A DNA stretch of 64,000 bases from an uncultured Chloroflexia bacterium (GTDB taxonomy: Bacteria; Chloroflexota; Limnocylindria; Limnocylindrales; CSP1-4). Within the stretch, counting starts at the first letter, position 1. Every line of letters begins with the position of its first letter. Location: assembly GCA_963712585.1 (NCBI GenBank), contig CAVQIH010000007.1, positions 8,227 to 72,226 on the forward strand, in the 5' to 3' direction. Positions 1-64,000 of the stretch are shown here, one piece after another. Under the pieces are notes generated by a model, which saw only the letters and a list, made by a program, of their open reading frames with translations, did not search any database and had not been told where the DNA came from. The position numbers were made by a program, and so were the translations under genes.

Positions 1-151
1 CCGTGGCGTTCGTGCCGCCGGGCGAGCCGGCAGCTCGACCGTCTGGTCCGGTGGGCCCCGCAGATAGGCCGACCCAGACCAGCGTGACCACCACACCGGC
101 CACGACCACCATGGCGGCGAGAGCGGGAATGGCGGGGATTCGGCGCTGCAG
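1..151 (-). CDS. partial (runs off window) membrane-anchored hypothetical protein, N-terminus
   Basis: AGAGGAG RBS, then (L)QRRIPAIPALAAMVVVAGVVVTLVWVGLSAG, a hydrophobic N-terminal helix. Start uncertain (CTG 151 or ATG 112). Confidence 0.4.
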   Translation of the reverse strand, partial: MQRRIPAIPALAAMVVVAGVVVTLVWVGLSAGPTGPDGRAAGSPGGTNAT

Positions 152-198
152 CGGACGCTCCTCTGTTGGGCAGCTGGTGCGGCGCGATCGTAGCCGGA

Positions 199-840
199 TC
201 AGGCGCTCGGCGGGTGCCCCTGGTCCGGCGGGCGCCCCCGATGCGGGTTCCCGCGCTTCCTGGTGGCGCCGCGTCCGGGGCGCCATCGCTCGGCTGATCG
301 AGCAGCTTCGGCGTCCGCGCTCGGGTCCGCCTGCCAAGGCGAACCTGGCGGCGACCCCGGGCTGGCCGGCGGCCGATGACCGGGCGGGCGCGCGATGGAG
401 CCCGAGGCCTGAGTCGGGCGACCCATCGACGGGGCACGGAGTCGCTGGCGCTCGAATTGGTCGATCAGCCAGGCGTTGCGGGCGGTCCGGGCGCCGAGCC
501 GATGAAGCCGAGCCGCCAGCGCGCCGTCGTCGGTCACCGCGAGCGTCGCGTCTGGGTCGTCGGCGGCCATCTCGACGAGGACGTCGTCGGCCGACCGCCG
601 GCCGGCGTGTCGGACGTCAACGCCCGAGGCGATCCGTCGGACGCCCAGGCCGGTTTCGGGAGGTCCGTCGAGCACCACGACAACCCGTACCTGCGGCTCC
701 ACGGCAGCGCGAAGGCGGCTGATGAGCGCGGTCGGCGCCACGACGGCATCGCCCCGACGGACGAGCTGGTGGAGCAGGTTGGTCCCGTCGACCAGCAGGC
801 GGGTCACGCCTTCGAGCGGGTCTCGACCCCGCCGGCTCAC
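199..840 (-). CDS. NYN (YacP-like) domain ribonuclease family protein
   Basis: LLVDGTNLL, VVLDG, SADDVL and VTDD acidic motifs of the PIN/NYN fold; low-complexity basic tail. Confidence 0.7.
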   Translation of the reverse strand: MSRRGRDPLEGVTRLLVDGTNLLHQLVRRGDAVVAPTALISRLRAAVEPQVRVVVVLDGPPETGLGVRRIASGVDVRHAGRRSADDVLVEMAADDPDATLAVTDDGALAARLHRLGARTARNAWLIDQFERQRLRAPSMGRPTQASGSIARPPGHRPPASPGSPPGSPWQADPSADAEAARSAERWRPGRGATRKRGNPHRGRPPDQGHPPSA

Positions 841-893
841 GGACGACCGCCGACGCTCGGACGGCGCCCGGCTCGGTCCGCTAGGCTTTCTGG

Positions 894-1739
894 GTGCTCC
901 TCCTCGTCGATCTCGACGGCGTCGTCTATCGCGGCGTCACGCCGATCCCAGGGGTTGCCGCGGTCCTCGCCCGTCGCGCCGCGGCGGGAGACGACATCGT
1001 CTACGTCACCAACAACTCGATGTTCCACCGGACCGATTATGTGGCCCGGCTGCGGGGAATGGGTGCGCCGGCCGATGCGGAGCACGTCGTCAGCTCGCCG
1101 CGCGCAGCCGCCCTCTACCTCGCCGCCCTGGAACCGCCGGTCCGGCGCGTCCTCGCCGTCGGAGCCAGCGGCCTGCAACGTGAGCTCGTTGACGCCGGTT
1201 TCGAGGTCGTTCCGGTCGGGGAGGCGGCAGCCAGGGCCGAGCGAGAGGGTCTCAACGGCTTCGAGGCCGCTGGTCGGCCGGACGCGGTCGTCGTTGGCCT
1301 CGATCCGCTGTTCACCTACCGGCGCCTGTGGGTGGCCGCCGATGCTGTCCGGGCCGGGGCACGCCTGGTGGCCACCAACCGCGACCCGGTCTACCCCTTC
1401 GAGCACGGAGTCCAGCCGGGGAGTGGAGCGGTCGTGGCGGCGATCCAGGCTACGACGGAGGCGTCCGTGGTCTCCCTGGGCAAGCCCGAGCCGCTGCTGT
1501 TGGAGATGGCGGCGCGCTCGGTGGGGGCCGTGGCGAGCGAAGCGATCGTGATCGGTGACGGGCTGCTCACCGACCTGGCGGCCGCCCACGCAGTCGGCGC
1601 GCGCTGTCTCTTCATGCTGACCGGGGTCACGACTCGCGCGCAGCTGGAGGCACTGCCGCCGGAACTGGCGCCGGCCTGGGTGGCCACCGACGCCACCGAG
1701 CTCGAGGCGATCCTCGAGGGGCTGGCCGCGACCGTCTGA
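894..1739 (+). CDS. HAD-IIA family hydrolase (NagD-like phosphatase)
   Basis: DLDGVVY motif I, YVTNNS, ATNRD, GKPEP, IGDGLLTD. Confidence 0.9.
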   Translation: MLLLVDLDGVVYRGVTPIPGVAAVLARRAAAGDDIVYVTNNSMFHRTDYVARLRGMGAPADAEHVVSSPRAAALYLAALEPPVRRVLAVGASGLQRELVDAGFEVVPVGEAAARAEREGLNGFEAAGRPDAVVVGLDPLFTYRRLWVAADAVRAGARLVATNRDPVYPFEHGVQPGSGAVVAAIQATTEASVVSLGKPEPLLLEMAARSVGAVASEAIVIGDGLLTDLAAAHAVGARCLFMLTGVTTRAQLEALPPELAPAWVATDATELEAILEGLAATV

Positions 1740-1804
1740 CCGCGCGGGTCTGACCCTCCGCGGGAGTCTCCAACGGCACCTCCCGGGGCCGAATCGTTCC
1801 TTCT

Positions 1805-2010
1805 CTTGCACCCCGTGCAAGGATGCGATCCACCGTGCGCCGGGTGCACACAACGGCGCGGGGACGCGAAAGCCGTCGTGGTCCTTGCACCCCGTGCAAA
1901 GTCCGGAACCGATCGAGCGAGGCTGTCGCGTGGTTTGCACGGGCCGCAAGAGTGTGCGCAGTCGGGGCCGGTGACGTCCCTCGGGCGGTCCGTTGTATGC
2001 ACGGGTCGCA
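1805..2010. repeat. cluster of short palindromic REP-like units (TTGCACCCCGTGCAA and variants)
   Basis: CTTGCACCCCGTGCAAG 1805-1821; GTGCGCCGGGTGCAC ~1835; TTGCACCCCGTGCAA 1885-1899; TTTGCACGGG 1934-1943 (inverse of 1891-1900); TGCACGGGTCGCA 1998-2010; lies between convergent genes. Confidence 0.6.
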
Positions 2011-2056
2011 CGGTGGGCGGCCCACGGGAGCGAGCGACGGCGCGGCCGAGGCGAGT

Positions 2057-3185
2057 TCAGCCGCAATTCGGGGATGCCCGCTGCCCAGGCGTCGAACTCC
2101 GCCCGCACGGCGGCCAGCACGGTGAGGTCGGCGAAGGCGACGTCCACGGCGTGTCGGTCGATTGCCCAGAGCTCCCGGAGCGACAGTCCGATCTCTTGGA
2201 CTGCCCGCTCGTACTCCTCCGACAGGGTGACGTCCGAGACCGTCAGGTCATCGGTGCTCAGGGTGACCGGCACGCCCAGGCGATGGAGGCGAGCCAGCGG
2301 GTGCGCGGCGACCGAGGGGACGATCGAGGCCTGGGCGTTGCTCGTCGGACAGAGGTCGAGGGTGATGTCCCGCCGGATGAGCTCGGCGCAAAGGCTCGGG
2401 TCGTCGACCGCGCCCGGGCCGTGGGCGATCCGTTCTGGCTCGAGGCCCAGGGCGGCCCGGACCTGCGCGGCGCCACCCCACTCCCCGGCGTGGAGGGTGA
2501 CCCGCAGGCCGCCTCCTCGGGCAGCTTCGAAGGCACGCCGATGGAGGAGGGGATCGGGGAAGCGCTGCTCCGGACCGGCCAGGTCGAAGCCGGTCAGGCC
2601 GGCGTCTCGGAAACGAGCCGCGGTCTCGGCCACGGTCACGTTCGACTCGGGATCGTGCGAGCGCATCGCGGTGCAGATGAGCCGGATCGTTGCCCCGGTC
2701 CGAGTCGACGCCTCTGATGCGCCGCGACAGACCGCCGCGATGCCTTCCCCGAGGGAGAGGCCGCGAACCGTGTGGAGTGCCGGCGCCCAGCGGATCTCGG
2801 CGTAGCGGACTCGATCGGCCGCCTTGGCCTCGACGAGCTCGCGGGTGATGCGTTCGAGCGCGTCGGCGTCCTGCATGAGCGCGACCGGAAGGTCGAAGGC
2901 GCGGAGGAGCTCGGCCTGGTCGGCGGCGACGGGCGGGGCGACCAGCGCGGCGGTCATCCCGGCGTAGTCGCTGGGGGCGTCGATCCCGCGGGTCCGGGCC
3001 AACTCGAGGGCGGTCTCGGGCCGCAATGAGCCGTCGAGGTGAAGGTGGAGCTCGGCCTTGGGCATCGCCTGGAGGAGACGCCGCAGGGCCGGCCCTGGAA
3101 GTCGTGGCCGTCGACGAGCCGAGGCGTCCCGCCCCAATCGTCCGGAGGCGCCGGACGCCGTCGCCGCATCGGAGGAACCCTGCAT
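2057..3185 (-). CDS. add: adenosine deaminase (true stop probably lost by an indel near 2060)
   Basis: PKAELHLHLDGS, GFDLAGPE, TLHAGE, RIAHG, CPTSN, STDD motifs. Homology ends ~2070; an out-of-frame TGA lies at 2057-2059. Confidence 0.85.
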
Positions 3186-3207
3186 ATGGCGATGCTACGC
3201 TGACCCC

Positions 3208-4158
3208 ATGTCGACGGTCTTGGTCACGGGGGCGAGCGGCTTCGTCGGCAGCTACGTCGTACCGGAATTGGTGCGCGCCGGGCACCAGGTGGTGGCGCTG
3301 GTCCGCGATCACGCGGCAGGCCAGGCGGTGATGATCCGGCTGGTGGCGGATGCGCGGCCGATGGTGGAGCTTCGGACCGGGGACGTGACGCGGCCCGAGA
3401 GCCTGCCGGCGGCGCTGGTCGGGGTCGATGTCGTCGTGCACCTGGCGGCAATTCCACGCGACCGGAACGGTGGCCGCGACCTGATGCGAGTCAACCTCGG
3501 GGGCACGCAGCACATCGCCGATGCGGCGAAGGCTGCCGGGGTCGAGCGGTTCATCCATCTGGGCGCCCTCGGAGTTGCGGACGACCCGCGCCTCCACTAC
3601 GCCAGCTCCAAGGCGAAGGCCGAGACGTACGTTGCAGTCAGCGGCCTGGCCTGGACGGTCCTGAAGCCGTCGCTCCTGTGGGGCCCGCGAGACGGCTTCT
3701 TCAACATCATCGCCAACCTGGTCAGGATCTCGCCGGGGGTGGTGCCGGTGCCGGGGAACGGGAAGAGCCGTTTCCAGCCCCTGGCCGCCACCGACCTCGC
3801 CACCTGCCTCCGGCTGACGCTGGAGCGACCTGAGACGATCGGCCGCGTCTACGAGCTCGGCGGACCGCGTTACTGGACCTACCGCGAGATCACCATGGAG
3901 GTCCTGCGCGGCATGGGCCGGCGACGTCTCATCGTCCCGATACCGGTTCCCCTCATCCGGCTCGTGGCCGGCACCGCCGACGCGGTTCGGCTGCCATTCC
4001 CCGTCGCCACCGACCAGCTCCGCCAGCTCAGGCTCGACAACGTCGGGCCGCTCGATGCGACCAGGGTTGCCTTCGGCTTCGAGCCCGCCGGAATGGAGGG
4101 TCGGCTGGCGTACCTGAAGCATCGCAAGCGGGACCAGGACCCCGCTCGTCGCCCGTGA
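3208..4158 (+). CDS. NAD-dependent epimerase/dehydratase (complex I NDUFA9-like SDR)
   Basis: VTGASGFVG Rossmann motif, YASSK catalytic motif, FQPL, YELGGP. Confidence 0.85.
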   Translation: MSTVLVTGASGFVGSYVVPELVRAGHQVVALVRDHAAGQAVMIRLVADARPMVELRTGDVTRPESLPAALVGVDVVVHLAAIPRDRNGGRDLMRVNLGGTQHIADAAKAAGVERFIHLGALGVADDPRLHYASSKAKAETYVAVSGLAWTVLKPSLLWGPRDGFFNIIANLVRISPGVVPVPGNGKSRFQPLAATDLATCLRLTLERPETIGRVYELGGPRYWTYREITMEVLRGMGRRRLIVPIPVPLIRLVAGTADAVRLPFPVATDQLRQLRLDNVGPLDATRVAFGFEPAGMEGRLAYLKHRKRDQDPARRP

Positions 4159-5285
4159 GCAGGAAACGGCCGAGGCCGCCCGGCGGCAAGGAGGCGGAGG
4201 TCGCGCCGCCCTCAGATGGCCTCGCTCAGCCCGACTCGGCGACGAACCAGCCCTCGCACGCCGACGCCGGGCCCGAGCCGGCAGGTTCATCCTCCCAACC
4301 GTCCCTCCAGCCGCCGCGCGCCCGACCGCGCCGGCGGAGGATCAACCTTCGTCCCATCGCATTGCGGGCGGCCTCCGCGGTGGGTTGGCTGGGACTGGCG
4401 GTCGTGCTGTCGGTCGGCGTCGCCGGACTGACGGCCGGCGCGAGCCACCTGCCTGGTTCCGGCGACCGAGCCGAGCTGACCTGGGATGGCGATCAGGCCA
4501 TCGCGCCGACCCTCGACGACGCAGCCGCCCGGCTGGGCGAGCTCACGAGAATGGTCGATCGCCTGGGCGAGCTCGGGCGCTCCGCACTAGCCGACCTGGT
4601 GGCCTCGAACACCCAGGGCATGGCCGACGCGATCATCTCGGGCCAGAGCCTGCTCGACGACATCGAGTCGAACGCGACCGCCATCCAGGCCGAGCTCGCC
4701 GGGCTTCCGGGCACGGGAGCCACCCGCGAGATCTGGCTGTCGTCACGGACGATCACCCGTTACGAGCGGATGACGGCCGCCCCGGGGATGATTCTCGGCC
4801 TCCGAGATGCCTGGGAGCGGCTGTCCGCCGGGAGCGTGCCGGCCACCCGGCTGATCGGCTTCCTGCAGGCCCACGACGCCTCGGCGGCCGCGGCCGCTCA
4901 AGCCGGCAGCCAGGGGCTGTACGCAGTGGCGCTCGTCTACGTGTCGATGGCCAAGGACGCGCTGACGTCGGCGAACGGGGTCAGGGACACCCTGTCGAGC
5001 ACCGTGGACGTGGCCGTGCTCGCTGAATGGATCGCCCGCAACAGCGCCCTTGACGGCGCCCTCGAGAAGCTCTACACAGCCCTGCACGAGTCCGGCGGCC
5101 AGGTCAACGACGCGGTGCGGGCCGCCTTCGCCGAGAGCCAGACCGCCCAGGAGCACCTGCCACCGGACACCCGGGCGATGGTGGCGATCCTGGGCGACAT
5201 CGCCCGCGGCGGCTTGAACCAGGCGGTGATCGCCGTCGAGGTGGCGCGCGGGCGGCTCGCCACGGCGACCGCGGCGCTAGACTAG
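4155..5285 (+). CDS. hypothetical membrane-anchored helical protein
   Basis: Long ORF with GTGA overlap to the upstream stop, one N-terminal TM segment, Ala-rich helical body. Confidence 0.65.
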   Translation: MSRKRPRPPGGKEAEVAPPSDGLAQPDSATNQPSHADAGPEPAGSSSQPSLQPPRARPRRRRINLRPIALRAASAVGWLGLAVVLSVGVAGLTAGASHLPGSGDRAELTWDGDQAIAPTLDDAAARLGELTRMVDRLGELGRSALADLVASNTQGMADAIISGQSLLDDIESNATAIQAELAGLPGTGATREIWLSSRTITRYERMTAAPGMILGLRDAWERLSAGSVPATRLIGFLQAHDASAAAAAQAGSQGLYAVALVYVSMAKDALTSANGVRDTLSSTVDVAVLAEWIARNSALDGALEKLYTALHESGGQVNDAVRAAFAESQTAQEHLPPDTRAMVAILGDIARGGLNQAVIAVEVARGRLATATAALD

Positions 5286-5355
5286 CCGGGCCGACGCCGG
5301 GGGGACAGGGCACCCCACAGTGGCGTCAGGAGTCCCGCGAAGGAGTCCGAGCCCG

Positions 5356-6861
5356 ATGCAGCTGCGTGTCGTCGCCGATCAGCCGTGGGAGGTCGCGACC
5401 GACCTCCTTGCCATCCCGATCCTGGGGTCCCCGGCCTGGGACGGTCCGTTGGGCGAGCTCGATCGCCGCAGCGGGGGCGAGCTGCGAGCGCTCCATGCCT
5501 TCGGCGAGCTCTCGGCGAAGCGTTTTGACAGCGCGATCGTGGCGAGCGGCGACCTGCCGGTCGGCCGTGTCCTGGCGATCGGCGCTGGCGAGCCCGATGC
5601 GCTCGACCGGCAGGCGGTGGTCCGCCTCGGCGCGGCGATCGAGCGACGGCTGGCTGGCCGCTCCGTCCGCCGGCTCGCGATCTGGCTCGGCGACCTGCCC
5701 GCTCACCTCGCCGGCGAGGCGCCGGCCGTGGCCGAGCTCCTGGCCCGAGGGGTCGTCGAAGGGACGTTCGAGCCACAGGCGATCTACCGGTCGGCCGTCG
5801 AGGCGGCCCCTCCCGAGCTCGAGGAGCTCGTCATCGTCGCGCCGGGCGGCGACGCCACGGGGCTCGCCGCAGCCGTGGAGCGCGGTCGGATCGTGGGCGA
5901 GGGCGCCAACGTCGCCCGCCGGCTCTCGAACCGGGCAGCCAACGACGTCAGCCCGCAGATCCTGGCCGACGAGGCACGGGCGATCGCGGAGGCCAACGAC
6001 CTGGCCATCGACGTCGTGGAGCCGGAGCGGGCCGCCGAGCTCGGGATGGGGATGTTCCTGGCCGTGGGACGCGGCAGCGCGAACCCGCCGCGGATGATCG
6101 TCATGCGCTCGGGCCCCGAGGGCGCCACGGACGCCAGGGGACGGCTGTTGGCGATGGTCGGCAAGGGCGTCTGCTTCGATTCGGGAGGCATCAGCATCAA
6201 GCCAGCCGATCGGATGGAAGAGATGAAGATGGACAAGATCGGGGCGTGCACCGTCATCGCCGCGATCGGGACCGTTGCCAAGCTCGCCCCGGGCTTGCCG
6301 CTCCTGGCGGTCGCGCCGGCGGTCGAGAACATGCCCGGCCCGCACTCGACCCGTCCGGGCGACATCGTCCGGGCCATGAACGGCAAGACCGTCGACATCA
6401 CGAATACCGATGCCGAGGGACGGCTCATCCTGGGCGACGCGCTCACCTACGCCGAGCAGCTGGGGGCGACCCATCTCGTCGACGTGGCAACGCTCACTGG
6501 GGCCGTCGAGCGGATGCTCGGCAAGCTCGTGACGGGGGCTTTCGGCACGCCCCAGCCCTGGTACGACGAAGTCATGGCCGCCGCTGAGCTCGCCGGTGAG
6601 CGCTATTGGCAGATCCCGCTCGTGGACGAGTATGTCCCGGACATGGAGAGCTGGTACGCGGACCTGCGGAACTCCGGCAGCGCGGACGCGTCGCTCGTCA
6701 AGAGCGGGCTCTTCATCCGCGAGTTCGTGACGCGTCCCTGGGCCCACCTCGACATCGGAGGCTCCGGTTACACGCGCAAGGCCACTGCCTATGCGGCCCG
6801 CGGGGCTACGGGCGTTACCCACGCCACCCTCGTCGAGCTCGCCCTGGCGGGCGGGCGCTAG
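5356..6861 (+). CDS. pepA: leucyl aminopeptidase (M17)
   Basis: VGKGVCFDSGGISIK, MKMD, ENMP, NTDAEGRL, DVATLTGA, WAHLDI; AGGAG RBS at 5341. Confidence 0.93.
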   Translation: MQLRVVADQPWEVATDLLAIPILGSPAWDGPLGELDRRSGGELRALHAFGELSAKRFDSAIVASGDLPVGRVLAIGAGEPDALDRQAVVRLGAAIERRLAGRSVRRLAIWLGDLPAHLAGEAPAVAELLARGVVEGTFEPQAIYRSAVEAAPPELEELVIVAPGGDATGLAAAVERGRIVGEGANVARRLSNRAANDVSPQILADEARAIAEANDLAIDVVEPERAAELGMGMFLAVGRGSANPPRMIVMRSGPEGATDARGRLLAMVGKGVCFDSGGISIKPADRMEEMKMDKIGACTVIAAIGTVAKLAPGLPLLAVAPAVENMPGPHSTRPGDIVRAMNGKTVDITNTDAEGRLILGDALTYAEQLGATHLVDVATLTGAVERMLGKLVTGAFGTPQPWYDEVMAAAELAGERYWQIPLVDEYVPDMESWYADLRNSGSADASLVKSGLFIREFVTRPWAHLDIGGSGYTRKATAYAARGATGVTHATLVELALAGGR

Positions 6862-6911
6862 CCCGCTCTGCGCCTCCCGAGCCGCGTCCCGCCGCCGGCC
6901 CCGACCCGCCG

Positions 6912-7571
6912 ATGGATCTCTCGGGCACGATCTTCGGGCTGGACCCGGCGGCTCTTGCCTTCGGGGCCGGCGGCCTCGTCTGGGGCCTGATCTCGGACCG
7001 CGTCGCAGCGCGGTGGCCCCTCCACGAGGATGGCCGCACTCGCCGGCTCGATTGGCGCACGCCGGTCGTGGCGGTCGTCGCCGCGCTCGCCTTCGCCGCC
7101 CTGCCGGGCCGCTTCGACCAGCCGACGCCGCTGGCCATCTTCAGCGGCTACTTCGTGGTCCTCACGCTCCTCTTCGCGACCGACCTTGACCAGCGCCTCT
7201 TGCCAGACCTGCTGACGCTGCCGCTCATCCCGCTGGCGGCGCTGCTGCTCCTTTCGGGCCTCAATCCCCTCGTCCTCGGGCGCGAAGCCGGGGCGGTCGC
7301 CGCGGCGTTCGTCGTCCCCGCCTGCCTCTTCGTGTTCTCGATCCCCTTCGGCAAGGGTGCCATCGGGGCCGGCGACCTCAAGCTGCTCGTCAGCGTGGGC
7401 CTGGTGTCGGGTCTCTTGCGCGCTGCGGTCGGGGTCGTGGTCGGGGTCCTGGTCGCCGGGGTCGTGATCCTGGCGCTCGTGGTCCTCCGCCGGATCACCC
7501 TGCACAGCTACGTCCCGTATGGGCCCTTCTTGATCATCGGGGCGTTCTGGGCGGTCATCGTCGGCCTCTGA
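6912..7571 (+). CDS. prepilin peptidase (A24 family)
   Basis: Multi-TM; TDLDQRLLPD and IGAGDLKL aspartate motifs; VPYGPFL C-terminal motif. Confidence 0.85.
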   Translation: MDLSGTIFGLDPAALAFGAGGLVWGLISDRVAARWPLHEDGRTRRLDWRTPVVAVVAALAFAALPGRFDQPTPLAIFSGYFVVLTLLFATDLDQRLLPDLLTLPLIPLAALLLLSGLNPLVLGREAGAVAAAFVVPACLFVFSIPFGKGAIGAGDLKLLVSVGLVSGLLRAAVGVVVGVLVAGVVILALVVLRRITLHSYVPYGPFLIIGAFWAVIVGL

Positions 7572-7621
7572 GCCTCGGATCTCCGAGCGACTCCCAGCTC
7601 AACGCGGGGCGCGGCCTCCCC

Positions 7622-7663
7622 TTGTGCACGGGGTGTGGACGACCGGAGCTATAGTTATCCACA
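7622..7663 (+). promoter_or_regulatory. DnaA-box cluster overlapping a TATAGT -10 element upstream of the M23 peptidase gene
   Basis: Perfect TTATCCACA 7655-7663; TGTGGACGA 7634-7642 (reverse TCGTCCACA); TTGTGCACG 7622-7630; TATAGT 7650-7655. Confidence 0.55.
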
Positions 7664-7784
7664 GCCGGGGTCGTCCTGAGGTCGTGCCCAGCTGACGGAC
7701 GCGCTTCACCGGCGAGCACAACCGCGGCCGCGTCCTCGGAGGGCGGCGCCGAACGGAGCCAGCTCGCACGATGTCGACGTCAGC

Positions 7785-9153
7785 GTGATCTCCCCAGAGC
7801 CGACGGGCCCCGGGCACCAGAAGCCTCGCCCGCGGACCGGCTCGCGCGTCTTCCGGCGCGTCGTCGCAATCGCGATTCTCATCCCGCTCTTGACGGGCCT
7901 CCTCGGTGCGCCCGTGACCAGCGGCGACGAGTTGTCCGACGCGCTCGCCCAGCAGAAGGCGCTGGCGGCCAAGATCGCGGCCGAGAAGAAGCAGGTCGCC
8001 GCCCTGCGCGAGAGGCAGGCCGGCCTGCAGGCCGACCTTGCGGCGACCAGGCAAGCGCTCAAGCAGGTCAACGCCGACCTCGCCACGGTCAAGAAGCGGA
8101 TCGCGACGATGAGCGAGCGGGTCAACGCCGCGCGGGCCCAGTACTACGACCTGGCCGCCCAGGTCGTGGAGTGGGACAAGCTGCTGGCAGGGCTGCAGGC
8201 CCAGGAGCTTGCCAAGGCCGCCGAGCTCGGCAAGCGACGGGTGCTCCTGGCCGAACGGATCCGGGCCGCCTACCTGACCGGGCAGACCTCGCTCCTCGAG
8301 ACGATCCTGTCTGCCGAGTCCTTCACCGACGTCCTCTCGGACGTCTCCTCCTACGTCGACTTCAGTGCCCAGGACAAGGCGCTCGCAGATCAGATCGAGA
8401 AGGACAAGGAGACGCTCGAGTCACTCCGGCAGTCGACCAAGGACGTCCGGGCCGAGACGCAGGAGCTGCGTGTCGAAGCGCGCGACCAGAAGATCGCCCT
8501 CGATGCCCGCCTCGACGATCTTCGCATCGCCCGCGAGGACCTCAAGAAGCTCGAGAAGGAGACGGCTCGGCAGCTGGCCATCCAGCAGAACGCCTACGCC
8601 AAGCTGGCCGCCAGCGAGAAGGACCTCAAGAGCCTGATCGCCAAGCAGCAGGCGGCCCAGGCGGCCCTCAAGCGCAAGATCGACGAGCTCGTCGCGGCCC
8701 AATTCCGCGGCGGCAACATCCCCTCGGTCTACAACGGTTCGCTGAGCTGGCCGCTGGCCGGGACGATCACCCAGGAGTTCGGCTGCACCGGCGTGATCTG
8801 GGAGCCGTCGGTCGGGAATTGCTCGCACTTCCACGACGGGATCGACATCGCTGACCCGATGTACACGCCGATCCGCGCGGCCGGCTCGGGCGTGGTCGTC
8901 TTCGCCGGCGCCAACCCCTACGACCCGTACCCGAAGGCCTGGATCGTCATCATCGCCCACTCGCAGAACCTGGTGACCTGGTACGCGCACGTCGACAATG
9001 CGACCAACCCACCGGCGGTCCATGCTGGCGACCTCGTCACGACGGGCCAGGTCATCGCCTATGTCGGGATGACCGGCCGGACGACCGGCCCGCACCTCCA
9101 CTGGGCGGTGGAGTTCGAACGACGAGTTCGTCAACCCGCGGCTCTTCGTCTGA
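7785..9153 (+). CDS. coiled-coil M23 metallopeptidase (EnvC/CwlO-like murein hydrolase), 1-bp frameshift near the end
   Basis: Signal/TM segment, long coiled coil, HDGID and HLH zinc motifs. The conserved end FVNPRLFV* resumes in another frame, with TGA at 9151-9153. Confidence 0.85.
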
Positions 9154-9300
9154 TCCTGGCGCCTGGCGGCGCGCCGGGGCCCCGAAGCGCCCGCGGCCCG
9201 GCGGAGACCAACCGACAGGCGCCTGCCGGCCCGACCGTCGATCCAGTGGTAGCATCGGCCGCAGGACCAGTCGCCCCGTGAGACGCGAAAGGATCGGCCG

Positions 9301-10710
9301 GTGAAGCGGACCCTGGCGGTGATCCTCGCCGGTGGCGAGGGCGCGCGCCTCTCCATCCTCGCTTCGCCAGCGAGCCAAGCCGGCGGTGCCGTTCGGGGGC
9401 AAGTACCGGATCATCGACTTCGCCCTGTCGAATTGCGTGAACTCGGGGATCGACAACGTCGTCGTCCTGACCCAGTACAACCCTCGCTCGCTCAACGATC
9501 ACATCGGGGTGGGCCGGCCCTGGGACCTGGACCGGACCGGGGTGGGGTGCGGCTGCTCCAGCCGTACATCGCCCGGGGGCGGGTCGCGACTGGTACCGCG
9601 GCACGGCCGACGCCGTCCTCCAGAACATGAACGTCATCGAGCAGGCCGCCGGCGGATACCGTGCTCGTGCTGGCGGGCGACCACATCTACAAGATGGACT
9701 ACCAGCCCTTCGTGAACTTCCACCGCAGCCGCCGGGCGGACGTCACGATCGCGGTCCGCCGGGTGCCACTCGCCGAGGCGAGCCGGATGGGGATCCTCGC
9801 CGTCGACGAGCACAACCGGGTCACGGAGTGGCAGGAGAAGCCCAAGCAGCCCACGAGCGACCTGGCGAGCATGGGCGTCTACGTCTTCAAGACGAGCGCC
9901 TTCCACCGCTGGCTCTCGGACGCCCGGCCGGACTTCGGCGGCGACGTCATCCCGGCCATGCTGGAGGGTGGGGCTCGCGTCTACGGCTACCGCTTCGACG
10001 GTTACTGGCAGGACGTGGGCACGATCCAGTCCTACTGGGAGGCGAACCTGGCCCTCCTTGACGAGATCCCCGAGCTCGACCTGTACGACCGCGACTGGCT
10101 CATCCACACCCGTTCGGAAGAGCGGGCGCCGGCCAAGATCGGCAAGTCCGCCCAGGTCCATCGGAGCATGGTCAGCCACGGCTGTGTCATCGAGGGCTCG
10201 GTCGTCAATTCGGTCCTCTCGCCCGGCGTGCGGGTGGACCAGGGGGCCATCGTCCGCGACTCGATCGTCATGTTCGACTCGGTCATCCGATCCGGCGCCG
10301 TCGTCGACCGCTCGATCCTGGACAAGGAGATCACCATCGGCTCCGGGGCCATCGTCGGCGACGGCCCCGATCTGAGCATTCCCAACCGCCAGGATCCGAC
10401 GGCGCTCACGACGGGCATCACGATCGTCGGCAAGGGCTCGATCGTTCCTCGGGGGACCCGGATCGGACGTAACGTGCGGATCGATCCAGGCGTGCGGACC
10501 ACCGACTTCACGTCCCGGACCGTGCCGTCGGGCTCGGTCGTCGAGCGCCGCGAGGGCACCGCTCGAGCGAAAGGCCGGATCCGAGCGGCGAGCGGTTCGG
10601 CACCCACCTCGATCCCGATCGTCCGCGAGGTCCCGATGTCGCCCATCGCGTCTACTCAGGTGCCGGCCACGGCTCCGCGCGCCGGGCGGCAGGGAGGGCG
10701 GTCAGGCTGA
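9301..10710 (+). CDS. glgC: glucose-1-phosphate adenylyltransferase (several frameshifts in the 5' part)
   Basis: [53 protein letters not shown] and C-terminal beta-helix, spread over several frames. Confidence 0.9.
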
Positions 10711-10724
10711 CGCCGCGCCACCCC

Positions 10725-11225
10725 GTGCCAACCGCCGAACAGATCGAGGGCTGGCTGGCCGAGCTCGGGCTCGAGCCTGCGTCCCGCCACGCGCGCGACG
10801 GAGTCGCCGCCTGGGACCTGCGTCTCGACGGTCGCCGGCGTTTCGATATCCCGGTGACCCTCATCCTCGATCCGGCGACCGCCCTCGTCGTCTACGTCCA
10901 CTACGCGCCCCCGATCGCGGATGGCTACCGCCGCTCCTACCGCAAGCTGCTGCGCTGGAACGACGAGTTCCCCTTCGCCAAGTTCGCCCTCGGGGAGGAT
11001 GGGCGACCCTTGCTCAGCGCCGAGATCGCCACGGCCCACCTCGATCGGGACGAGCTCGGCCTGGCGGTGGCTCGGCTCCTGGCGCTCTGCGACCACCTGG
11101 CCCACGACTCGGCGGTCTGGATCTGGACGGCTGGCAAGGTGCCCGACCCGGGCGATCGCCCAAGCCGCGGCGCCGCCCTCCTCGACCGCTACGCCAGCCA
11201 GCTCGCGGAGCTGACCCGGGCGTGA
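10725..11225 (+). CDS. YbjN domain-containing protein (T3SS-chaperone-like fold)
   Basis: LLRWNDEFPFAKFAL pattern and size typical of YbjN. Confidence 0.6.
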   Translation: MPTAEQIEGWLAELGLEPASRHARDGVAAWDLRLDGRRRFDIPVTLILDPATALVVYVHYAPPIADGYRRSYRKLLRWNDEFPFAKFALGEDGRPLLSAEIATAHLDRDELGLAVARLLALCDHLAHDSAVWIWTAGKVPDPGDRPSRGAALLDRYASQLAELTRA

Positions 11226-11409
11226 GGGACGCCGCTCCTCTCTGCGATGCCGAGCCGGCCCCCGATCGCCCCGGGCATGCGGTGCGGTACACTCGGCCGC
11301 GTCCTGGCCCACAGACCGCCGTGGGCGCCGCGGGCGCTCGGCCAGATGGAGGCGAATCGACCGTGACCGACCCCTGGCGCCCGTCCCGGCGCACCGCCGG
11401 ACGACCCTG

Positions 11410-12441
11410 ATGGGAAGGCTCAGGCTCCGTCCGTCCAAGGAGGTCCTGTCCGGGGATTCGGCGGACATCTACTTCGCCCGGGCCGAGTTGATCCTCGAGC
11501 GCGAAGGCCTGGACCCCATGGTGACCATGGAGGTCTTCAGTCGCGAGACCGGCGTCCTGTGCGGCATCGACGAAGCCAAGAACCTCCTCGCTCACGTGCT
11601 CGCGGATGCGCCGTCCGACGAGGTGACGGTCGAGGCCCTCGCCGACGGCGACTCTTTCGAGCCCAAGGAAGTGGTCCTGCGGATCCGGGCACGCTACCGG
11701 CGGTTCGGTCTCTACGAGACGGCGATGCTGGGCATGATGGCCCAGTCGACCGGTTGGGCGACCGCCGCCCGCGAGTGCGTGGAGGCCGCGGCGCCGGTGC
11801 CGGTCATCAGCTTCGGCGCGCGCCACGTCCACCCCGACATCACCGACGTCCTCGACTACGCGGCCATCGTGGGCGGCTGCGTCGGCGCCTCGACGCCGGC
11901 GGGAGCTAGGCTGGCCGGCCTCAACCCGACGGGCACGATGCCCCATGCGCTCGTCCTCATCTTCGGTGATACGGTCCGGGCGGCCGAGGCTTTCGATCGC
12001 GATCTCCCCGCCGACGTACCCCGGATCGTGCTCGTCGACACGTTCAAGGATGAGACGGAGGAAGCCCTTCGGGTGGCCAGCGCCCTCGGCGATCGGCTCT
12101 ACGGCGTGCGGCTCGACACCCCGGTCGAGCGGGGCCGGGTCACGGCCGATCTCGTCACCGAGGTTCGAGCCCGGCTCGATCAGGCCGGCTTCGGGCACGT
12201 CCGCATCGTCGTCTCCGGCGGCCTGACCCCGGAGCGGATCCGCTACTTCAAGGAGCAAGGCGCGCCGGCCGACAACTTCGCCGTGGGGAGCTACATCAGC
12301 GGGGCCAGCCCGATCGACTTCACCGGCGACATCAAGGAGATCGACGGCCGGCCGATCGCCAAGCGGGGCCGCATCCCGGGCGTCACGGCCAGCCCGCGCC
12401 TCCGGCCGGTCGACCTGACGAGCTGGGTCTCCGGCGCCTGA
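11410..12441 (+). CDS. pncB: nicotinate phosphoribosyltransferase
   Basis: ADIYF, YETAMLG, FGARHVHP, GTMPHAL, LVDTF, VRLDT, VSGG, KRG. The true start may be GTG 11363 with an indel. Confidence 0.88.
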   Translation: MGRLRLRPSKEVLSGDSADIYFARAELILEREGLDPMVTMEVFSRETGVLCGIDEAKNLLAHVLADAPSDEVTVEALADGDSFEPKEVVLRIRARYRRFGLYETAMLGMMAQSTGWATAARECVEAAAPVPVISFGARHVHPDITDVLDYAAIVGGCVGASTPAGARLAGLNPTGTMPHALVLIFGDTVRAAEAFDRDLPADVPRIVLVDTFKDETEEALRVASALGDRLYGVRLDTPVERGRVTADLVTEVRARLDQAGFGHVRIVVSGGLTPERIRYFKEQGAPADNFAVGSYISGASPIDFTGDIKEIDGRPIAKRGRIPGVTASPRLRPVDLTSWVSGA

Positions 12442-12514
12442 CCGGGCGCCGGCGCATCTCCGGCGCACCCCAGCGCCTGGGGCGAGCTTCGCCGGTCCAT
12501 GCGACGATGGGCTC

Positions 12515-12901
12515 GTGGGTGACGAGCCGGCTCCTGAGCGCGAAACGACCTACGAGCTCCTCCAGCGCGGCCACGACCTGCTGAGGAAGCGGCACTTCGC
12601 CCAGGCCGCGGTCGTCCTCAGTCGCGCCGCCCGGCTCGAGCCGCGCAAAGGTTCGATCCTGGAGGCGCTCGGCCGCGCCCACTACAACAGCGGCCAGTAC
12701 GGTCGGGCCGCCGAGACCTTCGGCGAACTCTTGGAGATCGATCCGTCCGGCCACTACGCTCATTACGCCCTGGGCCAGAGCCTCAAGAAGCTCGGCCGGC
12801 TGGCGGAAGCCCGGACGCATCTGCGGGTGGCCGTCGCCTTGGCGCCCGAGAGCCGGCTCTACGCGGGAGCGCTCGGACGGCTGCCGCCCCCCAAATCTTG
12901 A
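12515..12901 (+). CDS. tetratricopeptide repeat protein
   Basis: Three TPR-like helical repeats (EALGRAHY..., YAHYALGQSL...). Confidence 0.8.
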   Translation: MGDEPAPERETTYELLQRGHDLLRKRHFAQAAVVLSRAARLEPRKGSILEALGRAHYNSGQYGRAAETFGELLEIDPSGHYAHYALGQSLKKLGRLAEARTHLRVAVALAPESRLYAGALGRLPPPKS

Positions 12902-12913
12902 GTCCGCTCTGGG

Positions 12914-13534
12914 TCAGGCCTCGCCGCCGGCCTTGAGCCGCCCGAGCCAGAGCAGGCCGACGATCGACTTCGCGTCGGCGATCTGGCCCCCCTCGACGGC
13001 CGCAATCGCCTCCAGCCAGGGCAGCCGCACGAGTTCGAGCCGCTCGTCCTCATCGGGGCCGCGACGATCTCCGGAGACCGGCCGCAGCTCGGTCGCCAGA
13101 TAGAGCGTCATCAGCTCGGTCGCAAAGCCCGGTGCCGTCCAGAAACGCGTGAGCAGTCGCCAGCGCCCGGCTCGATGGCCGGTCTCCTCTTCGAGCTCCC
13201 GAGCCGCGGCGAGGGCCGGGTCCTCGGTCGTGCCGTCGGGAGCGGCGTCGAGCGTCCCGGCCGGGATCTCGATGAGGACGCGCCCGGCCGGCGAGCGGTA
13301 TTGGCGAACGAGGAGGACGCGATCGGCGTCGTCGAGGGCGACGATCGCCACTGCCCCGGGGTGGCCGACGACGTCGCGCTGGCGGTGGGCCCCGTCGGGG
13401 AGCTCGACCGTGTCGGTCCGGAAGGTGAGGTAGTGGCCGCGGTGGAGAACCTGGAAATCGACGACGCGCTCGTGCAGATGGTCGGAGGCGTCGTCGGGAA
13501 GGACCTCGGGGATCACTGGGTCGGGTCGGGCCAC
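12914..13534 (-). CDS. NUDIX hydrolase (ADP-ribose pyrophosphatase, NudF-like)
   Basis: HPGAVAIV, VRQYR, EIPAG...AAARELEEETG, PGFATE, DAKSI. Confidence 0.88.
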   Translation of the reverse strand: MARPDPVIPEVLPDDASDHLHERVVDFQVLHRGHYLTFRTDTVELPDGAHRQRDVVGHPGAVAIVALDDADRVLLVRQYRSPAGRVLIEIPAGTLDAAPDGTTEDPALAAARELEEETGHRAGRWRLLTRFWTAPGFATELMTLYLATELRPVSGDRRGPDEDERLELVRLPWLEAIAAVEGGQIADAKSIVGLLWLGRLKAGGEA

Positions 13535-13622
13535 CCGCGAACTATAGGCCGCGACCCGCGACCGGGTGGTCGCGGGTCGCGGCCTCAGGCGCTGGACCGG
13601 CCTGCGGCGAGCCGCGCCGCGG

Positions 13623-14731
<1,109 letters not shown>

Positions 14732-15018
14732 GCTGCGTGCTCCCTGGGCGCCCGGTCCATCGCGAGCCCATGCATCCGACCGACGAAGCGGATTCGGACG
14801 GCCCCGTACGTGGCCAGACGGCGCGTCCCGCCATCCTAGCATCCGGTTCGGAGGCGGAGGTGGCGGACCCTGCCGAGCGGAGGACCGTCGCAGCGGTGAG
14901 GCTTATGGCGCGAGGTCGGCGCCCGCCGATCGCGCGTCGGCGGCCAGCAGCTCGAGCGCCTCGTTCTCGCCGACGAGCGGCATCTGCGCCGCTCGAGCGC
15001 CCTCCGCCTCGCGATCGT

Positions 15019-15339
15019 TCAGCGGGCGCTGATTGGTCGGACGCGTTCGAGCTGGGGACGGACCGGGTCGTCGCCTGGGATCGGTTCGTCGATGTCGGCG
15101 TGTTGAACGGGCGTCTCCGCGCGGGACGCCTGCGCGGCGCGCCCGTCGCGCGACGACGGCCGTTCGGGGATGGGCTCCCGGACGCTCGCCCAGGCCCGGA
15201 TGCCGTCGACGACGGCGCCGGCGATGGAGACGCCCACGGAGGCGACGCCACCGGTGACACGGACAGCGAGGCCGAACGCCGCGAACACGAGCAACAGCAA
15301 TCCGGTCCCGAAGACGAGACCGAGAGGTGGCGGTGTCAT
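15019..15339 (-). CDS. small single-pass membrane hypothetical protein
   Basis: AAGGGG RBS before ATG 15339; hydrophobic LGLVFGTGLLLLVFAAFGLAV. Confidence 0.55.
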   Translation of the reverse strand: MTPPPLGLVFGTGLLLLVFAAFGLAVRVTGGVASVGVSIAGAVVDGIRAWASVREPIPERPSSRDGRAAQASRAETPVQHADIDEPIPGDDPVRPQLERVRPISAR

Positions 15340-15342
15340 GAA

Positions 15343-15503
15343 GTGGCCCCTTGCTCGAGGGCTCGAACCCTCGCGCGCAAAGCCCGGCCGGCGAAGCCAC
15401 CGACCGCGGGCCTGCCTGCTCGCGAGGATCGTGCTCCAGCGGTGGCAGTCAGCCAAGTGCTGAACGGCCTTTCGGGGCAACGGCGCCGAGGGGATTGCCG
15501 CTG
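15343..15503 (-). ncRNA. candidate structured 5' leader / riboswitch-like RNA (family not recognised)
   Basis: Long hairpin 15369-15427; multi-stem domain closed by CAGCGG/CCGCTG (15437-15503) with a CC-GAAA-GG loop and TCAGC/GCTGA stem; CCCC tracts complementary to the RBS. Confidence 0.35.
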
Positions 15504-15593
15504 AGGGTCAACCGTACGTTCGGGCCATGGCGCGGGGGGTTTCGGCAAGCGAGTGTGATAAACCTTCCGCAGCCCGCCAGAGGTGAGTCGAGC

Positions 15594-18335
15594 ATGGGTT
15601 CCGAGGAAGACCGCTCGCCGGCGCGCTCGGCCACGGCCATCGTCCTCGCCTACGTCGCCAGCGCGGTCGTCTGGATCACGCTGAGCGACCAGCTCGCCGG
15701 CGCCCTGTTCCGAGACCCGGACGCCCTGACGCTGGTCTCCACGCTCAAAGGCTGGGGCTTCGTGGCGGTCACGGGCGGGGTCCTGGCCCTCATGGTCCGC
15801 CGCTACGACGCCCAGCGAGCTCGGCAGACTGCCGAGCTCGAGGTTCGGGAACGCCGCTTCCGCCTCCTCGCCGAGCACGCCAGGGACGTGATCATTCGCT
15901 ATGCGATCGCGCCCGAGTCCCGCTTCGAATACGTGAGCCCGGCCGTGGAGACCGTCCTCGGCTACCCGCCTGAGGCCTTCTACGCGGACCCCGGGCTCAT
16001 GGCCCGCCTGGTTCATCCCGACGATCGGCACCTGCTCGAGCCTGAAGACGGCGTGCCCCTCGAGCAGAGATCGATCCTGCTCCGAGCCCGCCACTCGGAC
16101 GGCCACTGGGTCTGGATCGAGCAGCGGAGCACCCCGGTCTACGACGCTACCGGCCGCCTCGTCGCGGCCGAGGGGGTGGCCCGTGACGTCAGCGAGCGCC
16201 AGCGCGCTGAGGAGGCCCTCGCCCGCCTCAACCGGGTACTGCGGACCCTCAGTGCGGCGAACCAGGCGTTGGTCCGTGCCGAGAGCGAGACCGACCTGCT
16301 CGAGGCGATCTGCCGAGCCGTCGTCGAGCACGGCGGCTTCCGCTTCGCCTGGGTCGGCTACCGCGAGGAAGACGAGGCTGGCTCCATCCGCCCGGTCGCC
16401 CATGCCGGCCACGAGGCGGGGTACCTCACGGCCGTCAAGGCCAGCTGGCACGACGACGAGGACGCGCGCGGGCCGGCCGGCATCGCGGTCCGCGAGGGTC
16501 GGACTGTCCTCAGTCACGACGTCGCGGGCGACCCCGCCGCAACCCCCTGGCGCGACGAGCTGGTAAGCCGCGGCTTCGCTTCGGGGGCAGCCCTGCCCCT
16601 GCGCCGCGAGAGCGGCGTCCTTGGAATGCTCGCGATCTACTCGGCCGAACCCGATGCCTTCGGTGACGAGGAAGTGGCGCTTCTCGAGGAACTCGCCGAC
16701 GACCTCGCCTACGGGATTGAGGCCCTCCGGGGGCGCGCCGCGCGAGCGGCCGCCGAAGCCGACCGGCTGCGCCTCGCGACCGCCATCGAGCAATCCGCCG
16801 AGTCGGTCGTCATCACCGACGTGGAGGGCGCCATCGAGTACGTCAACCCGACCTTCGAGCGGGTCACCGGCTACGCGCGCGAGGAGGTGCTGGGCCGCAA
16901 TCCGCGCCTGCTCAACAGCGGCGTGCAGCCTGCGGCCTTCTACGAGGCGATGTGGCGGGCTCTGGTGGGCGGGCGAGCTTGGGTCGCCGATTTCGTCAAC
17001 CGTCGCAAGGACGGCTCGCTGTTCACCGAGGAGGCCGTGATCTCCCCGGTCCGCGATGCGACCGACTCGACGGTCGGCTTCGTGGCCGTGAAGCGCGACG
17101 TCACCCGGGAGCGGGAAGCCGAGGCGCGCGAGCAGGTCCGGGCTCGCGAACGGGCCCTGGTCGCGGAAGCGCTGGCGAGCTTGCACCCGGAAGCGACGCC
17201 TGAGGAGACCGCCGATGCCGTCTGCCGCCAGATCGCCCAGCTTCCGGAGGCGACGCTGGCTCTCCTGCTGACCTTCGATCCCGACGGGCGAGCCTCCGCG
17301 CTGGGCGCGGCTGCGGCCGACGGCCGAACGCTCGATCGGCGACGGCTTCCCGAGGCCCGCGCCCGCCTCCTGCGATCACGAGCCCTCGAGGGCCCCTGGG
17401 TCGAGAGCTGGGTCGCTCGGCGTGGTCATCCCTTCAACCGCGCCTTCCAGGATCTCCATGTCAGCGCCCTCGCCTACGTGCCCCTGCGGATCGAGCAAGA
17501 CGTGGTGGGTCTCCTGGAACTCGGCTCGGCGCGCGCCGATGCGGCCGACCGGCTCATCGAGCGTCTACCCGCGCTCGTCGAGTTCACCGCTATTGCCGGG
17601 GCGGTCCTCGGGCCGGCGATCTCATCGCGCTCGGCCGCGAGCCGAGTCCGCGAACGGGTCAGGACCGTCATCGAGCGGGGTGCGTTCCGGCCCGTCTACC
17701 AGCCAATCGTCGACCTCAAGAGCCTCGCCGTCATCGGCTACGAGGCGCTCACCCGCTTCGATGACGCGATGCCCCCCGAAGAGCAGTTCCGGGAGGCGGC
17801 GAGCGTGGGTCTGGGCATCGAGCTCGAGATCGCCGCGCTGCAGGCGGCGCTCGAGACCGCGGCCGTCCTGCCCGCGTCCCCGTGGCTCAACGTGAACGTC
17901 TCGCCCACCGTCATCCTGGCCGGCGAGCCGCTCCGGTCGATCGTCCAGGGCTACCCCGGACGACTCGTTCTCGAGGTGACCGAGCATCTGGCGATCACCG
18001 ACTACGGGGCCTTCCGTGAGGCCGTAGCGACGCTCGGCCCGGACGTCCAGATCGCCGTCGACGACGCCGGCGCCGGCTTTGCCAGCCTTCGTCACATCGT
18101 TGAGCTGCGGCCACAGATCGTGAAGATCGATCGCTCGCTGGTGACCGGCATCGATGCGGACCCGGCCCGTCAGGCGCTCCTGGCGGGCCTCCGCCACTTT
18201 GCCGATTCGCAGGGCTGTAGCCTCATCGCCGAGGGCATCGAGACCGAGGCCGAGCTGGCGACGCTGGTCCGCCTCGCCATCCGCAGCGGTCAGGGCTATC
18301 TCCTCGGCCGGCCGGTGCCCCTGATCCAGGGCTGA
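15594..18335 (+). CDS. membrane-bound PAS-GAF-PAS-GAF-EAL c-di-GMP phosphodiesterase
   Basis: Two N-terminal TMs, PAS (YVSP, VHPDD, DVSER), GAF, PAS (NRRKDG), EAL motifs YQPIV, YEALTR, EVTE, DDAGAG, EGIET, QGY. Confidence 0.9.
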   Translation: MGSEEDRSPARSATAIVLAYVASAVVWITLSDQLAGALFRDPDALTLVSTLKGWGFVAVTGGVLALMVRRYDAQRARQTAELEVRERRFRLLAEHARDVIIRYAIAPESRFEYVSPAVETVLGYPPEAFYADPGLMARLVHPDDRHLLEPEDGVPLEQRSILLRARHSDGHWVWIEQRSTPVYDATGRLVAAEGVARDVSERQRAEEALARLNRVLRTLSAANQALVRAESETDLLEAICRAVVEHGGFRFAWVGYREEDEAGSIRPVAHAGHEAGYLTAVKASWHDDEDARGPAGIAVREGRTVLSHDVAGDPAATPWRDELVSRGFASGAALPLRRESGVLGMLAIYSAEPDAFGDEEVALLEELADDLAYGIEALRGRAARAAAEADRLRLATAIEQSAESVVITDVEGAIEYVNPTFERVTGYAREEVLGRNPRLLNSGVQPAAFYEAMWRALVGGRAWVADFVNRRKDGSLFTEEAVISPVRDATDSTVGFVAVKRDVTREREAEAREQVRARERALVAEALASLHPEATPEETADAVCRQIAQLPEATLALLLTFDPDGRASALGAAAADGRTLDRRRLPEARARLLRSRALEGPWVESWVARRGHPFNRAFQDLHVSALAYVPLRIEQDVVGLLELGSARADAADRLIERLPALVEFTAIAGAVLGPAISSRSAASRVRERVRTVIERGAFRPVYQPIVDLKSLAVIGYEALTRFDDAMPPEEQFREAASVGLGIELEIAALQAALETAAVLPASPWLNVNVSPTVILAGEPLRSIVQGYPGRLVLEVTEHLAITDYGAFREAVATLGPDVQIAVDDAGAGFASLRHIVELRPQIVKIDRSLVTGIDADPARQALLAGLRHFADSQGCSLIAEGIETEAELATLVRLAIRSGQGYLLGRPVPLIQG

Positions 18336-18384
18336 CGGCTATAGTGGGCCCTCGATCCACAGGCGAGCGAGGAAGGGGCAGCCA

Positions 18385-18765
18385 ATGAACGCGTACCTCA
18401 TCTCGGCAGATGATCGTCCGGGCATGGCCGTGGGGATCTTCGGGGCCGCGGCGAAGCGGGGCGTCAATGTCTTCCCGGCCTACGGGCTCTCCGATGGCAA
18501 GCGAGCCCTGATCCTGCTCGGCTCCGACGATGAAGCCGGCCTGCGGGCGGCGATCGCCGACGCCGGCTATGCGCCGACGGCGATCGAGATGGCGGTGGTC
18601 GAGTTGGACAACCGACCGGGCAGCGGGGTCGAGACCATGCGCAAGCTGGCCGAGGCCGGCGTCGACCTGCGGGTCGCGGTGCCCGTTGGGATGGCGGGCG
18701 ATCGTGTCCAGGTGGCGTTCGGGGCGACCGACGCCGCACTCCTGAAGCGCGTTCTCGGGCTCTGA
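18385..18765 (+). CDS. tandem ACT-domain protein
   Basis: DDRPG...GVNV and DNRPG...GVDL ACT signatures. Confidence 0.7.
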   Translation: MNAYLISADDRPGMAVGIFGAAAKRGVNVFPAYGLSDGKRALILLGSDDEAGLRAAIADAGYAPTAIEMAVVELDNRPGSGVETMRKLAEAGVDLRVAVPVGMAGDRVQVAFGATDAALLKRVLGL

Positions 18766-18778
18766 CCCCGGCCGGGGC

Positions 18779-19819
18779 TCAGTGACCCCAGCCGGGCGAG
18801 CTGCCGGCGGAGCCGCCTGAGCGACCCGGCCCGGAGCCGTGCTTGGCGGGAGAATCGTGCTTGTCCGCCTGGTCATGCTTGTCGTGGCCGGGTCCGCAGG
18901 AACCGGAAGAACCCTGGACCTGTAGCCGGTACGTGCCGTCGGCGAGGGCCTTGAGCGAGGCCGCCACGCCGACCCTGGAGTCGTTGAAGCGGGCAGAGAA
19001 CCCGTTGCCCCTCGTCTTGGTCGTGACCGGGGCGCCGGTCGCGCCGTCGAAGACGACCTTCCCATCGGCCGCGACGTGGAAGGTGACACTCACCGGGGTG
19101 GCGTTGCACAGGTGGGCGGACCAGGTCCGTGGCCCGGCGAGAGCGGCCAGCGTGCCGGTCAGCTTCTGGCGGTCCCGGCCGCCGAGCGAAACCTGGACGG
19201 CCGCGGAGCCGTCGCTCTTCTTGACCGTCACCGCGATCGTCAGCTGCTTGGTGTAACCGTTTCGGGTGAACGTCACGCCCCCCACGACCGAGCCGCTCTT
19301 GCCCCGGCTCTTGGATTTCGGCCCGACCAGCTGGGAGGTCACCCCGGCGGCCGTCGAGACCGCCCCGATGGCCAGCGTCGGGTTGCCGCTCCCATCGCTG
19401 CCGACCACATAGGCAACGGTCGATGGGCTGCCGGTGCCGAACACGTCCGCCCACCAGGTCGCACTCCCGGCGAGGGTGCTGAGCTTGGCCCGGGCGACGA
19501 TCGTCAGGCGATCACCTTTGGCCCGGACGCCCAGCTTGGCGGTCCCACCGGCGTTGGAGAAGGACGCCGTCCCCAAATCGGCCGAGGTCTGGGTGAGAAG
19601 GCCGGGGGGACTGAGGTTGACGTTCGAGATGTTCCCGACGGCATCGAGCGCCACCCCGACCGTCAGCGACGTGCCGATGAAGGGCAGCGTCGACGTCATC
19701 CCGTGCGTCTGGGCGATCGGCTCGTTGGTGGTGGCCGCGACGCCACCTGGGAAGGTCAACAGGAGGGCTGCCAGCGCGAGGGCGGGGGGCGCCGTGCGGC
19801 GCACTGCGTGGCTGGTCAT
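18779..19819 (-). CDS. secreted hypothetical protein (Gly/Thr/Ser-rich, beta-rich)
   Basis: GAGGAG RBS, signal peptide ending VAA, internal duplication. Confidence 0.7.
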   Translation of the reverse strand: MTSHAVRRTAPPALALAALLLTFPGGVAATTNEPIAQTHGMTSTLPFIGTSLTVGVALDAVGNISNVNLSPPGLLTQTSADLGTASFSNAGGTAKLGVRAKGDRLTIVARAKLSTLAGSATWWADVFGTGSPSTVAYVVGSDGSGNPTLAIGAVSTAAGVTSQLVGPKSKSRGKSGSVVGGVTFTRNGYTKQLTIAVTVKKSDGSAAVQVSLGGRDRQKLTGTLAALAGPRTWSAHLCNATPVSVTFHVAADGKVVFDGATGAPVTTKTRGNGFSARFNDSRVGVAASLKALADGTYRLQVQGSSGSCGPGHDKHDQADKHDSPAKHGSGPGRSGGSAGSSPGWGH

Positions 19820-20081
19820 TGGGTCGACTCCTCGTTGCAGGCGAGGCCCTCAGGCCGCGCGACCCGCGGGTCGCAGCCGGATCGGCCTCGCTGTTCGATT
19901 GAGCACGCTCCGTTGAGCACGCGGCCTCCACCTTACCCCATGTCCGAGGGGAGCGCCGCCGGCGCGATCAGCCCACCGTCGCTGCAGGCTCGCGGCCACA
20001 ACCGCAATCCGGTGCCTACTGGCACCACGAGACGCAGAGGTCAACCTCGCCTGACTGGACAGCCTCCGAGCCGTGGCGCCA

Positions 20082-21296
20082 TCAGAGGCCGAACTGCTCG
20101 ATGGCCCGCCCGGCGAGGGTCCGCCCGATCGCGAGGGAGGCCGTGGCCGCCGGCGAGGGCGCGTTGCGGACGTGGAGGACTCGTCCCGAGCCCGCCAGAT
20201 CGAAGTCGTCGACGAGGCTGCCGTCACGGGCGAGCGCCTGGGCCCGCACGCCCGAAGGACCGAACGTCAGCTGGTCGCCCCTCAGCTCGGGCAGGTAGCG
20301 GCGGAGCTCGGACACGAAGGCGCGCTTCGACCAGTCGCGCCACATCTCGGCCAGGCCGGTCCGCAGGAACTTGCCCGCCAGGCGGACGAAGCCGGGGTAG
20401 GTGAGGGTCTCGGCGAGATCGCGGACCGAGAAGTCGCGGCGGCGGTAGCCGGCGCGGGCGAAGGCCAGGACGGCGTTGGGCCCGGCCCACACCTCACCGT
20501 CGATGCGACGGGTGAAGTGCACGCCGAGGAAGGGGAAACGCGGATCGGCGAGCGGGTAGATGAGGCCTCGGACGAGATGGCGCGCGTCCGGCCTCAGGGT
20601 GTAGTAGTCGCCCCGGAAGGGGACGATGCGGGACGCCGCGGGACCGGAGTCCCCGGTCAGGGCGGCGATCCGGTCCGCCCACAGCCCGGCGCAGGCGATC
20701 ACCGCGTGGGCGAGGATCTCGCCGGCCGGCGTGCGCACGACCAGCCCGTCGGGACGGCGCTGGATCGAGGTCACCCGGCGACCGGTCTCGATCGAGCCGC
20801 CGCGGGCCCGGACCTCCTCGGCGTAGGCGAGGGTGACGGCCCCGAAATCGACGATCCCCGTTGTCGGGCTCCAGAGCGCCCGGATCCCCGCCGCATGGGG
20901 CTCGATCTCGCGGATCCTCTCGGGCCCCACGACCTCGAGCTCGGGGACGCCGTTCGCGAGGGCTCGTTCCCGCAATGCCTCGAGCCGTGGCAGCTCGACC
21001 TCGGTCAGCGCCACCACGAGCTTGCCGCAGCGCTCGAACGGGACCCCCTTGGCCTCCAGGAACGCCTCGAGCTCGGCCTTGCCCTCCCGGCAAAGGCGGG
21101 CCTTGAGCGAGCCCGGCACGTAGTAGAGCCCGGCGTGGATGACCCCGCTGTTGTGGCCCGACTGGTGGGCGCCGAGCGCGGCCTCCTTCTCGAGGACGGT
21201 GAGCCGCAGGTCCGGTCGAGCCTCGAGCAGTCGAAAGGCGGTGGCGAGTCCGACGATCCCTCCGCCCACGATCGCGACGTCGACCTGCGGGGTCAT
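20082..21296 (-). CDS. lhgO: L-2-hydroxyglutarate oxidase
   Basis: VGGGIVG, HQSGHNSGVIHAGLYY, KARLC, PFRGDYY, FPFLGVHFT, GPNA, GVRAQA, NAPSPAATASL. Confidence 0.9.
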   Translation of the reverse strand: MTPQVDVAIVGGGIVGLATAFRLLEARPDLRLTVLEKEAALGAHQSGHNSGVIHAGLYYVPGSLKARLCREGKAELEAFLEAKGVPFERCGKLVVALTEVELPRLEALRERALANGVPELEVVGPERIREIEPHAAGIRALWSPTTGIVDFGAVTLAYAEEVRARGGSIETGRRVTSIQRRPDGLVVRTPAGEILAHAVIACAGLWADRIAALTGDSGPAASRIVPFRGDYYTLRPDARHLVRGLIYPLADPRFPFLGVHFTRRIDGEVWAGPNAVLAFARAGYRRRDFSVRDLAETLTYPGFVRLAGKFLRTGLAEMWRDWSKRAFVSELRRYLPELRGDQLTFGPSGVRAQALARDGSLVDDFDLAGSGRVLHVRNAPSPAATASLAIGRTLAGRAIEQFGL

Positions 21297-21373
21297 GCCG
21301 GCTGGACCTCTGGGAAGGGCACGCCGTACCGGGCGGCCAGCTCGGCGCGGGACGGATCTGCGTACGCCGGCAT
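21293..21373 (-). CDS. 26-aa small ORF translationally coupled to lhgO (or remnant of a deleted gene)
   Basis: GAGGAGG RBS; MPAYADPSRAELAARYGVPFPEVQPA*; ATGA overlap with the lhgO start. Confidence 0.4.
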   Translation of the reverse strand: MPAYADPSRAELAARYGVPFPEVQPA

Positions 21374-21674
21374 TCGCGCAGGTCCTCCTCTCGAGATGCG
21401 TCACCAGGGTTGGGGACTCGGGGCGGCCGATCGGCCCGACTTCGAACACTACACGCGCTCGCGGATCCCCATCGTGTGCTGAGTACTAACGGGTGATGGT
21501 GCGCCGCGCAGCCCGCTCCCATCGTCTGGGACACCGACACTCGTCTGTTCGCGACGGGGTCATGAGCCAAGGTCAGCCCGAAGCAGGCGGCGGTTCTGCC
21601 GCTCTCCCAACCTCGTGCGGCGAGCGCCCGCCATCGGTGGGCCCGCCACCGAGGACGGAGCAGGGTGCCGGGGG

Positions 21675-22808
21675 ATGACTGCACCGACTGAAACGGCGCC
21701 ACGCAAGACAGCACGCAAGGGCTCTGCGCAGGGTCCCGGGGGGCTGACGGCGGCTCAGGCTGCCCGAGGCGGCCTCAACGACGGCACGCACGGGAGCTCC
21801 AAGGGCGCCCAGACCTCGATCGAGGAGCAGTATCGCGACCTCTTCGAGCACGCCGTCGAGGGGATCTTCCGCACCACCGCCAGCGGACGAGCGCTCTCGA
21901 TCAACCTGGCTGGCGCTCGGATGCTCGGGTACGACTCGCCCGAGGAGATGCTGGTGGCGGCGGTCGGCGACGCCGGCACGGCCTGGATCGACCCTGACCG
22001 CCGAGCGGAGCTCATCGAGCGCGTGCGCGCGGCCGGCGCGGTATCCGACTTCGAGTACGAGGTTCATCGGCGCGACGGATCGACGGCGTGGCTCTCCATC
22101 CATGCGCGTGCCGTCTGGGACGCGCACGTCCCGGAGCTATGCATCGAGGGCCAGATCGTCGACGTGACGCGGCGGCGCGAGGCCGAACAGGCGCTGATCG
22201 AGAGTCGTGAGCGCTACCTCTCGCTCTTCGAGCAGATGCTCGAGGGCGTCGCTCATTGCCGGATGCTCTTCGACGAAGCCGGGCATCCGATCGACTGGAT
22301 CTACGTGGACGTCAATCCCGCGTTCGAGGCTCTCACGGGCCTGGCGGACGTGACTGGGAAACGGGTCACTGAGGTGATCCCCGACGTTCGCGAGACCAAC
22401 CCGGAGCTCTTCGAGATCTTCGGTCGCGTGATTGCGACGGGCATTCCCGAGGAGTTCGAGACGTGCCTGCCCGCCCTCGCGCGGTGGTTCTCCGTCAGCG
22501 CATCTCGCCCCCGACCGGAGCATTTCGTGGCCGTCTTCGAGAACATCACGGAGCGCGAGCGCGTGGCCGAAGAGCTGCGCGAGAGCGAGCAGCAGTACAC
22601 CGCCGTGGTGGACAACCTCACCGAGGGTATCGTGGTGCACGACGCCGCCGGGCGGATCGTCGCGAGCAACCCCGCTGCCCGAGCGATCCTCGGCCTCAGG
22701 GTCGAACAGCTGACCGGCCGGACCTCCTTCGACCCGGAGTGGCACTCCCTGTGGGCTGATGGCACGCCCTGCCCGAGCGAGGAGCATCCGGCGCCGCGGC
22801 CGGCCTGA
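21675..22808 (+). CDS. multi-PAS sensor protein, N-terminal part of a disrupted PAS/GAF-EAL gene
   Basis: Three PAS starts (YRDLFEHAVEGIF, YLSLFEQMLEGV, YTAVVDNLTEGIV); the third PAS is truncated at EEHPA. Confidence 0.75.
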   Translation: MTAPTETAPRKTARKGSAQGPGGLTAAQAARGGLNDGTHGSSKGAQTSIEEQYRDLFEHAVEGIFRTTASGRALSINLAGARMLGYDSPEEMLVAAVGDAGTAWIDPDRRAELIERVRAAGAVSDFEYEVHRRDGSTAWLSIHARAVWDAHVPELCIEGQIVDVTRRREAEQALIESRERYLSLFEQMLEGVAHCRMLFDEAGHPIDWIYVDVNPAFEALTGLADVTGKRVTEVIPDVRETNPELFEIFGRVIATGIPEEFETCLPALARWFSVSASRPRPEHFVAVFENITERERVAEELRESEQQYTAVVDNLTEGIVVHDAAGRIVASNPAARAILGLRVEQLTGRTSFDPEWHSLWADGTPCPSEEHPAPRPA

Positions 22809-22846
22809 GGGCCCTCGCTTACGGCCCGATCGGCCACGGCGACCAC

Positions 22847-23774
22847 GTGGCGGGCATCCTTCTCATCGGGACCTTCGACGAGCGCTTCGCGCGGACGCTC
22901 GTCGAGAAGATGCCGGGACTCGCCTCCTTCAGCGCCACCTCGAGCGCGCTGCTGGCCGAGCGCCTGCACGTCTTTCGTCGGGAGGCGGAGCTGCGCGGGG
23001 TACTCGCGGCAGTGCTCGCCGCCCGTTCCTTCCACCTTGTGTTCCAGCCGATCGTCGATCTCGAGTCGGGCGAGGTCGTCGGCTATGAAGCCCTCACGCG
23101 ATTCGACTCAGGCCAGCGACCGGACCTGTGCTTCGCCGATGCCTGGTCGGTGGGGCTGGGGCCCGATCTCGAGATCGCCACCCTCGAGGCGGCGGTGACC
23201 GCCCGCGAAGGGGCTGCCCACCGGGCGGTGGCTCGATCTCAACATCTCGCCTCGCATGCTCGGGGATCCCGAGCGTCTGAGCGCGGCCCTCTGGTCGGCC
23301 GAGCGCCCGATCGTGCTCGAGATCACCGAGCACGACGTCATCGAGGACTACGGGGCGGTCCGCGAGGCGATCGCCGGCCTGGGGCACGACATCCGGCTGG
23401 CGGTCGACGACGCGGGCGCCGGGGTCGCGAACTTCGGCCACATCATCGAGCTGCGCCCGGACTTCGTGAAGCTCGACATCAGCCTCGTGCGGCGCGTCAA
23501 CGCCAACCTCGGCCGCCAGGCGATGGTCGTCGGCATGCGCCACTTCTCGCGCACCGCGGGGTGCCGCCTCGTGGCGGAGGGCATCGAGACCGAGGAGGAG
23601 GCCCGCACCCTGACCAGCCTCGGGGTCGAGTTCGGGCAGGGCTATCTGTTCGGACACCCGGAGCCGGTCGAGGTATGGGCGGCCGTCGGGACTGCCGGAC
23701 AGGAGCGTCCCGATCCACGTCCGATACCGTCGCCGACACGCGGAACACCCTCCACGACCGGCGCGCCCGGATGA
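22847..23774 (+). CDS. GAF remnant + EAL domain (frameshift ~23203), C-terminal part of the disrupted gene
   Basis: FQPIVDL, YEALTRF, then LEITEH, DDAGAG, VKLD, EGIET, QGYLFG in a second frame. Confidence 0.75.
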
Positions 23775-24028
23775 TCAGCGCGGTGGGAGAGCGAACCGTC
23801 CGCGCAACGACCGAGGGCTCGATGGGCGACGACTCCGGCGTCATCACGCACCCGAGGCTCCGCATGCGGCTGCGGCGCGAGCCGCTCGATTGACCGAGCA
23901 TCCCCGGCCATGCCGGCCAGGGGTCGTTGTGACTGCACTGACAGGCACCGTGCAGGCACGGCCCCGGAGATGAGTGCCGCTCGACGCCGCGGAGTGCCAC
24001 CTGCTGCCGCTCAAGTGCGTGGAAGAGG

Positions 24029-24105
24029 TGGGGTGGCCTACGGGGCTCGAACCCGTAACCTTCGGAGCCACAATCCGATGCTCTGCCAGTTGAGCTAAGG
24101 CCACC
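24029..24105 (-). tRNA. tRNA-His (GTG)
   Basis: GGTGGCCTTAGCTCAACTGGCAGAGCATCGGATTGTGGCTCCGAAGGTTACGGGTTCGAGCCCCGTAGGCCACCCCA: cloverleaf, GTG anticodon, G-1:C73, encoded CCA. Confidence 0.97.
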
Positions 24106-24204
24106 ACGGACGACGCGCGGCACGGCACGGGGCGCGCGGCGCATCTGGGCGAGCGGAGTGTACTCGGAATCCGACGGGCCTCGCCGATGCCGTCGGCGGG
24201 CTCG

Positions 24205-24675
24205 TCAGGTGCCTGGCTGCCCGAGCTGCGCCTCCAGCCGGTCGATGAAGGCGGCCTGCGTCTCCTTGATGTGCCGACGCGCATCGGCAGGGGCAAACCA
24301 CTCGACGCGATCGATTTCGGGGAACTCCGCGCTGCGCCCCGAGCCCGGCGGCCACTCCACGGTGAAGGTGTTGCTCCGCGCCGCCGCTGGATCGAGGTCG
24401 CCTTCGACGGCCCAGGCGTGGACCAGCTTGCCGCCCTTCTGGACGATCGTCCCGAGGGAGATCAGGGACCCCGCCGGGGCCGGGTGCCCGGTCTCCTCCT
24501 CGAACTCCCGTCGGGCAACCGCGACGAGGTCCTCGCCGGGCTCCACCTCGCCCTTTGGGATGCTCCAGTGCCCGGCGTCCCTGGTCCGGAAGAAGGGTCC
24601 GCCAGGATGTGCGAGCAACAGCTCGAGGCGTTCCTCGCGGATGCGGTAGAGGAGGATGCCAGCGCTGACTCTCAT
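24205..24675 (-). CDS. NUDIX domain protein (predicted NTP pyrophosphohydrolase)
   Basis: SAGILLY, HPGGPF, WSIPKGE...ARREFEEETG, EWPPGSG, FPEIDR. Confidence 0.88.
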   Translation of the reverse strand: MRVSAGILLYRIREERLELLLAHPGGPFFRTRDAGHWSIPKGEVEPGEDLVAVARREFEEETGHPAPAGSLISLGTIVQKGGKLVHAWAVEGDLDPAAARSNTFTVEWPPGSGRSAEFPEIDRVEWFAPADARRHIKETQAAFIDRLEAQLGQPGT

Positions 24676-24782
24676 CGCCGGTCAGTATCGCCCGATCTCG
24701 GCACCGGCATTCGCGGAGTCGTCGGGCCGGGGCGACCTCGACCGGGTCGGTGGCCGTCGGTGCTACCCTGCCAGCCAGCGCG

Positions 24783-26231
24783 ATGCGTCCCGATCCTGTC
24801 CTGACCCGGCGCCGCTTCCTGCTCGCCTCCGCCGCGGCGACACTGGCGGCGTGCGGCCAGGCGCTGCCGAGTCCGATCGCCGGTCGGACGGAAAGTCCAG
24901 CCGTACCGTCCAGCCGGCCTCCCGGAGGGTCAATGACGCCGCCGCCCGATCCCCCGACCGCAGCCGCGGAGGCGAGCCCGGGGCCCGCTGCTGCCGCGCG
25001 ATCCGCGGGTACGGCGCCGGCCACCCGTCGCCGGACGCTCTATCGGGATGGCGCTCTCGCCGACGGGCGCTCCGACACCTTGCGGCTCGGCGTCAGTGTC
25101 CTGGTCGAGGACGGCGTCGTGCGCTGGATCAGGCCCTCGGATGACGAGGGACCCGTCGGATCGCAGGCCGGGCTCGAGATCGTCGACGCCAGCGGCACCA
25201 CGATCGTCCCGGGCATGGTGGACGCCCACAGCCACCTCACTTTGCCCGGCGGCGCGCACTGGATCGATCGGGGAGGGGATTCCCCCGCGTCGCTCGTGGC
25301 GGTGGCCGAGGCGAACGCGGGGCTGCTGGCAGGCGCCGGTGTCCGCTGGGCGCGCGACGTCGGAGGCGTGCGGGCGATCGACCCGGTCGACGGTCGCGAG
25401 CGGGCGCTCAGCCTTGGCGTTCGCGACCGATGGCGCATGACCGGTCGGCGCAACTACCCGCAGATCCGGGCGGCCGGGACGTGGCTGACCCGTCGTGGAT
25501 CCCTGCCACAGGGGCTCGCCGTGGAGGTCGACTCGGCCGATGGGCTCCTGGCGGCCGCCCTGGGCCAGCTCGATGACGGGGCCGACTTCGTCAAGCTCTA
25601 CCTCGACGGCCCGGACCCGGCAAGCTCGCCCTGGTCGACGGCCGAGGTCCGGCGGGTGGTCGACGCGATCCACGACCGGGGGGCCAAGGTGACGGCCCAC
25701 TCGGGTCGGCTGTCCGGGGCTCGGGTGGGGGTGGCGGCGGGCGTCGATGCCCTCGAGCACGGCTTCGAGCTCGACGCCGACGTGGCTGCCGAGATGGCCA
25801 GGCGCGGCACGTTCCTCGTGTCGACCATGGCCGTCTTCCGCTCTTGGCTGTCGTTCGGGCGAACCACCCGGATCGCCCGCTTCGCCTCGTCCGACGGCTC
25901 CCGCCAGATCCGGGCCCGCCAGGAAGCTGCCGAGGCGAGCGTCGAGCTGGCGCACAAGGCGGGCGTCAGGATCGCGGCCGGGACCGACTTCGGGGGTGGT
26001 TCGCTGCGGGCCAACCAGCTGGCCTGGGAGGTCGAGGCGCTCGTCGCCGCCGGGCTCGAGCCCCACGAAGCCCTCGCGGCCGTCACCTGGCGGGGCGGTG
26101 AGCTGCTGGGTGAGCCCGAAGCCGGGGTCCTGCGCGAGGGCGGTCCCGCCGACTTGGTCCTCGTCCATGGCGACCCGCTCGCCGACCCACGGGTGCTGTG
26201 GCGGGTCTGGAGGGTCGAGTGGGCCGGCTGA
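24783..26231 (+). CDS. amidohydrolase family protein with Tat/lipoprotein signal
   Basis: TRRRFL + LAAC lipobox; PGMVDAHSH, VKLY, TAH, LEHG, AGTD, ADLVLVHGDP. Confidence 0.8.
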   Translation: MRPDPVLTRRRFLLASAAATLAACGQALPSPIAGRTESPAVPSSRPPGGSMTPPPDPPTAAAEASPGPAAAARSAGTAPATRRRTLYRDGALADGRSDTLRLGVSVLVEDGVVRWIRPSDDEGPVGSQAGLEIVDASGTTIVPGMVDAHSHLTLPGGAHWIDRGGDSPASLVAVAEANAGLLAGAGVRWARDVGGVRAIDPVDGRERALSLGVRDRWRMTGRRNYPQIRAAGTWLTRRGSLPQGLAVEVDSADGLLAAALGQLDDGADFVKLYLDGPDPASSPWSTAEVRRVVDAIHDRGAKVTAHSGRLSGARVGVAAGVDALEHGFELDADVAAEMARRGTFLVSTMAVFRSWLSFGRTTRIARFASSDGSRQIRARQEAAEASVELAHKAGVRIAAGTDFGGGSLRANQLAWEVEALVAAGLEPHEALAAVTWRGGELLGEPEAGVLREGGPADLVLVHGDPLADPRVLWRVWRVEWAG

Positions 26232-27011
26232 GGCCCGTCCTCGCCGCCCTGCTGGCGCTGGCGCTCGCGGCCGGCGCGGCTGACCCGACGGCCGAGTCGC
26301 CAGCTCCTTCGCCCGTGGCGGCCGCGGCGCCTGCGCCACCCGCGGTACCGGCGGCCGCGCCTCAGCGGTTCGCGCTCGATCTCTATCGGCCGGGCGACTT
26401 CGTCGGTCAGTACACCTTCGAGTGGTGTGTCGGGGCGAGCATCCAGATGATGCTCAACATGGTGCAGACCGAAGAACGAGCGGGCGAGGGCGCGCCAGGA
26501 GGCGCTCTGGGAGCTCGCTCGAGACCTGTCGACGAACCCCCAGCGGGGCGCCAATCCGGTTGGCTGGACCGCCGCCCTCAACGAGCTCGGCATCGGCACC
26601 TGGGAGCTGGTGGGCGTGCCCGACTACGAGGAGGCCCTACGCACCGCCGCCGCGGCGATCCGGGCGTCCGGGCGTCCCGTCGGCCTCGTGATGTGGAGCG
26701 GCCGGCATGCCTGGGTGATGAGCGGCTTCACGTCGATCGGCGATCCGCGATCTCACCCGGACTTCGTGGTCACCGGCGTCCGTGTCCTTGATCCGCTCTA
26801 CCCCTATGGCGACGGGGTCTGGGGGCCATCACCCAGACCCGACGCGCTCCTGGCCCCGACTCAGCTCGATGACAACTTCGTGCCGCGGCGCCGCCGCCGC
26901 GCCGATCCCAACGGCCGGCCGGACTACGTCCCTGCCGGGAGCTACGTCCTGATCCTGCCGGTCCCGGTTCGGGCCACCGCCAGCCGCGCCGGGGAGCCCG
27001 CGTTCGACTGA
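26219..27011 (+). CDS. secreted C39-like (papain-fold) peptidase family protein, frameshift ~26490
   Basis: Signal peptide; QYTFEWCVGASIQMML (Gln/Cys), then HAWVMSGF (His) and LDPLYP (Asp) in the next frame. Confidence 0.55.
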
Positions 27012-27031
27012 TCCGGCGCGTGGCCGGGGAG

Positions 27032-27681
27032 TCAGGCTCGGGCAGCCCGATTGGCCGAGCGGCGACCCGCGATCGTGATGCCGGCGACTGCCGCGACCAA
27101 CCCGGAGAGGGCGAGTGCGAGCCCGACGAGGATCCAGGTGCTCGACTGGTCCGACGCCGGCGTGGCCGGGGTCGTCGTCGCCGCCGGATCGGACGGCTCG
27201 CTCCCCGGCCCGCCCGCGCCACCGGCCACGATGGCTGGGGCCGCGAAGCCGGACAGCTCGTCCGAGACCGCGAAGAGCCAGTCGGATCGGCCGCAGACGG
27301 TCTCGTCGCCGTTGCACGATGTGCCGCGTAGCCCGATCTCGATGCTGCCGATGCCGCCCTAGGCACGGTGATCGAAGCGACGTAGTGACCGGTGCCCGCG
27401 GGGCTTTCGGTGCCCGCAGCCTCGATCGGCAACCCGCCGCCCGGCGGCACCAGCCGGATGAAGACCGGCGAGCCGACGATGGGGCTTGGATCGCCCTGGG
27501 ACTCGACCATGACGGTCCAGCCGACCTCGAGGACGGTACCGGCTTCGGCCCCGGCGGGGAGCGGCGCATCGAACCGGGCAACGCCGCCTTCCTTGGCCAG
27601 CGCAGGAGGCGCCAGCGAGGCCACGAGCAGGGCGGCAGGCAGGGCCGCGGCAAGCAAGGTGCGAGGAAGTGATCGCTGCAT
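27032..27681 (-). CDS. secreted/membrane-anchored hypothetical protein, frameshift ~27360
   Basis: Signal peptide ending ALA-K; C-terminal TM WILVGLALALSGLVAAVAGITIA followed by a basic tail. Confidence 0.6.
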
Positions 27682-27892
27682 CGGAGGTCTCCGTAGGCTA
27701 CACCGGCTGACGCTCCATCTACACCGGACGGGCCGGCGGGGTTCCCGTCGGCTTCGACCGTCCCGGCGCTGTCCCTGGTACGTCGGTCAGGGCCGAGGGG
27801 GACCATCACGCGGGCTGACGGAGCGGTGGGGTCAGGGTACGTTCGGGGCGTCCCCGAGCGGTTCGGTGGACTTCCACTGGAGCGCACGCCGG

Positions 27893-28942
27893 ATGTCGCT
27901 GTTCGACCCGCCTGCCTCGCCGTCGCCGGGCTCCGCAGCCCCGCGCACGTCGGCGGGTCGGCGGGACGGATCAGCCGCCCGCCGCTCGCGGACGGCGGGC
28001 GCCGTCCTCCTCGTCTTCCTCCTGGCGAGCGGGGCCGGGCTCTTCGGTGCGGCCGGCCGCGCAGTGGCCTGGTCGGGGTTCAACGCCGCCTCCGAGCAGC
28101 AGCTCATCGCCCTCACGAACCAGGCCCGGGCGGCCGCCGGACTCCCCGCCCTCAAAGTGGACGCGGCCTTGACCTCGGTGGCCCGCTGGCGCAGCCAGGA
28201 CATGATCGACCGCAACTACTTCAGCCACTCGATTCCCGGTGGCGGGGACGTCTTCGCCGAGCTCGACCGCCGCGGCTACTGCTACGTGCTGGCCGGCGAG
28301 AACATCGGCTGGAACACCTATCCCGACGACGAGGCGACGGCCCAGATCCAGCAGATGTTCATGGACTCGCCCGGCCACCGCGCCAACATCCTCGGCGCCG
28401 ACTGGGAGGTCCTCGGCGTAGGTGCCTATCAGGGCGACGGCGACAAGCACATGTGGACCGTTCTCTTCGCGGACAAATGCGGAGAGCCGGCGGCCACCCC
28501 CAAGCCCACCCCAAAGGCGACGCCTGAGCCGACACCGACGCCGACGCCCACCCCGACGGCCGAGCCCACGCCGGAGCCGTCTGTCACGGCCTCTCCACTG
28601 CCGACCGCGGCGCCAACGCCGCGCCCGACGCCGCGCCCGACCGCTGCGCCGACCCCGCGGACGGCCACCCCTGCTCCGACGGTGACTGTTGCTCCGACGG
28701 CGACCACCGCTCCGACGGCCTCGCCTTCCCCGAGCCCAATCCCGACGGAGAGCCCGGGCTCGAGCCCGACCGCCTCGCCGACGCCCGTCCTGACCGAGAC
28801 GGCCACCCCGGCGCCGTCCCCTTCGCCCGAGCCGTCCGCGTCGAGCGCGACCGGCAGCCTGCGAATCCGCGAAGAGCCCGGCTCGCCCGGCCTGGTCGAG
28901 TCGCTCGTGGCGAGTGTCCTCGCCTTCTTCTTCGGGTTCTGA
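27893..28942 (+). CDS. CAP (SCP) domain exported protein with Pro/Thr-rich stalk
   Basis: TNQARAAAGL, RSQDM...YFSH, GENIG, MDSPGHRANIL, GVG; PT/PTP repeats 28490-28850. Confidence 0.85.
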   Translation: MSLFDPPASPSPGSAAPRTSAGRRDGSAARRSRTAGAVLLVFLLASGAGLFGAAGRAVAWSGFNAASEQQLIALTNQARAAAGLPALKVDAALTSVARWRSQDMIDRNYFSHSIPGGGDVFAELDRRGYCYVLAGENIGWNTYPDDEATAQIQQMFMDSPGHRANILGADWEVLGVGAYQGDGDKHMWTVLFADKCGEPAATPKPTPKATPEPTPTPTPTPTAEPTPEPSVTASPLPTAAPTPRPTPRPTAAPTPRTATPAPTVTVAPTATTAPTASPSPSPIPTESPGSSPTASPTPVLTETATPAPSPSPEPSASSATGSLRIREEPGSPGLVESLVASVLAFFFGF

Positions 28943-29032
28943 GCCGAGCCGATGACGACTGCCGGACCGAGCCCGACGGGCGATCCTGGCGGACCGCGGA
29001 CGCCGCCAGCCGCCGCGTACACTGACCGCGCC

Positions 29033-29803
29033 ATGACCGACGAGCGGATCGCTCCGCCGATCCTCGAGGCCCGCGATCTCACCAAGCAATACCGCCTCGG
29101 CGAGTCGGTCGTGGAGGCGCTGCGAGGCGTCTCGCTGGCCGTCGCGCCCGGTGAGTTCGTGGCCTTCATGGGGCCATCGGGCTCGGGCAAGAGCACGCTC
29201 CTGCAGCTCCTCGGCGGCCTCGATCGGCCGACCACCGGGGAGGTCATCCTCGACGGCGAGCATGTCAGCCGCCTCTCCGACGAGCAGGCGACGCGGTTGC
29301 GCCGCGAGAAGACCGGCTTCGTCTTCCAGTTCTTCAACCTGATCCCGCTCCTCGATGTCCGTGAGAACGTCGCCTTACCCTTCACGATCGCCGGCCTGGA
29401 CCCTGGTCGGGGTGAGCTGCGCGAGCGGATCCAGGAGGTCCTGGCGCGGGTCGACCTGGTCGGCAAGAGCCGCCACCGGCCAGACCAGCTCTCGGCGGGC
29501 GAACAGCAGAGGGTCGCCCTGGCCCGAGCGCTCGTGACTCGGCCGGCCCTCCTGCTGGCCGACGAGCCAACAGGAAACCTCGACTTCACGAGCGGGACCG
29601 AGATCCTCGACCAGCTCTTCCGGACCTGCGTCGAGCGCGGCCAGACGATCGTCCTCGTCACCCACGACGCCAAGGCGGCGGCCTACGCCGACCGCGTCTT
29701 CTTCGTCCAGGACGGCCGCATCCGTGACGAGATCCATCTCGGGCGTCGCGTCGACCACAGTGCGGCACCGCTGATTGCCCGACTCGCCCAGCTCGGGCTC
29801 TAG
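29033..29803 (+). CDS. ABC transporter ATP-binding protein (LolD/MacB family)
   Basis: GPSGSGKS, FVFQFFNL, LSAGEQQR, LADEPTGNLD, VTHD; alternative start 28952. Confidence 0.9.
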   Translation: MTDERIAPPILEARDLTKQYRLGESVVEALRGVSLAVAPGEFVAFMGPSGSGKSTLLQLLGGLDRPTTGEVILDGEHVSRLSDEQATRLRREKTGFVFQFFNLIPLLDVRENVALPFTIAGLDPGRGELRERIQEVLARVDLVGKSRHRPDQLSAGEQQRVALARALVTRPALLLADEPTGNLDFTSGTEILDQLFRTCVERGQTIVLVTHDAKAAAYADRVFFVQDGRIRDEIHLGRRVDHSAAPLIARLAQLGL

Positions 29804-29814
29804 GGCGGCCTGCG

Positions 29815-32331
29815 GTGCGCGGGCTCTCTTCGCTCGCCTGGCGGAGCCTCGCGGCGCGACGGCTCCGCAGCCTTCTGACGATCCTGGGCATCGCCCTCGG
29901 GGTGGGGGTGCTCCTCGCCGCCCTCGCCACCGACGCCGGCATCGATGCGTCCATTGGGCGGACCGTCGCCGACCTGGTGGGGCGCGCCGACCTGCGCATC
30001 GAGGCATTCGAGGAGCGGGGGCTCAGCCCGGCCACGGTCGAGCTGGTCCGCGAGACCCCGGGGGTCAAGGTCGTCGCGCCGACCCTCGAGCAGCGGACGT
30101 TTCTCCAGGTCAGGGGAACCGACCTCGGCCTGCCGGTCACCGTCGAGGGGATCGATCCGGCGACCGAGCGGTCGCTCCGCGACCTGGCGCTCCTGGCCGG
30201 GGTGGACCTCGCCCCGGACACGCAGGCGAGCATCCTGGTGACGGAGACCCTCGCCCACGAACGCGGGCTGGGGCTCGGATCGACGGTCATGCTCTACGGG
30301 GCGGCGGAACCCGGACCGGCGACGGTGCGCGTCATCGGGATCGTGGCCGGTGACGGCCCGGTTCCCGGCGCGTTCGGACGGACGGCCTGGATCACGCTCG
30401 ACGCCGCGCAGCGGCTCTTCGCCAGCGAGGCGGTCAGCCGGATCGACGTCGGCCTGAGCCGCGAGGCGAGCCTCCAAACGGTGATCGGCGAGCTCGAGCG
30501 ACGGCTCAGTCTCGAGCCCTACGTCCTCCGCGAGCCCAAGGACATCGCCGCGTCGCTCCAGGCCTCGACCACCGACTTCCGGATGACCCTGGCCCTGCTG
30601 GCCGCGGTCGCCCTGTTCGTGGGCGCCTTCCTCATCTTCAATACGCTCTCGATGACCGTGGTCGAGCGTATCGGCGAAGTCGGGCTCCTGCGGGCGGCCG
30701 GGGCGACTCGCCGGCAGGTGAACGGGCTGTTCCTCGTCCAGGGCCTGATCCTCGGCATCGCCGGCTCGCTGTTGGGCATCCTCGCGGGCTACGGGCTCGC
30801 TGCGCTCATGGCGGGCTGGGTCCGCTCGATCGAGGCCGTCCCCATCGACCGGCTCGTCCTGCCTGTCGGCGGGGTGGCGCTGGCCGCGGCGGTTGGCATC
30901 GTGGTCACCCTCGCGGCCGCCCTCGAGCCGGCCTGGCGGGCCGGCAGGATCGCCCCGGTCGAGGCGCTCCGGGGTCGCCACGACGCGGGGCCGCTGCTGC
31001 GCGCCAGGTTGCGCTGGTTGGCGATCGTGGCGCTCGCCGTGGCCGTGCCCGGCATCCTTCTGTGGCCCGGCGAGGGTTCCGGCGGGACGACCCTGGCCCG
31101 GCCGTTCCTGGTGTACGGGCTTCTCCTTCTGGCCGCCCTGGCCACTCCGTTCGTGCTGCGGCCGCTGGGACCCGTTGCGGGCCTCCTGTTCGCTCCCTTC
31201 TTCCGGACCGAGGAGCGCCTGACGCGGGGCTCGCTCCTCCGCGACCGGAGCCGGACGGCGCTCACCGTGGGCGCCCTGACGGTCGGCCTGGCGATGATCG
31301 TCGCGGTCGGCGCCGTCGCTCAGAATGCCCGCCAGAGCGTCAGCGCCTGGCTGGTTCGGGTCGTGCCCGGAGACGAGGTGCTCACCTCGATTCGTCCGGT
31401 GGGGCTCGATGAGGGCGTGGGCGAGCTCATCGGCGGGATCGACGGCGTGGTCCGGGTGACGCCGGTGGCGACGTTCCAGGTCGCCGTTAGCGGGGCGCGC
31501 CTCGATGCGGCGGCGGTCGTCGGCGCCGATCTGCTGGCCGACGGGCGGCTCGACGTGATCGAGGGCGATCGCGCCTCTGCGCTGCATGACCTGGACGCGG
31601 GCGGCAGCGTCATCGTGCCCCGCTCCGAGGCAGAGCGACTCGGTCTTCAGGTGGGCGACGCGTTACCGTTCACGACCGGCGCACCGGCGACGACCCTGCG
31701 GGTGGCCGCCGTCGTGGAGCATGGCTTCCCCGGGCCGAACGGAGAGACGTTCCTGGTCGGCTGGCCCGATGCCACCGAGCGGTTCGGGGTCCTCGGGGCC
31801 GACTTCTTCGCGGTCCGATACGCAGCGGGCCGGGCGACCGACGCCGCGGCGACCGTCGATGCCGCCGCCCGCGGGCTCGCCCTCGAACCGACCACCCTCG
31901 CCGCGATCGAGGGCGAGGTGGAGGCGGCCCTCGGTCGGCTGTTCGGGCTCTTCGATGCACTCGCACTCGTGGCGATCCTGATCGCCGGCCTGGGCATCGT
32001 GAACACCCTCACCATGAACGTCCTCGAGCGCGTCCGAGAGCTCGGCATCCTGCGAGCAGTCGGCATGACCCAGGTCCAGGTTTGGCGGATGGTGGTGGTC
32101 GAAGCTGGCATCCTGGGTGCCGTCGGTGCCCTGGCCGGCTGCACGGCCGGCGTCGTGGTGGGCGTGGTGATGATGGCCCTGACCGGTGGCGGTGTCGGCG
32201 TCCTCAGCGTGCCGTGGGCGACGATCGCGCTGGCGGCGATCTTCGGGATTGCCGTGTCGATGCTCGCGGCGGCATATCCGGCCCGGGTCGCCAGCCGGCT
32301 CACCATCGTGCGGGCGCTCCAGGCGGAGTAG
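29815..32331 (+). CDS. FtsX/MacB-like ABC permease (duplicated)
   Basis: RSLLTILGIALGV, IFNTLSMTVVER...GLLRAAGA, IVNTLTMNVLERVRELGILRAVG. Confidence 0.88.
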   Translation: MRGLSSLAWRSLAARRLRSLLTILGIALGVGVLLAALATDAGIDASIGRTVADLVGRADLRIEAFEERGLSPATVELVRETPGVKVVAPTLEQRTFLQVRGTDLGLPVTVEGIDPATERSLRDLALLAGVDLAPDTQASILVTETLAHERGLGLGSTVMLYGAAEPGPATVRVIGIVAGDGPVPGAFGRTAWITLDAAQRLFASEAVSRIDVGLSREASLQTVIGELERRLSLEPYVLREPKDIAASLQASTTDFRMTLALLAAVALFVGAFLIFNTLSMTVVERIGEVGLLRAAGATRRQVNGLFLVQGLILGIAGSLLGILAGYGLAALMAGWVRSIEAVPIDRLVLPVGGVALAAAVGIVVTLAAALEPAWRAGRIAPVEALRGRHDAGPLLRARLRWLAIVALAVAVPGILLWPGEGSGGTTLARPFLVYGLLLLAALATPFVLRPLGPVAGLLFAPFFRTEERLTRGSLLRDRSRTALTVGALTVGLAMIVAVGAVAQNARQSVSAWLVRVVPGDEVLTSIRPVGLDEGVGELIGGIDGVVRVTPVATFQVAVSGARLDAAAVVGADLLADGRLDVIEGDRASALHDLDAGGSVIVPRSEAERLGLQVGDALPFTTGAPATTLRVAAVVEHGFPGPNGETFLVGWPDATERFGVLGADFFAVRYAAGRATDAAATVDAAARGLALEPTTLAAIEGEVEAALGRLFGLFDALALVAILIAGLGIVNTLTMNVLERVRELGILRAVGMTQVQVWRMVVVEAGILGAVGALAGCTAGVVVGVVMMALTGGGVGVLSVPWATIALAAIFGIAVSMLAAAYPARVASRLTIVRALQAE

Positions 32332-32338
32332 GGCCGCC

Positions 32339-32710
32339 ATGGACGTTCCGGGGTTCCTCGTCGCCCGCTTCTACGAGCAGGGGAGCCTGCGCAGCACCGC
32401 CGATGGTTTCGAGCTGCGGGCCCACAACGCGCTTGGCGACGGGACACTGATTGGACTAGGGCGGATCCTCGTCGACGGCCGCCTGGTCGACCCGGCATCC
32501 GTGGAGGCGATCCCCGACGACGGCTCCGACCCCATCCGCGCGACGGAGGTCACCGCGCTGCGCCCGATCCGGGTGCGAAAGGGGACGGCCGTCACGATCC
32601 GGGTTCGCGAGGCGACGGCCCTCTCGAAGGGACGCCACACCCTGAGCGTCGAGCTGTTCGAGCGCGACCTCGGGCGGTTACGCCTTTCGATCACCGACGT
32701 CGCCGGCTGA
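32339..32710 (+). CDS. hypothetical protein (small Ig-like domain)
   Basis: ORF following the permease. VPGFL..FY..GSLR...GF pattern recalled from small domains sometimes linked to HMG-CoA reductase; not verified. Confidence 0.55.
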   Translation: MDVPGFLVARFYEQGSLRSTADGFELRAHNALGDGTLIGLGRILVDGRLVDPASVEAIPDDGSDPIRATEVTALRPIRVRKGTAVTIRVREATALSKGRHTLSVELFERDLGRLRLSITDVAG

Positions 32711-32816
32711 GTCGCGGGCGAATCCGGGCGTTGGGGGCGGGCTCGCCTGTTACACTCGGCCGGCGATGGCCGGCCTCCACGTCAACCTCAGGCGACCCAC
32801 CCGGGAGGAGCTGCGG

Positions 32817-33485
32817 ATGACCGCCACCTCGAGGATCAACCGGGTTCCCGCCGCGGAGCGGGGGATCACGATCGGCGACTTCCTGGTCCCGATCATGATC
32901 TGGGAGCGAATCGGGGTCCGTTCTCGCCACCTGGTCCTCATCCTCACGGGTGCGCTGTTCATTGCGCTGACTGCCAACATCTCCATTCGCGTGCCGGACT
33001 CGCCGGTGCCCATCACCGGCCAGACCTTCGCCGTGCTCCTGGTTGGAGGCTCCCTGGGGATGCGCCGAGGCGCCCTCGCCTCGCTGCTCTACCTGGCGCT
33101 CGGTTTCGTGGGCTTGCCGGTCTTCGCCGAGCATGCCTCCGGGATCGCCAAGGTGGCGGCCGTGGTGGACGGGCAGCTCGTCCTCGGGGCGACCGGCGGC
33201 TATCTCATCGGCTTCGTGCTCGCCGCTGGGCTCGTGGGCCGGCTCGCCGAGCTCGGCTGGGATCGCCACATCGGCGGCTCCGCGGCCGCCATGGCGCTGG
33301 GCAACGTCGTCATCTACCTGGTCGGGATTCCCTGGCTCATGGCGGCCCTGGGGGTCCCCGTCGGGCGTGCCATCGAGCTCGGCTTCATCCCCTACGTCCT
33401 GGGCGACCTGCTCAAGCTCGCCCTCGCTGCCGGGGTCTTCCCCGCCGCCTGGTGGGTAGTCGGCAGGCGGTCCGAAGACCGCTAA
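32817..33485 (+). CDS. bioY: biotin transporter BioY
   Basis: PVPITGQTFAV, YLALGFVGLPVFA, TGGYLIGF, GDLLK; GAGGAG RBS. Confidence 0.92.
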   Translation: MTATSRINRVPAAERGITIGDFLVPIMIWERIGVRSRHLVLILTGALFIALTANISIRVPDSPVPITGQTFAVLLVGGSLGMRRGALASLLYLALGFVGLPVFAEHASGIAKVAAVVDGQLVLGATGGYLIGFVLAAGLVGRLAELGWDRHIGGSAAAMALGNVVIYLVGIPWLMAALGVPVGRAIELGFIPYVLGDLLKLALAAGVFPAAWWVVGRRSEDR

Positions 33486-33500
33486 GGGCGCCCAGCGTCC

Positions 33501-33539
33501 GACCCGCAGGGCATTCTCAACCCGGGCAAGGTCCTGTAA
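33501..33539 (+). pseudogene. remnant C-terminus of an FAD-linked oxidase (GlcD-like)
   Basis: Reads DPQGILNPGKVL*, the canonical DPxGxxNPGK terminus, with no upstream body. Confidence 0.55.
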
Positions 33540-33623
33540 GGGCAGCGCTGGCTACCGGGCCGGCGGGTACACGCCGACGCTCGGTCGGCGGCCGCTCGGC
33601 TGGCGCAGCCGTATCCTCGGATC

Positions 33624-34625
33624 GTGCGTGCGCTGCTGCTGGAGCGGACGGGTCCGGCCAAGGCGGACGGACCGCTGCGCCTGGCCGACCTCCCTGAGCC
33701 GGAGCCCCGGCCGGGCGACCTCGTCCTGGCGGTGGCCGCCTGCGGTGTCTGCCGAACCGACCTCCAGATCGTCGAGGGAGACCTCGCCGCGCGGCGGTTG
33801 CCGATCGTGCCAGGTCATCAGGCGGTCGGTCGCGTGATCGCGGTCGGAGATGGCGTGAGCGGCTGGCGCGTCGGCGAGCGGGCCGGCGTCGGCTGGCTGG
33901 GCGGGGCCGACGGCACCTGCGACCGCTGCCGCGCCGGTCGCGAGAACCTCTGTGCCGCCGCGACGTTCACGGGCTGGGATCGCGACGGTGGCTATGCCGA
34001 GCGGATCGCGGTCCGAGCCGACTTCGCGCTCCGCCTGCCGGACGGCTTCGCGGACCTCGCTGCGGCACCGCTCCTCTGCGGCGGCGTGATCGGCTACCGG
34101 GCGCTCCGCGTCTCGGGGATTCAGCCGGGTGGCCGGTTGGGGCTCTACGGGTTCGGGGCTTCGGCCCTCCTGGCGATCCAGGTCGCTCGTCATTGGGGCT
34201 GCGAGGTCTACGTCGCGACCCGCTCGGAACGCGAGCGGCGGCGGGCCCGCGAGCTCGGGGCGACCTGGGTCGGTGGCTACGATGACCCGCCCCCGGCTTC
34301 CCTCGATGCGGCGGTGACGTTCGCGCCGTCCGGCGACGTCGTCATCGCTGCGCTGCGAGCCGTCGATCGGGGTGGGACCGTCGCAGTCAATGCCATCCAC
34401 CTCGACCGCGTCCCTGAGTTCCCCTATGAGCTGCTGTGGTGGGAGCGGAGCCTGCGGAGTGTGGCCAACTTCACCCGGCGGGACGCGATCGAGTTCCTCA
34501 CGCTCGCCGCCGAGATCCCCATCCGGACGGCCGTCGAGCGGTTCCCCCTCGCCGCCGGCGCCGCGGCGCTGGCGCGGCTGAAGGCGGGTGAGATCGAGGG
34601 CACGGCGGTCCTCGAGATCGGCTGA
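33624..34625 (+). CDS. zinc-dependent alcohol dehydrogenase family protein
   Basis: CGVCRTD, PGHQ, CDRC...ENLC structural Zn site, PLLCGG, LYGFGASA. Confidence 0.9.
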   Translation: MRALLLERTGPAKADGPLRLADLPEPEPRPGDLVLAVAACGVCRTDLQIVEGDLAARRLPIVPGHQAVGRVIAVGDGVSGWRVGERAGVGWLGGADGTCDRCRAGRENLCAAATFTGWDRDGGYAERIAVRADFALRLPDGFADLAAAPLLCGGVIGYRALRVSGIQPGGRLGLYGFGASALLAIQVARHWGCEVYVATRSERERRRARELGATWVGGYDDPPPASLDAAVTFAPSGDVVIAALRAVDRGGTVAVNAIHLDRVPEFPYELLWWERSLRSVANFTRRDAIEFLTLAAEIPIRTAVERFPLAAGAAALARLKAGEIEGTAVLEIG

Positions 34626-34646
34626 TCGCGCGCTCGTCGGGCCCGG

Positions 34647-35687
34647 CTAACCCTGGGGTGGCGTGCAGGACGAGCGAGGGACGAAGTGGGTTGGGAGGAG
34701 GACCGTCTCGGGCTGGGCGCCGCCCTGCATCCGGCGCAGAAGCAGCTCCGCGGCGATCCGGCCGACCTCGGCGGCGTTGCGGTCCACGACTGCGATCGGC
34801 GGCTGGAAGAGCTCCGAGAGCGGCACGTCGTCGCAGCTCACGAGCGAGACCGGTTGGCCAGGCCGGATCCCCCGGGCGGCGAACGCGCGCAGGCAGCCGA
34901 CCAGGAGCTGGCTGCTGCCGGCTACGACCGCCGTCGGCGGCTCGGGACCGTCGAGGAGCTCGGCGGCAGCGGTCTCGCCGTGCTCCGCGTTGAAGCGGCC
35001 GGTGCGGACCACGATGTCGTCGGGCAGGCCGCGGGCACGGAACCCCTCGCGCATGCCGGCGAGCCGCTCCCGGGACGGCCGGACGTCGAGCGGCCCCGAG
35101 ATCAGGGCGATCCGGCGGTGGCCGAGGTCGAGCAGATACTCGATGGCCGCTCGCATCCCAACGGCGTGGTCCGAGAGGACCGCGCTCATCCGGAGGCGGG
35201 CCGGGACGTCGCGATCCAGGACGACGACCGGCACCCGGACCTCGGCGAGGACCTCGAGGGGACCGCGCTTCCGCTCGCTCGCGAGGGAGACGATCATCCC
35301 GTCGACTCGGCGCGACCGGAAGAACCGCATGTGGGCCGCATCGAGACTGGGGTCGTCATCGGAGCTCATGACGACCAACGAATAGCCGCTCCCGCGAAGG
35401 ACCCACTCGGCGCTCGCCGCGATGGACGCCATGAGCGGCGTCGAGATGTCCCGGGCGACGTATCCGACTGAGAGTGTCGCCCCTCGGCGCAGGCTCTGGG
35501 CGAGGAAGTCCGGCTCGTAGCCGAGCTGCTCGACGGCCGCCAGGACCCGCTGGCGCATGGTGGGGCTGACGTCCGGATGGCCTGACAGGACCCGCGAGAC
35601 GGACGAGATGGCAACGTCCGCCAGGGAGGCGACCTCGCGCATGCTGGCACGATGGCTCAGGCGGTCCTGATCGGCTTGCTCGTTCAT
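34647..35687 (-). CDS. LacI family transcriptional regulator
   Basis: MREVASLADVAISSVSRVL HTH, LGYEPD..AQSLR hinge, LGHRRIA, periplasmic-binding-like domain. Confidence 0.9.
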   Translation of the reverse strand: MNEQADQDRLSHRASMREVASLADVAISSVSRVLSGHPDVSPTMRQRVLAAVEQLGYEPDFLAQSLRRGATLSVGYVARDISTPLMASIAASAEWVLRGSGYSLVVMSSDDDPSLDAAHMRFFRSRRVDGMIVSLASERKRGPLEVLAEVRVPVVVLDRDVPARLRMSAVLSDHAVGMRAAIEYLLDLGHRRIALISGPLDVRPSRERLAGMREGFRARGLPDDIVVRTGRFNAEHGETAAAELLDGPEPPTAVVAGSSQLLVGCLRAFAARGIRPGQPVSLVSCDDVPLSELFQPPIAVVDRNAAEVGRIAAELLLRRMQGGAQPETVLLPTHFVPRSSCTPPQG

Positions 35688-35761
35688 GCTCGGACGTCCA
35701 TCGGGGGCGGTCCTCGGTCCCTGTCGAGCGGTGGCCGCCTGCCATCGCTGCTCCCCGTTCC

Positions 35762-35773
35762 GGTATCGGTTGC
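35762..35773. promoter_or_regulatory. possible LacI-type operator upstream of the LacI gene
   Basis: GGTATCGGTTGC fits the GnnAnCGnTnnC LacI-family pattern. Confidence 0.3.
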
Positions 35774-35852
35774 GGCGCCTGCCGCAATCATACCGACCCG
35801 GCAACGTGCCTGCGCGAACTCCCCGGCCGCGAGCCGGGGCGGCTCGACCGGT

Positions 35853-37163
35853 CTACAGCTCCTCGACCGAGACGTCGAGGAAGTGGGTCGCGCAGCTGAT
35901 GCAGGGGTCGTAGCTCCGGATCAGCTGCTCGAGCTTGTTCGTGGCGACCTCGTGGGGGAGATCGAGGATGGTCGGGGCGAACTTGGCCAGGTCGGCCTCG
36001 ATCGCGCCCTGGTTCTGGCTCGTCGGTGGCACGATCTGGGCGGCTGAAACCAGCCCCCGCTCGTCGACCTCGTAGCGGTGGAAGAGCAGACCCCGGGGCG
36101 CCTCGGTCGCCCAGGCGGCGCGGCCGGGCCGCGACGTCCAGGCGACCCTGGGCTCGGCCGGCGGCGTGTACTCGTCGATGATGTCGATCGCCTCGGCGAC
36201 CGCGTGGACGAGCTCGATCGCCCGGGCCGCCACGCTCCAGTAGATGTTCGTCCGCATCTCGTCGTGGAGCCCGGTCTCGGCGAGAAGCTCCTTGGCGATC
36301 GGGTGGAGCTGGTCCGAGGCGAGGGTGAGCCGCGCCGCCGGCCCGACGAGATAGACCTCGCCGGACTTGGTCCGGGCGTGGAGGGCGTTCGTGCCCTCGA
36401 CGTGGTCCTCGACGAAAGCCTCGTCCCAGGCGCTCGGCGCGAGGTCGAGGCCGTCTGAGGAGACGATCCGGCCGTCGTTGAAGGGATACTCGCTGGGGTG
36501 CTTGAGTGCCACGAGCTTCGGCTCACGCTCGAAGGCCGGCGCCGAGAAGCTGCGCACCAGGTGGACGGTCGCCTTGGCCTGCTCGAGGGCGCCCTCGAGG
36601 GCATGGCGGATGGGCTCGAGCTCGGTCCGGCGCGGGACCCGCGACCAGCCGCCGACCCGGACGCTGACCGGGTGGATCGGCCGGCCGCCCAGGATCCGCA
36701 GCAGGTCGTTGCCGACCTTCTTGAGGGCCAGCCCCTGCTCGACGACGGCCCGGTGATCCTTGGCCATCGTGATCGCGCTGTCGTAGCCGAGGAAGTCCGG
36801 GGCGTGGAGGAGGTAGATATGGAGGCCGTGGCTTTCGATCCACTCCCCGGTGTAGAAGAGGCGACGGAGGGCCCGGACCTGGGGGTCGATGGTGACCCCG
36901 AAGAGGTCCTCGAAGCCGTGGACCGCGCTCATCTGGTAGGCAACCGGACAGATCCCGCAGATCCGGGCGACGATGTCGATGACCTCGTCGGGCGTCCGCC
37001 CGACGACGAGCTGCTCGAAGTAGCGTGGCGCCTCGAAGATCTTCAGGCGCGCCTCCACGACCTGGCCCTCGCGGACCCGGAGGTGGAGGGTGCCCTCGCC
37101 CTCGACGCGGGTGAGCTCCTCGACCTCGAAGAGGTGCTCGCCGGTCTCGTCAGTCGCGTGCAT
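35853..37163 (-). CDS. hydA: group 3b [NiFe]-hydrogenase (sulfhydrogenase) large/alpha subunit
   Basis: TRVEGEG, EAPRYFE, L1 RICGIC, EAPRG, PPTSQN, L2 DPCISCATH + cleavable tail. Confidence 0.92.
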   Translation of the reverse strand: MHATDETGEHLFEVEELTRVEGEGTLHLRVREGQVVEARLKIFEAPRYFEQLVVGRTPDEVIDIVARICGICPVAYQMSAVHGFEDLFGVTIDPQVRALRRLFYTGEWIESHGLHIYLLHAPDFLGYDSAITMAKDHRAVVEQGLALKKVGNDLLRILGGRPIHPVSVRVGGWSRVPRRTELEPIRHALEGALEQAKATVHLVRSFSAPAFEREPKLVALKHPSEYPFNDGRIVSSDGLDLAPSAWDEAFVEDHVEGTNALHARTKSGEVYLVGPAARLTLASDQLHPIAKELLAETGLHDEMRTNIYWSVAARAIELVHAVAEAIDIIDEYTPPAEPRVAWTSRPGRAAWATEAPRGLLFHRYEVDERGLVSAAQIVPPTSQNQGAIEADLAKFAPTILDLPHEVATNKLEQLIRSYDPCISCATHFLDVSVEEL

Positions 37164-38001
37164 CGGGGCCTCCCGTCCGAGCCTCGACGGCATCGTCGCG
37201 CGTGCCGCGGATCCCGCCGTATTCGCTGATCACGTGCCGGAACGGTTCGGAGTAGGCGGTGAAGCCGGCGAAGAGCCGCCCTACCTCGTCACGTGACCGC
37301 TCGGGTGTCGCTGAGAAGAAGCGGCCGAGGCCGACCGCGTTGGCCTGCTCGCGCGGGCCGAAGCAGCCGTAGCAGCCACGTCCGAACGAGGGGCAGATCG
37401 CGCCGCAGCCGGTCTGGGTCACCTGGCCGAGGCAGGGGATGCCCTTGGCCGTCATGACGCACACCACGCCGCGCCGCTTGCAGTCCATGCAGACGGCCTC
37501 GTCGCGCAGCTGCGGGCGCCGGCCAGTCACGAGCGCGGTGAGCAGCTCGACGAGCTGGCTCGGGTCGATCGGGCAGCCGCGCAGCTCGAAGTCGACCGGG
37601 ACGTGCTCTGAGACCGGAGTGGAGGTCGCCAGGGACTCGACGTACTCGGGGTGGGCGTAGACGGCCGCCCGGAAGGCGTCGTGGTCGGCCCAGTTGCGGA
37701 GGGCCTGGATCCCGCCCGCGGTGGCGCAGGCGCCGATCGTGACGAGGATGCGGGCCTGCTTGCGCAGCTCGGCGATCCGGCGCTGGTGGTCGAGGGTGCT
37801 GACCGAGCCCTCCACGAAGAGGACGTCGTAGGGGCCGACCGAGCGGGCCGACGAGGCCTCGGGGAAATCGACGATCTCGAAGTGCTCGGTCAGCGCTAGC
37901 AGCTCGTCCTCGAGGTCGAGGATCGTGAGCTGGCAGCCGTCACAGGAGGCGAACTTGACGACGCCGACCCGGGGCCGGGCGGCAGTGGTGGCGGCTGACA
38001 T
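37150..38001 (-). CDS. hydD: group 3b hydrogenase small/delta subunit
   Basis: KFASCDGCQ, VEGS, GACATAGGIQALRN, GCP, C-terminal Cys cluster CPSFGRGCYGC. Confidence 0.9.
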   Translation of the reverse strand: MSAATTAARPRVGVVKFASCDGCQLTILDLEDELLALTEHFEIVDFPEASSARSVGPYDVLFVEGSVSTLDHQRRIAELRKQARILVTIGACATAGGIQALRNWADHDAFRAAVYAHPEYVESLATSTPVSEHVPVDFELRGCPIDPSQLVELLTALVTGRRPQLRDEAVCMDCKRRGVVCVMTAKGIPCLGQVTQTGCGAICPSFGRGCYGCFGPREQANAVGLGRFFSATPERSRDEVGRLFAGFTAYSEPFRHVISEYGGIRGTRDDAVEARTGGPDARD

Positions 38002-39992
38002 CAGATGCCCTCCCGGCCGAACGTGTCACCGAGTTGGGCGATCGAGAAGACCGGCCCGTCCTTGCACACGAAGTACTTGCCCATCTGGCAATGACCGCAG
38101 AGCCCGATGCCGCACTCCATGTGCCGCTCGAGCGTCACGAAGATCCGGGTGGCCGAGACCCCCCGCCCGGCCAGGGTCGCGGTGGCGGCCTGCATCATCC
38201 GCTCCGGGCCGCACACGAAGGCGACCGCATTCGAGCCGTCCCAGGTGGCGTGGTCGAAGAGCTGGGTTACGACGCCAACCCTCCCGTTCCACTCGGGCCC
38301 GGCCCGGTCGACGGTCAGGCTGACCTCGATGCCGGCCGCGCTGTTCCAGCGTTCGACCTCCTCGCGGAAGAGGAGGTCGGCCGGTGTCCGCGCGCCGTAG
38401 TACAGACGGACGTCGCCGTAGCGTCGGCGATCCGCGGCGATGGCATGGACAACCGGGCGGACCGGCGCGAGGCCGACACCACCGACGCAGATGACGAGGT
38501 CGCGCCCGACCGCGCGGTCGAGCGGCCAACTGTTGCCAAGCGGGCCTCGGAGGCCAACCTGGTCGCCGACCTTGAGGCCAGTCATCGCCTTGGTGGCCGG
38601 GCCGGCGCCTCGGATCGTCAGCTCGATGCCATCGGTGAGGAAGCGCGAGATGGAGATCGGGAGGGGCGGAAAGCCCGGGATGGCGACCATGGCGAATTGG
38701 CCGAGACGGCCTTCGGAGAAGGCCGGGTCGACGTTGGCCAGGGTCAGGGTGACCGTGTCTTGGGTTTCCGGATGGGTGGCGACGACCTGGGCCGTCACGA
38801 AGTCCTTCGGGGTCGCCGCGACCGGCTCGAGCGCGGGCGGCTCCTCCGCGAGGGTCGGCGCGGGGGCGATCGCTTGAAGCTCCTCGCGGACGTCGATCGC
38901 GACCGGGCACCAGGTGATGCAGCGCCCGCAGCCGATGCAGCCGAACTGACCGAACTGGTCGATCCAGGTGGCGAACTTGTGGGTCAGCCACTGGCGGTAA
39001 CGATCACGGGGTCGCGACCGGAAGCTCCCGCCGGCGACGCGTGCGAAGCTCGGGCTGAAGCAGGAGTCCCAGTACCGCTCCGTCCGGGCGACCTTGCCCT
39101 CGAGGTCGGTCTTCTGGCTGACGCTGGTACAGAAGCAGGTCGGACAGGCGAGGGTGCAGTTCCCGCACGTGATGCAGCGCTCGGCGACCTCGGCCCAGCG
39201 CGGATGGTCGAGCTGGGCGAGCAGCCGATCGTGGAGCCCGTTGGTGGGCACGGGGTCACCGATCCGGGCCCTCGTCGCGGCCACGTCGGCGGCCGCGGTG
39301 TACTGCTCGACTGAAGTGGCCGGGCGCACGGGGAGGCGCTCCAGGATGATCTCCTGGCCGATCGCAGAGCCGGCCTGGACGAGGAAGCCCTCGTCGAGCT
39401 CGGTCAGGGCCAAATCGAAGCCCCTGTCGACCTCGGGCCCGGTTCCCATCGAGGTGCAGAAGCAGGTCGAGGCATTCGTCGTGCACTGGACGGCCACCAC
39501 GAGGATCTTCGAACGCCGCGCCCGATAGTCCGGATCGCTGAACTGGCCTGCGGCCAGGACCTTGTCCTGGACGCCGATCGCCGCCAGGTCACAGGCCCGG
39601 ACTCCCAGGAAGGCGTACTTCTCGGGTTCGGGCACCACCGGGCTGAACTCGACGTGATGGTCCTCGCGCCGCCCGACGTTGAGGGGCACGACCGGCGGGA
39701 AGAGGTAGTTCTTCCAGCTCGTCGGGCCGACGACGTAGCCGAAGGTCCGACCGTCGGTGCGCTCGGTCAGCCGGTAGTGGCCGGGGGCCTGCTCGTCGCC
39801 GACGCCATGGGGGAGCTCCGCGGCCGACCGGATCTCGTCGTAGACGATTGCCCCGTCCGCGACCGTGGGGCCGATGACCTTGCGGCCGTCCTCGCGGAGC
39901 AGGGCGATGAGCGCGTCCAGGTTCCCGCGCTCGAGGAACCAGCGGCCGTGTGCGGCGGCCTGCGCCGGGCGGCCGAGATCGGTGGTCACCAT
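38001..39992 (-). CDS. fused sulfhydrogenase beta (4Fe-4S) + gamma (FAD/NAD-binding, 2Fe-2S) subunit
   Basis: GVRACD, CFCTSMG, CITCGNCTLACPTCFC, CIGCGRCITWCP (beta), then RGPLGN, GGVGLAP, CGPERMM, ERHMECGIGLCGHC..CKDGPVF (gamma), all in one frame. Confidence 0.88.
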   Translation of the reverse strand: MVTTDLGRPAQAAAHGRWFLERGNLDALIALLREDGRKVIGPTVADGAIVYDEIRSAAELPHGVGDEQAPGHYRLTERTDGRTFGYVVGPTSWKNYLFPPVVPLNVGRREDHHVEFSPVVPEPEKYAFLGVRACDLAAIGVQDKVLAAGQFSDPDYRARRSKILVVAVQCTTNASTCFCTSMGTGPEVDRGFDLALTELDEGFLVQAGSAIGQEIILERLPVRPATSVEQYTAAADVAATRARIGDPVPTNGLHDRLLAQLDHPRWAEVAERCITCGNCTLACPTCFCTSVSQKTDLEGKVARTERYWDSCFSPSFARVAGGSFRSRPRDRYRQWLTHKFATWIDQFGQFGCIGCGRCITWCPVAIDVREELQAIAPAPTLAEEPPALEPVAATPKDFVTAQVVATHPETQDTVTLTLANVDPAFSEGRLGQFAMVAIPGFPPLPISISRFLTDGIELTIRGAGPATKAMTGLKVGDQVGLRGPLGNSWPLDRAVGRDLVICVGGVGLAPVRPVVHAIAADRRRYGDVRLYYGARTPADLLFREEVERWNSAAGIEVSLTVDRAGPEWNGRVGVVTQLFDHATWDGSNAVAFVCGPERMMQAATATLAGRGVSATRIFVTLERHMECGIGLCGHCQMGKYFVCKDGPVFSIAQLGDTFGREGI

Positions 39993-40019
39993 GCTGGACC
40001 TCGTTGGGTGGAAGAGACC

Positions 40020-40502
40020 CTATTGGACGGTCTGTTGATCGCGAGCAAAGAGATCGAGGAGCTGGAGGCGCGTTGCGGTCAGGCGCCGCGCGACGACCTG
40101 GATCAGGCGGGGATAGAGGACCGCGGCGAGCGCGGCGTCTTCGCGGAGGGCGTTGCGGAGCTCGGCGCCGTCGAACGAGACGGCGACGACGGGCTCGATG
40201 GCGATGACCGTCGAGCTGGCCCGGTAGGGCGGCACGATCGCCGACCAGCCGAAGACGTCGCCCTCCTCCACGGTGAGGATCGTGACCATGCCGCGCTCGG
40301 GGACCAGCGTGCGCAGGGCGACCCGGCCCTCGAGCACGATGCCGAGCTCTGAGGTGACCTCGCCTTCGACGAGGATCTCGGTCCCGGCGGCGATGCTCTC
40401 CTTGCGAGCGATCGACGCCAGGCGCGTCTGGGCGGCGGCCGGAAGGCCCGAGCCGAACCACGTCGCATTGAGCGCTGCGACAAGCGATGCGAGTTCGTCC
40501 AT
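40020..40502 (-). CDS. stand-alone cyclic-nucleotide-binding (Crp-like sensor) protein
   Basis: EGE...VLEGRV, GDVFGWSAI, C-helix RRLTATRLQLLDLF; no HTH. Confidence 0.82.
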   Translation of the reverse strand: MDELASLVAALNATWFGSGLPAAAQTRLASIARKESIAAGTEILVEGEVTSELGIVLEGRVALRTLVPERGMVTILTVEEGDVFGWSAIVPPYRASSTVIAIEPVVAVSFDGAELRNALREDAALAAVLYPRLIQVVARRLTATRLQLLDLFARDQQTVQ

Positions 40503-40538
40503 GCCGCCACCGTACCGTTCGGCGGACCTGAACTGGGA

Positions 40539-40575
40539 GGGCCGTTCGGAGGCTCCCCGGGGGCCGTTGGTCCCC
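40539..40575 (-). promoter_or_regulatory. tandem DosR/DevR-like boxes upstream of the cNMP-hyd operon
   Basis: GGGGACCAACGGCCCC (minus strand, 40560-40575) plus a second GGGCCGTT half-site 22 bp away; TACGGT -10 lies 6 nt before ATG 40502. Confidence 0.4.
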
Positions 40576-40593
40576 GCGGGAGCGGGTCGACCT

Positions 40594-41127
40594 CTAGACC
40601 TCCTTCTTGCGCACGCGGTCTGCGCGACCGCGACGCGGCGCGGGCCGACCGGCGGGGTACGGTTCGCCGGCGAGGTGCGCGATCTCGGCGGCGATGCGGG
40701 CCGTCAGCTCGGGCAAGGCCGCGGCGACCGCGGGCGAGAGAGGGTCGCCGAGCCCGAAGGAGGAACCGCCCATGCCGACGAACGTCCCGGAGGGCGGCTC
40801 CCCGCGGAGGACCGCGGCGAGGGCGAGCACCTGCTCGACCGGGAGTGCATGAGACGACCGCGGGCCGCCGCCGGCTGCGCGGCCGGCGACACGCTCCAGC
40901 GGCAGGGTGACGACGGTGCCGGGTCGGACTCCGACGGCGGCATCGACGATGACGCAAGGGGTGCCGAGAGGGAGCTCGAGGAGGGCTTCGACCTCGAGCT
41001 GGCCGCAGTAGCGCACGTCGGCCAGCCGTGCGGCGCGATCCGGCAGCGCCCGTACCGCCGCGAACGCGAGGGCGTCGTCCCCACGCTCGGGCTCACCACA
41101 GACGAGTACCGGCACCCTGGTCATCAT
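40594..41127 (-). CDS. hydrogenase maturation protease
   Basis: GEPERGDDA, IVDAA, SSHAL, LSPAV motifs (HybD/HycI family). Confidence 0.8.
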   Translation of the reverse strand: MMTRVPVLVCGEPERGDDALAFAAVRALPDRAARLADVRYCGQLEVEALLELPLGTPCVIVDAAVGVRPGTVVTLPLERVAGRAAGGGPRSSHALPVEQVLALAAVLRGEPPSGTFVGMGGSSFGLGDPLSPAVAAALPELTARIAAEIAHLAGEPYPAGRPAPRRGRADRVRKKEV

Positions 41128-41315
41128 GCCTGCTCGAACCGGACCTCAAGGGAGCAGGCCGCAGCGGTGCGGGGGCCGCCGGATCGGCTGCTCATCATGC
41201 TGGGCTCGTCGCGAGCCGTCCTCTGTCGGCTCTCAACGATACCCGCAGGGACGGCAGCTCCCTCCGTCCCGTCAGTCTCGCAGGCTGGGTCGTTCGACCC
41301 GGCGCCCGGGACGTG

Positions 41316-41726
41316 CTACAGGCTCGGAACCTCCAGCAGGAGCGGCACGCCCAAGATCTCCCGTGCCCGCGCCTCGTCGTCGACCGAGAACGCGATGTCC
41401 ACGAGACCGTCGTGGTGTCCCACGATGAGCACCCCGTGGATGTTGACCCCGGCCGAAGCCAGCTTCTCCGTCAGCGACGCGAGGGCACCCGGCCGGTCCT
41501 CCGTGTCGACGACGAAGGCCTCGCCCTGGATGAACTCGACACCGATGCTATGGAGCACCTCCTGGGTCGCGGCAACATCGTCGGTTGCGAGGACGACCGA
41601 CCCGCAGTCGCCGGCCCCGCAGGCCACGATGTGACGGATGTTGATGCCCCGCGCGGCCAGCGCTCGGGCGAGGTGGGCGAGCTCCCCTGGCCGGTTGGGG
41701 ATCGCGACGACGAACGGCTGGACCAT
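41316..41726 (-). CDS. tandem ACT-domain protein
   Basis: PNRPGEL...GINI and EDRPGAL...GVNI. Confidence 0.8.
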   Translation of the reverse strand: MVQPFVVAIPNRPGELAHLARALAARGINIRHIVACGAGDCGSVVLATDDVAATQEVLHSIGVEFIQGEAFVVDTEDRPGALASLTEKLASAGVNIHGVLIVGHHDGLVDIAFSVDDEARAREILGVPLLLEVPSL

Positions 41727-41738
41727 GGCTGCCTCCGC

Positions 41739-42110
41739 TCAGTCCCTGGACGCATCGGGTCCCGTACCCGCTGCAGTCTCGATCGCCTCCAGGTAGGAGG
41801 CATCTCCAGCGCTCAGGTCGATCTCCCAGCTCCGGCACATCGGGCAGCCGGTCGGCACCTCGGGCGCGGGCGAGGTCGCCCCACAGGCAAGGCAGCGGAG
41901 CTGGCTCGGTTCGTGGCGGACGTGGAGGACCGCGCCCTCCGCAGGCGTGCCCTGGCAGAGGTCGTCCCAGTACTGGCGGATGGCTTCCTCGGCCACCCCG
42001 GATCGTTCGCCGATGACGACGAAGACGTCGGTGACGCGGCCCTCGCGGGCTGCCTTTGCCTCGGCCAGGACGCTCCCCAGGAGGTGCTCGGTGAGGCCGT
42101 GCTCATGCAT
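41739..42110 (-). CDS. hypA: hydrogenase nickel metallochaperone HypA
   Basis: MHE start, CLAC and CPMC zinc finger. Confidence 0.9.
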   Translation of the reverse strand: MHEHGLTEHLLGSVLAEAKAAREGRVTDVFVVIGERSGVAEEAIRQYWDDLCQGTPAEGAVLHVRHEPSQLRCLACGATSPAPEVPTGCPMCRSWEIDLSAGDASYLEAIETAAGTGPDASRD

Positions 42111-42627
42111 GCGCGGTCGCCTCCCGCGGCCGGGCGGCAAGGAGCGCGGCGAGCGCCGCCACCGCCCGCGGCACCGCCGCGGCAACCGGCGCCGACAACT
42201 CGTCGCCGAAGTCGTAGACCCGCCGCGCTCCGACTGAGACCACCCAGACCTCGCCGGGCAGCTGCGCTCCGAGCGAGCGGCCCGTTGCCAGCGCTGTGTG
42301 GAGCGAAGTGTCGTGGGCGGAGCCAAGATGGCCAGCCGTCGGATCAGGCAGGTCGTCCAGGAGCCGGCAGGTGACCTCGCCAACCCGAACGTCTGGGCTG
42401 GCGAGAGCATCCACGAGAATGGCCCGCTCGTAGCCGACGAGCCGCTCCATCAGCGTGAGGCCGCCGACGGATAGCTGCTCGAGCTCGACGGTCTGCGGGT
42501 TGATCGGGCCTGTCGCCAGCTGGTCCGGCGCCCCGGCGATGACTCGCGCGAGCTCGTCAACGACGCGCCAACCGACTCCATCGTCGCCGAGGAGTGGATT
42601 GCCCAAGCCCACGACGAGCGTCGTCAT
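42103..42627 (-). CDS. hydrogenase maturation protease
   Basis: GLGNPLLGDDGVG, LVDA, SAHD, LSAPV. Confidence 0.9.
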   Translation of the reverse strand: MTTLVVGLGNPLLGDDGVGWRVVDELARVIAGAPDQLATGPINPQTVELEQLSVGGLTLMERLVGYERAILVDALASPDVRVGEVTCRLLDDLPDPTAGHLGSAHDTSLHTALATGRSLGAQLPGEVWVVSVGARRVYDFGDELSAPVAAAVPRAVAALAALLAARPREATAHA

Positions 42628-42633
42628 GGCTCA

Positions 42634-44136
42634 TCAACAGAACTGGCGGAGGACGTCGACCACGTCGCCCTGGGCGATCGCGGATGGTGACTTCCAGCGG
42701 CATCTGCCCGGGCAGCGAGTGGGTGGCGCAGCCGAAGCACGGGATCGTAGAGGCGGAAGGCCATCTCGACCCGGTTCAGGAGTCCTTCGGTGACGATCGT
42801 ACCGCGTGGATCAGGCTCGCCGCCGCCTTGCGGATCGACATCGCTGATCGGGGCGTAGTTGTTGGTCGTGCCGACGATCAGGTTCACCTTCGTCACGATG
42901 CCGCGCTCGTCGGTCCAGTAGTGATGGGTGAGCGTGCCGCGCGGCGCCTCGACCGTGCCGACGCCCTCGGTCGGCGTCGCGGTTGGGACGGCGTGGACGT
43001 TGGGCGAGGTGATCTCGGGGTCGGTCGCCAGCTCCACGATGCGCTCGGCGGCGTAGAGCAACTCGATCGAGCCGGGCCCAGTGGGTCGCCAGGCGCTGGT
43101 GGACTTGCCGCTTGCGGCCTGCGGTGGGCTCGGCCGGCGCGAGGGTGGCGTAGAACCGCTCGTACTCCTCCTGGGCCCGCGGGGTCGCCATCCCGTCGGC
43201 GGCGTTGAGGCGGGAGAGTGGCGTGGCGCAGTAGACGCCGGAGTCCGGACCGTCAACGAAGCCCTTCCAGCCGACCTTCTCAGGTAGGGGAACTTGAGGT
43301 AGGTCCAGGGCTCGACGCGCTCGGCGATCCAGTCGTTGGTAGTCGGCCGGCGCGTACATCCCGATCCGCTCGCCGTCGGGCGACGACCACGCTCACCGTC
43401 CCGTCGTAGAAGTTGACCTTGCTTCGCCTCGTCGACCAGGCCGATGTAGTAGGTCTCGATGGGTGTACGTGTCGCCCAGGATCAGATCGCGGTAGGCGGG
43501 GTTGCCCATCACGATGTCGTCGAAGAGCGCAGGCTGAGGACCGGCGAAGTCGATCGCCCAGCGGCCCATCGCCTCGATCTCGACTCGCTGCTCCTCGGTG
43601 ATGCCCTTGGTCAGCCCGCCCGGGATCGAGGTGGCAGGGATGGATCTTGCGACCCGCCGATCGATCTCGATGATGTGCGTGACCGTGCTTGCGGGCCTGG
43701 ATGACCTGGCCGCCGATCTCGAGGCCGACCTTGTGGATGCACGCCGAGGATGTTGCGCTCGGCGACCGGCGCGTCCGGACCCATGATGAAGTCGGGCCCG
43801 GCGAGCGCGTAGAAGTGGGTCGTGTGATCGGTGAAGTAGAAGCCGCTGTAGAGGAGCTCGCGCAGGAGCTTGGCGGGCCGCGGCGGATCGACGTGGTAGA
43901 CCGCGTCGACGGCCTTGGCGGCGGCCATGTGGTGGGCCTCGGGGCAGACGCCGCAGATGCGGTTGGTCAGGAGCGGCATCTCCTCGACCGGCCGGCCCGA
44001 CGCAGAACCGCTCGAAGCCGCGCAGCTCGGGGATCTGGAAGTAGGTGTTGGCGACCTCGCCCTCCTCGTCGAGGAAGATCTCGATCTTGCCGTGGCCTTC
44101 GAGGCGGGTGATCGGGTCGATGGTGATGCGCTGCAT
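42634..44136 (-). CDS. mvhA: F420-non-reducing (group 3c) [NiFe]-hydrogenase large subunit, multiple frameshifts
   Basis: IDPITRLEGHGKI, ELRGFE, L1 RICGVC, FYALAGPD, EAPRG, VGTTNN, L2 reconstructed as YDPCFGCATH across an indel. Confidence 0.85.
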
Positions 44137-44146
44137 CGGTCTCCTC

Positions 44147-45158
44147 CTACTTCGCGGCCGCTGACCAGGCCGGCCGTGCCGGCGCGCAGGAGCGAGCGGG
44201 CGAGGCTGAAGCGGTAGAACTGGCCGGCAGGATCGGGAAGCCTGTCCAGGATCCGCTCGATCTCGGCCGGATCGCGGGCGTCGATCGACCGAGGCGAAGG
44301 CCGACATCAGCCGGGCGCCGTAGTCGATGACGCCGTCGGCGCGCGCCGTAGCAGCCGATGCACTGGGCGCCGGCCTTCGGGCACAGCGCACCACAGCCGT
44401 CGCGCGTCGCCGGGCCGTTGCAGGGGACGCCCTGCTCGAGCAGGCAGAGCGTCGGGTCGGGCTCGGCGAGGTCCTGGATCCGGTGAACCGCGTGATCTTC
44501 TTGACGTTCCGCGTCGCGCGGGCACTCGTCGCAGACGGTCGACGTGCCGGCGCCGATGATCGCGCCCGGCGGCGGCAGCTCGGCCTCGCCGTCGAGCGAC
44601 CGCGATGACCATGTCGACGACCGCGGCGATCTGGTGGGACTCGGGCGGGCAGCCGGGGACGTAGTAGTCGACCGGGACGACCTGGTCGAGCGTCTTGCAG
44701 CGACCGGGTAGAACGTCGGGCAGGTGGAGCTCGCCCTCGGGCGCCTGCCAGACCGGCATGCGGCCGGATGCCGTTCGGGTTGTCGGTGGTGGAGCCGTGC
44801 GTAGGCGGCGTCGAAGATCGCCTCGGGGCTGCCGAGGTTCGCCAGGCCGGGGATGCAGCCTTCGCTGGCGCAGGAGCCGAAGGCCACCAGGATCTGCGAC
44901 TTGCGGCGCAGGAGGTGCGCCAGCTCCTCGTTCTCGCTGTTGCGGATGCCGCCGTTGAAGAGGGTCAGCAGGATCGAGCCGTCGTCCATGGCCTCGACGT
45001 CCTTGTACTTGGCGTCCATCGCGCACGGCCAGAAGACGACGTCGAAGCGGTCGTCGACCTCGAGGATCTTCTCGCCGATGTTGAGGACGGCGATCTCGCA
45101 GCCGCCGCACGCCGGCGGCCCAGTACATGGCGAGCTTGGGCTTGCCGTTGTCGGTCAC
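44147..45158 (-). CDS. mvhG: F420-non-reducing hydrogenase small subunit, frameshifted
   Basis: YWAA(G)[58 protein letters not shown]. Confidence 0.85.
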
Positions 45159-45752
45159 GCCGGCACCTCCTCGGGAGTTGCCTCGGCCGCCGCTGCGACC
45201 GTCGCGTCGAGTCCGGGCGCGTCGCCCGGATCGAGCCCGATGGCGGCCACGACGCGATCCGCGAGCGCTGCCCGGCCCCCGCCAGTCGAGCGGCCCGAGG
45301 GCGCGGACTTCCTCGACGAAGATGCCGATCTCCTCGGCCAGGCGGACGCCCTCGGCGGCGCTCGCCCAGACCAGCTTCAGCCGACCGGGCTCGAATGCCG
45401 AACTCGGCGAGCGTGCGCTGGAGAAGCTGGAAGCGGCGCAGGGCCTTGTAGTTCTGCTCGATGTAGTGGCATTCGCCAGGGTGGCAGCCGGTGACCAGCA
45501 CGCCGTCGGCGCCCGCAGGCAAATGCCTTGAGCACGAAGGTCGGGTCCAGCCGGCCCGAGCACATGAGCCGGATCAGCCGGATGTTGGGCGGGTACTTGA
45601 CGCGTGCCGTGCCGGCCAGGTCGGCGGCCCGGTAGCTGCACCAGTTGCAGGTGAAGCCGATGATGACCGGCTCGAAGGTGGTGGCCGGAGCTCGCGCCCG
45701 GGCGCGAGAGATCGAGGGCGGGCGTGTCCTCCACGGTTGCCTCGCTGGTCAT
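45155..45752 (-). CDS. mvhD: methyl-viologen-reducing hydrogenase delta subunit (2Fe-2S), frameshifted
   Basis: [47 protein letters not shown]. Confidence 0.88.
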
Positions 45753-47817
45753 GCGGGCACCGCCTCGAGGGTGTGCGTGGGTTCCGGTTCCGGCGCCTTG
45801 GCCCCAACGTTGACGCATGAGCAGGCCCTCGATCTGCGCCAGGATCTGCTCGTTGCTGAAGCCGGTTCCGCTGATGGCGCCGGCCGGGCAGGCCGCCACG
45901 CAGGTGCCGCAGCCCTGGCAGAGGGCCGGGTTGATCTCGGTCACCCATGCGGTCCTCGTGGAAGCTGATGGCGTTGAAGGGGCAGAGGTCGTTGCAGATG
46001 CGGCAGCCCGAGCAGTGCTCCTCGTCGACGCTGGCCCGGATCGGCTCGAGGGCGATCTCGCCCTGCTGGATGCGGCCGAGGACGCGCGCCGACGGCGGCG
46101 GCGCCCTGCGCCACCGAGGCCGGGATGTCCTTCGGCCCCTGGACGCAGCCGGCGATGAAGATGCCCTCGGTCATCGTGGCGACCGGATCGAGCTTGGGGT
46201 GCTTCTCGATGCAGCCAGCCGTCGGAGCTGCAGGAGATGCCGAAGAGTCTTGGCCACCTCCTTGGCGTCGTGGCGCGGCTCCAGGCCGGCCGAGAGGATG
46301 ACCATGTCGACCGGGATGCGCCGCTGCCTGCCGGCCAGGGTGTCCTCCGACCTGGACGATGAGCTTGCCCTCTTCGTCCGGGCTCGCGGGCCGCGTCGGT
46401 GACCTCGGCGACCTTGCCGCGGACGAAGATCGTGCCCTCTTCCAGGACCCGCTGGTAGAACTCGTCGTAGGCCTTGGCCGGCGTCCGCATGTCGATGTAG
46501 AAGTTGTAGACGGTCGCGCCGGTGTGCTCCTTGACGAGGTGGGCGAACTTGAGGCTCTGCATGCAGCAGATCGCCGAGCAGTAGTTGTTGTAGTTGCGGT
46601 CGCGGCTGCCGACGCAGTGGATGATGCCGACCGTCTTGGGCTCGGTCACGCCGTCGCGCAGGACGATCTTGCCGTTGGTCGGCCCGGCGGCGTTGCTCAG
46701 GCCGCTCGAACTCCAGGCTGGTGAAGACGTTCGGCAGCCGGCCGTAGCCGTACTGCGCGATCCGGCGGGCATCGAAGAGGTCGTAGCCGGTCGCCAGGAT
46801 GATGTTGCCGACCTCGACGTCTCATGGATCTCGTCCTCCTGGTCGAAGTCGATCGCGCCGGTCGGGCAGAACTTCTCGCAGGCCTTGCAGGTGCCCTTGA
46901 GGAAGTAGGTGCAGTTGGCTCGTGTCGATGACCGGGTACTTGGGCACGGCCTGGGGGAAGGGCGTGTAGACCGCCTTGCGGTAGCCCAGGCCGGCCTCGA
47001 AGACCTCGTCGATGACCTTCTTGGGGCATTTCTCCTGGCAGATGCCGCAGCCGGTGCACAGCTCCTCGTCGACGTAGCGGGCCTTGCTTGCGGATCGTGA
47101 CGGTGAAGTTGCCGACGTAGCCCTCGACCTCGCTCGACCTCGCTCCAGGTGAGCAGGGTGATGTTGGGGTGGCTGCCCGACCGAGACCATCCGCGGCGTC
47201 AGGATGCAGGCCGCGCAGTCGAGGGTCGGGAAGGTCTTGTCGAACTGGGCCATGTGCCCGCCGATCGAGGGCTCGCGCTCCACCAGGTAGACGTGGAAGC
47301 CGGCGTCGGCGATCTCCAGGGCGGCCTGGATGCCGGCGATGCCGCCGCCGACGACCAGCGTGGCCGGGTGGATCGGCACGTGCAGCGGCTCGAGCGGCTC
47401 GTGGTGCAGGACCCGCTCGACGCCGCCGGCGACGATCGCCTTGGCCTTCTCGGTGGCGGCGGCCTTGTCCGTGTGCACCCAGGAGACCTGCTCGCGGATG
47501 GAGACCAGCTCGCACAGGTAGGGGTTCAGGCCGGCCCTTGGCGCAGGCGGTGCGGAAGGTCTGCTCGTGCAGGTGCGGCGAGCAGGCCGCCACGACGACG
47601 CGGGTCAGGCCCAGCTCCTCGATGTCCTTCTCGATCAGCTCCTGGCCGAGGCTGGAGCACATGAACTTGTAGTCGCGCGCGACGACGACGCCGCGGTCGC
47701 GGCAGGCTGCTCGGCGGCCCAGTCGCGCGACCTCCTCGACGTCGACCATGCCGGCGATGTTGGTGCCGCAGTGGCAGACGTAGACGCCGATGCGGGGCTC
47801 CTGCGGTGCTCGGTCAT
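45749..47817 (-). CDS. hdrA: heterodisulfide reductase subunit A (FAD/Fe-S, bifurcating), frameshifted
   Basis: [92 protein letters not shown]. Confidence 0.9.
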
Positions 47818-48832
47818 CCGCTGCACCTCGTCGTCAACTCCTGGCATGCGCGGCATCGGGAGGCCCTGCGTCTTCTTGGGCTTGTGCGGGCGCGGCCGGG
47901 CCCGAGGCTTCCTCGCGGCGGCGGCATCTCCACGCCGATCCGGGCCGAGCGCCGGGCCTGGCATCGACCAACTCGCGGCCGAACCCCAGCGCCTCGGGCT
48001 TCGATGCCCGAAGGCCAGGCCCATCAGCTGGGTGAAGAACAGGATCGGCATCTTGTAGTTCGTCTTGAAGTGGCGGTTCATCTCGCCCTGGTAGGCGTCG
48101 AGGTTCATCTGGCACATCGGGCAGACGCGTGACCATCATGTCGGCGCCGAGCCTGCGTCGGCCGTATGCGACGAGCCGCCGGATCAGCTCGAAGGCCGTC
48201 GGCGGGCTGATCTGGGTCATGTGCCCGCCGCAGCAGTCGGTCTTCAGCGGGAAGTCGATGACCTCCGCGCCGAGCGCCGCGAGGAGCTGGTCCGAACTCC
48301 GTCGGGATGCTCGTGATCGGTCCAAGCGCTGGTCGTAGTCGGGCCGCGGCACCATGCAGCCCAGGTAGGGCGCCACGCGCAGGCCCTTGAGCGGCCGGAC
48401 CACCTTGCGCCGCACGGCGTCCAGGCCGACGTCGTTGACGATGACGTCCAGCAGGTGGCGGATCTCGAGCGACCCGGGCGTGTAGTGCAAGGCCGCCGGC
48501 CGCCAGCGCCTCGTTGACTTGCCCGCCGAAGGCCGGGCTCTCGGCCATGTAGTGGTCGGCCTTGGCCAGGTTGAGGTAGCAGGCGCTGCACGGCGCGACG
48601 ACGGTTCGGGACCCGTTGGCCTGGCTGCTCGGCGAGGGCCAGGTTGCGGGCGATCAGCGCGTAGGCCGGCGTCAGGCTGACGCCCAGGTACTCGGTCGCG
48701 CCGCAGCAGTTCCAGTCGTCGATCTCCTGAGCTCGATGCCGAGCGGGCTCGGCGATGGCCATCAGCGATTCGTGGTAGGACGCGCGCGCTCGAGTCCATC
48801 GAGCAGCCCGGGTAGTAGAGGTAGCTGGTCAT
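47814..48832 (-). CDS. hdrB: heterodisulfide reductase subunit B (CCG domains), frameshifted
   Basis: YYPGCS, DWNCCGA, PCSAC, YLGC, DCCGG, CPMCQMNLD, PILFFTQLMGLA. Confidence 0.88.
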
Positions 48833-49451
48833 GGCGCCGCCTCCAGTTCCTTGGCCCTGGCCAGGATCGCCTGCAGCTGCTCGATGCCCTCGATCCGGTG
48901 CGGGGCGTGATCGCCATCCGCCCCTTGGTGAGCATCCCCAGCCCCATCGGCGCCATGCCGGGCAGGCGGCGAGCGGGAAGTGGCGCATGAAGTAGTGGCG
49001 AGGCCAGGCCGAACTCGAAGCTGCGGCCGTAGTTCTCGACGATGCCGACGAAGGTCTGCGAGAAATCGGGCGCGGTCGAGTCCTGGTACAGCTTGCTCCG
49101 GATGGCCATGCTCTTGAGGGTGTACATCACGTCGGTGATGTGCACCTCCTGCGGGCAGCGCACCACGCAGTAGGTAGCAGGAGACGCAGATCCAGGGCGT
49201 GTTGCTGCGCAGCACCTCTTCGCGCATTCCGGCCGCGGATCATGGCGAACAGCATGCCGCGGCGTGTGGTCCATGTCCGCGGCGGATGGACAGGAGCCGC
49301 CGCAGGTGCCGCACTGGATGCACATGCCAAGCCGGCAGTCACCGGGGGTGTTGGCGATGACTTCGTCGATGAACGCCGGATAGGCCGGAGGTTGTTCCGG
49401 ACGTACGGGCGGTGTCCGGACGAGCGGGGCGGGGGGCGCCTCTACTGCCAT
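48829..49451 (-). CDS. hdrC: heterodisulfide reductase subunit C (2x4Fe-4S), frameshifted
   Basis: CIQCGTCGGSCP, WICVSCY.C..RCPQ. Confidence 0.85.
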
Positions 49452-49690
49452 GGTCAAGGGAGTACCTCTTCACCGTGGGATCGCCCTTGAGGCGGTCCCG
49501 GGAGCGGATGCGGTAGGTCCTGTCGTCGACCGGGACGTGATTCGAATCTCGTCGTCACCCTCATCGCCAGCAAGTGACGGATGGCCCATAAACGGCAGGA
49601 GCCACTCCGGGACCCCCGGTGAAGACGGCGGCTGCCCGGCCGGTCCGTCCGCCGTGCAAGCTGTCACCGCGGCGGGCAGACTGAGACGTC

Positions 49691-52600
49691 ATGGCACAGC
49701 TCGCACCGGCAGACGACCTGAGCGACGAGCAGCGCGCCGTCGTAGGGTGGGGGGCCGGGCCGCTCATGGTCCTGGCGGGGGCTGGGACCGGCAAGACGAC
49801 GGTCATCGTCGAGCGCGTGCGCCGACTGCTGGCGACCGAGCCGGGGCTGACCCCCGAGCAGGTCCTGGTCCTCACCTACAACGTGCGGGCTGCGGGCGAG
49901 CTGGCCGAGCGCTTCGAACGGCGCCTTGGGATCACGGCCGCCAGCCGGCTCACCGTCACCAACTTCCACGCCTTCGGCTACCGCGTGCTTCGCGAACACG
50001 GCACCGAGATCGGCCTGCCGGCCCAGCTCGAGGTCCTCGATGACGTCGGCCAGCTGATGCTGCTGGCCGAGGTCGTGCCCAGCCTCAAGCTGGTCTACCA
50101 CGCCCCGGCGGTCCTCTCTGCGGATGCGCTGCGCGGGTTCGCGGCGGTGATCAGCCGGGCCAAGGACGAGCTCGTCGGGCCGGCGGCGTTCCACGAGTTT
50201 GCCGACAGGAAGCGCGCGGAGCTGGAGGCGCAGTTCGGGGCCGGCGCCTACCAGCGTGCGCTCGCCGACCTTCCGTCCGTGGGCGAGCGTGGCCCGGCCG
50301 CCGAGGTCCGGCGGGCCCTCCGCTCCGGTTCGGCGGAGGCCGTCGCCGATCGTGAGGCGCGCCGTCAGCTCGGCGAGGCCTGGCGGCCGGCCCCCTGGGG
50401 AGAGCTGGATCCGTTCCAGCAAGCGCGAGCCCGCCAGCTGGCCGGGACCCTCCTCCGTGACGCGGCTGCCCTGGAGGTCCTGCGCCTCGAGGAAGAGGCG
50501 CTCGTCTACGCCCGCTACCAGGACGCGCTTCGCCAGCGCGGTGCCGTCGACTTCGGCGAGCAGATCCGGCTGGCGGCCGAGCTCTTCCAAGGGCGGCCGA
50601 ACGTGCTCCTCCGCTATCAGCGTCGCTACCGTCACATCCTGGTCGACGAGTTCCAGGACGCCAACATCGCCCAGATCCTCCTCCTCGAGCTGCTCGCCCA
50701 GACGCCCGAGCGGCCGGCCAATGTCGTGGTCGTGGGCGACGACGACCAGTCGATCTACCGCTTCCGGGGTGCGAGCTATGCCGCCTTCGAGCAGTTCGCG
50801 TCGACCTTCGGCCCGGACGTGCCCCGGCTGCCACTCCTCCTGAACCGCCGCTCGACCGGTCGGATCCTGTCTGTCGCCGAACGCTTGATCTCGGCCAACT
50901 CGGCGCGGCTGAAGAGCGGCTCCGAGGGCCGGCTCCGTTCCACCCATGAGACCGGCCGGCCAGTCGAGCTCATCTACGCCCTGGACGAGGCCGACGAGGC
51001 CGAGGCGATCGTGGCCTGGGTCAAGGCGACGTTCGAGGCCCTGCCCGAGCGGATCGAGTTGCCGGACGGCGCGCGGCGTGCCCGGCGCTGGAGCGATGTC
51101 GCCGTCCTCTATCGCCAGCACCGGCACCGCGAGCTCCTGGTCGACCGCCTCCAACGGGCCGGCATCCCGTATGCCGTCCTGGGAGGGGCGGGCGTCTTCG
51201 CCCGCCAGGACGTGCGCGACGTCGAGGCCGCCCTGCGGGTCATGGTGGACCCATCCGACTCGGTAGCCTGTGCTCGCCTGCTGGCGGCGGGCCCCTGGCG
51301 GCTCGATGCGATCGAGCTTGCCCGGCTCACTCGCGCCGCCAGGGCGGACGGAATCCCCGTCTACGAGATGGCGCTCCGGGTCCTCCGCCAGGGAGAGATC
51401 GCCATCGAGCTTCCGGTCTCACCGCCGCATGCCGGCGACCCGCTCGAGGGAAGCGAGCCACCCGAGGTGGAGGACTCGCGGGCGGGCGACCCGGGTCCGA
51501 CCGATGGCGTGGCCCCGGTCGGCTCCGAGCCTCCTCGCCCGTTGGTCTCCCGCATCCGGCTGGAAGCGGGTTTGCGGACCAAGCTCGAGCGGCTGGCAGC
51601 CTGCTTCGACGATCTCGTCCCGAGGGCCTACCGCGAGCCGCCGCGGGTCATTCTCGACGAGTACCTGGCCCGCACGGGCCTGCTCGAGGACCTGCTCGCG
51701 GTCGGCACGCCGACGGCGACCCGGTCGGTCCTGGCCCTGGCCCGCCTGATGCGTTTCGTGGCCGAGTGGGGGAGCGACCGGCCGCGCGGGACGCTGGCGG
51801 ACTTCGTCGGCTTCCTCGATCGGTATCAGGCCATTGGCGGTGACCTGGCGGTGGAGGCGCCCGACCAGCTCGACGTCGACGGCGTCCAGCTGATGACGAT
51901 CTATCAGGCCAAGGGCCTCGAATACGAGGCCGTGGTGATTCCCCGCCTCACGAAAGGCCAGTTCCCGGTCGAGCGAGACCAGGGGCCGGTCATACCCGTC
52001 GAGCTCCTTCGCCAGAAGCCGCCCGAGGAGTTCGCCGTCGAGGAGGAACGCCGGCTGCTCTTCGTGGCGATGACGCGCGCCCGAACGCGGCTGCTGGTCA
52101 CCACGGTCGATGGTCCCGGTGGAACGGGTCGCCCCAGCCCCTTCGTGGGAGAGCTTGTCGCCCGGGACGCGTTCGGCGACCTCACTCCGCTCGACGACCT
52201 GCTGGTGGAGCGAAGGAGCCCGGAGCTCGACGACGGGCTCCCTGAGGCGTTGCCGGCCGGGTCCGAGGACGTCGCCGCAGGCGCGACGGTGCGCCCCCGC
52301 CGCCTGATGCCGCTGCCAGCCCCGTTCGAGCGACGGACCACGCTGCGACGGCGGGCGCTGGAGCTGATCGGGGCGCTCGAAGGCCTCGATCCGGCAGACC
52401 TCCAAGGGCGGGCGCAGCTGACCGACGAGCTCGTTGCCGTCGCGACCGATGCGGCCGGCGCTGCCGATGAAGCTCGCCGGGCCGGGTTGGACCCGCTCAC
52501 GCTGGGGGTCCTGGCGCGCCATGAGCCAGGTGGGGCTCGACTTCTGGAGCTCGCCCCACTACCGAGCTCGTTCAGCCACTCCCAGTTCCGGACGTACGAT

Positions 52601-53362
52601 GCCTGCCCCCTCCGTTATGCGTTCGACAAGGTCTACAGGATCCCGCCGCCCGAGGCCCATGGGTTCTTCGAGTTCGGCACGGCCGTCCACGAAGCGTTCG
52701 AGGCCTTCACTCGCGAGCGGCGAGAGCGGGCCGCGGCAGGGGAGGCGCCGCCCGATCTGGCCCGCCTCCAGGCGCACTTCGAGGCTGCCTTCGACCGGGG
52801 TGAGTTCGAGTCGCCCGCCGCCGTCGAGGAGTACCGGGCCCGGAGCGTCGCCGTCCTCGAACGGTTCTATGCCCGCGAGCTTGCCAGCCCCGCCGCCGCC
52901 GTCGGGTTCGAGCTCCCGTTCACCATGATCCTCGACCCCGGCGACGGGTCGTCGCCGGTCCGCTTCAGTGGCCAGATCGACCGCATCGACCGTCATCCCG
53001 ACGGCACCTTCGAGATCGTGGACTACAAGACCGGTCGCGCCCGAAGCCAGGCCGACGTCGACCACGACGATCAGTTGAGCGCCTATGCCCTGGCCTGTCG
53101 CGAAGGTGCGGTCCGCGATCCCGAGACCGGCACCCTCATCCCGACCCCCAGCCGGCTGACGCTCTATTTCACGGAGTCCGACCTGGCGCTCTCCACGACC
53201 CGCACCGATCAGCAGCTCGACGCTTTCCGTGAGCGAGTCCTGGCGACCGCAGCGCGAATCCGGGGCGGCGACCTGGCCGCGACACCGGGCTACATGACCT
53301 GCCGATTCTGTGACTTCCGGCGGCTCTGCCCCAGCCGCTACCGCGAGGAGCTGGAGCGGTAG
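49691..53362 (+). CDS. UvrD/PcrA-family SF1 helicase fused to a PD-(D/E)XK (RecB/AddB-like) nuclease, AdnB-like
   Basis: AGAGTGKT, LVDEFQD, VGDDDQSIYRFRGA, TIYQAKGLEY, EERRLLFVAMTRA; C-terminal CPLRY, GQIDRID, IVDYKTG, CRFCDFRRLC. Confidence 0.9.
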   Translation: MAQLAPADDLSDEQRAVVGWGAGPLMVLAGAGTGKTTVIVERVRRLLATEPGLTPEQVLVLTYNVRAAGELAERFERRLGITAASRLTVTNFHAFGYRVLREHGTEIGLPAQLEVLDDVGQLMLLAEVVPSLKLVYHAPAVLSADALRGFAAVISRAKDELVGPAAFHEFADRKRAELEAQFGAGAYQRALADLPSVGERGPAAEVRRALRSGSAEAVADREARRQLGEAWRPAPWGELDPFQQARARQLAGTLLRDAAALEVLRLEEEALVYARYQDALRQRGAVDFGEQIRLAAELFQGRPNVLLRYQRRYRHILVDEFQDANIAQILLLELLAQTPERPANVVVVGDDDQSIYRFRGASYAAFEQFASTFGPDVPRLPLLLNRRSTGRILSVAERLISANSARLKSGSEGRLRSTHETGRPVELIYALDEADEAEAIVAWVKATFEALPERIELPDGARRARRWSDVAVLYRQHRHRELLVDRLQRAGIPYAVLGGAGVFARQDVRDVEAALRVMVDPSDSVACARLLAAGPWRLDAIELARLTRAARADGIPVYEMALRVLRQGEIAIELPVSPPHAGDPLEGSEPPEVEDSRAGDPGPTDGVAPVGSEPPRPLVSRIRLEAGLRTKLERLAACFDDLVPRAYREPPRVILDEYLARTGLLEDLLAVGTPTATRSVLALARLMRFVAEWGSDRPRGTLADFVGFLDRYQAIGGDLAVEAPDQLDVDGVQLMTIYQAKGLEYEAVVIPRLTKGQFPVERDQGPVIPVELLRQKPPEEFAVEEERRLLFVAMTRARTRLLVTTVDGPGGTGRPSPFVGELVARDAFGDLTPLDDLLVERRSPELDDGLPEALPAGSEDVAAGATVRPRRLMPLPAPFERRTTLRRRALELIGALEGLDPADLQGRAQLTDELVAVATDAAGAADEARRAGLDPLTLGVLARHEPGGARLLELAPLPSSFSHSQFRTYDACPLRYAFDKVYRIPPPEAHGFFEFGTAVHEAFEAFTRERRERAAAGEAPPDLARLQAHFEAAFDRGEFESPAAVEEYRARSVAVLERFYARELASPAAAVGFELPFTMILDPGDGSSPVRFSGQIDRIDRHPDGTFEIVDYKTGRARSQADVDHDDQLSAYALACREGAVRDPETGTLIPTPSRLTLYFTESDLALSTTRTDQQLDAFRERVLATAARIRGGDLAATPGYMTCRFCDFRRLCPSRYREELER

Positions 53363-53452
53363 AGCCGGCCCGAAGACGGGCCCCCTTGCGGGCGCGCGGT
53401 ATGCTCTCGTCCCGGTCCCGAGGGCAGGGGCCGCTCACACCAGAGGCGACGC

Positions 53453-54373
53453 ATGGCACGCTCGATGTGGCGGGGGGCGATCCAGTTCGGGCTCGTGACG
53501 ATCCCGATCAAGCTCTACGTGGCCACGGAGTCGAAGGGCATCTCCTTCAACATGCTCCACGAGAGCTGCTTGAACCGAATCCAGATGAAGACCTACTGCC
53601 CGTTCCACGAGGAGACGATCTCCCGCGGGGACACCGTCAAGGGCTTCGAGTACGCCAGGGATCGCTACGTTGTGGTGACCGACGAGGACCTCGCCTCGGT
53701 GCCCCTCAAGACCGTCCGCGCCGTCGAGATCGAGAAGTTCGTGCGGGCCGACGAGAACCGGGCCACCCTGCAGTTCAGCAAGCAGGCCTACTACGTGGAG
53801 CCGGAGCAGATCGGGCGCAAGGCGTTCGCGCTGCTGCGGTCCGTGCTGGCGGATTCGGGGCTGACGGCGATCTGCAAGATCGTGCTGCGCGATCGCGAGC
53901 AGCTGGCGGCGCTCGATCCCGTCGGCGACACGCTCCTCCTGAACACGCTCTACTGGCCCGACGAGATCCGCTCGACCGCCGAGCTCAGCCTCTCCGACGG
54001 CGAGATCGAGTTCAAGCCGGCCGAGCGCGCCATGGCCGAGCAGCTGGTGGCGGCGATGACCGGTGAGTTCGATGCCGCCGAATACCACGACGACTACCGC
54101 GAGGCGTTGATGGCCGTCATCGAGGCCAAGGTCGCCGGCCAGGAGGTCGCGGCACCGGTGGCGCTCGAGCCGGAGGGCAACCTCGTCGATCTCATGGCCG
54201 CGCTCGAGGCAAGCGTCGCGGCCGCTCGCGGAGCCAAGGCCGCGGCTCCGGTCGGCGAGGTCACTCGCGCTCGCCCCAAGAAGGCCGCGGCGAAGCAGGT
54301 CACCGAGGTCGAGGCCGCCGAGGTTCAGGAGGCCGAGGAGGCAGCGCCCGTCCGCCGCCGCAAGTCCGCCTGA
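53453..54373 (+). CDS. ku: NHEJ DNA end-binding protein Ku
   Basis: MWRGAIQFGLVTIPIKLY, VKGFEY, YYVEP, LYWPDEIR, YHDDYRE, VDLMAALEASV, basic tail. Confidence 0.95.
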   Translation: MARSMWRGAIQFGLVTIPIKLYVATESKGISFNMLHESCLNRIQMKTYCPFHEETISRGDTVKGFEYARDRYVVVTDEDLASVPLKTVRAVEIEKFVRADENRATLQFSKQAYYVEPEQIGRKAFALLRSVLADSGLTAICKIVLRDREQLAALDPVGDTLLLNTLYWPDEIRSTAELSLSDGEIEFKPAERAMAEQLVAAMTGEFDAAEYHDDYREALMAVIEAKVAGQEVAAPVALEPEGNLVDLMAALEASVAAARGAKAAAPVGEVTRARPKKAAAKQVTEVEAAEVQEAEEAAPVRRRKSA

Positions 54374-54387
54374 CGGGAGACCGATCG

Positions 54388-55107
54388 ATGCCCGGGACGG
54401 GGACCGGGCCGCGCCCCCGAAGCCACCCCCCGGCCGGACAGCTGTCCTTGCCGCTCGACCGCGGTGGCCGCCTGCCGGCCCGGATCAGGCCGATGCGACC
54501 GACGCCCGGCGACGGGCCGTTCGACGATCCTGCCTACCTGTTCGAGCCGTGGTGGCCGGGGTCGCGGACGTTCGTGGTCATCGAGGCCGGACGGGTGCGC
54601 CTCGAGGCCGACGAGCTGGCCGATCCCGTGGCGGCGTTTCCCGAGCTCGGGGCGATCGCCAACCTGATCGTGCCGCCGATCGACGGGACCGTCCTCGGGG
54701 GCACGGTGCTCGTGCTCGACCGGGGCGGACGGCCGAGCCAATCCCTGCTCCGCCGTCGCCTCTCGGATCCATCGCAGCATTCGGGTCGCCCGGCCTTCGT
54801 CGCCGACGATCTCCTGTACGCCGGGGGGCGCTCGCTCCTTCGCCGGCCGCTGTCGGAGCGGCGCACGCGGCTCGACGAGCTCCTGCGCCCGACCGATTGG
54901 TGTCTGGCCAGCCGGGGCTACATCGGCGACGGAACGACCGTGGCGCAAGCCCTCATCGGGCTCGGCATCGGCGGGCTCTCGGCGCGGCGGCTGTCCGCCA
55001 TCTACCGGCCGGGGCCCGCTGGCGACGCCTGGTTCTGGATCCCGCTCCCGACCGCCGATCGCCCCTCCTCGCCGTTGTTGACCGTGATCCGCAGCCTCGG
55101 GCTGTGA
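54388..55107 (+). CDS. catalytically inactive ATP-dependent DNA ligase adenylation-domain paralog
   Basis: Colinear with the LigD ligase domain (IRPM, FEP, DLLY..GRSLLRRPL.ERR, Y.PG), but KxDG is replaced by WWPG and motifs III, IV and V are degenerate; no OB domain. Confidence 0.75.
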   Translation: MPGTGTGPRPRSHPPAGQLSLPLDRGGRLPARIRPMRPTPGDGPFDDPAYLFEPWWPGSRTFVVIEAGRVRLEADELADPVAAFPELGAIANLIVPPIDGTVLGGTVLVLDRGGRPSQSLLRRRLSDPSQHSGRPAFVADDLLYAGGRSLLRRPLSERRTRLDELLRPTDWCLASRGYIGDGTTVAQALIGLGIGGLSARRLSAIYRPGPAGDAWFWIPLPTADRPSSPLLTVIRSLGL

Positions 55108-55129
55108 GGCACTGACGGGCGCTGGGCCG

Positions 55130-57949
55130 ATGCCGCTCGAGGAATACCGGCGCAAGCGCGACTTCGCCAAGACGCCCGAACCTTCCGGCGAGGGGCCGCC
55201 GCTCTCGACAGACGACACTGCGGCACACCCGTCACCGGGGGCGACGCCCCAGCCGGTGCTCGTGGCGGCCCCGGCCGGCCCGAACCGCTTCGTCGTCCAA
55301 CGGCACCGGGCGACTCGGCTCCACTACGACCTGCGGCTCGAGATCGACGACGTCCTCGTGAGCTGGGCCGTTCCCAAGGGCCCGACGCTGGATCCCGATC
55401 AGCGCCGGATGGCCGTCCACGTCGAGGATCATCCCGTCGACTACTTCGATTTCGAGGGCCTGATCCCGCGAGGCGAATACGGTGCCGGCGACGTGATCGT
55501 CTGGGACTGGGGCCACTTCATGCCCGAGGGGACCGCCGATCCGGGTGCCGCCGTGCGAGCCGGCGAGCTCAAGTTCCGGCTCGAGGGTGAGAAGCTGCGG
55601 GGCCGGTTCACCATCGTGCGGACCTCCGGGCGGGGAGGCGATGCGTCGCACCAGGCCGGCTCGGGCGAGGCGTGGTTGCTCATCCACAAGCGCGACGAGG
55701 ACGCCATCGCCGGCTGGGACGCCGAGCACCATCCGCGCTCGGTGAAGTCGGGCCTCACCAACGACGAGGTCCGGGCTGGGGGAGCGCGCTCCACTGACGA
55801 TCCGCCACGCCCGGAAGCCGTCGACGCTGAGGCGGCCGGCGCGCCGACCCCGCCCGAGGCCGACCTTTCGGCCGCCATCGTGGCCCCCATGCCGGCCTTC
55901 ATCGCCCCGATGGGCGCCACGCTGGCAGCCCGTACCTTCGATTCGCCCGATTGGCTCTTCGAGCCGAAATGGGACGGCTATCGGGTCGAGGCTCTCGTCA
56001 GGGCCGGCTCGGTCCGGCTCCGAACACGGAACGGCAACGACGCCGAGACCTACTTCGGGCGCCTCCTCGACCCCCCGACTTGGATCGCCGCCGACGAGGC
56101 GATCGTAGACGGAGAGGTCGTGGCGCTCGATCCCGACGGCCGGCCGGACTTCGGCCTTCTCCAGGAGGCGATCTCGGGCCTGACGGGCCGCTCCGCCCCG
56201 GGAGCCTGGGGGAGGGGTGAGGGCGCGGGGCAGCACGACCGGCCCGCTGGGGCGATGCCGCGGCCCGCACCGCTCCTCTACGTGGCCTTCGACCTCCTGT
56301 ATGTCGACGGACGCTCGCTCCTGCGCGTGCCGCTCGAGGAGCGCAAGCGGGCCCTCCGCTCGGCCCTCCGCGAACACCCGCGGGTGCGCTTCGGAGCTCA
56401 CGTCGAGGCCGCCGGGGTGGCCTTCTTCGAGGCCGCCCGCGAGCGTGCCCTCGAAGGGGTCGTCGCCAAACGCCGCGGCAGCCTGTACGAGCCCGGTCGG
56501 CGCTCGGACGCGTGGCTGAAGCTCAAAGTGCGGCCTGAGCAGGAGTTCGCGGTGGTCGGCTATCTGCCCGGGGAGGGCAGCCACGCCGAGCTCGGGTCGA
56601 TCCTGCTTTCCGTCCATGACGGCGACGGCTTCGTCTATGCCGGACGGGTGGGCAGCGGTCTCGACGCGCGCCTGCGGGCCGAGCTCAAGCGTGCGCTCGA
56701 CGCAGAGCGGCTCGCGCAGCCGCCGCTGACGGCAGACCCCACCGCCCGGGATCCCGGGCTGCGGGCGGCCATTTGGTCAGCGCCTCGCCTCGTCGCCCGG
56801 GTCCGCTTCGCCGGCTGGTCGCGGGAGGGGCTGGTCCGCCAGCCCTCGTTTGCGGGGCTCGACCCGGGCCGCAACCCGGCGGAGGTGACGCGAGAGATGC
56901 CCTTGGAGCGAGCCCCCGAGGCGACCCCGGAACCTCGAACCGTCGGATCGGTCGATCCAACCGGTCCGTCTGCCGGTTCCGTTCGCGGCGCGAGTGAGGC
57001 CGAGCTCGAGGCGCTGGCCACCGTGCGGCCGTCGGGCGGGCCATGGCGGATCGAGAACCGGGAGGTGAAGCTGACCAACCTCGACAAGGCCATCTTCCCG
57101 GCGGCTCCGGATCACCCCGCGGGTCCCCGCCCGGCGGTGACCAAGCGAGACCTGATCCGCTACTACGCCGAGATCGGGCCCGTTCTTCTGCCACACCTCG
57201 CGGGTCGAGCGCTCAATCTGCAGCGCTTCCCGGACGGGGCGGGAGGTCCCGGGTTCTGGCAGAAGGCGCTGCGGCCGACCGATCCCGACTGGCTCCACCG
57301 CTGGCGGGAGCCTGATCCGCGGGGGCGCGATCCGAACGTTCACCTCGTGGCCGACTCCCTCGCCGCGCTGGCCTGGCTCGGGAACCAGGCCGCCATCGAG
57401 CTCCACCCGTGGACGGCCCGGATCGAGGCACCCGATCGTCCGACGTTCGCTCTCATCGACATCGACCCGGGTACCTCGACCATCTGGGAGGAGGTGCTGG
57501 TGCTGGCGCGGCTCTACCGGACTGCGCTCGGCCACCTGGCGGTGAGTGGCTTCCCCAAGGTCACCGGAAAGCGCGGGATCCAGGTCTTCGTCCCTGTCGA
57601 GCCCGCGTACTCGTTCGACGAGACCCGGGGCTGGGTGGAGGCGCTTTCTCGTGCGGTGGGGGCGATGGTGCCCGAACTCGTGAGCTGGGAGTGGAGCGTC
57701 GCCGAGCGGGGTGGCCGCGCCCGACTCGACTACACCCAGAACACGCCCATCAAGACCCTCGTGTCCGTGTATTCGCCGCGGCCCGCCCCGGGAGCCCCTG
57801 TCTCTGCGCCGATCACCTGGGACGAGCTCGACGACCCGGTCCTGCGGCCTGACGGCTGGACGATCACGAGCGTCATGGAGCGGGTCCGCGAGCGCGGCGA
57901 CCTGTTCGCCGGAGCGGCCACGCTGCGCCAGCGGCTACCGAAGCTGTAG
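55130..57949 (+). CDS. ligD: NHEJ DNA ligase D (phosphoesterase-ligase-polymerase)
   Basis: PE: EEYRRKRDF, HRATRLHYDLRLE, SWAVPKGP; LIG: EPKWDG, DGEVV, FDLL, EGVVAK, WLKLK; POL: LTNLDK, RFPDG, IELHPW, DIDP, LDYTQN. Confidence 0.95.
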   Translation: MPLEEYRRKRDFAKTPEPSGEGPPLSTDDTAAHPSPGATPQPVLVAAPAGPNRFVVQRHRATRLHYDLRLEIDDVLVSWAVPKGPTLDPDQRRMAVHVEDHPVDYFDFEGLIPRGEYGAGDVIVWDWGHFMPEGTADPGAAVRAGELKFRLEGEKLRGRFTIVRTSGRGGDASHQAGSGEAWLLIHKRDEDAIAGWDAEHHPRSVKSGLTNDEVRAGGARSTDDPPRPEAVDAEAAGAPTPPEADLSAAIVAPMPAFIAPMGATLAARTFDSPDWLFEPKWDGYRVEALVRAGSVRLRTRNGNDAETYFGRLLDPPTWIAADEAIVDGEVVALDPDGRPDFGLLQEAISGLTGRSAPGAWGRGEGAGQHDRPAGAMPRPAPLLYVAFDLLYVDGRSLLRVPLEERKRALRSALREHPRVRFGAHVEAAGVAFFEAARERALEGVVAKRRGSLYEPGRRSDAWLKLKVRPEQEFAVVGYLPGEGSHAELGSILLSVHDGDGFVYAGRVGSGLDARLRAELKRALDAERLAQPPLTADPTARDPGLRAAIWSAPRLVARVRFAGWSREGLVRQPSFAGLDPGRNPAEVTREMPLERAPEATPEPRTVGSVDPTGPSAGSVRGASEAELEALATVRPSGGPWRIENREVKLTNLDKAIFPAAPDHPAGPRPAVTKRDLIRYYAEIGPVLLPHLAGRALNLQRFPDGAGGPGFWQKALRPTDPDWLHRWREPDPRGRDPNVHLVADSLAALAWLGNQAAIELHPWTARIEAPDRPTFALIDIDPGTSTIWEEVLVLARLYRTALGHLAVSGFPKVTGKRGIQVFVPVEPAYSFDETRGWVEALSRAVGAMVPELVSWEWSVAERGGRARLDYTQNTPIKTLVSVYSPRPAPGAPVSAPITWDELDDPVLRPDGWTITSVMERVRERGDLFAGAATLRQRLPKL

Positions 57950-57968
57950 CAGCGACGGATCCGCCGGC

Positions 57969-58232
57969 GTGAAGGCGGGCGACACGGTGCACGTCACGCT
58001 CCGCGTCGATCGGGCACCGAAGGTGGTCGCAGTGCCGGCTGAGCTGGAGCGGGCGCTAGCCGCGAGCCCCGAGGCAGGCGTTCGGTGGGTGCGCATGGCC
58101 CAGTCGCATCGCAATGAGTATGCGGAGTTCGTCGGCGAGGCGAAGCGACCCGAGACGCGTGAACGGCGGGCGGCCCAGACCGTCGAGCGACTCCTGGAGA
58201 TCTCACCAACTGCCGGCCGGGGAGCTGGCTAG
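57969..58232 (+). pseudogene. C-terminal part of a DUF1905/YdeI-OmpD-associated protein (N-terminus missing)
   Basis: GVKAGDTVHVTL...VPAEL..AL...SHRNEY...EAKRPETRERR typical of OmdA-domain proteins; begins mid-domain. Confidence 0.6.
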
Positions 58233-59518
58233 CCGACCTCGTCGCGCGCGCCGCCGACGACCCGCAGCTCGGCCTCGGCCTCGGCGACCCGGGCGATTAC
58301 GCCATCGCGCAAACGGTCGAGACCTGCCTGGACGTCCCGGGCGCCGTTGCTCATCGAGGTCAGGGTCGCCTTCATTCCCCGGACCGTCTCGAGCTGCTCG
58401 CGGATGCCGGTCAAGGCCTCGCGGATCGCGGCGGCATCGACATCGACGTCGCGCTCGCGCAGGGACGCCAGCGCGTGGAGGCGGGCCAGGCGGACCGCGC
58501 CCTCGAGGGCGGCGCGGTCCGGGGCGGTCGGATCGAGGACGCAGTAGACATCGCCGGCGCGAACATCGAACGGCTCGATCCCCCGCGGGGCGTGCTCCGG
58601 GGTGAAGATCACGAGCCCGACAGCAGCCGAGCGGTTCTCCTTCGCCTGGCGGAGCTCGTCGCGCATCTCCCTTCCCGACACCGGGCGATCCTTGCACTCG
58701 ACGACGACGCGGAGGTCCGCGCCCGACGTCAGCGAAGGATCGAGGCTGAGCACGAAATCCCCCTTCTTGGATCGGACCACGGCCCCCGCCTCGGTGCCCG
58801 TCCGGTCGCACAGATCGCCGGAGCCGCGGGCGATCTCGCCGAGGAGCTCGTCGACGAGGTCCTCGAAGTCGCCTCCCTTGGCGGTCCCCCTGGCGCGCTC
58901 CCGCTCGCGTACCCCGGTCGCCAACTCGAGCGCGGACAGCCGCTCACCGAGCCTGGCGAAGCCGTCGGCGACCTCAGAGCGGAACTGGTGAAGCGGCGAG
59001 CCCAGGCGAGTCGGGTCGAGGAGCTGCGCCAGGCGCGACGCGTCCCCATCGAAGTACTGGCCGAGCAGGAGCTGCATCCGGCCGATCGCGCTGTCGCGCT
59101 TGGCTGGGTCGAACAGCTCGCCGACAAATGTCCGGAGGGCCCCCCGATCCCCGAGGAAGCGCTCCAGCGTGCGAGGCAAGCGGCCGTCGCCATCGCCGAA
59201 GTTGGCGCGGAGGACCTGGTCGAGGGCCGTTGCGGCCCGCTCGTTGGCGGCCTCCGTCTGACGAAGGAGGCCCTCGAACTCGCGGCGTACGACGTCGACG
59301 TTGACCGAAACGCCGGCGTCCTGCAGGGCGGTCAGGCCGATCTTGAGGGCGCGCTCGACCACTCCGAGCCGGTCGTCGGCCTCGCGCTGCCCGACGTAGG
59401 CCGCCAGGGCGGCGTCGCAGAGCACGAGATGCTCGATAACGATGCGGTCGGCTTCGATCCGGATGTCGGGCGCAGACGTGATCGGCGATGGGAGGGGGAC
59501 CAGGCGGGCGGTCGTCAT
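58229..59518 (-). CDS. coiled-coil protein with RmuC/DUF2130-like PD-(D/E)XK nuclease domain
   Basis: Helical N-terminus, KGGDFE, KKGDFV, VVVECKD, AKENRSA, C-terminal coiled coil. Confidence 0.6.
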   Translation of the reverse strand: MTTARLVPLPSPITSAPDIRIEADRIVIEHLVLCDAALAAYVGQREADDRLGVVERALKIGLTALQDAGVSVNVDVVRREFEGLLRQTEAANERAATALDQVLRANFGDGDGRLPRTLERFLGDRGALRTFVGELFDPAKRDSAIGRMQLLLGQYFDGDASRLAQLLDPTRLGSPLHQFRSEVADGFARLGERLSALELATGVRERERARGTAKGGDFEDLVDELLGEIARGSGDLCDRTGTEAGAVVRSKKGDFVLSLDPSLTSGADLRVVVECKDRPVSGREMRDELRQAKENRSAAVGLVIFTPEHAPRGIEPFDVRAGDVYCVLDPTAPDRAALEGAVRLARLHALASLRERDVDVDAAAIREALTGIREQLETVRGMKATLTSMSNGARDVQAGLDRLRDGVIARVAEAEAELRVVGGARDEVG

Positions 59519-59769
59519 GGCGCCCACTCTCGGGGCGACTCGTGCCACCTAGCCTGGCACGAGTCGCCCGCCGGATGATCGCCGTGCCGGGCGATGGTGA
59601 AGCCGGGCTGCCGCCGCGGCAGGTCCCGTTCTCCGGGCGCCGGGGTGGGCCCAGTACCGCTGGCCGGTTGACGGAATCCGCGGCGTCCCCATTCTTGGGC
59701 CACAGCGGGTGGGTTGGCTGGTATCCGGCGGCGGCCGCCCGGCCGGGACGACGCCACAATGAGGGGCCG

Positions 59770-61335
59770 ATGCTAGAGAGCCTTCGCCGAACGAGACGCG
59801 ACCGGCCGACCCCGGGTTGGGCCGCGGCGGGCAGGTCCAGGCCCGCTCGGGCGATCGTGACGAGCGGGTTGGCCTTGGCGATCGTCGTCGGCCTGAGCCC
59901 GGTAGCCGGCCTGGTACCGATGGTGGCAGCCGAAACCGGCTCGCCGTCGCCGAGCGTGGCGCCCGCGGGGCAACCGACGGACGCACCCCCGACGTTGCCG
60001 ACGGCGAACCCGGCCGGTCCGCCGATCGGCTCGCCAGACCAGCAGATCACCTCGATGAGTGCCGCCCCGCTGCGCCTCGTGGGTCCCGACGGTCTCGACG
60101 AGCAGATTCCGACATCGCGGATTCGAGCCTGGCTCATCCGCCCCGATGCCGGCGGAGCCCAGCCCGGCGAGGCGCCCCTGGGCACACCTGGCGGCGACCC
60201 GCCCCCTTCGTCCGAGCCCGGCACGGCCCCGTCCACGGCTCCGATCGCCGACCCGACGGCAGTTGATGTCGACCTGACCGCCGTGGCCGCCTGGCTCGAG
60301 CGGTTCGCCGCCCGGTACGCCGTCGCCGGCCAGAGCGCCGGTTTCAAGATGAACGCCCAGGGAGTCTTCACGGCGGTGATCCCCTCGAAGGACGGGCGTG
60401 GGCTCGACCTCGACGCGAGCGCGTTGGCGGTTGCCGAGGCACTCCGGCGGCGGGCCGCGGGCGACCTCTCGAACGACCTGGCGACGGTGCTGGTCGGTCC
60501 GGCGGCCCCCCCGCTTACCACGGAGCAGGCGGCCGAGCTGATGCCGCGGCTGCGGCGTATCTCGCGCTGGACGACCCACTGGCAGGTCGGCGAGAACAAC
60601 GGTTTCGGGGCCAACATCATCATCCCTGCTCGCAAGATCCATGGGACGCTGATCCTGCCGGGCGAGGTCTTCGATTTCTGGAAGGTGGTTGGCAGCCCGA
60701 CGCTCGCCGACGGCTACCGGATGGGCGGCGCGATCATCAACGGGCGGAGTCAGCCGACCGGGGCGTTCGCGGGCGGCATCTGCTCGACGTCCACCACGAT
60801 CTTCAACGCAGCGCTGCGGGCCGGCCTCGAGATGCTCACGCGCGCCCCCCACTACTACTACATCGACCGCTACCCGCTCGGGCTCGACGCGACGGTCTGG
60901 AAGGACGGGCGCTCGACCCAGACGGTGCGTTGGCGCAACGACACCCCCAACCCGATCTTCATTCGGGCGATCGCCAGGCCGGGGATCGTCACCTTCGAGC
61001 TCTACTCGCTGCCCACCGGCCGGACGGTCGCGTTCAGCACGCCGATCGTCCACAACCGAACCGGCGCCGCCGATCTCCTCGTCTACACGGGCTCCCTCAA
61101 GGCCGGCGTCCAGCTGCGGACCGAGTTCCCGCATTCGGGAATGAGCGTGACCGTGGAGCGCACGGTGCGCGATTCCGACGGTCAGCTGGTCCACCACGAA
61201 ACCTACCGCTCCCTCTACCACCGGGTGGACGGGATCGTCCTGGTCGGCAGGGACGGTGCGGCGGCGGCCGGCCCGGCGCCGGAGCCGGCCTCGCCCTCGC
61301 CGCCGAGCTCATCGCCCGGGCCGGGGCTCGACTGA
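59770..61335 (+). CDS. VanW family exported protein with C-terminal G5-like domain
   Basis: Signal/TM; ILPGEVFDF, GGICSTSTTIFNAAL, R.PHYYYI.RYPLGLDATV, WRNDT. Confidence 0.85.
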   Translation: MLESLRRTRRDRPTPGWAAAGRSRPARAIVTSGLALAIVVGLSPVAGLVPMVAAETGSPSPSVAPAGQPTDAPPTLPTANPAGPPIGSPDQQITSMSAAPLRLVGPDGLDEQIPTSRIRAWLIRPDAGGAQPGEAPLGTPGGDPPPSSEPGTAPSTAPIADPTAVDVDLTAVAAWLERFAARYAVAGQSAGFKMNAQGVFTAVIPSKDGRGLDLDASALAVAEALRRRAAGDLSNDLATVLVGPAAPPLTTEQAAELMPRLRRISRWTTHWQVGENNGFGANIIIPARKIHGTLILPGEVFDFWKVVGSPTLADGYRMGGAIINGRSQPTGAFAGGICSTSTTIFNAALRAGLEMLTRAPHYYYIDRYPLGLDATVWKDGRSTQTVRWRNDTPNPIFIRAIARPGIVTFELYSLPTGRTVAFSTPIVHNRTGAADLLVYTGSLKAGVQLRTEFPHSGMSVTVERTVRDSDGQLVHHETYRSLYHRVDGIVLVGRDGAAAAGPAPEPASPSPPSSSPGPGLD

Positions 61336-61363
61336 GGGCCCTGCTCGGCGCGAAGGATCGCGC

Positions 61364-62851
61364 CTAGCCGTTCGGGTCAAGCTGGTCGGCCGGGCCGATC
61401 GGCGAGCGGGGCTCCTGCGCCGGGTCTGTGTCGGGCGGGCGCTCGGTCTCGGCCGCGGTGTCGGCCGCGACCGGGAACGGCGCTCCTGGTTCCGTACCGG
61501 GCTCCGGCGGCGCCGCGAGCGGGCTCGGTGGCTGCCCGCTCATCAGCTCGTCGACCCGCCAGGCCGCCGTGGTCGAGCGCCAGGACTCTGAGACCTCCAC
61601 GGTCGGCGCGAGGCCGATCCGGACCGTCCCCGAGACGAGGAAGAGCGCGGCGAAGACGGGATAACCGGCCGGCGTAGCGGCTAGGATCGCCCCGCCGAGG
61701 GTCTGACCGCCGGTGACACCCAGCGATGTCCCGGCCACGTACCGTCCCTGGGCCGCGATCAGCTGGCGCGAGCCGTGGGTCAGCCGCTGCAGCCGCTCGT
61801 TGGCGGCGATGGTGCCCGCGGCGTAGCCGGCGTTCACGGTCACCGCGATGACGCACAGGACGAGCCAGGCCAGCGGGTTGCCCGGGAAGGCCAGCGGTCC
61901 CAGCAGCATCGAACCGCCCCGGATGACGAAGGTGACGCGCAGGAGTCGCGAGGAGGACCCCCGGTGGAGCCACCCGCCCACGAGCGTGGAGGTCACCAAT
62001 GAGGCTGCCGAGGACAGCGCGGAGAGGAGCACGGCGAAGCCGGCCGGCAGCGCGAGCACGCTGATCGCGTAGATCGAAAGATAGGGCCCCAGCCCAGCCC
62101 CGAACGCGGTGAAGGCCATCGTCCGCAGGAAGTGGCGCAGCTCCGGCGGCTGTGCCACCGGTGGCCCTCCGTCGTCCGCGACGAGGACGCGACCTGGGTT
62201 TCGGAGCCGTCCCACAAGGACCAGCTCGGCCAGGCCGGCCAGCCCGGAGGCGGCGAAGACGGCCCCGTAGACCGACAGTCCGACTGCCCTGATCGCCCCA
62301 TCGACGACGAGGGCGATCGGCAGCAAGAGCGTCGCTCCGACCCCCATCGCCAGGGCCATGACCCGGGGCGCCACGAACCGTCGTTCGTCCTCGGCGAGCA
62401 CCGCCCCGTACCAGGCGAAGAGGTTCGTGCCGCCGATCATGCCGGCCGCCCCGCCGAGACCCATGACCGTGGCGATGCCGGCGATGGCCGCGCCGGCCGG
62501 GATGGCGCGAGCCGCGGCGAGCGCCGTGATCGCCGCCAGCGCGAACCCCCGCAGCTCGCCCACGGCGAGGATGGCAAGGGTGACGCGCCGAAGGTTGCCG
62601 CCCGAGCGGCGCAGGAGGCCGGGCACGGACAACTGGGCGATGGCGCCAGCGGCGGGCAGGACGCCCACGACCGTGGCCAGGGCCGGCGGACAGCCGAGGG
62701 CCAGCAGGAGCGGGATGGTCAGACCGTCACCGGCCAGCGCTCCGACCGCCGCCTGGGCGAGCCCGATCGACGCGTAACGGCGGTAGTGGCGGCCGAAGAA
62801 CCGGCGCCACTCGGCAAGGGCGGCACGAGTGCGGGGCAGGCGCTCAGGCAC
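61364..62851 (-). CDS. MFS-like membrane transporter
   Basis: About 12 hydrophobic segments in two halves; Pro-rich tail. Confidence 0.65.
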   Translation of the reverse strand: MPERLPRTRAALAEWRRFFGRHYRRYASIGLAQAAVGALAGDGLTIPLLLALGCPPALATVVGVLPAAGAIAQLSVPGLLRRSGGNLRRVTLAILAVGELRGFALAAITALAAARAIPAGAAIAGIATVMGLGGAAGMIGGTNLFAWYGAVLAEDERRFVAPRVMALAMGVGATLLLPIALVVDGAIRAVGLSVYGAVFAASGLAGLAELVLVGRLRNPGRVLVADDGGPPVAQPPELRHFLRTMAFTAFGAGLGPYLSIYAISVLALPAGFAVLLSALSSAASLVTSTLVGGWLHRGSSSRLLRVTFVIRGGSMLLGPLAFPGNPLAWLVLCVIAVTVNAGYAAGTIAANERLQRLTHGSRQLIAAQGRYVAGTSLGVTGGQTLGGAILAATPAGYPVFAALFLVSGTVRIGLAPTVEVSESWRSTTAAWRVDELMSGQPPSPLAAPPEPGTEPGAPFPVAADTAAETERPPDTDPAQEPRSPIGPADQLDPNG

Positions 62852-62936
62852 GGTAACGTCGGCGTTCCTGCGACTGGTGGAGACGCTGAGGATACCGGGG
62901 CACGAGGCCGCTGGGCCCCCCGATGCCGGAGGTCGT

Positions 62937-63860
62937 TCAGCCGGCGCGCTTGCCTCGCCGCCGCTCCAACGCGGACCGCCAGTAGACGACCGACGCCTCG
63001 AGATCGTCGAGCACCTCGTCGTCCGCCTGCTCGAAGGGCGGGATCACCTCGAGAATCAGGGCGGCGTCGCGAGCTCCGCTGACCTCCAGGGCCTCGAGCA
63101 CCGCCGCCGCGGCGATCCGTCCGTCGGCGTTGCGGGCCGCCGTGAAAGGCCAGTGATGGTCGCCCTGGGGGTCCGACTGCTGGAGCTGGATCACCGGCGC
63201 GCTGGCGCCGAGCTCACGTAGCCAGGCGTACGGATCGCGATCGTCACCCTCCGTGCCGGCCACGCACATGTGCCCCACGTCGAGGCAGAGCCCGATCTGG
63301 GCATGGGTCTCGTCGCCGGGCCTCAGCAGTGAGCGAAGCTGGGCAAGGGTCGCTGGCTCTCGGGCGACCGCGAGGTTCTCGACCAGGAAGAACGACTGGC
63401 CCACCCGGCGGGCTTCGACCGCGAGTCCCTCGAGGCGCTCGCCCAGCTCGGCCCAGAGCTCCGCGCGGCGGGCAGGGTCCCGCCAGTCGCGGACGCTCAG
63501 AGCGCCCACGTGGCCGCCCGTCCCCTGGGCCTCGACGTCCGCGGTGAAGGCGACGGCCCGACGGAACCAGCTCTCGGCCCGAACGCGCGCGCCCCGTTCT
63601 GGATGGAGGAGCAGGTTCGAGGAGTAGGCGCCGAGACCCGTGAACGTGGAGTGGACGCTCAGGCCGCAGAGGCGGGCCGCCGAGCGGACCTCCTCGGCCT
63701 GTTCCTGAACGGCATCCGGGGGCGCGTCGAGATCGACGAGGTCGAGCGAATGCTGGACGAGATCCAGGCCGAGCCGTTCGGACACGATCGGCGCCCAATC
63801 GGTCGGGCGCGGCCAGCGCTTGACGGCGAAGCAGGTGTTGATGCCGAGCTGGAAGCCCAT
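62937..63860 (-). CDS. sugar phosphate isomerase/epimerase (xylose-isomerase-like TIM barrel)
   Basis: GINTCFAVKRWP, VEN, CLDVGH, LQQSD..DHHWPF, LEVIP metal motifs. Confidence 0.8.
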   Translation of the reverse strand: MGFQLGINTCFAVKRWPRPTDWAPIVSERLGLDLVQHSLDLVDLDAPPDAVQEQAEEVRSAARLCGLSVHSTFTGLGAYSSNLLLHPERGARVRAESWFRRAVAFTADVEAQGTGGHVGALSVRDWRDPARRAELWAELGERLEGLAVEARRVGQSFFLVENLAVAREPATLAQLRSLLRPGDETHAQIGLCLDVGHMCVAGTEGDDRDPYAWLRELGASAPVIQLQQSDPQGDHHWPFTAARNADGRIAAAAVLEALEVSGARDAALILEVIPPFEQADDEVLDDLEASVVYWRSALERRRGKRAG

Positions 63861-63862
63861 CG

Positions 63863-64000
63863 TCAACTCCTCACGACCCGGGACGCGGCGAGGTCGCGAT
63901 AGCGGGCGTCCGCGTCGTCGAGCGCGGCGCGAACGCGAGGGTCGGGCTCGAGGCGCTCCTCGAGGTGGACGGCGCAGTCGATCGCGTCGCCAAGGCCAGC
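63863..64000 (-). CDS. partial C-terminus of a probable FGGY carbohydrate kinase
   Basis: AGLGDAIDCAVHLEERLEPDPRVRAALDDADARYRDL...*, typical FGGY C-terminus, upstream of a sugar isomerase. Confidence 0.5.
   Translation of the reverse strand, partial: AGLGDAIDCAVHLEERLEPDPRVRAALDDADARYRDLAASRVVRS

Follow-up and report, generated by a model that had tools for sequence, protein, structure and literature searches.

Eukaryotic non-homologous end joining (NHEJ) involves factors without enzymatic activity, XRCC4, XLF, PAXX and CYREN/MRI, which dock on Ku via short peptides and help or restrain the joining. The binding of XLF, APLF and PAXX to Ku is cited in PMC12658125. Bacterial NHEJ is portrayed as a two-protein system consisting of Ku and LigD (PMC12658125, PMC7969030). 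In Mycobacterium tuberculosis, Ku and likewise its core domain are reported to bind directly to the ligase domain of LigD (Sowa et al., 2022, PMC9638933). As to pathways other than NHEJ, peptides that dock on the sliding clamp have been described: the hexapeptide QLSLPL of Escherichia coli Hda, a tight binder (PMC12309361, PMC3836487); QFKLPL at residues 4-9 of Caulobacter HdaA, the Hda/HdaA motif being required for clamp binding (PMC3836487, PMC12309361); and QLPLWG of mycobacterial ImuB, which binds the clamp and is essential for the function of this protein (PMC10421592).

Here we analyze the ku locus of an uncultured Chloroflexia bacterium (GTDB class Limnocylindria; assembly GCA_963712585.1), where a third gene, hereafter X, is located between ku and ligD. 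All coordinates refer to the window, i.e., the whole analyzed stretch of 64,000 nucleotides of contig CAVQIH010000007.1. Our literature search, which left subscription journals largely outside, found no publication on the X family and none linking bacterial NHEJ to the sliding clamp; nor did it find a dead ligase in bacterial NHEJ, including in passages of PMC10140301 and PMC8656161.

A LigD-type adenylation domain encoded between ku and ligD

X occupies positions 54388..55107 of the plus strand (stop codon included) and, as seen from the open reading frame and its translation, encodes 239 amino acids starting with ATG. Upstream, 14 bp separate it from the stop of ku (53453..54373, plus strand, 306 aa; PF02735, E 3.2e-41; TIGR02772, E 7.5e-80), which is the sole Ku match in the genome. 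Downstream, after 22 bp, it is followed by ligD (55130..57949, plus strand, 939 aa; Pfam PF13298, PF01068, PF04679, and PF21686), whose product has the domain order phosphoesterase, ligase with OB domain, then primase-polymerase, and an intact EPKWDG motif. The coordinates, both gaps and the residues given in a preliminary description of this DNA were all reproduced from the list of reading frames and the translation.

The same description had likened the product of X to the adenylation domain of LigD by eye, and this likeness is borne out by several comparisons. Residues 29-216 align with residues 254-463 of the neighbouring LigD at 32% identity (BLASTP, E 4e-22); PF01068 matches X with 33.1 bits at a cut-off of 26.2; the LigD-type models of NCBIfam match it at E 7.5e-21 and 4e-18; and the top PDB matches of the X family profile are the M. 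tuberculosis LigD ligase-domain structures 6NHX, 6NHZ, and 1VS0 (E ~4e-25). The AlphaFold2 model of X has a pLDDT of 90.5 (94-98 across most of the domain) and a pTM of 0.84, and its top Foldseek matches are ATP-dependent ligases (TM ~0.7 on the query). Like the ligase domain of LigD (TIGR02779/PRK09632), X resides in the neighbourhood of Ku and has the homologous adenylation fold, with the shared stretches PM..T, FD.P.Y/W.FEP.W.G.R, and FVA.DLL. X is a LigD-type adenylation (nucleotidyltransferase) domain, the likeness being far beyond chance.

Most X homologues go in the JGI annotation under the name "bifunctional non-homologous end joining protein LigD", whereas "ATP-dependent DNA ligase" is the label of a few; both names are wrong, as X has neither the lysine nor the polymerase and phosphoesterase domains. 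Searches with PADLOC and PHROGs gave no match for X (in PADLOC, Ku was without a match as well), and nothing points to a defence system or a phage as the source of the gene.

As to expression, one RNA library contributed a 192-nt contig that spans positions 54334-54525 and thereby bridges the stop of ku and the start of X; from another RNA library comes a 201-nt contig spanning 54819-55019. The DNA and RNA contigs match just parts of the region 53000-58200 and RNA-library contigs can contain DNA; these contigs are a weak hint of X expression and cannot prove a transcript. The scan of positions 53000-58600 for promoters and terminators detected none, fewer than in shuffled sequences, and is uninformative either way.

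Loss of the catalytic residues and of the OB domain

The preliminary description claimed that all catalytic motifs of the ligase are altered in X, and the BLASTP alignment to the neighbouring LigD agrees with this in each case: motif I FEPKWDG is changed to FEPWWPG (residues 52-58, 54541..54561, plus strand), with Trp55 at the position of the adenylated lysine, motif III DGEVV to GGTVL, motif IIIa AFDLL to ADDLL, motif IV EGVVAK to GGLSAR, and motif V WLKLK to WFWIP. The tryptophan is found at the adenylation-lysine position in all 81 X copies read, in line with the conservation of this substitution that had been proposed as a check, and EPWWPG is invariant across the alignment of database homologues, bar one EPRWPG with arginine for lysine. 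Family-wide, motif III reads GGT or DGT, its glutamate being replaced, motif IV xxLSAR and motif V WLRxP, the lysines of the last two being replaced by Arg or Pro. The phenylalanine of motif IIIa, which in ligases stacks on adenine, is aligned with a variable residue of X (A, S, T, Q, D, H, or V). The OB domain, which ligases require for adenylation and nick clamping, was said to be absent, and is: PF04679 finds no match in X while it finds one in the neighbouring LigD, and the alignment has a gap of ~95 residues where the intact relatives carry this domain.

Judged by its sequence, X is catalytically dead: with its adenylation lysine, remaining catalytic motifs and OB domain all gone, it should be unable to form ligase-AMP or to seal DNA. 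It is related to the ligase domain of LigD but is not a ligase, since the defining catalytic features fail; unlike that domain, it has no adenylation lysine, no intact set of motifs III-V, no OB domain and no fusion to PE and POL domains, possesses N- and C-terminal peptides of its own, and is lysine-free in most copies. The copy from the window has no lysine and 29 arginines, as compared with 16 lysines in Ku and 21 in LigD, and 57 of 80 copies and 83 of 119 database homologues contain no lysine at all. The isoelectric point varies (family median 5.8, window copy 10.5), and because it is not conserved there is no conserved basic surface that would suggest binding of X to DNA.

It could be supposed that X retains some chemical or ligand-related role in the old active site, either as a nucleotide sensor or by means of a nucleophile other than lysine. 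Such a role would fit the fold, kept with high confidence, and two residues of the pocket, Arg60 (of KxDGxR) and Asp141, which are at least 90% conserved. However, we regard it as very improbable, given tryptophan in place of lysine in 81 of 81 copies, the replaced motif III glutamate, the variable motif IIIa position, the motif IV and V lysines turned into Arg or Pro, the absence of any lysine from most copies and the deletion of the OB domain.

Distribution, selection and gene neighbourhood

Database searches retrieved 420 homologues of X at E <= 1e-3, with 45-61% identity among the 120 listed. Relatives of X are encoded in 282 of 302 matched stretches from contigs representing one genome per species; the best 80 of these 282, on which the counts out of 80 given here are based, belong almost entirely to Limnocylindria (Chloroflexota). 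A class-wide tally of 276 of 301 genomes, obtained at a limit of 1e-30, was discarded, because this limit also picks up LigD (~150 bits, frames of ~820 aa) and the figure is not a count of X.

In none of the 80 copies used is the frame of X interrupted between the peptide region and the stop. The proportion of nonsynonymous differences is below that of synonymous ones (pN < pS) in 3160 of 3160 pairs, and dN/dS is 0.08-0.36, with one pair at 0.90, among the 25 lowest-dS pairs listed; a dN/dS ratio below 1, anticipated for a gene under selection, is in line with these values, and decay is refuted. High-GC DNA yields many long spurious reading frames, several of which overlap X, and the gene could on these grounds be taken for an artefact of GC-rich DNA, or else for a decaying duplicate of the ligase domain. 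We dismiss this reading as refuted: X has hundreds of homologues with invariant columns, a confident fold, frames open throughout, pN below pS in every pair and a fixed place after ku. The earlier proposal that X is a pseudoenzyme rather than a pseudogene gains support from the conserved tryptophan, the selection, the adjacency to ku and the fold.

In 77 of 80 loci ku is the gene directly upstream of X and shares its strand; a contig end truncates the other three. From the stop of ku to the N-terminal peptide of X the median distance is 38 nt. A ligD gene is adjacent in 29 of 80 loci, directly downstream of X in 26 and directly upstream of ku in three; in the remaining loci there is no ligD within ~5 kb. 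Where ligD does not follow, the genes downstream of X are variable and often on the opposite strand. Of the ku-X-ligD synteny expected from the window, the ku-X part holds true, while ligD is next door in a minority of the loci. It is the pair ku-X that is conserved and not the triplet with ligD.

The N-terminal peptide and the sliding clamp

Residues 18-23 of X (54439..54456, plus strand) read QLSLPL, as noted in the preliminary description, a peptide of the beta-clamp-binding type. The hexapeptide is identical to that of E. coli Hda and fits the consensus QL[SP]LPL quoted in PMC3836487. The genome's own DinB carries EQLGLF.

In the family, the pattern L.L.[FILVM] occurs near the N-terminus of X in 67 of 80 copies (1000 shuffles: mean 4.0, maximum 11), and the form with Q in 44 of 80 (1000 shuffles: mean 0.25). 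The strict pattern is missed by 13 of the 80 copies; seven more copies read EQLPLP[ATG], and about four (L001, L029, L057, and L068) are without any similar N-terminal peptide. In the subclade of X with ligD downstream, position 1 of the peptide is as a rule taken not by Q but by P, M, R, A, or S (e.g., EPLPLEF). The proposed conservation of the peptide is thus confirmed for its hydrophobic pattern, but its Q form is found in just 44 copies and about four have nothing alike.

The peptide begins 3-17 residues past the nearest in-frame start in 69 of 70 loci tallied (73 evaluated), and the linker connecting it to the fold is of variable length in the family. In the AlphaFold2 model the first 30 residues have pLDDT 67-77 and no secondary structure; the peptide is predicted to sit in an exposed flexible N-terminal stretch; in clamp clients, too, the peptide lies in such a stretch, often at a terminus.

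A complex with DnaN, suggested earlier as a check, was modelled and passed the controls: DnaN of the same genome with residues 1-50 of X scored 0.65, the best of three controls 0.33, and the model may echo the memory of solved clamp-peptide complexes. Of the solved complexes, 58 of 80 attain the mark used for complex scores, and of the mismatched pairs 2 of 110 do. Between runs, at least 61% of the contacts agreed, with a pLDDT of 44-49 for the partner, i.e., an uncertain partner fold. In the models, residues 14-25 of X touch DnaN at ~173-178, 245-250, 325, 349-351, and 365-371, which we take, by E. coli numbering, to be the usual protein-binding pocket between domains II and III. The modelling supports the binding of the X peptide to DnaN and does not show it.

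The C-terminal tails of X and LigD

X ends with PLLTVIRSLGL (residues 229-239, 55072..55104, plus strand), a tail conserved at the extreme C-terminus of the family with the consensus RPxLAxIQRLPL, from which the window copy deviates by SLGL instead of RLPL. LigD of the window ends with RQRLPKL (57926..57946, plus strand), that is, with Q-x-L-P-x-L, and each of the 29 LigD copies read (that of the window and those of 28 loci) has the ending Q.LP.L. This ending was absent from the three proteobacterial plasmid LigDs read, of 623 records. The tail of X ([QRL]RLPL) resembles that of LigD (Q.LP.L); both might therefore use one docking site.

An intact ligase gene beside ku in the sister family f3

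In a sister family of Limnocylindria (f3, loci L122-L127), an intact-looking ligase gene follows ku in six of six loci read. The encoded protein has the motifs KWDG, DGEIVV, FVAFDLL, EGIVAKR, and WLK as well as an OB domain of ~95 residues, and its top NCBIfam matches are LigD-type models. It occupies the same position after ku as X, has an N-terminal peptide, HPTLIDV, in the same place as that of X, and ends with RPRLVVLNSLPF, which aligns with the X tail (RPxLAxIQRLPL) across the ~95-residue gap; unlike X, it keeps KWDG, motifs III-V and the OB domain. This intact ligase after ku, with the same two terminal peptides, is new. HPTLIDV is far from the clamp consensus and less clamp-like than the peptide of X, and the N-terminal peptide may therefore serve another partner.

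The phylogenetic tree was built by a quick IQ-TREE run from 71 adenylation domains, 49 of the 80 X copies and 17 of the 30 LigD rows being omitted at random. X forms one clade (SH-aLRT 100) within the LigD-type group, with the sister clade left unsettled: when the long-branched second dead ligase was left out, X grouped with the f3 ligase at a support of 69, which is not significant, and LigD as the partner of X is not rejected either (p-AU 0.66). The tree fails to choose between the descent of X from a ku-adjacent ligase and from LigD. X is most likely an OB-deleted descendant of an active stand-alone ligase adjacent to ku, which would already have possessed both terminal peptides. The derivation from LigD, implied before, is the less likely one in view of the peptides and the tail of the f3 ligase, with the tree undecided.

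The proposed role of X

We suppose, with a probability of roughly 55%, that X adds to the Ku end-joining module of Limnocylindria a third component without enzymatic activity, an adaptor from Ku-bound ends to clamps. X is probably a third, non-enzymatic NHEJ part because ligation is lost, a peptide of the clamp-docking type is kept, and the gene lies between ku and ligD. X would be made together with Ku from the ku-X gene pair, whose adjacency is observed and whose co-transcription is hinted at. Selection has preserved the fold of X and a short peptide at either end. The N-terminal hexapeptide of the QL[SP]LPL type should dock in the protein-binding pocket of DnaN. The folded pseudo-ligase domain may hold Ku, as is suggested by the binding of the M. 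tuberculosis LigD ligase domain to the Ku core. Acting as an adaptor, X would couple Ku-bound DNA ends to DNA-loaded clamps, and LigD would be either helped or restrained.

The main competing explanation is that X is a scaffold or regulator of Ku and LigD without any link to the clamp, its likeness to the clamp motif being convergent. The terminal peptides would then have their docking site on LigD or on Ku, whose dimer is symmetric; X could also be a decoy that occupies Ku at its ligase-domain site, tuning or blocking LigD. That X is adjacent to ku in 77 of 80 loci fits this explanation as well, and so do the binding of the LigD ligase domain by the M. tuberculosis Ku core (PMC9638933), the poor clamp motif HPTLIDV of the intact f3 homologue at the same place, the similar tails of X and LigD, and the lack of literature found by us that ties bacterial NHEJ to DnaN. 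Nevertheless, the exact identity of QLSLPL with a proven tight clamp-binding hexapeptide speaks against it, as does the modelled placement of the peptide in the canonical DnaN pocket (0.65 against 0.33 for the best control). Moreover, we know of no Ku-binding peptide in bacteria that could serve for comparison. On balance, we hold the clamp-independent role for possible but doubtful.

Returning to the adaptor reading, a more elaborate version of it can be imagined, which we consider unlikely as a whole and offer tentatively: end joining gated by the clamp, with X gripping the DnaN ring while seated on Ku and thereby signalling the replication state. The two terminal peptides of X would occupy both pockets of a DNA-loaded DnaN ring, and its body, made one-for-one with Ku, would sit on Ku instead of the LigD ligase domain. 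Clamps left over from replication would mark fresh DNA that has a sister copy, and joining would be vetoed there; at a break in resting DNA, LigD would be admitted. Such a device could have arisen by the killing of a ku-adjacent ligase with retention of its docking peptides.

The described systems provide partial analogies to the adaptor. ImuB, a member of the ImuA'-ImuB-DnaE2 mutasome, is a catalytically dead Y-family polymerase serving as an adaptor, and the QLPL core is common to the peptide type of X and the QLPLWG motif of ImuB. Unlike X, ImuB has an unrelated fold and acts in another pathway, translesion synthesis; its motif is internal, whereas that of X is N-terminal, with clamp binding predicted by modelling. 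In Hda and HdaA the hexapeptide is N-terminal, a few residues from the start, as in X, and Hda reads the clamp on DNA as a signal; unlike X, Hda is an AAA+ protein that acts on DnaA (regulatory inactivation), and it has neither homology to X nor a link to Ku. X also differs from the eukaryotic NHEJ factors in having no homology to XRCC4, XLF, PAXX, or CYREN/MRI.

In contrast to the two-protein view of bacterial NHEJ, Limnocylindria, a class of soil and freshwater bacteria, keep beside ku a third protein which, going by its sequence, is non-enzymatic. The f3 ligase and X make up a natural before-and-after pair, in which the fold and two putative docking peptides outlive catalysis. Binding of X to the clamp, if real, would for the first time tie bacterial NHEJ to the replication clamp, and would make X the second dead DNA enzyme, after ImuB, to be reused as a clamp adaptor. 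Should the gating by the clamp be true, it would represent a bacterial counterpart to the cell-cycle control that Ku-binding peptides exert on NHEJ in eukaryotes.

A lysine-free ligase-like protein between Ku and LigD

The ORF encoding the ligase-like protein X (54388-55107, forward strand, 239 aa) begins with ATG and has a clean frame. The ku gene (53453-54373, forward strand) stops 14 bp before it and ligD (55130-57949, forward strand) starts 22 bp after it, so ORF reading bears out the length and gaps of the preliminary description. According to Pfam and NCBIfam, the Ku and LigD of the window are of ordinary types, LigD comprising phosphoesterase, ligase, OB and primase-polymerase domains with the EPKWDG motif intact. 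X aligns with residues 254-463 of this LigD (32% identity, E 4e-22) and matches the Pfam ligase adenylation domain with 33.1 bits (gathering score 26.2); no match to the OB domain was found in it by Pfam. All the motif changes described earlier are present in the alignment: the lysine of motif I is replaced by tryptophan (FEPWWPG), DGE by GGT, AFDLL by ADDLL, EGVVAK by GGLSAR and WLKLK by WFWIP. Judging by its sequence, X has no OB domain and no canonical lysine on which it could be adenylated. Moreover, there are no lysines at all among its 239 residues, 29 of which are arginines (Ku and LigD contain 16 and 21 lysines, respectively). Lysine is likewise missing from 57 of 80 X copies and, among database homologues, from 83 of 119.

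The AlphaFold2 model of X, built from a 129-row alignment, has pLDDT 90.5 and pTM 0.84, with lower confidence at the first 30 and the last 20 residues. Both Foldseek and the profile search of PDB sequences matched X to ATP-dependent ligases, the ligase domain of Mycobacterium tuberculosis LigD being the best PDB sequence match (E about 4e-25).

The same genome has another short ORF resembling a ligase, of 221 aa, at contig C12:234257-234919 (fetched stretch L086:1417-2082; also in L128). It matches PF01068 with 28.5 bits, has a motif I without lysine (EPLWEGER), is 26% identical to X and does not adjoin ku. Its relatives in other genomes of the class are about 235 aa at full length and have L, M, S, A or G at the lysine position in the 10 loci, of 12, where motif I was located by pattern, and together they may form a second, independent family of dead ligases.

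Conservation and selection

The word-indexed search retrieved 420 homologues of X at E <= 1e-3; those listed, 120 in number, range from 198 to 276 aa in length and share 45-61% identity with X, and the few organism labels given among them read Candidatus Limnocylindria or Limnocylindrales. In JGI, most homologues are named "bifunctional non-homologous end joining protein LigD" and a few "ATP-dependent DNA ligase"; the misnamed proteins are of about 230 aa, without the motif I lysine and without polymerase or phosphoesterase domains. The search of cluster representatives gave 13 close relatives at E <= 1e-30, beneath which lay ordinary ligases, mainly of 200-350 aa, some far longer. A pattern scan with one genome per species found relatives encoded in 282 of 302 matched stretches, the best 80 of which, nearly all from Chloroflexota MAGs, form our set of loci.

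Two alignments, one of 33 and one of 129 sequences, show E53, P54, W56 and G58 of EPWWPG to be invariant and W55 and P57 to be conserved at 90% or more. The proposed conservation of tryptophan in place of lysine thus holds: FEPWWPG occurs in 79 loci and in the window, and the eightieth locus likewise has tryptophan at this position. Nei-Gojobori counts for 80 copies (79 loci and the window; L080, the locus missed by the pattern, was left out) gave pN < pS in all 3160 pairs, in line with the expected dN/dS below 1. Among the 25 pairs of lowest dS printed (0.13-0.58), dN/dS was 0.08-0.36 in 24 and 0.90 in one, and none of the 80 copies has its reading frame interrupted between the peptide region and the stop. 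X is therefore under purifying selection. The possibility of a decayed remnant is ruled out by the conserved homologues, the excess of pS over pN and the open frames.

Genomic neighbourhood

Of the ku-X-ligD synteny anticipated from the window, only the first part stood. Of the 80 loci, 77 have ku immediately 5' of X in the same orientation, and in the other three X starts less than 800 nt from a contig end; ligD comes after X in 26 loci and ahead of ku in 3, and thus adjoins in 29 of 80. In loci without an adjoining ligD the next genes vary and are often on the opposite strand. Hence X is encoded with ku, and the conserved unit is ku-X rather than ku-X-ligD. As to expression, one metatranscriptomic library has a 192-nt contig that matches 54334-54525 with 2 differences and so bridges the end of ku and the beginning of X, and another has a 201-nt contig located within X; these are only a hint, since such libraries can hold DNA and the contigs do not show transcripts.

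Upstream, a UvrD-type helicase fused to a PD-(D/E)XK nuclease (49691-53362, forward strand, 1223 aa, with a C-terminal cysteine cluster) ends 90 bp before ku, which makes broken DNA ends the theme of the neighbourhood; the fusion is an enzyme of the break-resection type adjoining end-joining genes. Downstream, a small ORF with an OmdA/YdeI domain (57711-58232) overlaps the end of ligD, and a 439-aa ORF without a Pfam match (58229-59548, reverse strand) is convergent with the ligD operon.

Terminal peptides and the sliding clamp

The clamp-like peptide QLSLPL, noted in the preliminary description, is indeed found at residues 18-23 of the translated X, and it is conserved: 67 of 80 copies have L.L.[FILVM] within the 30 residues preceding the fold (mean 4.0 and maximum 11 copies in 1000 shuffles of these tails), and 44 of 80 have its Q-preceded form (shuffle mean 0.25), with seven further copies showing EQLPLP[ATG]. 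Common forms are EQLPLPV, QLPLSI, QLSLPL and QLRLVL, and the subclade with ligD downstream has EPLPLEF. With one exception among the 70 loci tallied (73 evaluated), the peptide starts 3-17 residues past the closest in-frame start codon; it lies about 35 residues ahead of FEPWWPG, with a linker of variable length. According to two papers (PMC12309361, PMC3836487), QLSLPL is the N-terminal hexapeptide of Escherichia coli Hda and binds the clamp tightly, and hexapeptides of the form QL[SP]LPL make up a clamp-binding class; the motif of mycobacterial ImuB is given as QLPLWG in PMC10421592. DinB of the window's genome has EQLGLF. Its gene (locus L117, contig C8:86800-90246, minus strand) is split into overlapping ORFs (1093-2262 and 723-1676), owing to either a frameshift or an assembly error, and the downstream piece holds this motif.

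The complex of residues 1-50 of X with DnaN of the same genome was modelled from 28 aligned DnaN sequences of Chloroflexota, with the omission of one locus whose genome is flagged unpublished. The model supports binding, with a score of 0.65 against 0.33 for the best of three controls; of 80 solved complexes 58 reach this mark, as do 2 of 110 mismatched pairs. The three runs share 61% or more of their contacts, and the pLDDT of the partner is 44-49. Residues 14-25 of X contact DnaN residues 173, 175-178, 245-250, 281-283, 325, 349, 351, 365 and 367-371, which we take, in E. coli numbering, to be the pocket between domains II and III together with the C-terminal strand. As solved clamp-peptide complexes are numerous, this result indicates likeness to them rather than proof for this copy. 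At its N-terminus X thus has a conserved peptide of clamp-binding type, which the model places in the DnaN pocket.

The C-terminal tail of X, with the consensus RPxLAxIQRLPL followed by 0-9 residues, is conserved on a par with the N-terminal peptide, the window copy being slightly off the consensus (IRSLGL). Ku in the window (about 54353-54370) and in nearly all of 77 loci ends in a run of R/K, then T/S/V/I and A, most commonly RRRKTA or RRKSA, behind a variable Ala/Lys/Glu-rich arm; the ends in loci L006 and L038 differ.

Origin of X

At E below about 1e-80, close matches of X occur throughout family f4 and throughout some genera of f1, while the sister family f3 gives profile matches of only about 1e-40, those listed being mostly in frames of about 820 aa, that is, LigD itself (these class-wide tallies include 12 genomes flagged unpublished and are used only qualitatively). 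In all six f3 loci fetched (L122-L127, none from a flagged genome), the gene right after ku encodes an intact-looking stand-alone ligase, with LigD-type models as its best NCBIfam matches, the motifs FELKWDG, LDGEIVV, FVAFDLL, LEGIVAKR and WLKC, and an OB-like domain; a complete ligD (PE-LIG-POL) is located some 2 kb off on the other strand. The sole ORF with a complete N-terminus runs for 344 aa before the locus end cuts it. About 12 residues from the start, at the place of the X peptide, this ligase has a conserved HPTLIDV, and it ends in a conserved RPRLVVLNSLPF plus 2-4 residues. MAFFT aligns it with X at both ends and leaves about 95 residues unmatched in between, at the site of the OB domain missing from X. 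In the tree of 71 adenylation domains, X forms one clade with a long stem within the LigD-type group (SH-aLRT 100), with either the ku-adjacent ligase or LigD as its possible sister. Position and shared terminal peptides favour descent from the ku-adjacent ligase. This lineage would have given up catalysis and the OB domain, retaining the fold and two docking peptides, and the N-terminal peptide would have shifted nearer to the clamp consensus.

Proposed role

We propose that X binds the clamp through its N-terminal peptide and that its pseudo-ligase body contacts Ku, given that X travels with ku and that, according to PMC9638933, the LigD ligase domain of M. tuberculosis is bound directly by the Ku core. 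On this view X would, as an adaptor, connect DNA ends held by Ku with clamps loaded on DNA, and it could either help or restrain joining. The main rival explanation keeps the Ku link and denies the clamp link, the peptides of X docking on Ku or LigD instead. It is favoured by HPTLIDV of the f3 ligase, a poor clamp motif, and by the tail of LigD, which is Q-x-L-P-x-L in 29 of 29 copies (RQRLPKL at 57926-57946 in the window; the others among L001-L072, fetched X loci) and resembles the X tail; its likeness to [QRL]RLPL suggests a shared docking peptide. LigD of f3 ends in QKLP[KR] plus three residues, and three LigDs of proteobacterial plasmids have different endings. The modelled DnaN complex and the Hda-type form of the N-terminal peptide speak for the clamp link.

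Literature searches, with subscription journals mostly outside their reach, turned up no report of a dead ligase taking part in bacterial NHEJ, of Ku or LigD being linked to the clamp, or of NHEJ in members of Limnocylindria. As an adaptor, X would resemble ImuB and Hda in working concept, and we class the Ku-LigD system of these bacteria as one with a putative third, non-enzymatic, ligase-derived part.
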